IMG/VR virus record: IMGVR_UViG_3300011335_000546
DNA: 38,198 nucleotides
From: a virus
Strand: one strand, 5' to 3'
Below, piece after piece: positions 1 to 38,198 of the stretch. Both the position numbers and the translations under genes were made by a program. Within the stretch, counting starts at the first letter, position 1. The number at the start of each line of letters is the position of its first letter. Below the pieces are notes generated by a model, which saw nothing but the letters and a program-made list of their open reading frames with translations, searched no databases and had not been told where the DNA came from.

Positions 1-127
1 AACTTTATCAAGCGAGTGTATCCATTACCAAGCAAGGTAGAGTTCTCACCTTATGACATGCTCAGTGCAGGTGAACGTACAGCTAAGACAAGAGCAGACC
101 ACAGTAGAGGTGTTGCATGGAACGTAT
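1..127. repeat. Terminal direct repeat, identical to 38072..38198 (circular closure / assembly overlap)
   Basis: Exact 127-nt identity read directly at both ends of the window. Confidence 0.95.
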
Positions 128-315
128 GGATTGGTGAGACAGACACGCAGCACAACATTAAGAACACTAAGTTCGCTGCATTCCAATCAATCGTGGAAGC
201 AACCGATCACTTCTCTAAGAACTACAAGAAGCAAGCAAGCAAGATGATCCTCGGCACGGACATACCAATTAAGTCACGTGCCCTACAACTATTAGGAGTT
301 AACAATGGGTCTTGA
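1..315 (+). CDS. DUF932-family (phage/plasmid-like) protein, C-terminal part; same gene as 37421..38198 across the circular junction
   Basis: Frame is open from base 1 (NFIKRVYPLPSK...) and is in phase with the ORF that runs off the right end. Stop TGA at 313-315. Joined product is about 321 aa. Confidence 0.7.
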   Translation, partial: NFIKRVYPLPSKVEFSPYDMLSAGERTAKTRADHSRGVAWNVWIGETDTQHNIKNTKFAAFQSIVEATDHFSKNYKKQASKMILGTDIPIKSRALQLLGVNNGS

Positions 316-790
316 TATGTACCTAAAAGTAAGAGAATATAATGTTCAACATAATCTCAAAGAGTCAGATAACTATAATACAATTATGCAGACTGTAAGT
401 ATTAAAGGTATGAAAGAAGTACCAATAATAGTATCAACAGAATACACAGTTATCTATTGGCGTAAAGCTAACCAAGTACATGGTTGGTTTGTAAATAAAT
501 TAGCTGATGGTGTTGATGAATGTCAAAGAATATCAGTAAGCAGAGATAACTTAGTAAAGTTACATGAAACTTGTAGCGTATTACTTGATACAAGATCAAC
601 TGAATTAGCTAGAGAAATACTACCACCAATGGATGGATTCTTCTTCCAAGGTGGAGGTGGACCAGCTAAAATTAACGAAGGTTACTGGCTTGATCTTGAG
701 CATACACATGAAGAACTAAGTAAGTTACTAGAACAGATCACAGAAGAAAACAAATGGGACTACAACATAGAATACCAAGCATCATGGTAG
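305..790 (+). CDS. Conserved phage protein of unknown function
   Basis: 161-aa ORF whose ATG overlaps the end of the preceding gene. Motifs MGLDMYL, YWRKANQVHGWF and DGFFFQGG recall a widespread uncharacterised phage family. No function assignable. Confidence 0.6.
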   Translation: MGLDMYLKVREYNVQHNLKESDNYNTIMQTVSIKGMKEVPIIVSTEYTVIYWRKANQVHGWFVNKLADGVDECQRISVSRDNLVKLHETCSVLLDTRSTELAREILPPMDGFFFQGGGGPAKINEGYWLDLEHTHEELSKLLEQITEENKWDYNIEYQASW

Positions 791-966
791 AGCTAACAGA
801 AGATCACTTTGCTATTGATGGATATAAAGCTGAGGTATTACTAAGTGAGGATACATTAGTTTATTTACAAAAGATTAATGAAGTAGTAATGGAAGGGGAA
901 GCTATGTGGTTTAAGAGTTTAGTTACATGTAGGTATGACCCATACACAGGAGATGAATATGGATAA
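784..966 (+). CDS. Hypothetical protein (60 aa)
   Basis: ATG 784 overlaps the previous stop (ATGGTAG). The ORF-track start at 754 lies inside the previous gene. Confidence 0.5.
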   Translation: MVELTEDHFAIDGYKAEVLLSEDTLVYLQKINEVVMEGEAMWFKSLVTCRYDPYTGDEYG

Positions 967-1129
967 AGAGGATAGGCATTTACGCACTTATACATTAGAA
1001 GAGTTAGAAGAAACTATTTGTAGGGACTGTTCAGTCAATAACATGGCTGAATACGCCTGCATTAACCACATGAAAGACAGCGAAGCAGTCTGCATAGACT
1101 GCTGCTATTGCCACAAGGAGGAATTCTAA
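959..1129 (+). CDS. Small Cys-rich protein (56 aa), putative zinc-binding
   Basis: ATG 959 overlaps the previous stop (ATGGATAA). Contains CRDC ... CINH ... CIDCCYCH. Confidence 0.5.
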   Translation: MDKEDRHLRTYTLEELEETICRDCSVNNMAEYACINHMKDSEAVCIDCCYCHKEEF

Positions 1130-1254
1130 TGGAAAATATAACTAAGTACTCATATTTAGATAAGTGTGATGGGTGTAATGCAAAAATGTGGGTACGTTTA
1201 ATTGATGACGGCAATAAACAATACTGCATTAAGTGTGATAAGGAGGAATACTAA
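1129..1254 (+). CDS. Small zinc-ribbon-like protein (41 aa)
   Basis: Below the ORF-track size cutoff; hand translation MENITKYSYLDKCDGCNAKMWVRLIDDGNKQYCIKCDKEEY. CDGC-x16-CIKC. TAATG stop-start overlap at 1127-1131. Confidence 0.45.
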   Translation: MENITKYSYLDKCDGCNAKMWVRLIDDGNKQYCIKCDKEEY

Positions 1255-1415
1255 TGGAATGTTGCACGTTAAACATAGAAGAACTATACAAGCAAGAAGA
1301 CGAAGATGTCTGCGAGTCGTGCTATGATCGTATCGAAGGACACATAGAAGACCTTATGTTAATTCAAGCTAAGGAAGATTTCTATGAGAGGAACAGAATA
1401 TATGATACAAATTAA
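1254..1415 (+). CDS. Small Cys-containing protein (53 aa)
   Basis: Hand translation MECCTLNIEELYKQEDEDVCESCYDRIEGH... TAATG overlap at 1252-1256. Confidence 0.4.
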   Translation: MECCTLNIEELYKQEDEDVCESCYDRIEGHIEDLMLIQAKEDFYERNRIYDTN

Positions 1416-1605
1416 TGGATATGAACTACCAGCACATGTATCTTATTCAGCACTAACAACATACCTTGACTGCGGTTGGAAGTATTATCTTACACGAGTA
1501 GAAAAGTTAGCCGAGACACCAGCATGGTATTTCTGTGGAGGTAGTGCGGTACATACAGCGACCGAGATGTACGATAAAGAACTATTTGAAACAGAAGGTA
1601 GATAA
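1402..1605 (+). CDS. Cas4/RecB-like PD-(D/E)XK nuclease, N-terminal piece
   Basis: SYSALTTYLDCGWKYYL (first Cys of the Cas4-type cluster) and GGSAVHTATE (motif I-like). The TAA at 1603-1605 overlaps the ATG of the next ORF. Start is 1402 (MIQING) or 1384. Confidence 0.6.
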   Translation: MIQINGYELPAHVSYSALTTYLDCGWKYYLTRVEKLAETPAWYFCGGSAVHTATEMYDKELFETEGR

Positions 1606-2222
1606 TGAATAAGTATTGGGAAGAAGCATGGATTAACCAGCAGTTCGAGCAGTATACAAAAACAGATGTTGATCAGGCACAATGGAAAGCATCAGGTCGT
1701 GCAACTAAAGCTAATCCCAATAAAGAAGATGGAGTTTGGTGGGCAGTTGAAGGCGAGAAGATGGTTGACTCATGGATTCAGTGGCGTAGCGGTGAGCACC
1801 CACTAACTATCTGGGAAGTACAACCTGGCAAGCCAGCCATTGAACTAGGACTTACACCTATCTGGAATGACATACCAGTACAGATGCACATTGATAGAGT
1901 TATGGTTAATCCTGATGGTGAACTAATAGTATTAGACATCAAGACTGGTGCACGTACGCCATCATCAGACTTACAGTTAGCGTTTTATGCAGCAGGTATG
2001 GAAGATATATTAGGTATTCGTCCACGCTATGGTGCATACTGGATGGCTAGAACTGGTCAGACCAGTGAGCTAATTGACCTAGACTATTTCAGTAAGGATA
2101 GTATAATTGAAATGGTTACTAAGTTTGATCAGGCACGTAAAGCAGAAATGTTCATACCAAATCTAAGCCACTGTATAATGTGTGGAGTAAAAGATCAATG
2201 CAAGTACAAGAGAAAAGGATAA
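1605..2222 (+). CDS. Cas4/RecB-like PD-(D/E)XK nuclease, C-terminal piece
   Basis: HIDRVMV...LIVLDIKTG (D...D/E-x-K core), QLAFYA (QxxxY) and C-terminal HCIMCGVKDQC cysteine cluster. Confidence 0.7.
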   Translation: MNKYWEEAWINQQFEQYTKTDVDQAQWKASGRATKANPNKEDGVWWAVEGEKMVDSWIQWRSGEHPLTIWEVQPGKPAIELGLTPIWNDIPVQMHIDRVMVNPDGELIVLDIKTGARTPSSDLQLAFYAAGMEDILGIRPRYGAYWMARTGQTSELIDLDYFSKDSIIEMVTKFDQARKAEMFIPNLSHCIMCGVKDQCKYKRKG

Positions 2223-2228
2223 AACAAA

Positions 2229-2687
2229 GTGGAAAGTAATTACGTAGTTAACGTAAAGACAAAAGTAGGTACAATCATCACCGTTCGTGGTAATGATTCT
2301 ACTGAGTTTGAAAGCAACATCAATGCTCTAGTAGGTAATGGAGTTAATAACAGTATAGCTGCAATGGAAGAATTGTTTCTCGGAGTGCAACCCAGTAACT
2401 CAGGAGTCAATACAGTGGTTGCTGCGCTAGGTGGTACAGTAATTAGTCAGACACCTATTTCAGCACCAGTAGCAGGATTCGCACCAATCGTACCGCCAAC
2501 ACACGTGGGTGGAGTCACAGCAGGCACAGCCAGCAGGGCTTGTATCCACGGTAACATGACTAAGCGTGAAGGTGAAGGACCATATGGTCACTACAAAGCC
2601 TTCATGTGTCCAACAGAAAAAGGTACAGTCGGTCAGTGCAAGGCTATTTACTTAAAGCCTAACGACCCAGACTACGCTACTTTCTAG
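2229..2687 (+). CDS. Hypothetical protein (152 aa) with C-terminal Cys/His segment
   Basis: GTG start with AAAGGA upstream. C-terminus reads CIHGNMTKREGEGPYGHYKAFMCPTEKGTVGQC. No family recognised. Confidence 0.55.
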   Translation: MESNYVVNVKTKVGTIITVRGNDSTEFESNINALVGNGVNNSIAAMEELFLGVQPSNSGVNTVVAALGGTVISQTPISAPVAGFAPIVPPTHVGGVTAGTASRACIHGNMTKREGEGPYGHYKAFMCPTEKGTVGQCKAIYLKPNDPDYATF

Positions 2688-2697
2688 TCGCATAGGT

Positions 2698-2739
2698 TTG
2701 AGAGGGCAGTGTAGTGGGGAAGGCTACCTGTCCTCTCAA
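2698..2739 (+). terminator. Stem-loop followed by T-rich tract (possible intrinsic terminator or attenuator)
   Basis: TTGAGAGGGCAG (2698-2709) pairs with CTGTCCTCTCAA (2728-2739) with one G:T pair, plus an inner GTAG/CTAC. Followed by TTAATTTATT. Confidence 0.45.
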
Positions 2740-2758
2740 TTAATTTATTGGGAGATAA

Positions 2759-3544
2759 ATGAAAACATTAAGTAGAGCAGTAGGTCGTCCTGACATTGGT
2801 GGTGAGCCAATGGCTACAGTATTCAGGACATTCGAGACAAACCAAATCGTATTGCGTAGAGCAGAAGTAAGTATGATTGCTGGTACTCCAGGTGCTGGTA
2901 AGTCTACACTTGCACTAGCTTTAGCGTTACGTATGCAAGCACCAACGTTATACCTATCAGCAGATACCAATGCTCATACTATGGCTATGCGTTTGTATTC
3001 AATGATAACAGGAGTAAGTCAGAGTGAAGCAGAGAAAATCATATCGGAAGACCCAGACAATTCTAGGAATAATCTTGCTCTTGCCAGCCATATTTATTGG
3101 GGTTTTGATAGTTCTCCTAGTCTTAGTGATATCGATGATGAGGTTACAGCAATTGAAGAATTACTTGGAGAACCACCAGCCTTAATAGTTATTGATAACT
3201 TGATGGATATTAGTATGGACGGCGGAGAAGAATTCGGTAACATGCGTAGTGCACTTAAAGAACTTAAGTACTTAGCAAGAGATACCAACGCCGCTATCTT
3301 AGTGTTACACCATACACAAGAAGGCTATGTCGGAGACCCATGTCAGCCAAGATCGTCCTTACAAGGCAAGGTAGCACAGTTACCTGCGCTTATCCTTACC
3401 GTTGGACAGACTGGCAATGGACTACTAGGTGTGGCTGCAGTAAAAAATAGATACGGTAGAGCAGACCAGTCAGGTAAAACACCAGTATGGTTACAGTTCA
3501 ACCCAGAGTACATGTTTATAGCAGACCTAGAGGAAGCACGATGA
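2759..3544 (+). CDS. RecA-superfamily ATPase of the DnaB-like helicase C-terminal-domain type (helicase or recombinase)
   Basis: Walker A GTPGAGKST, Walker B LIVIDNLMD, ILVLHHTQEG. GGGAG immediately upstream of the ATG. Confidence 0.7.
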   Translation: MKTLSRAVGRPDIGGEPMATVFRTFETNQIVLRRAEVSMIAGTPGAGKSTLALALALRMQAPTLYLSADTNAHTMAMRLYSMITGVSQSEAEKIISEDPDNSRNNLALASHIYWGFDSSPSLSDIDDEVTAIEELLGEPPALIVIDNLMDISMDGGEEFGNMRSALKELKYLARDTNAAILVLHHTQEGYVGDPCQPRSSLQGKVAQLPALILTVGQTGNGLLGVAAVKNRYGRADQSGKTPVWLQFNPEYMFIADLEEAR

Positions 3545-3765
3545 AATTAAAAATACGCAAAGACTGGGCAGAAATTGCTTACATAAATAAAAAAGAATCT
3601 GTTTATTATTTAGAAGCAATTAAACGTGTGCGTGAACTGCATAAAAAAATTCCAGCAAGAGATTCTAGTAATGAATTTACTTGCAAGGAATGTTATGCGT
3701 TCTATACGCATTACGAGTATGAGTATCCATGTCCAACAATTCAAGCACTAGGGGATACACGATGA
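3541..3765 (+). CDS. Small CxxC / YPCPT-motif protein (74 aa)
   Basis: ATGA start-stop overlap with the ATPase gene. Contains CKEC...YEYPCPT. A paralogue lies at 34155..34307. Confidence 0.55.
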   Translation: MKLKIRKDWAEIAYINKKESVYYLEAIKRVRELHKKIPARDSSNEFTCKECYAFYTHYEYEYPCPTIQALGDTR

Positions 3766-3833
3766 CAACTAACGTAATAATAACCATAGTAACAACAGCA
3801 TTACTTATATTTCTAATATGGATGCAAAGATGA
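3762..3833 (+). CDS. Possible 23-aa hydrophobic micro-ORF
   Basis: Hand translation MTTNVIITIVTTALLIFLIWMQR. ATGA overlaps at both ends (3762-3765, 3830-3833). Confidence 0.25.
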   Translation: MTTNVIITIVTTALLIFLIWMQR

Positions 3834-4165
3834 GTAAGTCTAAACAAAAAGGAACTGCTGCAGAAACAGCAGTAGTCAATTGGTTACTAAGTAAAGGACG
3901 TAAACAAGTTGAACGACGATCACTCAATGGTAGTAACGACAGGGGCGACATTGCTGGCATTCCTACTGTTGTTATTGAAGTCAAGAATTGTGTAAAAGTA
4001 GAACTATCAGCATGGTTAAAAGAACTAGAAGCTGAAATGATTAATGATAAAGCTGACGCAGGTGTAGTGATTCATAAGAAAAAAGGAACTCAAGATGTTG
4101 GACTATGGTACGCAACCATGCCAGTAAACATGTGGTTCAAACTACTAGAAGAAGCAGGATACTAA
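3818..4165 (+). CDS. Hjc-type (archaeal-like) Holliday junction resolvase-like PD-(D/E)XK nuclease
   Basis: GTAAETAVVNWLLSKG ... RGDIAG ... VIEVKN (E-x-K) pattern. Alternative start at 3830 (MSKSKQKG). Confidence 0.6.
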   Translation: MDAKMSKSKQKGTAAETAVVNWLLSKGRKQVERRSLNGSNDRGDIAGIPTVVIEVKNCVKVELSAWLKELEAEMINDKADAGVVIHKKKGTQDVGLWYATMPVNMWFKLLEEAGY

Positions 4166-4332
4166 TGAGCGTTGAGTTAGAACTTAACCAAGAAGAAGAA
4201 GAATATATCTTAAGACTTATCATGCCAAAGAATGATGTGTTTACATTAGAAACTATGATCGCACCATTTATTGACACTGGAATTATTACATCAGTTGCTA
4301 TATTAGAAGAGACAAGTAGATATTTTAAATGA
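4165..4332 (+). CDS. Hypothetical acidic protein (55 aa)
   Basis: TAATG overlap at 4163-4167 gives MSVELELNQEEEEYIL... The ORF-track start at 4105 lies inside the previous gene. Confidence 0.45.
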   Translation: MSVELELNQEEEEYILRLIMPKNDVFTLETMIAPFIDTGIITSVAILEETSRYFK

Positions 4333-4691
4333 CAGATGTACCACCTATCGCTGCAATCATAGAACACTATGGTGGCAGATTACGTAGGGACTACGGCAGT
4401 TGGCAGAAGATTAAGTGCCCATTCCATGACGATAGCCACGCATCAGCAGGCGTATCAGTTACAGATAACATCTTTGTATGTCATGGTTGTGGAGTGAAAG
4501 GAAATTCATTTAACGTAATTAAACTACATGAAGGAGTAAAGTACGGTGAAGCTATCAAGATCGCAGAAAGTATTACTGGAGAAAGCTACAAGTCATTACG
4601 AACAGTACCTGCCCTTGGCAGAAGAGTATCTAGCCAGACGAGGAATAAGTCCAGAGACGGCTCAAAAGATACGATTAGGAGTCGTCGTTGA
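4329..4691 (+). CDS. DnaG-type primase, CHC2 zinc-finger part
   Basis: CPFHDDSHASAGV...FVCHGCGVKGNSFNVI. Recognisable similarity ends near AESITGE (about 4581). The remaining ~37 codons are Arg/Ser-rich and look out of frame. Confidence 0.75.
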   Translation: MTDVPPIAAIIEHYGGRLRRDYGSWQKIKCPFHDDSHASAGVSVTDNIFVCHGCGVKGNSFNVIKLHEGVKYGEAIKIAESITGESYKSLRTVPALGRRVSSQTRNKSRDGSKDTIRSRR

Positions 4692-5163
4692 TCCACTAGC
4701 TGGACAAGAAGCATTTATAAATAGATTAGCTATACCTTATCTAACACCAACAGGTGTAGTAGATATCAGGTTTAGATCAATGGGATTAGAAGAACCTAAA
4801 TACATGGGTATGCCTGGTACATCCACTAGGCTTTACAATGTAAACGCTCTGCATACAGCAGGGAACTTTATAGCAGTATGCGAAGGAGAAATAGATGCAA
4901 TCACACTTAGTTATTCTTGTAACATTCCTGCTGTGGGTGTGCCTGGAGCTAATGCTTGGAAAAGGCACTATGGAAGATTACTTGCAGACTTTGAAACTAT
5001 CTATGTTTTTGCTGACGGTGATCAGCCTGGCTCTGATTTTGCAAAGAGTTTAAGTAAAGAATTTAACAGCGTAATTATTATGCAGATGCCAGAAGGTGAG
5101 GACGTTAACTCAATGTTCTTACGTAATGGATCTGGATACTTCACAGAAAAGATAGCAGCATGA
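4546..5163 (+). CDS. DnaG-type primase, TOPRIM part
   Basis: LPLAEEYLARRGIS linker, CEGEIDAITL (TOPRIM Glu), FADGDQPG (DxD). GTG 4546 has AAGGAG 9 nt upstream. This frame is closed by TAA at 4537. Confidence 0.75.
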   Translation: MKLSRSQKVLLEKATSHYEQYLPLAEEYLARRGISPETAQKIRLGVVVDPLAGQEAFINRLAIPYLTPTGVVDIRFRSMGLEEPKYMGMPGTSTRLYNVNALHTAGNFIAVCEGEIDAITLSYSCNIPAVGVPGANAWKRHYGRLLADFETIYVFADGDQPGSDFAKSLSKEFNSVIIMQMPEGEDVNSMFLRNGSGYFTEKIAA

Positions 5164-5483
5164 GAAAGTCAACTAAACAAAAACTCAATGAAATGGATAA
5201 AAGAATACTTGATATTTCTTCTACCTTTCAATGGTTCAAGCGTGAAACCAATCAAGACTTAGAAAATTTACGTAGAAAATTTAACGAACTTACTATGGGT
5301 CCAGAAACTTCAGCTACCAAACGTGAGTTAAATAGTTTAAGTCAGTTAACTGAAGCTAAGTTTGATGCTCTTGAACATTCATTCAATGAGATACTAGAAA
5401 TTCTTGAACTAAAGAAAATCAAAAAAACTAACTGTCCTGAATGTAAACAAGAACTACCAGAGGATTACAATGGAACAATTTAG
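5160..5483 (+). CDS. Coiled-coil protein (107 aa) with C-terminal CPEC
   Basis: ATGA overlap with the primase stop; heptad-like Leu/Glu-rich sequence. Confidence 0.5.
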   Translation: MRKSTKQKLNEMDKRILDISSTFQWFKRETNQDLENLRRKFNELTMGPETSATKRELNSLSQLTEAKFDALEHSFNEILEILELKKIKKTNCPECKQELPEDYNGTI

Positions 5484-5973
5484 CAGTTTAACAAATCAAG
5501 TAAATGAGTTACTAGAACTAGAAGCACACGAAAAGAAAATAAAGGAGTATGACAATGCAAGACTTTACCGAACAAGAAATAAACCACATCTTCCTAACCC
5601 TCACGGAGATGGGTTTGCTGGTTGTGGATGTGAAATATGCGAACGGACTTACTCTAACATTAAAAAGACCAATTCTAAAATAGCACCACCATCACCATTG
5701 CAATTTGCTGCAGAACTTATAGCACAAAAAGCTGTGAATTTACTAGTACAAAAGCACGAAGACTATGGACCAGCTAACATCTCTGATGCTCCAGGTGGAC
5801 CATTGAACGGACTAAGTGTAAGACTGCACGACAAAGTAGCAAGATTAAACAATCTATTATCTAACAAGAAGAAACCAAAGAACGAAGCTATTGAAGATAC
5901 ATTCATTGACATACTCAATTATGCCATCATTGCTTTATTAGTAATTGATGGCAAGTGGGATACTACTAAGTAG
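5470..5973 (+). CDS. DUF1599 / MazG-like all-alpha NTP-pyrophosphohydrolase-fold protein
   Basis: KHEDYGP...GLSVRLHDKVARLNNL...EAIEDTFIDILNYAIIAL fits the DUF1599 pattern from memory. The N-terminal part carries CGCEIC. Confidence 0.5.
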   Translation: MEQFSSLTNQVNELLELEAHEKKIKEYDNARLYRTRNKPHLPNPHGDGFAGCGCEICERTYSNIKKTNSKIAPPSPLQFAAELIAQKAVNLLVQKHEDYGPANISDAPGGPLNGLSVRLHDKVARLNNLLSNKKKPKNEAIEDTFIDILNYAIIALLVIDGKWDTTK

Positions 5974-5979
5974 GTAAAT

Positions 5980-6738
5980 ATGAAAACAGTTATAGTGATA
6001 CCTGATATGCAAATACCTTACCATGATCCTCGTGCTGTACGTGCAGTGCAGAACTTTGTGGGTGACTACCAACCAGATGAACTATACTGTGTTGGTGATG
6101 AAGCAGATAGTCCTGAACCATCTAGATGGAACAAAGGTTTAGTTGGAGAGTTTGAAGGAACTCTACAAGCAGGATTAGATCGTACTGCTGCTATTATGAA
6201 AGAGTTTAAAAATAAACTAGGTGATAAGCCTTTCCATACAATGAGGAGTAACCATGGTGACAGAGTTGAGAACTACGTTAAACGATATGCACCAGCTCTT
6301 TCAAGTCTGCGGGAGTTGGAATACGCCAAGCTTTTACATTACAGTGAAAACGAGATTACCTATCACGATTCACTCTGGGAGTTTACGCCAGGATGGGTAC
6401 TGGCACATGGAGATGAAGGCACTATCTCAAGGCAAGCTGGTGGGACGGCTCTTGCTTTGGCTCGCAAAATTGGGTCTTCAGTCGTCTGTGGGCATACACA
6501 TCGTGCGGGAGTCCAACATGAGCACCAAGGGTACAACGGCAAGATTTACAATCGTCTCTACGGAGTTGAAGTCGGACACCTTATGGATCTTAGCCAAGCG
6601 ACTTATCTAAATACAGGCAGTGCTAACTGGCAACAAGCATTTACTATTCTATTCATACGTAGAGGTAATGTAACTCCTGTTGTTGTTCCTATTAATGGAC
6701 GATCTTTTGTAGTTGAGGGTAAAACATATGAGTTCTAA
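5980..6738 (+). CDS. Calcineurin-like metallophosphoesterase
   Basis: Ordered motifs IPDMQIPYHD, VGDEAD, SNHGD, AHGD, CGHTHR. Confidence 0.85.
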   Translation: MKTVIVIPDMQIPYHDPRAVRAVQNFVGDYQPDELYCVGDEADSPEPSRWNKGLVGEFEGTLQAGLDRTAAIMKEFKNKLGDKPFHTMRSNHGDRVENYVKRYAPALSSLRELEYAKLLHYSENEITYHDSLWEFTPGWVLAHGDEGTISRQAGGTALALARKIGSSVVCGHTHRAGVQHEHQGYNGKIYNRLYGVEVGHLMDLSQATYLNTGSANWQQAFTILFIRRGNVTPVVVPINGRSFVVEGKTYEF

Positions 6739-7369
6739 TGGAGTTGTCTATGAGATGTACAACGAGATGGTTAAACAGATTGGTTCAGAGTTTAAACGTA
6801 AATACCAAATGGTTGAACGTGCAGACATTGAACAAGAGATGTGGCTATGGTTCGCTGAGCATCCTAACAAGATAGAAGAATGGCTAGCATTACCTGACCA
6901 AAAAGATAGAGATAAACTATTTGCTAGGTCACTACGTAATTCTGCCCTTGACTATTGCATCAAAGAGAAGGCACATAAAGCTGGCTACAGTGCAGAAGAT
7001 AACTTCTGGTACAACAAGCAGTTCATTAAACTTATGATCCCTGCTGTACTTAGTGATGATTGGACTAAGCTTAACAACACTCTAAGCAATATGGGTAGAG
7101 GTAGTCAGGTACTAGCAGAGTCAGGTAACTTCATGGCTTTTAGTTCCGACATCAAGGTTGCCTTTGAGAAACTAAATGAAAGAGAAAGATCATTAGTAAA
7201 GCTATTCTATGGTGAACAAGTAGACGGAGCAGAGCTACATGAAAGAATAGATAGCAGTAAGTCTCAAAAAGCAGTAATGATGGAAGCTAACAGAGCAGTC
7301 AGCAAAATGGTTAGAATACTAGGTGGAAATCCACCAGTAAAAGATGAGGACTACCTCAGTAATACATAA
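6728..7369 (+). CDS. Sigma-70/ECF-like transcription factor (putative late-gene regulator)
   Basis: Region-2-like DIEQEMWLWF...RSLRNSALDY and region-4-like LNERERSLVKLFYGE...ANRAVSKMVRILGG. GAGGG lies 8 nt before ATG 6728. Last gene of the + unit. Confidence 0.5.
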   Translation: MSSNGVVYEMYNEMVKQIGSEFKRKYQMVERADIEQEMWLWFAEHPNKIEEWLALPDQKDRDKLFARSLRNSALDYCIKEKAHKAGYSAEDNFWYNKQFIKLMIPAVLSDDWTKLNNTLSNMGRGSQVLAESGNFMAFSSDIKVAFEKLNERERSLVKLFYGEQVDGAELHERIDSSKSQKAVMMEANRAVSKMVRILGGNPPVKDEDYLSNT

Positions 7370-7377
7370 AAAATAAA

Positions 7378-7427
7378 CCCCTCTAAGGTGGTCTGTACTA
7401 AGTTCATACCTGACTACCCTAGAGGGG
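7378..7427. terminator. Hairpin between the convergent + and - units; the U-tract is on the - strand side
   Basis: CCCCTCTA (7378-7385) pairs with TAGAGGGG (7420-7427). On the - strand the stem is followed by TTTATTTTTTA. Confidence 0.5.
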
Positions 7428-7457
7428 ATTAAATCGCTCTACGTGGCTCTGAGAGCC

Positions 7458-7880
7458 TTACTTTGCCTTAAAATTGATGGCTATCTTAGGATCTACGTAT
7501 CCATCCTTCAACCAACGGCGTTGCTTCTGGACTTCCATGTGCATATGAGGACCAGTAACATTGCCGTCTTTACCACTCTTGCCAACGATATCTCCAGCCT
7601 TAACTTTCTGACCAACCTCGACAGATTCTGCTGACATATGTGCAAGGATAACTGTGTAAGCTTTCTTACCATACACAAATTCAATTGTAACTTGGTTGCG
7701 ACCAAAGGCTTGACCCCATACAACACCTACACCAACTACAACTCCATCAACTGGAGAGCGTACGGTAGTACCTACTGGGCAAGCTTGATCTATTCCTTTA
7801 TGGATTCCACCAGACCAACGTGGTCCTTTAACTCCGTAAGCACAGTTAACTGGGTACTTCTTAATATCAACTGGATACAT
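7458..7880 (-). CDS. M23 (LytM-type) zinc metallopeptidase, endolysin
   Basis: HxxxD (IHKGID) and HxH (GPHMHME) motifs. 140 aa, catalytic domain only. Directly follows the holin-like gene. Confidence 0.85.
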   Translation of the reverse strand: MYPVDIKKYPVNCAYGVKGPRWSGGIHKGIDQACPVGTTVRSPVDGVVVGVGVVWGQAFGRNQVTIEFVYGKKAYTVILAHMSAESVEVGQKVKAGDIVGKSGKDGNVTGPHMHMEVQKQRRWLKDGYVDPKIAINFKAK

Positions 7881-8092
7881 TAATTAATCTTTCCGTATCG
7901 CATGTCCATGCCATTGACATAATTAATTGCGATAGGTAGTGCTGCACCAAATGCAACAATGACAATAGGTGCTAGGTTAAATGACGCTAGATTATCTAGA
8001 ACATACACAAGCGAAGCACCTAGTGCTGTCTTAAACATTCCACCTAATGGACTATCTGCTAACCAGATACCAAATTTTTTCATATTACTCAT
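7880..8092 (-). CDS. Holin candidate (70 aa, two hydrophobic segments)
   Basis: MFKTALGASLVYVL and LAPIVIVAFGAALPIAINYV. Basic ends. Its stop overlaps the endolysin start. Confidence 0.55.
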   Translation of the reverse strand: MSNMKKFGIWLADSPLGGMFKTALGASLVYVLDNLASFNLAPIVIVAFGAALPIAINYVNGMDMRYGKIN

Positions 8093-10084
8093 CTATAGTT
8101 TCCTAACTGTTACTAGTAGTAAGCCACCAAAGCCACTACTATTTTTATCGGGGGAAGATTCATTTGTAAATCTAACTTCTTCAATTACACCTTCATACTG
8201 TTCACCAGTACGGTAGTCAGTTACACTAACAAACTTGCCTGTCTCTTCAATAGCTTCTATGCGTTGAATGTATTCCATTGCACGACCATCGTAACCAAAG
8301 ATAGAGTTATATCTATCCATCTCATTGTCGTAACAAGATAATGGGTACTGATATAAACGCTGACGACGTGGAGCAAAAGTAGATTTAATTTGATAAGCTT
8401 TTATTACTGGTAAATCTTGATCATCAGTTAAATTATTAAGTGTAAACTTAAATGCCATATGTTCTTGCTTAGCAGAAGGTGTAACAATAAGAACATCTTG
8501 ATTACTTAAACCCTCAGATAAAATAGCAATAGAAGTTTCTAATTGGTTTTGATCAACAGTTGATACAACAATATTGTCACCGCTACCAGTAGTGCATTGC
8601 ACATTAATGTACCTAAAGAACTTAGGTTCAATAGTGCCATAGCGAATCTTGCCAGTCTGTATCCAACCAGTACTACGTTTTTGAGTTGTGTGCTCTACTT
8701 GTAGCTCACCTTTAGTAGAACCATCATCTTCTTGAACTACCATAACTAATCTATTGTTAAGTAAATAAACTTCAGTTGCTTCAGAGTTATCAGCATCAAC
8801 ACTAGAGTCATACTCTAGATCATAAGCATAAGCAAAAGTACCATCACTAAATGATTGCGATAAATCAATGCGGATTAAGCAAGCATTAGTATAAGCACCT
8901 GAAGCTACCTTAGTAGCTGCATAAACATATTTGTCTTTAGTAGCAAAACTATTAACTGCATTAGTAGAATCAATTAGTAATGGTCCAAGTATTACTAGTC
9001 CAGTAGAACTTACTTGGCATATACGAACGCCTTTATTACTAGCAATTGCTAAGTAGCCTAAGTAATATTCAATTGCAATAATACTTTCACCATCAGGCAT
9101 AGATGTAACAACAAAACCGCCAGGCAAATCAGGCAGATTAGTTGTCTCATCAAAACCTATTGCATAGATTTCAGATTTATTACCAGCATTACCAGCAGCA
9201 TAAACATAACTTGGACCTGCTGTTACATCTTTCCAATTCCAATTAGCATTGATATGAACTTTAGATGTACTTGATGCAGCAGATATATCACTAGATCCAC
9301 TATGATTACCATTACCAGTATAAGCAGAATTTAATAAGTATAATGTTCTACCATCACCAAAAAATAAATGTCCTTTAATGTATTTAATTACTGCTTGGGT
9401 ACTAGAACCATGTCTAGCAAACACAACGTCAGTATCCACATCATTGATAAGACCAGTATGAATACAAGTAGAACAAGCAGCATAGTACCTAGTACCATTA
9501 GTTGCTACGGAAAGAATAGGAAATGTAGTTGAATGACCAGTAAGAGTTGATCCAGCAGCTACCGTATAGTTAGTTGTAGTAGCAGCGTTATTACCATCTA
9601 AAATAATACGCTTTAATACTCCAAGGCTATCTCCAGATACAAGGCATTCATCGTTATCACTTTTACCTGTTGCAGCGTTAATACCATCATTACCAGTGTA
9701 AGCTTCAAATACATCTGGAAGTAATGTAGCTTCACCAAAAGTCCATACATCTATACCACGACTATCAGAAAACCTATGGCTTACATGTTCATAGTCAGTA
9801 CCTGCATCATAGAAAGCAATACCTGCGCCATTATGCCATGATGACTGTGAGCGTAATGCCCAACCAGTAAGTGATTGCTCACCTGGCTCTGGACTATTAT
9901 CAAACTGATCCTTTTTGTATGGAGCTGTCTCACGACGATATGGATTTTGATTATCTACTTTAACAATAAATGGCAAGTCATCAATAACAACATCATAAGC
10001 TGTGTTACTTAACTCAAAGGTTGCCGTGGTTGCAGGAAGTGAAAGATCAAAAGGTAAGTCTTCTGAAATATCATAAGTTGTCAT
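8093..10084 (-). CDS. Tail protein (663 aa) with propeller-like repeats
   Basis: Last structural gene before lysis. Recurrent blade-like segments (RYYAACSTC, LFFGDGRTLYLL, SYVYAAGNAG, GYLAIASNKG, KYVYAATKVA). Confidence 0.5.
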   Translation of the reverse strand: MTTYDISEDLPFDLSLPATTATFELSNTAYDVVIDDLPFIVKVDNQNPYRRETAPYKKDQFDNSPEPGEQSLTGWALRSQSSWHNGAGIAFYDAGTDYEHVSHRFSDSRGIDVWTFGEATLLPDVFEAYTGNDGINAATGKSDNDECLVSGDSLGVLKRIILDGNNAATTTNYTVAAGSTLTGHSTTFPILSVATNGTRYYAACSTCIHTGLINDVDTDVVFARHGSSTQAVIKYIKGHLFFGDGRTLYLLNSAYTGNGNHSGSSDISAASSTSKVHINANWNWKDVTAGPSYVYAAGNAGNKSEIYAIGFDETTNLPDLPGGFVVTSMPDGESIIAIEYYLGYLAIASNKGVRICQVSSTGLVILGPLLIDSTNAVNSFATKDKYVYAATKVASGAYTNACLIRIDLSQSFSDGTFAYAYDLEYDSSVDADNSEATEVYLLNNRLVMVVQEDDGSTKGELQVEHTTQKRSTGWIQTGKIRYGTIEPKFFRYINVQCTTGSGDNIVVSTVDQNQLETSIAILSEGLSNQDVLIVTPSAKQEHMAFKFTLNNLTDDQDLPVIKAYQIKSTFAPRRQRLYQYPLSCYDNEMDRYNSIFGYDGRAMEYIQRIEAIEETGKFVSVTDYRTGEQYEGVIEEVRFTNESSPDKNSSGFGGLLLVTVRKL

Positions 10085-10094
10085 TTACTTATCC

Positions 10095-10319
10095 TTAAAC
10101 TGGTGCAACGAATACGTCATTAACTTCATCGTAAGAGTAACCAATGCCAGCATAGATACCACGAATGTTTCCGTTGTAGGAAGTGCGAACACACTTCTGT
10201 CCACGAAAGTTTCCGTACCATTCTTCTGGACTTAAGCCCTCAATTAATTCTGTTTCGTCAATGCCAGCAATAACTTCAGTAACAATATTGTTTTTATCTA
10301 GAAATGCGTAATGTGCCAT
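10095..10319 (-). CDS. Conserved small phage protein (74 aa) associated with fibre genes
   Basis: TAATG overlap at 10317-10321 gives MAHYAFLDKNNIVTEVI... The ORF-track start at 10328 is a TTG. Confidence 0.5.
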   Translation of the reverse strand: MAHYAFLDKNNIVTEVIAGIDETELIEGLSPEEWYGNFRGQKCVRTSYNGNIRGIYAGIGYSYDEVNDVFVAPV

Positions 10320-11236
10320 TATACCCAACTCACCGTTCCCGTTCCTGCTGTAATCGTAGTTACTTTATCTGTTCCAACATCTGCGGTAGTAAGTGTTAGA
10401 CCTGTTTGTGTAATTGAAAGCAATCCACTGTAACGCAGAATGATTACGCCTGTACCACCAGGACCACCATTTGCGTTAACAACGCCTGTCTGTCCAGAAC
10501 CTGCACCACCACCTGCACCTAAATTTACAGCAGGTGCAGCAGGTGCAGCGCCAGAACCAAAAGCACCAGCATTCTGTCCGCCACCAGTACCACCAGCACC
10601 TGAACCACCACTACCATAAAAGTTACCACCACCACCACCACCAGCACGTGCTACTGCTGTTCCAGTTATTGATGAAGTTAAACCTGCACCACCGCCACCA
10701 GTACCACCAGCAATACCTGCAGAACCAGCACCACCACCACCGCCAGCGCGACCAGTACCAGCAGCAGCACCACCACCATCAGAGCCTTGATAAATAGTAC
10801 CACCACCGCCAATAATTGCAGTAGCATTATTATTGCCACCGATGCCACCACCAGAACCACCGACTAATGAAGTTGTGTAAGAACCGCCACCGCCACCAAG
10901 GGAAACAATGTTACCTATGTAAGAGTTTGAACCATTACCGCCATTACCACTAGTTCCAGCACCACCAGCACCGATAGAAACGGCGTATGAATTAGAGATA
11001 CCATCTCTCATAAAAATTTGAAGTGTATTGTCTTTCAAAGAATTGCCACCTGAAAGTTCACTACCAAATTTGCAACGGTAACCACCAGCACCACCGCCTC
11101 CGCCTCCGCTACCACCGCCAGCACCTCCTCCAGCAATTACAAGATAATCAACATTAAATCGTATAGAATTAGAAAAATTTACACTTCTTTGAAAAAGTTT
11201 GACTATACTTGATTCACTGAAAGACCTAACAGCCAC
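10319..11236 (-). CDS. Glycine-rich tail/fibre protein
   Basis: Long GGGAGG/GGSGG tracts (VIAGGGAGGGSGGGGGGAGGY...), embedded in the fibre cluster. Confidence 0.65.
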   Translation of the reverse strand: MAVRSFSESSIVKLFQRSVNFSNSIRFNVDYLVIAGGGAGGGSGGGGGGAGGYRCKFGSELSGGNSLKDNTLQIFMRDGISNSYAVSIGAGGAGTSGNGGNGSNSYIGNIVSLGGGGGSYTTSLVGGSGGGIGGNNNATAIIGGGGTIYQGSDGGGAAAGTGRAGGGGGAGSAGIAGGTGGGGAGLTSSITGTAVARAGGGGGGNFYGSGGSGAGGTGGGQNAGAFGSGAAPAAPAVNLGAGGGAGSGQTGVVNANGGPGGTGVIILRYSGLLSITQTGLTLTTADVGTDKVTTITAGTGTVSWV

Positions 11237-12042
11237 TAGGAAATCTCCGAACCAAACATTGTAAATGCTAATTCACTGCCTGAAGCATAAACAGATACAA
11301 CATCAGTTGCTGCAAGAGTAACTCCAAGTGTAAGAGAAGTTGTATCATTAGTAAGAACACCAACATCATAAGCAATGTAGTGCTTGATATCCAAGGCAGC
11401 ACCAGCAGGTCGTATTGCAATGCGATATGTTCTTGTAGCAGTACTACGATTAGAAATAGTAATGGTTGAAACTACTGCTGAAGTTGCTGCAGGAACTGTG
11501 TAAAGAGTAGTTAAAGGAATACCTAGTTTACCAAAAGCACCACCACAAGCAGCAGATGCAATATCTGTTGAAGCAGTAGTAGTTACTGTAAAACTACCTG
11601 CGCTAGGAACACCAGTTACTAAGTACCGACCTTGAATTCCAGTATCTCCAATAGCAATATAAACTGTATCACCAACACTTAATCCGTGTGCTGTAGCAGT
11701 TAAAGTAGCAGTGGAACCCTTTCTATATTTATTAGAAATAGCAACACCAGACAATGCAGCATTTCTTGTTATAATGCCTACTGGACTTACAGCAGCACTT
11801 GTAACGTTTGCAGTTGTTAAAGCATAAGTAAAAGTTGTAGTAGTAGGAACTGAAGCAACAACATATGTTCCATTAAATGTTGTGTCTACGCCATCAATAG
11901 TAACTACATCACCTATTGCGTAGCCGTGTACTGCAGCAGTAGTAAGAGTAGCAATGTTACTTGTTAACGCTTTATTGCTAATTGTGTTATAGGTATCAGT
12001 TGTACCAGCGATTTGTCCAAGGACTTTGTATGTTGTTGCCAT
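11236..12042 (-). CDS. Tail fibre-like protein with an internal domain duplication
   Basis: ATLTTAAVHGYAIGDVVTIDG...FNGTYVVASVPTTTTFT is repeated as ATLTATAHGLSVGDTVYIAIG...IQGRYLVTGVPSAGSFT. Confidence 0.6.
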   Translation of the reverse strand: MATTYKVLGQIAGTTDTYNTISNKALTSNIATLTTAAVHGYAIGDVVTIDGVDTTFNGTYVVASVPTTTTFTYALTTANVTSAAVSPVGIITRNAALSGVAISNKYRKGSTATLTATAHGLSVGDTVYIAIGDTGIQGRYLVTGVPSAGSFTVTTTASTDIASAACGGAFGKLGIPLTTLYTVPAATSAVVSTITISNRSTATRTYRIAIRPAGAALDIKHYIAYDVGVLTNDTTSLTLGVTLAATDVVSVYASGSELAFTMFGSEIS

Positions 12043-12046
12043 TTTA

Positions 12047-13084
12047 TTATGCTCCCATTAGTAGAAATATGTCTTGTAAACCTGCTCCGCCGCCGCCTGC
12101 TCCACCACTATCTGGTGTAACTGTCCAAGCGTCAGAAGCCGTACGAACTAAACGTGCTGATTGATATTGTGTTAATGTTTGTACCGCATTAGTTACGGTT
12201 ACTCCTGCACCTGCTGCAAAAGTAACAACTCCTGCTCCAAGGTTTAAGACATAAAGGGTTGTATCTGCAAGCCAAGTAACTGAAGCTTGAGGTGGGATCG
12301 TGTAGGTCTGTGGGCTAGCGTTGCTAGCCGTTACTATTTTACCAACGTCAGCTAATGCAAATGTATAGGTTGTGCCTGTTTGAGCGTTATATGTTGGTAT
12401 TGCAACCTTTGACTGAACAAATGCAGTAGTAGCAATTGCTGTTGTGTTATCAGTTGTAGCTTGAGTAGTTGCAGTAGTTCCAGTTGGAAGTGTAGGCGTA
12501 CCAGTAAACGTAGGACTAGCTAAAGGTGCTTTAGTATCTATCTGTGTTTGAATTGCAGAAGTTACACCATCTACATAGCCAAGTTCAGTTGCTGTAAGCG
12601 TGGCAGGAATACCATCAAGTACATTTAACTCTGTTGATGTAGCAGTAAGGGTAACGTTCTCATTAACCTTTGGTGTATTTAAAGTTGGTGTAGTTAATGT
12701 TTTGTTAGTAAGAGTCTGTGTATTAGTTGTACCAACAACAGCACCAGTAGCACCGTGTGCAGTAGTAGTGTCATCAATATGATCTTGACTTGACTGTAAA
12801 TCAGAACCAACAATCATGTGCTTGACGGTATTACCTATAGTATGTGTCTTAGCAGTTGCACCAGTTTCAATACCACGAGTAACTTTTAGAGTAGGTGAAG
12901 TTACACCAGCCTGATCAACCGTTACTAATACAGCTTCTTCATTGGCAGTATCTGGACTAAGTACAAGAACGTAAGGAGCACTAGGTAAACCAGTAACATT
13001 GTTTAATGTAATCTGTGTTGCTACGTTAGTAACGTTTGCCGTTAATGTTTTTGCTTCAGAAATTGAACTATAATTACGTGCCAT
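12047..13084 (-). CDS. Tail fibre protein
   Basis: N-terminal LKVTRGIETGATAKTHTIGNTV motif, then TAHGATGAVVGTTNTQTLTNKTLTTPTL and Thr/Ala-rich beta repeats. Ends in a Gly run. Confidence 0.65.
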   Translation of the reverse strand: MARNYSSISEAKTLTANVTNVATQITLNNVTGLPSAPYVLVLSPDTANEEAVLVTVDQAGVTSPTLKVTRGIETGATAKTHTIGNTVKHMIVGSDLQSSQDHIDDTTTAHGATGAVVGTTNTQTLTNKTLTTPTLNTPKVNENVTLTATSTELNVLDGIPATLTATELGYVDGVTSAIQTQIDTKAPLASPTFTGTPTLPTGTTATTQATTDNTTAIATTAFVQSKVAIPTYNAQTGTTYTFALADVGKIVTASNASPQTYTIPPQASVTWLADTTLYVLNLGAGVVTFAAGAGVTVTNAVQTLTQYQSARLVRTASDAWTVTPDSGGAGGGGAGLQDIFLLMGA

Positions 13085-13091
13085 TATTTAC

Positions 13092-13994
13092 CTATCTTGT
13101 AAAGTGTATTCTAGTTGGGTTACGATCAGTTAACTTTTGACTCTCTTCAGAAAGTCTCTTGTCGTATAGTGCAAGTAAATACTTAGCAGTATTAGTACCA
13201 GCACCGTAAGAACGACCAGCAATCTGTGACTGTTGATCAGATTCAGCAGAACCAAAGGTTAGACGACCTGGATCTACAAACGAAGCTAACCGTGCTGAAG
13301 CACCAAGAACAATTACATCTCTGGAAGATTCTGGTAAACCAGTAGTAGTTACAAATTCATCAGCATTAGCACTCAATACAGTTGGAGCAGCAGTATAAAA
13401 TACTTGTACAGTTCTTCCAACTTCAATACCAGAGTAAAGACTAATGCTATTCCTAGAACCACCAAAGGAGCTACTATTAGCCATAGGATCAACTCGATAG
13501 CTACGGATAGGAACCCATTCTTTAGATGGACCAGTGCTCTCGTATGCTAGCCCTAAGACGGTCTCTGCTGCTGCTGGTAATGCATAGGTAGTCTTTGCAG
13601 GTGAGTAAGTAAATGTATGTGAAGCCGTAGCGTACAGGCTTGGGAATACAGCCAAGATAGTATCGTTAATAGCTTGTTTAATATCCACAGATGGGAAGGT
13701 AGGAGATACAATTACACGTGAACCACTAGTATGAGCAAAGGCAGTTGTACCGTTATAGCCACGACCATAAGGCGGAACAGTCAGTACACCAGTATTACGG
13801 TCATAAGACTCTACATAGATTAACTCATCACCAATTTGAATAACACCAGTTGATATATTAACAGCAGAAGCAACAGTAAGAGTAAGTGCAACTGTAGTAG
13901 TAGTAGTAAGAAGATGCGTCTGACGATCCTGACGTAGCGTATAACCTGCTAACTTACGTGATACTTCATCAGTCATTTGACTAAACGTAGCCAT
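13092..13994 (-). CDS. Tail/baseplate-associated structural protein
   Basis: Shares the IGDELIYV...GRGYNGTTAFAHTSGSRV N-terminal motif with the adjacent fibre gene. Confidence 0.5.
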   Translation of the reverse strand: MATFSQMTDEVSRKLAGYTLRQDRQTHLLTTTTTVALTLTVASAVNISTGVIQIGDELIYVESYDRNTGVLTVPPYGRGYNGTTAFAHTSGSRVIVSPTFPSVDIKQAINDTILAVFPSLYATASHTFTYSPAKTTYALPAAAETVLGLAYESTGPSKEWVPIRSYRVDPMANSSSFGGSRNSISLYSGIEVGRTVQVFYTAAPTVLSANADEFVTTTGLPESSRDVIVLGASARLASFVDPGRLTFGSAESDQQSQIAGRSYGAGTNTAKYLLALYDKRLSEESQKLTDRNPTRIHFTR

Positions 13995-13997
13995 TAA

Positions 13998-16685
13998 TTA
14001 CCTTCCTTTAGTTTCACGTGAAACGTATTGTTGCATGTATTCTTCAATAGCTTTGCGACCATCATCATTTAATTTACGAGTACCTATGCCAGCAAATGAT
14101 TTAAATTTAGGTGGAAGTCCAGATAATTTTTTAAACTTAGAGCCATCCCATACTGCCCATAACTTAACTTCTTGATCAAAAACATAAACAGGCATTTTTT
14201 TATCTATACCCATTTGAACAGCCCAACCAGTACCACCATCTACCTTGGTTCCCCCAGGAAGAATTTTACTAATAGCAACAACTGCTTCTGAATCTTTTAA
14301 TTGATAGTAATTACGACGCAATAAATTTGCAAAAGAAGATTTAGGATCAAATGGACGACCAAGAGATTTAGCAGCTTTCTTTAAAGACTCATCTGCAATT
14401 TCAAGTTGTTCTTTAGTTAATACATTAGGAGTTTCCATAGCTGGTCTATTACCAGAAACTCTATGATTTTTATAGCTATGACCAATTGTTTTAATGCTCA
14501 TAGAATCAGCAACTTCTGCCCATACAGTATCAGCACCATCAGCCATACCAGAATGCACAGTAATCTCTGAAGCATTAGATGCTTCTACTTTAGGTGCTGC
14601 CTGTAATTTATTTACAGATTCTTTAGCTGCAGTTTCTTTAGCTTCAAAACGAGCCTTACGTGCTGCATCTTCTTTAGCAAGACGAGTATCCATTCCAGCT
14701 TTTCTAGCTGCTCCCTTATCAATACCTTCTTGAAGTTTTAACTTATTAACATAGTTAAGAATTCTTTTCTTTAAAGCAGGACTTTCTGCTTGCTCTGCTA
14801 GATCATCAATAAGATCAATTAAAGCTTGTCTATTAATTGGATCTATTGGATTAGTAGCAACACGATTCATAAAGGTACGAATACCAGTATCATCAAGTTG
14901 CGGAGCAAGTTCTTTTGCTTTATCCCAAGCTTTTCCTTGCATTCCACGAAGCTTATCTAGCTCATCTCGGTATTGTTGCATACGTTTTTCATATGCTTCT
15001 ACATCTAAAGTGCCATCATCTTTTTTATATTTAGGCTTATTCTTTATTTGCTTTGCAAAATCTGGAGACTCTTTAACAAAATCTTTATTTTCTTTTGCAA
15101 GAATGTTTTCAATATGCCTTGCACGGTCAGCTACGTTTCTAGTAGTTGGCGTTCCTTTGGGGGTTGCAGGTGTACGTTTAAGGGTGATACGCAAATCTTG
15201 TACTCTAAATAATTCATCCGCTAAATCTATTTGTTCTTGTCGTGCTGCACCTCTAGGAGCAGTAAAGCCAAGTATCTTAGATCTTTCTTCGATTACTTTA
15301 CGTGCTTGCTCAACTGCTTTAGCGTATAGTTTTTGTTCAGCAGGAGTCTTAGCGTTGCGTAAATTATCCATAGAGTTTTTCAAGTCAGCTTTTAACTCGT
15401 CCATTTCAGCACGACCTGATTGGCTTGGAGCTAAACTGGTTTTCTTTGGATCAAGTTGAGGAGTAAAATCACTATCAGCTTTAAGGTTTGTACCACCTTG
15501 GAAGTTTGATTTTTCAAAGTCTATTGGGTTTTTATTTTCTGCTGCAGTTAATGCTTCGTCTTGTTTATCTATGCGCTGACGATCTTTAGATATTTCTTTA
15601 GGGCGTGGACGAAGCCGTGCAATTAACTTTTCTTCAGCAGTAGCAGGAGTTTGTTTACCAGCAGCAACTGCTGAGTAAGACATGATAGTTCCACTTGCTT
15701 CATTACCATAAACATCTTTGTAAAGTTTATTAAAGAACTTATGATTTTGTTTAAAGTAAGATTCTAAAGTTTCTAACTCAATCATAATGTCAGTAAGAGG
15801 AGTTACATTTTCTGGGTTTTCAGGATCTTTTACTAAAGACTTTTGCTCTCCACGTAAAGCTAAATTCTTTTCATCATCTTTAAGTTCTTTAGCATTCTTT
15901 TTAAAAGTTCTTGTAGTTCCTGTTTCTTTTACTTGTTGAATTAAAGTTTTGTACTGAGCAACTTTTTCTAAGTAACCATCAACAAATTGAATTGGATCTG
16001 AACCTGGACCCATATCGCTCTTGCGACCAGTACCTGCTGTAATGTTTTTAGATTCTAGGATTCCAATTTCAGCTTCAGTAGGTTCACTATAGTTACCTTT
16101 TTGCCTACCTGTTTTTCTATCAATAGTTTTATCGGTAAGATTTCTTCCTCTAAGGCTACCGCCTTCACGCTTTAATTCTGCTGCTGCTTGTTTAGTTGGA
16201 ACATTTCTTTCAACAACTTGATATGCAGGGCTACTAAGAGGTTTTACCTCAGGAGTTGGACTAGTAATATCTTCAAATCTTTTTTCACTCATTGGTCGAC
16301 TTGGAATTTCAGGCTTTAAAGTTTCACCATAAGTTAACTTTCCACGTCTAACTAACTCAGCTTCAACTTCCATTCTAGTTTTAGTTACAGCCTTAGCTAC
16401 AATAGGTAAACTATCAGTAGAAGCATTTACAACTATAGTTTCTGCTAATACTTTTCTAAGAGCTTTGTTTCCTAGTATTGCTATCTTGGCAGGTGGTATA
16501 AGAAATGTTGCTGCAGTAATACCTATTGTTGCAGCGTCTCCCCAAGTTCCATTACCCTCAGCAATGTTTTTAATTGACTTAGCACCAAACAAAAAGTCAG
16601 CAACTTCCCATGCTACACTTTTTGATTCATCAACAATGTGAGTACCACGATACTCATCTGTTGATACTGTTGTTGCGTTAGCCAT
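13998..16685 (-). CDS. 895-aa Lys/Glu-rich virion-module protein with C-terminal SLOG/DprA-like domain
   Basis: Hydrophobic N-terminal segment, about 600 aa of charged helical low complexity, and a C-terminal 188 aa with HSGMADGADTVWAEVA and DGGTGWAVQMG...PVYVFD. Confidence 0.6.
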   Translation of the reverse strand: MANATTVSTDEYRGTHIVDESKSVAWEVADFLFGAKSIKNIAEGNGTWGDAATIGITAATFLIPPAKIAILGNKALRKVLAETIVVNASTDSLPIVAKAVTKTRMEVEAELVRRGKLTYGETLKPEIPSRPMSEKRFEDITSPTPEVKPLSSPAYQVVERNVPTKQAAAELKREGGSLRGRNLTDKTIDRKTGRQKGNYSEPTEAEIGILESKNITAGTGRKSDMGPGSDPIQFVDGYLEKVAQYKTLIQQVKETGTTRTFKKNAKELKDDEKNLALRGEQKSLVKDPENPENVTPLTDIMIELETLESYFKQNHKFFNKLYKDVYGNEASGTIMSYSAVAAGKQTPATAEEKLIARLRPRPKEISKDRQRIDKQDEALTAAENKNPIDFEKSNFQGGTNLKADSDFTPQLDPKKTSLAPSQSGRAEMDELKADLKNSMDNLRNAKTPAEQKLYAKAVEQARKVIEERSKILGFTAPRGAARQEQIDLADELFRVQDLRITLKRTPATPKGTPTTRNVADRARHIENILAKENKDFVKESPDFAKQIKNKPKYKKDDGTLDVEAYEKRMQQYRDELDKLRGMQGKAWDKAKELAPQLDDTGIRTFMNRVATNPIDPINRQALIDLIDDLAEQAESPALKKRILNYVNKLKLQEGIDKGAARKAGMDTRLAKEDAARKARFEAKETAAKESVNKLQAAPKVEASNASEITVHSGMADGADTVWAEVADSMSIKTIGHSYKNHRVSGNRPAMETPNVLTKEQLEIADESLKKAAKSLGRPFDPKSSFANLLRRNYYQLKDSEAVVAISKILPGGTKVDGGTGWAVQMGIDKKMPVYVFDQEVKLWAVWDGSKFKKLSGLPPKFKSFAGIGTRKLNDDGRKAIEEYMQQYVSRETKGR

Positions 16686-16844
16686 TTATTTTTTCTTTCG
16701 AGTAGCAGCCATATTATCAATTAAATTTGGATAAGGTCTTCCAGCTTTTTTAGCACGAGCTTTAGCTGCAGTTTTTTGAGCTGGTGTTAATGCTTTAGAT
16801 TTCTTTTTAGGATTAGGTTTATCCCATACTTGTTTCTTTACCAT
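16686..16844 (-). CDS. Basic micro-protein (52 aa)
   Basis: Hand translation MVKKQVWDKPNPKKKSKALTPAQKTAAKARAKKAGRPYPNLIDNMAATRKKK. Its stop abuts the ATG of the 895-aa gene. Confidence 0.45.
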   Translation of the reverse strand: MVKKQVWDKPNPKKKSKALTPAQKTAAKARAKKAGRPYPNLIDNMAATRKKK

Positions 16845-17104
16845 TTAACTTTATCCGCCCAGTATGCTGCAGACATTTTTCCTTTAGCAATATTCTTAGC
16901 GTGACGGGCTTTAAACGAAGCTTGTCTTGCGGAGGGTTGTCTATCACCCGTCACACCTTGTTGACCAAAACGAATTAACTTAACCTCAGTACCTTCTTTA
17001 GCCACAACTACATGTGACTTCTTTGGGTGGCTAGGTGTACGCTTTGGCTTGTTGTAGCCAGAAACACCAGCACGTGTTAATCGCGGATCCTTCTTGGCTA
17101 CCAT
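16838..17104 (-). CDS. Conserved basic small protein (88 aa)
   Basis: GYNKPKRTPSHPKKSHVVVAKEG...IRFGQQG...SAAYWA recalls a conserved family of unknown function. Confidence 0.55.
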   Translation of the reverse strand: MVAKKDPRLTRAGVSGYNKPKRTPSHPKKSHVVVAKEGTEVKLIRFGQQGVTGDRQPSARQASFKARHAKNIAKGKMSAAYWADKVKW

Positions 17105-17106
17105 AA

Positions 17107-17208
17107 TTATTTCTTCATTCCCTTTTTGTACATCTTCATCATCATTGCTTTTTTATCTTCTTTCTTTGCAACGACTTTCTTTGCAACGACTTTCTTTGCT
17201 GGTTTCAT
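17107..17208 (-). CDS. Highly basic micro-ORF (33 aa) containing a tandem repeat
   Basis: Hand translation MKPAKKVVAKKVVAKKEDKKAMMMKMYKKGMKK. Confidence 0.35.
   Translation of the reverse strand: MKPAKKVVAKKVVAKKEDKKAMMMKMYKKGMKK
17161..17199. repeat. 15-nt tandem repeat TTTCTTTGCAACGAC x2.6
   Basis: Copies at 17161-17175 and 17176-17190, plus a partial copy at 17191-17199. Encodes (A)KKVV on the - strand. Confidence 0.9.
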
Positions 17209-17212
17209 CATG

Positions 17213-17365
17213 TTACTTACCTTTCTTGGTTGATTTAGGCATAGCAGGAACTGCTGGTACCCTTGGCATGTTGTAATTTACTTTGTCAATACCTTTAGCT
17301 GAGCCTGGCATTGTAGGCATTTCGTGATCGTAGTTAACGTGATTACATCCACATGAAGCACACAT
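17213..17365 (-). CDS. Cys/His micro-protein (50 aa)
   Basis: Hand translation MCASCGCNHVNYDHEMPTMPGSAKGIDKVNYNMPRVPAVPAMPKSTKKGK. AAGGAG lies 6 nt upstream of ATG 17365. Confidence 0.5.
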   Translation of the reverse strand: MCASCGCNHVNYDHEMPTMPGSAKGIDKVNYNMPRVPAVPAMPKSTKKGK

Positions 17366-17376
17366 GGTTATCTCCT

Positions 17377-17643
17377 TTATAAAGCAGAACCAAATGCATG
17401 TCCTGTCTTGTCGCTTACATCTAAAGCCTTACGTATCTTGGCAGTTGATGTTCCTTCTGGTTGTATACCTTGAGCACGAGCATCACGGTATAACTTTAAT
17501 TCGTTGTCCCATTTCTTATTGGTCCAACCACTTTGAACTAGATCGCCATTAGCATCTCCAGTTGCCATCTGTATGTTTGACGCTCGTAAGCAGTCACCCC
17601 ATGTAGCATGGTCTTTGGTATGACACCCTGTTCTGCAAGCCAT
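17377..17643 (-). CDS. Small protein (88 aa) with N-terminal CRTGC-x-TKDHA-x4-C motif
   Basis: MACRTGCHTKDHATWGDCL... The N-terminus is paralogous to the 37-aa ORF upstream. Confidence 0.55.
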   Translation of the reverse strand: MACRTGCHTKDHATWGDCLRASNIQMATGDANGDLVQSGWTNKKWDNELKLYRDARAQGIQPEGTSTAKIRKALDVSDKTGHAFGSAL

Positions 17644-17756
17644 TACTTAACTCGCAAACTAGTCTTGTCTACATTAATTCTTGAATCATATAGACATTCG
17701 CTGTAATCAGCGTGGTCTTTGGTCTTACAACCAGTACGGCAGTTTTCTCCAGCCAT
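17643..17756 (-). CDS. Micro-protein (37 aa), paralogue of the N-terminus of 17377..17643
   Basis: Hand translation MAGENCRTGCKTKDHADYSECLYDSRINVDKTSLRVK. TAATG overlaps at both ends. Confidence 0.45.
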   Translation of the reverse strand: MAGENCRTGCKTKDHADYSECLYDSRINVDKTSLRVK

Positions 17757-17986
17757 TATAAATCCTCTTTTAAATGGTATTGAATATGTTCATCCAATGC
17801 TTTTTCAATCCTATTTACTGTACGAGCAACATCAGCAAGGCTACGTCCACCATTGGCAGATGGATGAATAGGATAAGTCTGTTCTTTAATGTAGTTTTTA
17901 AGTGGGTTAACAATTAACCACTTGCCCAACACAGCAATAATTCCTAAAGCTAGAGAAACTACGGACAAGGATTCTAGTAATGTCAT
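17756..17986 (-). CDS. Membrane-anchored small protein (76 aa)
   Basis: N-terminal hydrophobic helix SLSVVSLALGIIAVLGKWLIV, followed by ANGGRSLADVARTVNRIE. Confidence 0.5.
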   Translation of the reverse strand: MTLLESLSVVSLALGIIAVLGKWLIVNPLKNYIKEQTYPIHPSANGGRSLADVARTVNRIEKALDEHIQYHLKEDL

Positions 17987-18234
17987 ACCGTACTCACGGT
18001 ATAACCCACCGATTCAAGAGCGTTCTTTTCAGCTAGTGTCACATAATACTCGTGACCACCAAGATAAACTAAATCAGCAAGAACCAAATCGTCATGGGTA
18101 GGAAACCTATCTTCATAGAATTCACCATCAACACGATAAACAGTTACACCTTGTTTACGTGTATACCGAGCGAATAGCCAATTACCACCCATTGGTCCTT
18201 CATCAACCACTGGTGGTACAAATAGGTATGCCAT
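17983..18234 (-). CDS. Hypothetical protein (83 aa)
   Basis: First ORF after the capsid gene, with AAGGAG-type SD (TAAAGGAGATTAA) upstream. Candidate head-completion protein by position only. Confidence 0.5.
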   Translation of the reverse strand: MAYLFVPPVVDEGPMGGNWLFARYTRKQGVTVYRVDGEFYEDRFPTHDDLVLADLVYLGGHEYYVTLAEKNALESVGYTVSTV

Positions 18235-18262
18235 TTAATCTCCTTTAGTACCTAACAACACC

Positions 18263-18285
18263 CCCGCCGTGGTGTGCAAGACGGG
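18263..18285 (-). terminator. Weak stem-loop just downstream of the capsid gene
   Basis: On the - strand, CCCGTC...GGCGGG forms 6 bp including one G:U pair and is followed by GGTGTTGTT. Confidence 0.35.
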
Positions 18286-18304
18286 AGCGAAGTTAGCTAC
18301 TAAA

Positions 18305-19549
18305 CTAAGCGATACTAGAACTAGTCTCGATACGGAATAGAGCTTCGTTACGGTAGATAGCGTGTCCTAGAACACCGTACCAACCGATTGGACGCTGACG
18401 CATCAAGCGATCAACGACTGGACCAATAACTACATGTGGCTCTTCAACCACTGCTTCAGCAAGTGCTTGCTGACCAGCAAGGAAGGTACGGTATACCTTA
18501 GTTACTGGAGTTACTGTAAGGGTGGCAGTTCCAACAGTTCCAGAGTTAGCAACGCTTACAGTAAATGTAGTGTTTGTTGCTCCTACGGAGATTGCTGTGA
18601 TTCTAGCACCAGTGCCAACGTTAGTTCCAGAGATTTTGTCTCCTACCTTGGCAAGACCACCGAAAGCAGCGTTAGCTGCAACGATAGTAAATTCTCCAGA
18701 TACGCCACTAACTGCTGAAGCAGTTGCTAGTGCTGTTTGATCAGCACCATCAATAGCAGTATGTAGACGAGGAGACTCAATGAAGTAAGCACCTTCAAAC
18801 TGACCAATTTCGCCAGCCCAGATTGCATCATTGCTCTGGTACTCATGTGGATTACGCCATGAAGCAGCACCAGTTTCTGCACGTAGATCGTGAGATACTT
18901 CTGGGTGAATACCACACCAGTACAGTGATCCCTTACGAGCATTCGTCTTGTTAGCACGTAACTTAGCTACTGCACGACGGATATCAGCAGCAGAAATGCT
19001 ATCTTCTGCAGCTACTGTTACAGTGCTTGTTGGAGTTGAAGCTCCAGCAGTACCATAAATTACGTTAGTACCTGTAAGTAGAGCAGTCTGAGCTAGATCA
19101 TCAATGCTATCAGCCATGTTGAAGGCAATGATGTTAGCAACAGCAGGATCTACGTCAGCAAGTGATAGAAGACCAAGCTTCTTAGTAACCAAAGTTGAGT
19201 TACCATATTCATTTACGGTAACGTTAACAATGGTTGGAGTACCAAGTGCTACTGCTGTTGGGTCAACTTCTTCAGAAAGAACTGAAGTAGCCTTTGCCAT
19301 GTCTGCATAGATCTGCAGAGCAACAGATGAACCTGGCATAGCCTGACGAGCAGGCTTCTTGTCTGCTACAGAACGTAGCAATGGGGTAGCACGTAGTTCA
19401 AATTCAATAAGGCGATCGTATGCCTTCTGAACTAAACCAGCACCATTAGATGGGGTGAATGTTCCAGTGTTGGACGCACCTGAGTACGCACCACCACCGA
19501 GACCGCCGTTAGTTGCGGCAGTACCACCCGATAAGCCTGTTATAGCCAT
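18305..19549 (-). CDS. Major capsid protein (HK97 fold) with an insertion domain
   Basis: 414 aa directly after the scaffold gene. Capsid-like sequence pattern (DPTAVALGTPTIVNVTVNEYGNSTLVTKKL..., C-terminal RPIGWYGVLGHAIYRNEALFRIE). Highest-GC, strongly biased codons. Confidence 0.8.
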   Translation of the reverse strand: MAITGLSGGTAATNGGLGGGAYSGASNTGTFTPSNGAGLVQKAYDRLIEFELRATPLLRSVADKKPARQAMPGSSVALQIYADMAKATSVLSEEVDPTAVALGTPTIVNVTVNEYGNSTLVTKKLGLLSLADVDPAVANIIAFNMADSIDDLAQTALLTGTNVIYGTAGASTPTSTVTVAAEDSISAADIRRAVAKLRANKTNARKGSLYWCGIHPEVSHDLRAETGAASWRNPHEYQSNDAIWAGEIGQFEGAYFIESPRLHTAIDGADQTALATASAVSGVSGEFTIVAANAAFGGLAKVGDKISGTNVGTGARITAISVGATNTTFTVSVANSGTVGTATLTVTPVTKVYRTFLAGQQALAEAVVEEPHVVIGPVVDRLMRQRPIGWYGVLGHAIYRNEALFRIETSSSIA

Positions 19550-19577
19550 TATTATTCCTTAGGGGTTGTGTGATTGA

Positions 19578-20048
19578 TTACGAATCTGCACCATAAATCA
19601 TTTCCAATAATTCTGCGGCACTCTGAGCGTTATTAATACGTGAGAACGTATCATTAACATCATCAGGAGAAAGAGCGAAGTTTGTTGCAGCATCAATTTG
19701 TCGCAGTGCATTTAGATTTTCTTGATCTACCATAGACCGCTGTTTTTGTGGCTGAACTCCAAAGACTTCTCCATGTTCATCCAACCATTGACCAATAGAT
19801 TCTGAATCATTGGCTATATCTGATGGAATAAATGTAGCAATCTTAGGATTAACTCCTCTTTCATTTAGAACGGAACTAACGACAGACTGACGCTGAAAGT
19901 TACGTAGACCTTCTAACTCAGTTTCTAGTTCCTTAATACGCTTAGACTTTGCACGGTCAGCTTTACGTAGATTTGTTAATCCACTAGTCTGATCTTCTTC
20001 TTCTGAGAAGTCGTCGTCATCGTCGTACCATTCATTGTTGTTACTCAT
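19578..20048 (-). CDS. Scaffolding protein
   Basis: 156 aa with acidic N-terminus (DDDDDFSEEED) and helical/coiled-coil character, immediately upstream of the capsid gene. Confidence 0.6.
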   Translation of the reverse strand: MSNNNEWYDDDDDFSEEEDQTSGLTNLRKADRAKSKRIKELETELEGLRNFQRQSVVSSVLNERGVNPKIATFIPSDIANDSESIGQWLDEHGEVFGVQPQKQRSMVDQENLNALRQIDAATNFALSPDDVNDTFSRINNAQSAAELLEMIYGADS

Positions 20049-20135
20049 CGTAACTATCTCCCTTATTCATTAGTTGAGCGCAGACCACAAAGCTATACGG
20101 GGATATAACTTGGCTTCTACTACCAGTCTCTTACA

Positions 20136-20160
20136 TCGTTGGGGCTGGTCGATCCAACGA
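20136..20160 (-). promoter_or_regulatory. Stem-loop 5 nt after the stop of the 272-aa gene, inside the only sizeable gap of the late unit
   Basis: TCGTTGG (20136-20142) pairs with CCAACGA (20154-20160). No U-tract on the - strand. Confidence 0.35.
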
Positions 20161-20164
20161 GAGC

Positions 20165-20983
20165 TTATATTTGTTTCTTGCGACCTAGTGAACCTGCTGT
20201 AATACCAGATTGTCCACCGAATTGTGCACGAGATTGTGAAGCTAAACGCTTGGTGCGCTTGCTTGTTTGACCAAGAAGATTTTCTTGTTCAAGTTCCTTT
20301 TGCAAATCTTGAGTACTAGTTTCACCAAACATGCGAGATGCTTGTTCATAACCAACCTTTTGTTCTGCAACTTTATTTAAACCAACACGTGCTTGATTGC
20401 GATTAATTCCTTGACTTTGAAGGAAGCTTGCACCAAGACTAGATTGAATACCAGTTTCAGTTTCAGCAGCTTTAATTTCAGCAACATTAATTTTTGTATT
20501 AAGATATTCTGATCCTTCTCTTCCAAGAAGAAGACTAGTTGCTAACTCATTATCTGTTACACCTGGATACATAACCTTTAATTGATCAACAAGTGCTTTA
20601 TCATTAGAGTCAACTGCTTTAGTTACACGATTATATGCAACATCAAAACGATTATTTAGTTCTCTAACTGATATATCATTACCAATAAATTTTGCAAAGT
20701 TATCTCTTGTAGCTAAAGCACCAGCACCATAAGGAGTCATAACTTCTCTATACATATTTTCTTGTTGAAGGTATTCTCCTTCTGACAACATGTTCTTACC
20801 TAAAGCTAAGCGATCAAAGTTACCTTTAAATCTTGTCTTGTAAGTATCGGACTTACGTAAATCTTCATAGACTAGATTGGTATTATCTATTCCATTGTTT
20901 TGAATAGACTGAGTAATAACATCTGCTAATTCTTGTAAACCATTATCAATAAATAACTGACGTAAAGTGTCCCAACCAGCCAT
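20165..20983 (-). CDS. Virion-module protein of unknown function (272 aa)
   Basis: Abuts the upstream gene. No motif recognised. Confidence 0.6.
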   Translation of the reverse strand: MAGWDTLRQLFIDNGLQELADVITQSIQNNGIDNTNLVYEDLRKSDTYKTRFKGNFDRLALGKNMLSEGEYLQQENMYREVMTPYGAGALATRDNFAKFIGNDISVRELNNRFDVAYNRVTKAVDSNDKALVDQLKVMYPGVTDNELATSLLLGREGSEYLNTKINVAEIKAAETETGIQSSLGASFLQSQGINRNQARVGLNKVAEQKVGYEQASRMFGETSTQDLQKELEQENLLGQTSKRTKRLASQSRAQFGGQSGITAGSLGRKKQI

Positions 20984-20984
20984 G

Positions 20985-22196
20985 CTACATTCCCATTCTA
21001 GTTAAGATATCGCGTCCTGCACCCATAATCTTGTTTGCATTCTTTGTAACATCAGCCCACTCATCACTCTTGTAAAGAGTTTTACGTAAAGAGTCTCCAA
21101 CAATTGGTTGACCTTTATCATCTTTAGCTTGCATAGCTTGCTGTATCCACTTGTTATCCATACCAAGAGTACGATAATCTATATCCATCTCTTGTGAAAC
21201 AATGTTTTTAAACCCTGCAGCTAGATCATCAAGACTATTAATGCCATCTAATTTATCTGCCCAGTGTGAATACTGTTGTTTAGCCATTGCGGTAATAGAA
21301 TCCTTAGCCTTGCTAGGATCAAAACTACCGAACTTAGCAGACTCACGTACACTATCAAGTACCCAACTATCAGATACCGCTACGCCATTACGCTTAGCCC
21401 AGTCACGAAGAGTATCTTCTACTGTTCCTGCTTTACCAAATAAAGAACCAGCTACATCTTGTGCGCTTTGATTACCGTAAGAAATATAAGTTGTAAGAAG
21501 ACTAGCCACTTGAGTGTCATTTAGACCATCACGCAATGCATTTTTAGCTAGTTCAGTTAGTTCTATATCAGAAAAAGTTGTACCATAACTTTCAGCTAAG
21601 CCACTTACACGTGCCTTTTCCCTACCAATTTGTGCATTAAATTCAGTAGCTTGAGCGGGATCATTTTCAAGTGTGTAGTAAGCACGTTGAGAAGCACTCT
21701 TTGATTTGTACCAGTTAAGAGATTGAAGTCTTACATTAAACTGTTCTTTAGTCCATTCCATTCCATTCTTCATGGAAGTCCAAGCTTCATTGAACAGATT
21801 AGTTAATTCAGGATCAGATTGAATAATTGCTAATGGAACTTTATATAAGTCAGCTTGTGCAGCAGAAGAAACCCAACCATCATTGTCGTCCCAAGAAAAA
21901 TCACCAGATGGTGCAGGTGGTTGTACCCATTTGCCTGCATTATTTTGAACCCAAGCAGCACCTGGACGACTCTCAGTTACGGTAGTTGAGGTGCTTTTGT
22001 TACCTTTAGTAATTGTTGTAGTTGTTGTTGTATTTGTATTTTTCTTACTACCTGTAGAAGCTGCTGTTTTTCCACTTTTATTTGAAGTCTTTGTAGCTGA
22101 AGTACTTTTGTTACTATTAGAAGCTGTTGTTGGTTTATTTGTAGCTGAAGTAGTGGCATTACTTTTAGAAACTTTTGCTATTGATTTTTCTCTCAT
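20985..22196 (-). CDS. Virion-module protein of unknown function (403 aa) with Ser/Thr/Lys/Asn-rich N-terminal linker
   Basis: About 75 aa of low complexity (SKSNATTSATNKPTTASNSNK...) followed by a helical region. Confidence 0.6.
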   Translation of the reverse strand: MREKSIAKVSKSNATTSATNKPTTASNSNKSTSATKTSNKSGKTAASTGSKKNTNTTTTTTITKGNKSTSTTVTESRPGAAWVQNNAGKWVQPPAPSGDFSWDDNDGWVSSAAQADLYKVPLAIIQSDPELTNLFNEAWTSMKNGMEWTKEQFNVRLQSLNWYKSKSASQRAYYTLENDPAQATEFNAQIGREKARVSGLAESYGTTFSDIELTELAKNALRDGLNDTQVASLLTTYISYGNQSAQDVAGSLFGKAGTVEDTLRDWAKRNGVAVSDSWVLDSVRESAKFGSFDPSKAKDSITAMAKQQYSHWADKLDGINSLDDLAAGFKNIVSQEMDIDYRTLGMDNKWIQQAMQAKDDKGQPIVGDSLRKTLYKSDEWADVTKNANKIMGAGRDILTRMGM

Positions 22197-22197
22197 T

Positions 22198-23457
22198 TTA
22201 ACCTAATTGAATTGGTGCTTTTAAAGCATCGCGGAAGTAGTTAATGAATGTAGTTGCTTTGTTATAGTCCTCTGCTTGAGGATCCTTTAGTGCTTGCTCT
22301 CGCATTGCAAGTGCTTGATCTCCTGCAGTGACACCACCAGTAACTGTAGTAACAGAGTTATCACCAGTGCGACGAATCTCTGTAGTTTGTGGAGCCATTT
22401 TATTTAATCTATCAGCAATTAACTTAGCTGTCTCAGCATCAGCACCCTGACCAGTATATTTTTGAAACATTTGGTCAACTGCAATTTCAATATCTTCAGC
22501 ATCAAATTCATTAATGCTAGTATTTTTTTCGTAACGTGGAGAACCAGATCCGCCAGAACCATTCGGATCAATATTAAATTGACCTTTATAGCTTTTAACA
22601 AAGTCTATAAATGTAGAAAATGTACGTTTACCATATGTATCAGCATTAGCAATAGAACTATTTAATCGTGTAGTATAATTAACTGCAGCTTGAATAATAC
22701 TTCGCGTAAAAGAATCAGCATAGTTAGGACTAGCTTCTTTCATTGCTTGAAGATATTTAATATCAGACTGTTTAGTAATAAATTTATTAGCAATAAATAA
22801 ATCACGTAGTTCATTTAATTTACCAGAGTTTTGATACTCACTTGCAATTCTACCTACTGCGGAGTTAAGACTTTCTGGTCTAAGATCTTTAGATCGATAA
22901 ATATTTCCAGACGGATTTGCCATAAAAGATACTGGCACTTCAGAGTTAGGATCACTTACTCCTGTTGCTATTGCTTTTAAATCTTTAAAAACAATAAAGT
23001 CACCACTGGTATCAGGAATAAAAGCGTTTTTCCATCTACGTTCATCTAATGCATCGTCTGGTATAGCAATATTAGCGTTATTTAAATAATCAAGTTTGGC
23101 TTGTTCATCTGCACTATCAGCAACCTGAGGTCCTTGAATTCTTGTTGCACCTGTAGGTGCAAGTTCTTTTGCAGCAGTTGCAGCAGCAGCAGCTTCTGCA
23201 TCAGTTTTAGCATTGCGAATTGCTTCAAGAGCATCTTCATATTTTTTTGCTCTAACTGCATCAGCACCCATTTGACCTTTTGTTGGAGGAGCTGGTCTGT
23301 TTTTCTTTTCTTCTTCTCTTGCTTTTGTTTCCTCAATTATAGCAGTCCATTCTTCTGGAGTTAACTGAGTAAATTTAGGACCATAAGGTTTTAAAGGGTT
23401 TTTTAATCTGGCAATACGTTCTTCTTCTGCCTTTTGAATATCGTCATTAACAGACAT
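22198..23457 (-). CDS. Virion-module protein of unknown function (419 aa)
   Basis: Charged N-terminus with an Ala-rich helix. No motif recognised. Confidence 0.6.
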   Translation of the reverse strand: MSVNDDIQKAEEERIARLKNPLKPYGPKFTQLTPEEWTAIIEETKAREEEKKNRPAPPTKGQMGADAVRAKKYEDALEAIRNAKTDAEAAAAATAAKELAPTGATRIQGPQVADSADEQAKLDYLNNANIAIPDDALDERRWKNAFIPDTSGDFIVFKDLKAIATGVSDPNSEVPVSFMANPSGNIYRSKDLRPESLNSAVGRIASEYQNSGKLNELRDLFIANKFITKQSDIKYLQAMKEASPNYADSFTRSIIQAAVNYTTRLNSSIANADTYGKRTFSTFIDFVKSYKGQFNIDPNGSGGSGSPRYEKNTSINEFDAEDIEIAVDQMFQKYTGQGADAETAKLIADRLNKMAPQTTEIRRTGDNSVTTVTGGVTAGDQALAMREQALKDPQAEDYNKATTFINYFRDALKAPIQLG

Positions 23458-23459
23458 TG

Positions 23460-26400
23460 TTACCCATTCCTATTAACTCCAGCACGACCATCTCGTGATT
23501 TAGCATTCATTAGTTTTGATAATCCGTAGTTGTAATACTGTTCAATAGTTTTAGTATTATCAGAACGGATAAGTTCTTTAATAGCAGCTTCTGCTGCTGC
23601 TTTTTCATCTCGCTTTAAATCAGATCCATTAGCTGCTTCAAGTGAATCAATGTATGCAGCTTGCTTCATAAACCTTGAATAGATGTCATAGGCTTGAGCA
23701 ATTTTAAGTTTAAGATCTTGAGGTATATCAGCATTAGGCGACATTGCATAGTTATAAGCATTATTAGCGAACTCATAAGCAGCAGTATTATCTAAACCAC
23801 TAGCCATATGCTGTTCAAGACCAGGAACTTGCATCTTAATTAGTGCACGTTGCTGTTGATATTTTTCTACAACTGCTCGACGTTCGGCAACAAAGCTAAA
23901 TGGAAGTGGCTTAAGTTCAGCAGCTTCCTTGTCACCTAAATCGTAGTATGCATTAACATGTTCTTGCATAATAACTCTATTAAAGTAGGCATCTATGTCT
24001 ACGTTCTGTGCTATACCAGCAGCAGTAGCCCATTGCCATACACCAGGACTAAAATCACCATTGCCAGGAGCAAACAGTAGTGCACCTGCACCATACTGAT
24101 CAACGTCTTCTTGGTTTTTAATAGTCCAGTTTTGCATGTCGGTACTAAACTTAAGAATTGGTTGAATTTCTTTAGACTTTTTAGATACAAGGTATGCAAT
24201 TTTGCCTGGATTATCACCCATCCATGTAGCTAAAGCCATCTCATATGGATCGTTAGCATCTGGATACTTGTTCTTTATCTCATCCAGCACATCATAGAAT
24301 GTTTCCTGCATAGATACTACGCCTGAATCAAGCATGTACTCAGGTAGATCCTTATTACCCTTAAGTTGTACGGACATAGGAAGAACCATTCCTAGTAGTG
24401 CACGTGTAACAACAATATTGTGTGCGCTAATACGTGTGTTCTTTAGGTATTCCATCTTGTCTGCTTCAAACAAGGCAGTGTCTATAGTGCCATCTGACAT
24501 TATGTACTTAGGATCTTTTGGATTAACACCGTAACCATTTGCTTGATTGTAGCTAATAGCCTGTGTAAGAGCTGAAACTTCTTGTGTAGATTTCTCATCA
24601 GTACTTAGCATGCTCCAAATGTTACGTGCAAACTTAGGAGTAACTGCATTGTAGAGAGTTACATTATCGCCAAGACTACCCATTAAAGTATTATCTAAAT
24701 CTTCTGCAAGGTTCTTTGTTGGATCAAACTTACCAAGCAATGCTTTGCTAGCAAGAATAGATAACGAAGCCATTGGACCTGAAAGGTATGGCATACCAGC
24801 ATCAGTCTGGAATGAAGGGTTACCAGCAGTTAAGTTAAATGTAATGTTATTAAATAAAGGTTGCTTCATGCTTTCAGTGTTGCCAGTTAATGTACGAATA
24901 GTACTATCAACTGCACTGTAGATAACATCATCCATAGGCAAGATTACATATGCTTGACCGTTTGGATCTGTATGTACTTCACCTACTGCATCAAAACCTT
25001 GATTCATTAATCGCAAACGATAGATAGTCTGAAGTGGGTAATCTTTAGTTAAGCGATACATACGGCGATGGAAGTCTTCAACCGCACGATAGAAACGACC
25101 GACAGTTCGCATGTTATAAGCAAATACAGTTTGCATTGCAGGGTTATCAGAGAACTTAAGTACATGTTGGGTAGCATCATTTATGGCTTTATTGCCAAAC
25201 ACTTTAGCTGCCTGTTGTTTTGAGTTTTTATCAATTGTAGCTAATGCTTTATCATTAAGAACTTTACCCTGATCTTCAAGTTCTTTAACACGACTATTGT
25301 AAAGATCGTTAGCCATCTTTATTTCGCCAGCCTGGTATTGCTCACGGAAAGCAAGATAATGCATAGTGACTACTGGTTGACGCATAATGTTGTCAGTTTG
25401 ACGAGCCATTAAATCAAAGGCTTTATCTTGACCATGTTCACGAATCCAAGTTGCAAGATCAGTGTGTACACCATCAAAGTCAAGGTCAGTCATTACTCTG
25501 CCTTCAGTTTTAAATCCTTTAGTTAATTCTCTGTAATCATCAAAGGTTAGTGAACGCAAACTCTTGCGATGATCAGTAACTCCGCCACGCCTTAAATCAT
25601 CAAAGTGTTTTATTAACTTTGGATTGTATTGTAATGGTCCACCATGAAAAGCATTGTAAGTGTCTTTTAGACCAGCAGTAACAAACTCAAACATTTTATC
25701 GCCATCGTCTGCAAGATCTTTATAACTATCAAAAAATCTTGTGCTATCCATAAAAGTTTTAACATTATCTGCTTCACCAGTAGCAATAATGTAACGACCT
25801 TCACCATTTTTAATAAAACCAAATAGACTCATTAACTGTCTAGAAGCTTTTTGAAAATCATCTGCATCAAAAATGCCATTATGTTGTAAGAATACAGAAG
25901 CAAAACTAAATGTACGATCTTCACCATATTTAGTTTCAAATGTAAATCCACGATCATTGAAGATACGAGTAAAGTTATCAAACATAGTGATATCAATATC
26001 AGAATCTGACATATCTCTAGTGTCAACTGCACGGATAGAGCCCTTAGGTGCGACACCGAGAGCATCCATTGAAATGTCTACTTGACCTTTATCTAAAAGT
26101 ACTGGTGTAGACATAGCATCTGCACGACCAAGTGCAGCAGCATTTACGTTACGACTAGATACATCGCGTAAAACATTTGGATTGTCAATAATAAGTTCGC
26201 GCATCCATTGTTTTTGAACTGGATCTAACTTACGACCACGGCGCATAATAGCAATGTCAACTAATCTAGCACGAACAAGTTCATCAATTTCATACTGAGG
26301 CTTTTTTTTGTTTTGTTTTTCAATGCCTTTACGTATTGCAATGCGTTGTTCTTGGTTAATATCTCGTACTGCACCAAATTCACGACCAAGTGCTTTACCT

Positions 26401-28628
26401 AAAGCAATTTGAATACCATTTTTAATTGGACCAACGGCAGATAAATCACCAGTTGCTGAAGCTTGAATTTTATTAAACTTACGAGCAGCACCATAGTTTT
26501 TAACTAATGCACCATTAGCATACATTAAGAACATAAAGCCTTCATCAATTGCAGTACGAATACCCAACTGAGGAACAAGAGTAAGAGTTGTCCACAAATC
26601 TGTAGCAATACCAGTAACTCTATGATTATATGCTCCACCAATTACTTGTGGAATGTATTCAATTAGTTTCTTGTCACCTCTATTGAGTGATCTACTAGCA
26701 GCAAATTCAGAGATTGCTCGCCAGTCTGGTGCAGTTACATAATTCTGAAACTGGCTAGCATGTAAAGGACCAGTTGCAGCAATTGATCTACCCTGAGCAA
26801 GACCAAAGCTTTCAGGTATTGGTGCATCATCTAATACTTCCCAAGTTTTTTTATTACCAAAATGAGCATCAAGAGCTTTCTGAATAAACTCTTCTCCACC
26901 ATCCATGCCATGAATACCAGCACGACGCATGTTTAATTCAAAGATAGAACGATGCATTGCAAATCGGTCAGCTTGACTGGATCTCAAGAAATCCATAGTA
27001 GCAACTTCAGCTAGATCGCGACGACCAAATGCAAGAAATGCTTGCTTACGAAATACATCAGCAGTTTTAGATACGTTTGCATCATCATGATAAACAATAG
27101 AACGACCAGGATGCAACTGTACTTGTTGTTGAATAAATTTTTGTAAAAAGTTTTGTTGTTTCTGTGCTTTGATTTCAACACCAGTTACATTATCACTTAA
27201 AAGTTTTGGTCGAAGATCTGCATATTCAATTGGAGTTTCGTTGTAATCTACTTTGCCAGTAAAAAATTCGCGAGTACGCTCTTTTACTTTCATCGTAAAT
27301 TCTCTAGAAGACTTTACGTGATCTGCTCCATTAATTGCATAAGTTTTATCCACTGTGCGACCACGAACAAATTTAGTAAATGCTCCAGTTTCATCGCCAG
27401 TAAATTGACGAACAAGACTTGGAAGATCTGTTACACCTAGTTCTGACCAGAATTCAATTTCTTCTTCAGTGCCATGAGCAGGAGATGCTTTTTGAATATC
27501 TTGAATAGCTTTATTCATTGCAGCTGGATCATTAAGTTCTTTGGCTTTTGTGTACTCGCCAATACCTTTAGTGTATCTATCAAATACTGGAGCAACATCA
27601 GGACGTGCAAGATACATAGGTACATCATCGCCAGTCTTAATTAAAGCAGCAAGTTTTTCAGCCTTACTTGCTCCCTTAGCAATAGTAGAAGTACCAAGAG
27701 TTAAATAAGTTAGTGGATCTGCAAAGATTTGATAAGCTAAATCAATAGCACCAGTACCAAATGAAAACAATTTAGGATTATCTTCTGCTTTAATGCCAAG
27801 AGTATTGTTTAAAAATCTACCAATGTTTCTACCTGGAGATAGCCGCGCTCTAGAAAATTCATCAACCATTACACCAAAGGCTTCTGGTTCATTAAACATA
27901 GAGTTAATTGCAGTTAAGATAGCAGTATCGTTGGGACCCCAAGCATCAATAATTTCTCCTGGAGTATCACCAGCAAGAACGTGCATAGCTACAAAGCTTT
28001 CAGCTCCGCCATATTTATTAACTAATTCATCTGATACTGATTCATCATAAAGATATTTACCATCAAAAGATTTATCAAAGTTAGCACGAGTCCAGAATGA
28101 CTCACGGTTAATAATTGAATTCTGAGCCATGTTGCCAATGGTATTAAATGCTTTACCGTATTGCGCTCCAGCTTCCATAAGAAAACGAAACGGACTTTTA
28201 ATTACATCGCCAACAGACAAACCATCATCAAGACCTAAAACTTTTCTAAACGTTTCATTCTGAATAATTGCACCATTGTCTGGTTTATTTGCATAGTCAA
28301 TTTTATAATAAGTTTTTAGTACTTCTTGCATTCCAGGTTCAAGTTTATTAAATTCTTGTCCTGCTTGACTACCACGCATACGCATAAGTTTTTCATGCGT
28401 AGTTTTAATACCTGACCAGTTTTCAATTAAGTTTTTTTCTTCACGAGTTAAAGCCGTACGTGCACCTGCAGCGTAAAGAGCAGGGCTAACATTTGCAACG
28501 TTTGCATCTAACTTGCGAATAGCAGCACTAGAAGGATCATTTGGAGTATTAACAAAAGGAGTGGCTAACTCTGGAGTGTATGCTGCAAAGCTTGGCGAAG
28601 CTCCAGCAAATTCAGGTTGGACTGTCAC
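23460..28628 (-). CDS. Giant protein (1722 aa) of unknown function in the head/virion module
   Basis: Uninterrupted 5.2-kb ORF (13.6 percent of the genome). Its ATG overlaps the upstream stop by 1 nt. No catalytic motif recognised by eye. Confidence 0.8.
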   Translation of the reverse strand: MTVQPEFAGASPSFAAYTPELATPFVNTPNDPSSAAIRKLDANVANVSPALYAAGARTALTREEKNLIENWSGIKTTHEKLMRMRGSQAGQEFNKLEPGMQEVLKTYYKIDYANKPDNGAIIQNETFRKVLGLDDGLSVGDVIKSPFRFLMEAGAQYGKAFNTIGNMAQNSIINRESFWTRANFDKSFDGKYLYDESVSDELVNKYGGAESFVAMHVLAGDTPGEIIDAWGPNDTAILTAINSMFNEPEAFGVMVDEFSRARLSPGRNIGRFLNNTLGIKAEDNPKLFSFGTGAIDLAYQIFADPLTYLTLGTSTIAKGASKAEKLAALIKTGDDVPMYLARPDVAPVFDRYTKGIGEYTKAKELNDPAAMNKAIQDIQKASPAHGTEEEIEFWSELGVTDLPSLVRQFTGDETGAFTKFVRGRTVDKTYAINGADHVKSSREFTMKVKERTREFFTGKVDYNETPIEYADLRPKLLSDNVTGVEIKAQKQQNFLQKFIQQQVQLHPGRSIVYHDDANVSKTADVFRKQAFLAFGRRDLAEVATMDFLRSSQADRFAMHRSIFELNMRRAGIHGMDGGEEFIQKALDAHFGNKKTWEVLDDAPIPESFGLAQGRSIAATGPLHASQFQNYVTAPDWRAISEFAASRSLNRGDKKLIEYIPQVIGGAYNHRVTGIATDLWTTLTLVPQLGIRTAIDEGFMFLMYANGALVKNYGAARKFNKIQASATGDLSAVGPIKNGIQIALGKALGREFGAVRDINQEQRIAIRKGIEKQNKKKPQYEIDELVRARLVDIAIMRRGRKLDPVQKQWMRELIIDNPNVLRDVSSRNVNAAALGRADAMSTPVLLDKGQVDISMDALGVAPKGSIRAVDTRDMSDSDIDITMFDNFTRIFNDRGFTFETKYGEDRTFSFASVFLQHNGIFDADDFQKASRQLMSLFGFIKNGEGRYIIATGEADNVKTFMDSTRFFDSYKDLADDGDKMFEFVTAGLKDTYNAFHGGPLQYNPKLIKHFDDLRRGGVTDHRKSLRSLTFDDYRELTKGFKTEGRVMTDLDFDGVHTDLATWIREHGQDKAFDLMARQTDNIMRQPVVTMHYLAFREQYQAGEIKMANDLYNSRVKELEDQGKVLNDKALATIDKNSKQQAAKVFGNKAINDATQHVLKFSDNPAMQTVFAYNMRTVGRFYRAVEDFHRRMYRLTKDYPLQTIYRLRLMNQGFDAVGEVHTDPNGQAYVILPMDDVIYSAVDSTIRTLTGNTESMKQPLFNNITFNLTAGNPSFQTDAGMPYLSGPMASLSILASKALLGKFDPTKNLAEDLDNTLMGSLGDNVTLYNAVTPKFARNIWSMLSTDEKSTQEVSALTQAISYNQANGYGVNPKDPKYIMSDGTIDTALFEADKMEYLKNTRISAHNIVVTRALLGMVLPMSVQLKGNKDLPEYMLDSGVVSMQETFYDVLDEIKNKYPDANDPYEMALATWMGDNPGKIAYLVSKKSKEIQPILKFSTDMQNWTIKNQEDVDQYGAGALLFAPGNGDFSPGVWQWATAAGIAQNVDIDAYFNRVIMQEHVNAYYDLGDKEAAELKPLPFSFVAERRAVVEKYQQQRALIKMQVPGLEQHMASGLDNTAAYEFANNAYNYAMSPNADIPQDLKLKIAQAYDIYSRFMKQAAYIDSLEAANGSDLKRDEKAAAEAAIKELIRSDNTKTIEQYYNYGLSKLMNAKSRDGRAGVNRNG

Positions 28629-29029
28629 TAAAAGATACCCTTGCTTTGCATCTCTCGCAATATCATTTCTACTTCACCTGATGGATCACTTTGAGATAGC
28701 CGAGTAAGAATTTGCGTAGGATTAAATGTTCGTGCTGGAAGATTCAAGGACTCTGGACCAGGACCCTCACCCATTGGGTTACCAGCAGTAACTGGTTCAT
28801 TTGGATTTTGAGTTGGATCAAATAATCCAGCAACAGGAGGTGGAGTTGGAACTGGTTGTGCTTTAGCCATTGGAGCACCAGACATAATTTCTTGAGTAGC
28901 TTTGCGATCACCGTAAACGTTAGGATCACTATTAACCATATCAGTACGTTGAGATAGAGCACCTGGACCTGATACTGGTTTAGGTTGACTATTGGTACGA
29001 ACTGGTCGCTTACCGCCCTGCTGTGCCAT
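28628..29029 (-). CDS. Pro/Gly-rich, probably disordered protein (133 aa)
   Basis: PVPTPPPVAGLFDPTQNPNEPVTAGNPMGEGPGPES. Lies between the Ntn peptidase and the giant ORF. Confidence 0.55.
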   Translation of the reverse strand: MAQQGGKRPVRTNSQPKPVSGPGALSQRTDMVNSDPNVYGDRKATQEIMSGAPMAKAQPVPTPPPVAGLFDPTQNPNEPVTAGNPMGEGPGPESLNLPARTFNPTQILTRLSQSDPSGEVEMILREMQSKGIF

Positions 29030-29030
29030 G

Positions 29031-29546
29031 TCATTCTCCTCGTCTGATTATCTGGATCTTTCCTCCAGAATTAATATCAAGTTTAATTGCAATTTTCATT
29101 GCTTCTTCTACGGTTGCACCAGCATGTAATGCGCCAAGTGCCCAGTTACCACCAGTACCCATTGCGTACATTTTGCTATCAGTACGTAAAACTGAATAAT
29201 CTTCACAGATGTAAAACAATTTATTTTCTAGTCCAACTAGAAAGATTGCACCATCATCATCATCTTTAAGGACGTAACCTGTTTCTTCATGTACTTTACG
29301 CATTGCTGGTATAAATTTTGAAACCATAAACTTGTACAAGTTAGTACCATCATAAACTGGTGGATCCCAACCATAAGTTACTATATCGCAATAGCGACTA
29401 GTACCAGCACCGCATATAACATACTCGCCAACTTCAACTATCTTTGGTACTTCTTTGCTTATGTAAGCGCGTTCACCTTCAGTGGTCTGACTATCTGCAG
29501 CAAGAATAAAACCTTTTTTAGTTTCTACGCCTACTATTGTTGTCAT
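29031..29546 (-). CDS. HslV / proteasome beta-subunit-like Ntn threonine peptidase
   Basis: MTTIVGV N-terminus (Thr1 after Met removal), Asp17 (AADSQ), Lys34 (VPKIV) and YAMGTGGNWALGAL (the GSGG-equivalent loop). 171 aa. Its ATG overlaps the portal stop. Confidence 0.75.
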   Translation of the reverse strand: MTTIVGVETKKGFILAADSQTTEGERAYISKEVPKIVEVGEYVICGAGTSRYCDIVTYGWDPPVYDGTNLYKFMVSKFIPAMRKVHEETGYVLKDDDDGAIFLVGLENKLFYICEDYSVLRTDSKMYAMGTGGNWALGALHAGATVEEAMKIAIKLDINSGGKIQIIRRGE

Positions 29547-31288
29547 GCACCGCCACCGAGACGAGCTAAAATACTAGCCACATCTGGTGGTGGTCCTGCT
29601 GGTTGTCCTGCTTGTTGTTCTGGTCCAGGTGGCATAGGTGGTTGCATTCCTGGAGGAGCCATAGGTTGTTCTGGCATTCCTGGAGCTTCTTCTACTTCGG
29701 CTTCTTCTTTCTTAAAGATTTGCATAACGGCATCTTCAATAGAAGTGCCCCTTTTTTTCATGTCAATTACCGTAGCAATCTTTTCAATGATCTCTGAAGG
29801 ATCTGCTCCATTAGAAGCCATCTGGGGAATTGCTTGAGTTAATGCTCCAATAGAACCAGACAGAGCATCTCGCATTCGCTCAATGTCAATGCGATCCTTT
29901 TCAAGACCAACGTTCATGCTCCAAGGTAACTCACTCATTACAAATTCACGAGATAGCAATCCAGCCTGCAAAGCTTGAAGCGAGAAAATAAGGGCACGGG
30001 ATGGATCAAGTCCAGCCATAACACCGTAGCGAACCTGAATGCTGTAATCATTCTTAATATCTTTAGAAGGCTTGTAACTAATTTCGTATGGCGCACCTTG
30101 ATAGATGCCAGCCATTGTCTTATCTTCGTCAAACAAAGTCTGATCGACATGGAAACAAAGTTCCATAACCTTCTTAAAGGTTTCAGCAAGGATTTGCTGT
30201 CCAGCCTTTATTTGCGAATCAAAGCCGCCAAGAAGTGCTTGAACTCCAGAACCTGTAATAATAGACGCATCAATATTTCCTGATCTTCCTTCAGGGTAGC
30301 GAGCACCCATACGCATTTCTTGCTCTAGCAACTGCTGTTCAGTAAATGCACCAGTAGGTAACTCAAGGGCTACACGGCGTACACCAGCAGGATTGTTTGT
30401 GCGAATAACTGAGTCAGGACCAAAGGCAAATTCAGATACGTCATTAGGTAGAACTAGTGGAGCTTGTACAGATTTTTCTGCAGCTTCCATAGCCAGCAAG
30501 CTAAAGCGAGCACGAGCAATCTGTGCCCACAGTACGTCATCAAACTGACCACGTGGGTCATCTAGATCAAGTCCAGGACGACGTGCAACTATAACCGAAA
30601 GCATTCCAATTGGATTCTTAGCCTTACGAAGAACTAAATTGCCACGTTGAGGTAAGAAAAGAACTACCTGATCAGGATCTTCATAGCGCATTAGTTCCAT
30701 TGCACTGTCGTAGTCAGTCAGTTCCCGACCAAGATTTCCAATAATTAAGTTTTCATACTCAGGAAAATCAACGATTAGTTCACGAATTGTTTTCATGTAC
30801 TTTTTTGTAAATGATATACAGCGACCAAAACGATCAAACTCTGGATAAGAACCCATTGGATTCTCAATGCGGATATGTGGCATCTTTTCGTCAAAGTTAG
30901 CATCAACAAAGATTGGAAGGAAACCATAGGTCAAGTACCAGTCAGCACCTGTGTACATCTGAGTCTGAAGGCTAGAAAATTCAACGTAGTTGTTAGCAAT
31001 AATGGTTCGCTTGTCAGAGAACTTCTTTGCCTTATCCGAGTTAATACTTGGAGTTGAGCAGTTAAAAGAAGGAAGTGGCGCAAGAACTTCAGCAATGTCA
31101 CGAGCAGCAACGTCAACAAAGTTGGCAATCATTGGCTTGGACATGCCCTCTGGGAACATATCTGGATACACGGATTCCATGTTGCCACGACGTACAGCAG
31201 TAATATCTACCATACGTTGATCACGTGCACCATAGCGACGTGTAAGAGCTAATACCTTATTGGTAATCTGCTCGCTTGATAATGCCAT
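29543..31288 (-). CDS. Portal protein
   Basis: 581 aa directly after the terminase gene. Size and synteny fit. C-terminal Pro/Gly/Gln-rich tail (PGMPEQPMAPPGMQPPMPPGPEQQAGQPAGPPP). Confidence 0.7.
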   Translation of the reverse strand: MALSSEQITNKVLALTRRYGARDQRMVDITAVRRGNMESVYPDMFPEGMSKPMIANFVDVAARDIAEVLAPLPSFNCSTPSINSDKAKKFSDKRTIIANNYVEFSSLQTQMYTGADWYLTYGFLPIFVDANFDEKMPHIRIENPMGSYPEFDRFGRCISFTKKYMKTIRELIVDFPEYENLIIGNLGRELTDYDSAMELMRYEDPDQVVLFLPQRGNLVLRKAKNPIGMLSVIVARRPGLDLDDPRGQFDDVLWAQIARARFSLLAMEAAEKSVQAPLVLPNDVSEFAFGPDSVIRTNNPAGVRRVALELPTGAFTEQQLLEQEMRMGARYPEGRSGNIDASIITGSGVQALLGGFDSQIKAGQQILAETFKKVMELCFHVDQTLFDEDKTMAGIYQGAPYEISYKPSKDIKNDYSIQVRYGVMAGLDPSRALIFSLQALQAGLLSREFVMSELPWSMNVGLEKDRIDIERMRDALSGSIGALTQAIPQMASNGADPSEIIEKIATVIDMKKRGTSIEDAVMQIFKKEEAEVEEAPGMPEQPMAPPGMQPPMPPGPEQQAGQPAGPPPDVASILARLGGGA

Positions 31289-31296
31289 TTAATTTC

Positions 31297-33189
31297 CTAG
31301 TATAGAGCTGACAATGATTCCATCGCCATCTCATCAAGGTTAATAACACCTTGCATAGCAACGTTTCTTCTTGTTGCCCACTTGTTATTGGCGTGAGCCG
31401 TTCTGAAATTACTTTGTTGAATTAGTTCTTTTGCCCTGATCTCACAGAACCACAGTGCCATAACGCAGTCAGTTGGTCCTCTAGTATCAGCCTTCCAAGT
31501 AATTAACTGGTTAACTAAAGCCTTAACGTGTTCATTGGAGTTATCAGGAATCTCCATAAGGTTATCCTTACTGAACTTTCCATCTCGCATACTGCCAAAC
31601 AATGAGGACATCGCAGCTACACCGTAGTTAACATCCCACTTATTCTTGCTGGTGAAGTGTTCGCGTAGCGCAGTACCACGACTTGCAAGCCACATACGCA
31701 GCTCAGAGTCAAGGGCAAAAGCTTTCTGATAAGCATTGATCTCAATGCGAAGCTCTTGGGGCTGGTACTCTACCACCCATTCTTTGATTAAACTATCAAT
31801 CTTCTGTGGCGTAGATTCAGCCATGTTGTAAACATCAAGCACATATCGCTTATGCGTATCTCGGTTAACTGCAAGCACAACCATAGCGGTCTTGCCTGAG
31901 ATTGCGGGATCAAGCCCCATAATAACAAACCAAGAACCTGCAGCGTTAGGGTGTCCTGGCGCATTAAAGTTCAGCTTGCCCACTTTACGCATACGGTTAA
32001 TCGAACCGTTAACAATGGGTAGGGGAAAGATTGCGTCTTCTTCGACATCTTGCTGTTGATAAACAAGTGCCCACGTGGAGGGACTGACTTCGCTACGGCG
32101 ATCAAACAGACGCTTACCGTCCCACTTTACAAAGTGCCCGTTTTCATCGGGTGTAAGCAACTCTGGATCATCAAACTCGTCAGCCCCATCCAGCGGTCTA
32201 TCAGACCTAGCCCAAAGCGTTTTCCACTTTGCTGGCTTATCGTCAAACTCAAGTACGGCTGGCATGGCTAGGTATGTGAAAGGCGACCTGCCACCAGTCC
32301 AGTGTTCTGGATTTCTTATTTCTTTATATAGATCTATAGAGGAAACTCTAGTCCCTGCAATCAGGAGCGTCCCAGTCGAACCCACACGGGTAACGACCAT
32401 CTTCTGCAACCAGTTGAGTTGCTTCTCCCATTCGTGCGCGTTTGTCGTTGAGACAATATCGTCCATGATGATTAGATCCGCACGAGTACCGTAAATCTGC
32501 TGTCCAATACCAAGAGCTTGAACCGTCGGGTCCTTCTCCCCTGACTCTCTTTCGAGATAGATTCTGTCTGCAGTCCATTGGTCTGATGTCTCCTTGTAGC
32601 CCCCTGAGGGACCGTAGACCTGTTGCATCTTGAGCCACGGCTCTTCAGTCATGCGCTGCTTTAGGGAGTACAAGAATTCCTTGGCGCGGGTCTGAGTCTG
32701 AGATATGAGCACAATGCGAATATTGGGGTTCATGGCAATTTTGTACATTGCGTAGTTAACCGTCATTGTGGTTGATTTGGCATGCTCAGGTGGAACGTTG
32801 ATCAAGAGCCTACGTCGGCTACCTGGCTCGTAGGTCATGGAAGGGTGTTGCCACGTCGGGTCGTGACCCTCAAGAACGTCAATCCAGTTTTGCTGATGAG
32901 GGAATACCTCGGTGTTCAGGAACTCTCTGGAGAACGTGGCAAAATCAATTTTATGTTTATTCTCGCCTAGTGATGCGGCGATGGCATCGGATCCAAAATT
33001 GGTGGCTTCCTCAACCTGCGCGGCGAATTCCCCATCTAGGAGCCAAGATCGGAGGGAGGTCTTTTTCTTCCCCACGGCAGCAAGAGCGGAATCCATATCA
33101 ATGCCCTGCTTAAGAAAAGAAATAAACTTTCTCTGATCTTCAACTTGCCGAAGTCTGGTGTGATGTAGTTCTCCAGCTTTAGCAGCCAT
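31297..33189 (-). CDS. terL: Terminase large subunit with N-terminal HTH extension
   Basis: Walker A-like PPEHAKSTT, Walker B LIIMDDIV, LLIAGTRV coupling motif and C-terminal nuclease region starting VIMGLDPA. The first ~70 aa (FLKQGIDMDSALAAVGKKKTSLRSWLLDGEFAAQVEEA) look like a small-terminase-type HTH. Confidence 0.85.
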   Translation of the reverse strand: MAAKAGELHHTRLRQVEDQRKFISFLKQGIDMDSALAAVGKKKTSLRSWLLDGEFAAQVEEATNFGSDAIAASLGENKHKIDFATFSREFLNTEVFPHQQNWIDVLEGHDPTWQHPSMTYEPGSRRRLLINVPPEHAKSTTMTVNYAMYKIAMNPNIRIVLISQTQTRAKEFLYSLKQRMTEEPWLKMQQVYGPSGGYKETSDQWTADRIYLERESGEKDPTVQALGIGQQIYGTRADLIIMDDIVSTTNAHEWEKQLNWLQKMVVTRVGSTGTLLIAGTRVSSIDLYKEIRNPEHWTGGRSPFTYLAMPAVLEFDDKPAKWKTLWARSDRPLDGADEFDDPELLTPDENGHFVKWDGKRLFDRRSEVSPSTWALVYQQQDVEEDAIFPLPIVNGSINRMRKVGKLNFNAPGHPNAAGSWFVIMGLDPAISGKTAMVVLAVNRDTHKRYVLDVYNMAESTPQKIDSLIKEWVVEYQPQELRIEINAYQKAFALDSELRMWLASRGTALREHFTSKNKWDVNYGVAAMSSLFGSMRDGKFSKDNLMEIPDNSNEHVKALVNQLITWKADTRGPTDCVMALWFCEIRAKELIQQSNFRTAHANNKWATRRNVAMQGVINLDEMAMESLSALY

Positions 33190-33211
33190 AATAAACCTAA
33201 TAATCCTATAG

Positions 33212-33234
33212 TAGTAATACTAGTAGTATTACTA
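33212..33234. repeat. Perfect 11-bp-arm palindrome TAGTAATACTA-G-TAGTATTACTA
   Basis: Read directly. Lies 23 nt upstream of the terL ATG. Confidence 0.9.
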
Positions 33235-33241
33235 GTAGTAG

Positions 33242-33263
33242 CGAACCCTCGTAGAAGGGTTCG
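33242..33263. promoter_or_regulatory. GC-rich hairpin CGAACCCT/AGGGTTCG in the terL leader
   Basis: 8-bp perfect stem with a 6-nt loop. Confidence 0.6.
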
Positions 33264-33368
33264 TAGTAATAGGCAAGCCATAAGGCAAGCTTGCTTTACT
33301 TATAACCTCTACTAATACTAACCCTGTTACAGAACACTTGTAACGCTTTGTTACCAAATTGTTATCTA

Positions 33369-33397
33369 ATTATCATAGATTGTTATAAACCAAACAA
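33369..33397 (-). promoter_or_regulatory. Candidate sigma-70-type promoter for the late unit
   Basis: On the - strand: TTGTTT, 17 nt, GATAAT. A weak match, one of several possible. Confidence 0.25.
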
Positions 33398-33514
33398 ATA
33401 ACTAATACTAGGTCCAAACAACTAACTATAAATTATAGCTGACTCTACAGTATTACTTTCCTGACTGCTTAAACACTGCGGGTCAAGGACTGACTGTTTC
33501 GCCCTTCGGGCTCA

Positions 33515-33534
33515 AGCAGTTGCAAGCAACTGCT
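33515..33534. repeat. Palindrome AGCAGTTGC-AA-GCAACTGCT flanked by two TCGCC(C)TTCGG(G)CTC mini-hairpins
   Basis: 9-bp arms. The flanking copies are at 33499-33513 and 33538-33550. Confidence 0.85.
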
Positions 33535-33757
33535 GTCTCGCCTTCGGCTCGTAGAAGACCCCCTAGAGGGGTAGTCAGAAGAGGGTATATACATGTCTTT
33601 AACTTACAGTTTAGTTTAAAGCAAAGACCTAGACTGTTCGGCTTACAGACTGTCTCATACAGACTTGTGCCCTACTGCCCTACGCAGCAAGCTGCTTCGG
33701 GATAAACGCAATGCTGTAATTTTTGAGATAGATGTGCTATCAGAATTGGAGTTAGTT

Positions 33758-34051
33758 ATGTTCTACTTTATCAAGTCCGAAAACTTAGGCTGGTCTGACC
33801 GTTCCTACCGCACGTACGAAGAAGCTCTTGAGTCTGCTAGATCCGCTTGGAGAATGAACCCCGCCCGTGTTGGTATGTGTGTCATTGCCCGCCGTCTACT
33901 TGAACCCTGCTCAGACGAGTGTGGCTTCTGCCAAGACGTACACTTCTTCCCCGAAGAATTCGATCCCTGCCCTCTATGCTCACGCGTTGACGACTGTGGA
34001 CACGACCGCTACGAAATGAACGCCGTCTACCTAGACGCAATATCTGTATAA
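33758..34051 (+). CDS. First early protein (97 aa), Cys-rich C-terminus
   Basis: GGAG lies 6 nt before ATG 33758 (MFYFIKSENLGW...). Contains CSDECGFC...CPLCSRVDDCGH. The ORF-track start at 33665 lies in the repeat region. Confidence 0.6.
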   Translation: MFYFIKSENLGWSDRSYRTYEEALESARSAWRMNPARVGMCVIARRLLEPCSDECGFCQDVHFFPEEFDPCPLCSRVDDCGHDRYEMNAVYLDAISV

Positions 34052-34089
34052 CAAGCGAACGGAGGATCGGGAGATACCTGATTACGCTT

Positions 34090-34121
34090 GGGGAGTCGGA
34101 GCAACAACGCCTCGACTCCCT
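34090..34121 (+). promoter_or_regulatory. Intergenic stem-loop
   Basis: GGGAGTCG (34091-34098) pairs with CGACTCCC (34113-34120). Confidence 0.55.
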
Positions 34122-34154
34122 CTCCAACCAACCGCTCTAGAAAGGAGCACAGCA

Positions 34155-34307
34155 ATGCATACAGAAATCCAAGGTCCTTACGATGACTACGCCTGTAAGG
34201 AATGTACTGCGGATCTACAAGAAGATCTGCGCTCAAACAATATCGAACTACCAGACTTCGACGTACCCTACGTTGAATACCCCTGCCCAACAGTAAAAGG
34301 AGAATAA
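34155..34307 (+). CDS. Small CxxC / YPCPT-motif protein (50 aa), paralogue of 3541..3765
   Basis: Hand translation MHTEIQGPYDDYACKECTADLQEDLRSNNIELPDFDVPYVEYPCPTVKGE. AAAGGAG lies 7 nt upstream. Confidence 0.6.
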   Translation: MHTEIQGPYDDYACKECTADLQEDLRSNNIELPDFDVPYVEYPCPTVKGE

Positions 34308-34309
34308 CA

Positions 34310-34567
34310 ATGCTACAAACAATTAATGGGTTCGACTTCCTGCTAGTGCTGATCATAGCGGGAATGTACCTCAAGATATACAAACTCGATCGTGAGTGTG
34401 AGTCCTACGTAGAACAGATCATAGACATCGCTAGAGATAACTATGAACTAAGTCAACTCAAGTACCCACATATGCCCGAGCCACCCTCCGATCACTACAT
34501 ATACGGAGATACGTGCAACTACTGCTTAGAAATAAGCGGGTTCGCTTGCACTTGTGTACCTTTCTAG
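34310..34567 (+). CDS. Small membrane protein (85 aa) with C-terminal Cys motif
   Basis: Hydrophobic FDFLLVLIIAGMYL. Contains CNYC...CTC. AAAGGAGAA lies upstream. Confidence 0.55.
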   Translation: MLQTINGFDFLLVLIIAGMYLKIYKLDRECESYVEQIIDIARDNYELSQLKYPHMPEPPSDHYIYGDTCNYCLEISGFACTCVPF

Positions 34568-34578
34568 GTTCTCTAGTG

Positions 34579-34610
34579 ACGACCACCCCGACTTCGCGTG
34601 GTGTGGTCGT
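34579..34610 (+). promoter_or_regulatory. Intergenic stem-loop
   Basis: ACGACCAC (34579-34586) pairs with GTGGTCGT (34603-34610), with additional inner pairs. Confidence 0.55.
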
Positions 34611-34659
34611 TGCTATGGATTCTAGGTGGATCCAGTCAGTCACAGAACAGGAGAACATT

Positions 34660-35259
34660 ATGACTGATCTAAGTACGTACGGGGACGAAGAGAAACTATC
34701 CAGTATTCTCGATGTCCTAAAGCAAGCAGGTCTCTTTGGTGAGATCGTCTCAGTCAAGTCGCTAGTAAATGACGATGACTTAGACACAGAAGATGAGGAC
34801 TGGGTAGATGTCCAAACCAAGTACGGTCACGACACAAATGACTACGTATTTAGTGATCACTCAGAGAACAGAGCAGGGACTATCTCGCTAGAGACAGAGC
34901 CAGTATCAGGGCACGACTGGGTGGGTCCAACCACCAAGACGGGTCGAATGATATACGTAGCAACTGGTACTAAGGCTACGTGTGGACGCAAGGAAGCCGA
35001 CTGCTTTGACATTGAGTGCAAGCACGTTCCTATCCTTGAGTTAGAGGAAGAGATACGTCACGAGTTCAAGCAGGACTGGAACTCTATGGCTGACAGACCA
35101 ACTGAGAATTTCTTTCTCGGACTACCTGGTCTTAGGTACGTAGAGATAGACCAGCAATACTTCACTCGTCTCAACACAGTGTGCAGTGAATGCAATCTCT
35201 ACACACCATCACGACTTGAACTATGTCAGAACTGCGACAGAGTTTTAGTATCCAAATAA
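34660..35259 (+). CDS. Acidic early protein (199 aa) with C-terminal CxxC...CxxC zinc ribbon
   Basis: AGGAGA lies 6 nt before ATG 34660 (MTDLSTYGDEEK...). Contains CSECNLYTPSRLELCQNC. The ORF-track start at 34513 overlaps the previous gene and the hairpin. Confidence 0.6.
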   Translation: MTDLSTYGDEEKLSSILDVLKQAGLFGEIVSVKSLVNDDDLDTEDEDWVDVQTKYGHDTNDYVFSDHSENRAGTISLETEPVSGHDWVGPTTKTGRMIYVATGTKATCGRKEADCFDIECKHVPILELEEEIRHEFKQDWNSMADRPTENFFLGLPGLRYVEIDQQYFTRLNTVCSECNLYTPSRLELCQNCDRVLVSK

Positions 35260-35264
35260 AAATA

Positions 35265-35298
35265 GGCTTACGCCCCCACTTTGTGGGGGGCGTAAGCC
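35265..35298. terminator. Very strong 15-bp hairpin whose U-tract is on the - strand side
   Basis: GGCTTACGCCCCCAC / GTGGGGGGCGTAAGCC with a 1-nt bulge. Preceded on + by AAATAAAAATA, which reads TATTTTTATTT after the stem on the - strand. Confidence 0.6.
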
Positions 35299-35325
35299 AC
35301 TCAACAGATAACGAAGGAGCAAGGA

Positions 35326-35652
35326 ATGAACAACGAACTAACAGTGACAGGTAAGTTGAAGAACATCAAGGAGTTCGATCAGTACGGCTTGATGATAGTA
35401 GCACAGTTAACCCAGAAAGTTGGGAGCGAGCGAGCAAAGTTCACAATTCCAGTAGCCTGCTTTGACGAAAGTCTAGCATCAACACTACGAGGATTGCGTG
35501 AAATGCAAGACGGACTAGGCTTCACACCAGTAGTGAATATCATAGGTGAATTAGACACCAAGTTTGATGTTCGCCAAGGCGTTGAGTTGAGTGACCGTAA
35601 GCCACCATTGACTCGTGTGCTTATCAAGTCCGTAGAACTAGCGGAAGTCTAG
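35326..35652 (+). CDS. Possible OB-fold ssDNA-binding-like protein (108 aa)
   Basis: LTVTGKL...IVAQL...IPVACF...VVNIIGEL...VLIKSVEL strand pattern resembles short SSB/PriB-type OB folds. Weak call. Confidence 0.3.
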   Translation: MNNELTVTGKLKNIKEFDQYGLMIVAQLTQKVGSERAKFTIPVACFDESLASTLRGLREMQDGLGFTPVVNIIGELDTKFDVRQGVELSDRKPPLTRVLIKSVELAEV

Positions 35653-35659
35653 ATGAACC

Positions 35660-35695
35660 GAGAGAGGTGTGGGGCATACGCCCTGCACCTCTCTC
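35660..35695 (+). terminator. Long stem-loop (about 16 bp) marking the end of the GC-rich early block
   Basis: GAGAGAGGTG (35660-35669) pairs with CACCTCTCTC (35686-35695), with inner GGGC-ATAC-GCCC. Followed by TCCTTCC, so there is no clean U-tract. Confidence 0.5.
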
Positions 35696-35915
35696 TCCTT
35701 CCGAAGGGGTAGATTCCAAGGTGTTTACTAAGTTCGTAGACAACAATGCTATTACTAAGTGCGATCATATCTATAGCCCTGAATGTAGTAGCTGTGGAGA
35801 AGACAACACATATAGATGGATTAGTTGTACAAGATATAAGAAAGACTGTCCAGATCTTGCATGTATTACATGTGGAGAAATAGAAATAACAACCGAGAGG
35901 AAATACAATGGGTAA
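35667..35915 (+). CDS. Cys-rich small protein (up to 82 aa); start uncertain
   Basis: Contains CDH...CSSC...CTRYKKDC...CITC. The annotated GTG 35667 lies inside the hairpin, and GTG 35720 is an alternative. Confidence 0.45.
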   Translation: MWGIRPAPLSPSEGVDSKVFTKFVDNNAITKCDHIYSPECSSCGEDNTYRWISCTRYKKDCPDLACITCGEIEITTERKYNG

Positions 35916-36477
35916 GGTAAAAGAGATAGAGCTAGGCGAACTAAACGAGGTACACTTAGCAACTGTTAAAAGTGTATACGCACTACTAGCATTCTTGCTA
36001 GATGAAGATGCTAACTATGAAGCATTAACAATCGAAGATCTAGAACTAATTCATTTAGCTAGTAGCAACGTCAAGATTCGTGATGGTGTATTGAAATACT
36101 TTAGTGATGCACCATTAGATATCCGAGCAGACCTAATGAAATCACTAACAATTATCACCCAGATAATGGTTGATAGAGCAGATGATGATGACCTAAATCT
36201 AGAAGCAGTTGGTTACACAACCATGCTATTAGCAGCATTCTTACTATGCCATGCAGGCATTAAGCAAGACGCTGATGAAGATCGTAATCTAACTACTGAA
36301 TTAAAGTTAGTTGATAAGTTACTAGAACAATCAGAAGAACTAGGTTGCCAAGCTAGCCTACTAATGCTACTTCAATTAGCACGTAGACATGAAGTACCAC
36401 CAAGGATCTTCTATGAATCATTAGCAGCAGTATCGTTTCACAAAGTAACAGATCCAACAGGACATGAAGATGAGTAG
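35908..36477 (+). CDS. Acidic hypothetical protein (189 aa)
   Basis: ATG overlaps the previous gene. Asp/Glu-rich helical sequence. Confidence 0.55.
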   Translation: MGKVKEIELGELNEVHLATVKSVYALLAFLLDEDANYEALTIEDLELIHLASSNVKIRDGVLKYFSDAPLDIRADLMKSLTIITQIMVDRADDDDLNLEAVGYTTMLLAAFLLCHAGIKQDADEDRNLTTELKLVDKLLEQSEELGCQASLLMLLQLARRHEVPPRIFYESLAAVSFHKVTDPTGHEDE

Positions 36478-36577
36478 AAGATTATCCGTAATAACAAAAG
36501 GTCCTAAAGAAATAAAGCGAGCAAGAAAGTATGCTCATACAGCTAAAAAAGCTAAAAAAATCAGAGCAAAAAAATGA
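36470..36577 (+). CDS. Basic micro-protein (35 aa)
   Basis: Hand translation MSRRLSVITKGPKEIKRARKYAHTAKKAKKIRAKK. Overlaps both neighbours. Confidence 0.35.
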   Translation: MSRRLSVITKGPKEIKRARKYAHTAKKAKKIRAKK

Positions 36578-36717
36578 TTATGGCTGAAGCTGTATGCAAT
36601 AGGTGCGACACAATTGTTGAGTTTCACCACGTAACAGTAGGCTATTGGGCTTACTGTCCACATCACGATGAAGATCTATTTAAATTCGAGTGCAGATTGG
36701 TAGTATGGAATGATTAA
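36574..36717 (+). CDS. Small zinc-ribbon-like protein (47 aa)
   Basis: Hand translation MIMAEAVCNRCDTIVEFHHVTVGYWAYCPHHDEDLFKFECRLVVWND. ATGA overlap at 36574-36577. Confidence 0.45.
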   Translation: MIMAEAVCNRCDTIVEFHHVTVGYWAYCPHHDEDLFKFECRLVVWND

Positions 36718-37111
36718 AACAAGCAGTGGTACGGTATACCACACACAGCAAGAACTTAACGACAAGATCAATGAAGTTATGGAAGATGGTTACAAAATTA
36801 CTAATGCCATTATTGAAAAAGCAAGAGATCAAGATTGGTGTGAAGAGTACGACGAGTGGGCAGAGTACGTAAATAAAAGTCTTAAGTACTTTGAAATACC
36901 ACTAATGCGTACAGAATGGACAGTTACATACACTATTCAACGTGTACAAACAGCAGAAGTAACAGTAGAAGTAGTAGCAAGAGACGAATATGATGCAGAA
37001 AATCAAGCTGAAGATATGTATTCCGTCTCTGATTTAGTTGATAAAACAGATGATAGAGACTGGACTACAACAGATGAAACAATTGAAGAAACAAAAGCAC
37101 GGGAGGTCTAA
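36710..37111 (+). CDS. Strongly acidic hypothetical protein (133 aa)
   Basis: Asp/Glu-rich (DEYDAENQAEDMYSVSDLVDKTDDRDWTTTDETIEE). Confidence 0.55.
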   Translation: MIKTSSGTVYHTQQELNDKINEVMEDGYKITNAIIEKARDQDWCEEYDEWAEYVNKSLKYFEIPLMRTEWTVTYTIQRVQTAEVTVEVVARDEYDAENQAEDMYSVSDLVDKTDDRDWTTTDETIEETKAREV

Positions 37112-37428
37112 TGGGAATCAAGGAAGAACCGTGGTTTGAACACCCATTTGATTGGTACGAGAAAGAAAACTATCCAGAAATTGTAGGCATACAACTAACA
37201 GAAGGTGTCGCACTGGATTTTCTTCAAGCACTATATCAAATATACAAACTACTAGAACGCAATGACAACAAGAAAGCAATGGCAGATGCAGAAGAACTAG
37301 CAGTACTGCTATTAGCTAGTGCATTTAATTATGCAGAAGAAGCAATGGACGAACTAGTTATCAAAGAAGTAGGAAGTATGGACATAGACGCTGCATTTGC
37401 AGAGATGGTAGAGGAACAGAATGGCTAA
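37111..37428 (+). CDS. Strongly acidic hypothetical protein (105 aa)
   Basis: TAATG overlap. Glu/Asp-rich helical sequence. Confidence 0.55.
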   Translation: MGIKEEPWFEHPFDWYEKENYPEIVGIQLTEGVALDFLQALYQIYKLLERNDNKKAMADAEELAVLLLASAFNYAEEAMDELVIKEVGSMDIDAAFAEMVEEQNG

Positions 37429-38198
37429 TCAAAATCCATTTAGTATTATAGGTACACACTGTGAGTACGAAGTTAACACAGCACACGACCTAATGGAACA
37501 AGCAAAACTCAATTGGAATGTAACACTAGAATCTATTTACATTAATCCATACGAGCAGATTGAAGTACCTGATAGGTATGCAACAGTCAAATGGTTAGCA
37601 GGAGAAGCAAACCCACTAGCAGTAGTAGGTTCACGATACAAAGTAATGCAGAACAGTGAGATCTTTTCATGCCTTGACGACATCGTTAGTAATAGCGATG
37701 CACGTTACGGTGCAGCAGGAGAACTTAAAGGTGGCAACGTAGTATGGGCAACCATTGAACTACCAGCTAACATCACAGTTGGAGATGATCCACACAATGC
37801 ATATGTAATCGCACGTACATCACATGATGGTAGTACACCATTCCAGATGACACCAGTTATCAACCGATTGAACTGTACTAATCAGATCAATGCAGCCATG
37901 ATGAGTGGTAAGAAGAAAGGCATCTACTACCGTGTTAAGCATAGCCCAAACAGTAGTATAAATGTAAATGAAATCAGAGAAGCATTCAAGATTATGAATG
38001 AAGATGTTCAGAAATATGCAACAGTATCTTCATACCTACGTTCAATTGAATTCAGTAACGAAGAGTTCAAGAACTTTATCAAGCGAGTGTATCCATTACC
38101 AAGCAAGGTAGAGTTCTCACCTTATGACATGCTCAGTGCAGGTGAACGTACAGCTAAGACAAGAGCAGACCACAGTAGAGGTGTTGCATGGAACGTAT
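37421..38198 (+). CDS. DUF932-family protein, N-terminal part (continues at 1..315)
   Basis: ATG 37421 overlaps the previous stop (ATGGCTAA). Hand translation MANQNPFSIIG...VVGSRYKVMQN...VIARTSHDGSTPFQMTPVINRLNCTNQI fits the DUF932 pattern. The frame is open to the window end. Confidence 0.7.
   Translation, partial: MANQNPFSIIGTHCEYEVNTAHDLMEQAKLNWNVTLESIYINPYEQIEVPDRYATVKWLAGEANPLAVVGSRYKVMQNSEIFSCLDDIVSNSDARYGAAGELKGGNVVWATIELPANITVGDDPHNAYVIARTSHDGSTPFQMTPVINRLNCTNQINAAMMSGKKKGIYYRVKHSPNSSINVNEIREAFKIMNEDVQKYATVSSYLRSIEFSNEEFKNFIKRVYPLPSKVEFSPYDMLSAGERTAKTRADHSRGVAWNV
38072..38198. repeat. Terminal direct repeat, identical to 1..127
   Basis: Exact identity read directly. Confidence 0.95.

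Follow-up and report, generated by a model that had tools for sequence, protein, structure and literature searches.

Proteasome-like peptidases of the compact "group I" radiate around BPH and include HslV, BPH, AAH, CPH, and PPH. Typical members are ~170–200 aa long, rely on the catalytic set Thr1/Asp17/Lys33, and carry no propeptide, whereas PPH are shorter (~140 aa). In 2021, Fuchs, Alva and Lupas listed PPH, AAH, and CPH (named representatives WP_042125023.1, WP_035979212, and WP_008185288) as phage-borne group I homologs without an assigned function, and AAH borne by actinophages are not found in that catalogue (PMC8665760). Phage proteins labeled "peptidase HslV family" are gathered in PHROG 1040, with members in Escherichia phage phAPEC8 (gp175), Shewanella phage 1/4, and Klebsiella and Arthrobacter phages; they have the Ntn fold and no HslU partner. 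Our literature search found neither a functional study of any phage homolog of the proteasome or HslV nor a report of such a homolog serving as a prohead protease. The canonical prohead proteases (HK97 gp4/S78, ClpP-like S14, U35, T4 gp21/S80, and herpesvirus assemblin) are of unrelated fold and catalytic type, but are likewise encoded just downstream of the portal gene in the head operon.

Here we analyze a group I-like gene that occupies this position in a freshwater actinobacterial phage. A preliminary description of the locus proposed that a self-compartmentalizing threonine peptidase had been recruited there as the maturation protease of the head. The fold assignment as such is already public (PHROG 1040, JGI names, and GenBank labels). 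What is new is that in acI-type actinophages the peptidase gene is a conserved but dispensable cassette, which alternates with a gene for an acidic protein of ~82 aa and moves between the head and replication modules.

Genomic context of the peptidase gene

The window, that is, the whole stretch of 38,198 nucleotides analyzed (IMG/VR record IMGVR_UViG_3300011335_000546), has no near-identical DNA among deposited phages, as judged from a megablast search with 20 kb of its sequence. Closest to it among deposited phages come OX376640 and OX376641, with 56% identity in the portal and 66% in the capsid, taken to be Planktophila phages LanE43AprE7 and LanE43AprF5 (hereafter E7 and F5). These two, which belong to the "G2 actinophage" family, were the first phages of acI freshwater actinobacteria ("Ca. 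Nanopelagicales") to be brought into culture (PMC10202952). E7 and F5 resemble the window in genome size (~39 kb), in module order, and in having an HslV-like gene (36–37% identical) directly after the portal gene. Streptomyces podophages (subfamily Beephvirinae) are more distant, their portal being 44–45% identical and their capsid ~52–55% identical over the aligned part. Several of the metagenomic relatives encode WhiB.

On the minus strand, the genes for the large terminase and the portal are followed by those for the peptidase, a 133-aa protein, a giant protein of 1722 aa, proteins of 419, 403, and 272 aa, a scaffold-like protein of 156 aa, and the capsid (Table 1). The giant gene, which is abutted by the 133-aa gene, is found at the same position in all relatives (1555–1845 aa in the metagenomic ones, ~1645 aa in Beephvirinae). 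The peptidase ORF translates into a protein starting with MTTIVGV, so that TTIVGV follows Met1, and its start codon overlaps the stop codon of the portal gene, both as first described. The initial impression that the genome encodes no recognizable canonical prohead protease is also borne out: Pfam scans of all predicted genes detected no S78, S14, U35, S80, or assemblin domain, and the peptidase itself has no match to the known prohead protease families S78, S14, U35, S80, and S21 in Pfam, PHROG, or NCBIfam. The statement that the gene sits "exactly" in the slot of a portal-protease-scaffold-capsid module does not hold, because five genes, the giant one included, separate it from the scaffold-like gene, with the capsid gene lying beyond.

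Table 1 Features of the head module and of the peptidase gene in the window
Feature	Coordinates	Strand	Evidence and remarks
Large terminase gene (630 aa)	31297..33189	-	phrog_38 (E = 4.9e-64), PF17289
Portal protein gene (581 aa), upstream neighbor	29543..31288	-	PHROG 104 (E = 3e-22); 44–45% identical to annotated Beephvirinae portals
Overlap (ATGA) of peptidase start codon and portal stop codon	29543..29546	-	Peptidase ATG 29546-29544, portal stop codon 29545-29543; translational coupling; read in the sequence
Gene for a putative group I proteasome-like (HslV/BPH-like) N-terminal-threonine peptidase (171 aa)	29031..29546	-	ORF, PF00227, PHROG 1040, AlphaFold2, Foldseek, dN/dS
Thr2 codon	29541..29543	-	Would provide the N-terminal nucleophile Thr1 once the initiator Met is removed; aligns with Thr1 of HslV and BPH
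Asp18 codon (GAT)	29493..29495	-	Equivalent of HslV/proteasome Asp17; aligned to Asp17 of HslV/BPH
Lys35 codon (AAG)	29442..29444	-	Equivalent of HslV/proteasome Lys33; aligned to the catalytic Lys
Gly130-Thr131-Gly132-Gly133 loop	29148..29159	-	Equivalent of the HslV G-S-G-G loop and the 20S beta Ser129 region; aligned to IGSGG of HslV and BPH
Downstream cassette junction	29027..29033	-	Peptidase stop codon TGA 29033-29031, 1-nt spacer, ATG of the 133-aa gene 29029-29027
Gene for the Pro-rich 133-aa protein, downstream neighbor	28628..29029	-	phrog_8200; conserved out to Immanuel3 gp07
Gene for the 1722-aa giant protein, probable internal virion protein	23460..28628	-	No domain match
Gene for the 156-aa scaffold-like protein	19578..20048	-	phrog_7813; weakly similar to the scaffold families phrog_3760 and PF14265
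Major capsid protein gene (414 aa)	18305..19549	-	phrog_1357 (E = 7.5e-76), PF13252

Fold and active site of the peptidase

The protein is matched by the Pfam family PF00227 (Proteasome) with 38.2 bits (cut-off 22.4), the alignment being confined to the N-terminal 46 residues, and by PHROG 1040 ("peptidase HslV family") over residues 1–169 (E = 9.5e-34). When a profile of 48 homologs was compared with PDB sequences, Thermotoga HslV (1m4y; 5e-13) and BPH (1e-12) were aligned over the full length, with Thr2, Asp18, Lys35, and the G-S/T-G motif of the family facing Thr1, Asp17, Lys33, and the GSG loop of HslV and BPH. The AlphaFold2 model built on the homolog alignment (pLDDT 94.1, pTM 0.89) displays the alpha-beta-beta-alpha sandwich of the Ntn fold. 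Its best PDB match in a Foldseek search is BPH (5ovs; E = 1.3e-11, TM 0.77–0.79), followed by 20S beta subunits and HslV; the search gave 1100 PDB matches at E ≤ 1e-3, and each of the 50 listed belongs to one of these three groups. Predicted viral structures with the same fold are common across phages (TM up to 0.89). Genuine matches in a PDB search with the single sequence were proteasome beta subunits and BPH; the dTor designed helical-repeat proteins at the top of that search are spurious, one helix (residues 136–160) having been matched repeatedly. No relative was found in cellular GTDB genomes by a single-protein scan, a search of low sensitivity that constitutes weak evidence.

Across the 48 homologs (29–89% identity), Thr2, Lys35, Gly130, and Gly132 are invariant, and among the homolog rows listed, position 18 is Asp or Glu and position 131 is Ser or Thr. 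An MTT start is present in 43 of the 48 carrier loci, and at least four of the other five have an alternative start codon followed by Thr (Thr-Thr in loci L009, L135, L143, and L003, the last from phAPEC8; Thr-Val in L122). Strong purifying selection acts on the gene (dN/dS 0.05–0.11). Thus, the initial reading of the protein as an HslV/proteasome-beta-like Ntn peptidase of HslV size (171 aa), with Thr1, Asp17, the catalytic Lys, and the GTGG loop at the HslV positions, is upheld by family profiles and by comparison with HslV, 20S beta, and BPH structures, and the nucleophile is conserved in all 48 homologs. Three features that define the superfamily (PF00227, MEROPS T1) are present: a family HMM score above threshold, the Ntn fold, and the Thr/Asp/Lys/Gly-Ser/Thr-Gly set. 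This agreement is far beyond what a chance motif match could produce, and we regard the assignment of fold and active site as nearly certain. From the intact catalytic set, the fold matches, and the purifying selection, we conclude that the locus was described correctly and that the enzyme is very likely to be active.

Some proteasome homologs, such as connectase, are not proteases (PMC8665760), which raises the question of whether the phage protein could have lost catalysis or proteolysis, serving as a structural pseudo-enzyme or as a ligase-like enzyme in the manner of connectase. We consider this extremely unlikely: all catalytic residues are either invariant or conservatively replaced in the 48 homologs, purifying selection on the gene is strong, and BPH, HslV, and active beta subunits are closer in fold than connectase.

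The similarity to HslV (ClpQ) extends to size, fold, Met-Thr start, catalytic residues, and the GSGG-type loop. However, the scores against the HslV equivalog models of NCBIfam are far below the cut-offs (NF003964, 27.1 bits versus 137; TIGR03692, 25.9 versus 157.75), and a Pfam search of all window genes found no HslU/Clp-type AAA+ unfoldase, a DnaB-like helicase being the sole P-loop ATPase. On both counts, sequence comparison indicates that the peptidase is not an ortholog of the HslV of HslUV. Its length, catalytic set, lack of a propeptide, and closeness to BPH fit a compact group I proteasome-like homolog; BPH, the best structural match, is only 21–23% identical, and a length of 171 aa argues against PPH. 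PHROG 1040 proteins are 29–37% identical to the peptidase. The clade of the window's peptidase is borne by actinophages, in contrast to the catalogued AAH, and the acI-type actinophage group is missing from the AAH phage set of 2021.

Distribution of the peptidase gene among related head modules

Using the portal protein, we gathered 80 IMG/VR loci (64–97% identity), 74 of which contain both the portal gene and a homolog of the 133-aa gene. The peptidase gene lies between the two in 33 of these 74 loci. In the other 41, a conserved, acidic-tailed ORF of 79–83 aa (hereafter the ~82-aa ORF) fills the same interval; its copy in locus L032 is cut short at 44 aa. This ORF is absent from the window. 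Most of the closest relatives, with portals 88–94% identical, are among the non-carriers. The ~82-aa ORF is not a decayed remnant of the peptidase, given blastp E-values above 0.2 and a family HMM score of about 0 bits. It keeps the identical 4-nt overlap with the portal stop codon, and the coupling is therefore a property of the slot and not of the peptidase gene.

The replacement is precise. Between the window and a non-carrier relative, DNA homology is lost exactly at the portal stop codon and regained where the 133-aa gene begins. A genome-sized contig of 39,383 bp (L029 and L094) is colinear with the window and has closely related head proteins (terminase 93%, portal 91%, scaffold-like protein 83%, capsid 84%, and 133-aa protein 77% identical), but contains no member of the HslV family in any of the six frames. 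Six-frame HMM scans of this contig and five partly covered contigs detected no hidden copy of the peptidase in non-carriers. The same holds at greater distance: Beephvirinae share with the window the portal, the 133-aa homolog (Immanuel3 gp07), the giant, the scaffold-like protein, and the capsid, whereas three other small ORFs take the place of the peptidase gene between the portal gene and gp07. The left 24 kb of the two Beephvirinae records examined contain no gene annotated as a prohead protease.

These patterns bear directly on the proposal that the peptidase is a prohead maturation protease, packaged with the scaffold and cleaving the scaffold, the capsid N-terminus, the 133-aa protein, or the giant protein. 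The gene does immediately follow the portal gene, with which it is translationally coupled, this adjacency is kept in many relatives, and no predicted gene of the window encodes a protease of the S78, S14, U35, or S80 type. However, a prohead protease should be conserved together with the head module, and this one is missing from 41 of the 74 loci, from the 39.4-kb relative whose head proteins are 83–93% identical, and from Beephvirinae, an unrelated small gene standing in its place in the first two cases. It further differs from the canonical enzymes in its distance of five genes from the scaffold-like gene, with the capsid gene farther still, and in that all 171 residues belong to the Ntn fold, as seen in the alignment and the AlphaFold2 model, leaving no added tail that could target it to the capsid. 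Accordingly, the interval after the portal gene is a variable accessory slot, and it is highly probable that the peptidase is an accessory gene rather than an obligatory head protease. The comparative evidence indicates that no dedicated protease takes part in the assembly of this head module, so that the lack of a canonical one is best read as a module needing none. Heads of P22- and T7-like phages are also assembled without a dedicated protease.

Candidate substrates in carriers and non-carriers

The capsid N-terminus, the adjacent 133-aa protein, and the 1722-aa protein had been put forward as likely substrates. We looked for co-variation of each of them with the peptidase gene and found none. 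The Gly-rich N-terminus of the capsid is essentially identical in carriers and non-carriers, and it is shorter in some of the distant carriers; thus, the propeptide co-variation that accompanies canonical prohead proteases is lacking. The alleles of the 133-aa and giant genes assort independently of the peptidase gene: those of the window type occur with it in L013 and without it in L017, L018, L019, L023, and L064, while in L014 the peptidase gene lies beside a giant-protein allele just 52% identical. These observations weigh against the three proteins as dedicated substrates and, with them, against a role in head maturation.

Peptidase genes outside the head module

Family members are not confined to the vicinity of the portal gene. 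In three loci from phages of the same family (L135, L143, and L122; helicase 69–77% identical), the peptidase gene lies directly downstream of the DnaB-like helicase gene, that is, in the replication module and on the early-gene strand. These members use a GTG start codon; the next two residues are Thr-Thr in L135 and L143 and Thr-Val in L122, which is divergent. Homologs from other actinophages (33–37% identical) are encoded next to Prim-Pol or among genes for RecA, DNA polymerase, WhiB, SSB, and CHAP proteins, and those of phAPEC8 and DSL-LC01 are in non-structural regions, in contrast to the late-operon position directly after the portal gene that is seen in the window. In one of these other actinophages (locus L006), the homolog co-occurs with a Peptidase_S78_2 protein that is encoded next to the portal and Mu-F genes. 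Portal-adjacent and non-structural members are interleaved in a simple neighbor-joining tree without support values, which is only suggestive of repeated relocation of the gene between modules. On the other hand, portal-adjacent members have kept their place and their tight coupling over protein identities ranging from 98% to about 37%, implying a long residence in the late operon. Portal synteny is kept in many relatives and replaced by a location in replication or non-structural regions in others.

The placement of family members in replication and early modules, and the co-occurrence of one of them with an S78 protease, are further difficulties for a prohead protease. The slot preceding the 133-aa and giant genes holds either the peptidase gene or the ~82-aa gene, and the peptidase gene may instead reside in the replication module; hence, it does not belong to the head-assembly machinery. 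Taken together, the presence/absence pattern in these sequences largely refutes the prohead-protease proposal, and we consider it very unlikely to be correct.

A different role in the virion would be easier to reconcile with dispensability. Expressed late and coupled to the portal, the peptidase could be an optional cargo, packaged with the internal proteins, which it would either trim or accompany into the cell, being ejected to attack host proteins as the next infection begins; in its strongest form, this proposal amounts to a facultative head-maturation protease that has been replaced in some lineages. The gene would be co-transcribed with the portal, 133-aa, and giant genes, the last encoding a probable internal protein, through overlapping or 1-nt junctions. 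As a dispensable cargo gene it could be swapped for another, as the alternative ~82-aa cassette in the same coupled slot and the other small ORFs between the portal gene and the 133-aa homolog of Beephvirinae might suggest. However, the peptidase gene of sister phages belongs to the replication module and is read from the early-gene strand, an unexpected location if the product is packaged; no targeting extension is present, and a barrel of 12–14 subunits would have to unfold for ejection. We therefore regard a cargo role as unlikely.

Discussion

Our results retain one half of the original proposal and dispense with the other. The fold, the catalytic residues, the size, and the coupling to the portal gene all stand; recruitment of the enzyme as a maturation protease is contradicted by the comparative evidence, which is better accommodated by the alternative that had been mentioned in passing, namely degradation of host proteins after infection. 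The overall explanation that we find probable is an accessory group I proteasome-like peptidase cassette acting in the infected cell. Sister phages carry the gene in the early or replication region, where it would be expressed accordingly, and the head module can do without it; the most parsimonious reading is therefore a proteolytic function in the infected cell. For the more specific claim of cytoplasmic, infection-directed proteolysis, the balance tips only slightly in favor.

The oligomeric state, the substrates, and the cellular role of the peptidase we infer by analogy with HslV and BPH. Removal of the initiator Met by methionine aminopeptidase would expose Thr1 as the nucleophile, which would be assisted by Asp17, Lys34 (mature numbering), and the Gly-Thr-Gly loop. 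The subunits would probably assemble into a pair of stacked rings like that of HslV and BPH, and unfolded proteins or peptides would be cut within the ring chamber. The outcome may be bulk turnover of host proteins, yielding amino acids for salvage in a streamlined host, or the removal of particular host or defense proteins, possibly with the help of a host unfoldase. Bulk turnover fits the remark of the isolators of E7 and F5, who name "degradation of the host's ... proteins" among the annotated functions (PMC10202952).

Several considerations count against action in the infected cell. The late structural operon is an odd home for an enzyme of host takeover, and the lack of a canonical head protease in the genome also weighs against an accessory peptidase. 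HslV-type barrels are usually weak proteases on their own, and the window encodes no HslU-like AAA+ protein.

A threonine-type prohead protease would, if real, have been a new solution to capsid maturation, and a packaged peptidase would be the first threonine-protease cargo of a virion; for the former, the evidence says otherwise. Rejecting the head-protease role prevents a misannotation that the position of the gene invites. In phages that infect acI ("Ca. Nanopelagicales"), the most abundant actinobacteria of fresh water, a proteasome-like peptidase emerges instead as a cassette that is common and strongly conserved yet dispensable, with amino-acid salvage in a streamlined host and counter-defense as candidate roles. 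With E7 and F5, two phages of the lineage are in culture, so that what a viral proteasome homolog does is open to direct testing, and the gene described here represents an entry point to the function of these homologs rather than a new class of capsid protease.

An alternative gene in the post-portal slot

In 41 of the 74 portal-anchored related loci, all of which carry the portal gene and a homologue of the 133-aa protein, the position directly after the portal gene, occupied in the window by the HslV/proteasome-like peptidase gene, is filled by a conserved 79–83-aa protein with an acidic-run C-terminus (e.g. ...ENDFNYEEEEED); the copy in one of these, L032, is cut to 44 aa. The small ORF overlaps the portal stop by 4 nt, identically to the peptidase gene. 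The two genes are mutually exclusive in all loci examined. The acidic-tailed protein has no Pfam match and is missing from the window.

In the distant actinophage L006, the HslV-like gene adjoins WhiB, and the portal and Mu-F genes there are adjoined by a gene for a 642-aa protein matching both Hva1_TUDOR and Peptidase_S78_2. This protein may be a prohead protease fused to a scaffold or capsid protein. WhiB is reported for all members of the family of the cultured Planktophila phages LanE43AprE7 and F5 (PMC10202952) and is encoded by the relatives L004 and L007, unlike the scanned window genes: no WhiB domain was found in any of them (Pfam, E ≤ 0.01), the scan covering ORFs of at least 45 aa and all but a few intergenic stretches.

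Coordinates of the features discussed (L-numbers, loci of metagenomic relatives)
Feature	Locus	Coordinates	Strand
Peptidase gene (post-portal slot)	window	29031-29546	-
79–83-aa acidic-tailed ORF, slot equivalent	L019	8302-8553	
79–83-aa acidic-tailed ORF, slot equivalent	L016	5821-6069	
79–83-aa acidic-tailed ORF, slot equivalent	L063	7831-8070	
79–83-aa acidic-tailed ORF, slot equivalent	L088	4842-5093	
642-aa protein	L006	15475-17403	
305-aa Gly-run protein	window	10319-11236	-
895-aa protein	window	13998-16685	-
414-aa capsid protein	window	18305-19549	-
1722-aa giant ORF	window	23460-28628	-
DUF932-domain ORF	window	37412-38198	+

Structural proteins, window end and the giant gene

The capsid protein carries a Gly/Thr/Val-rich insertion of ~80 aa (residues ~270-352), which may be a surface decoration domain. 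It is missing from the 336-aa capsids of the close relatives L007 and L084 and from those of the more distant Beephvirinae (320 aa), whereas the 399-aa capsid of phage F5 aligns continuously through this region. Residues ~704-837, in the C-terminal part of the 895-aa protein of the structural region, match phrog_768 (E = 2.7e-9), a DprA-like DNA recombination-mediator family; proteins of virion modules do not usually contain such a domain. Among tail-fibre-like genes lies that of the 305-aa protein, composed mostly of Gly runs (PF21722 Gly_rich_2, E = 1e-10); the colinear relative L029+L094 has no counterpart.

Because the DUF932-domain ORF (E = 1.5e-34) overruns the right end, the window (38.2 kb versus 39.2-40.6 kb for relatives) probably ends inside a gene or represents a permuted genome.

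The giant protein has no Pfam or PHROG match and no detected sequence similarity to that of Beephvirinae (~1645 aa); a giant gene occupies the equivalent position in all relatives, as far as Beephvirinae, with products of 1555-1845 aa in the metagenomic ones. Its rate of evolution is far above that of the adjoining genes: identity is 59% where the portal has 88-94%, and in other loci with the same portal range the N-terminal 600 aa show 44-58%. Its alleles are discrete and reassort among relatives.
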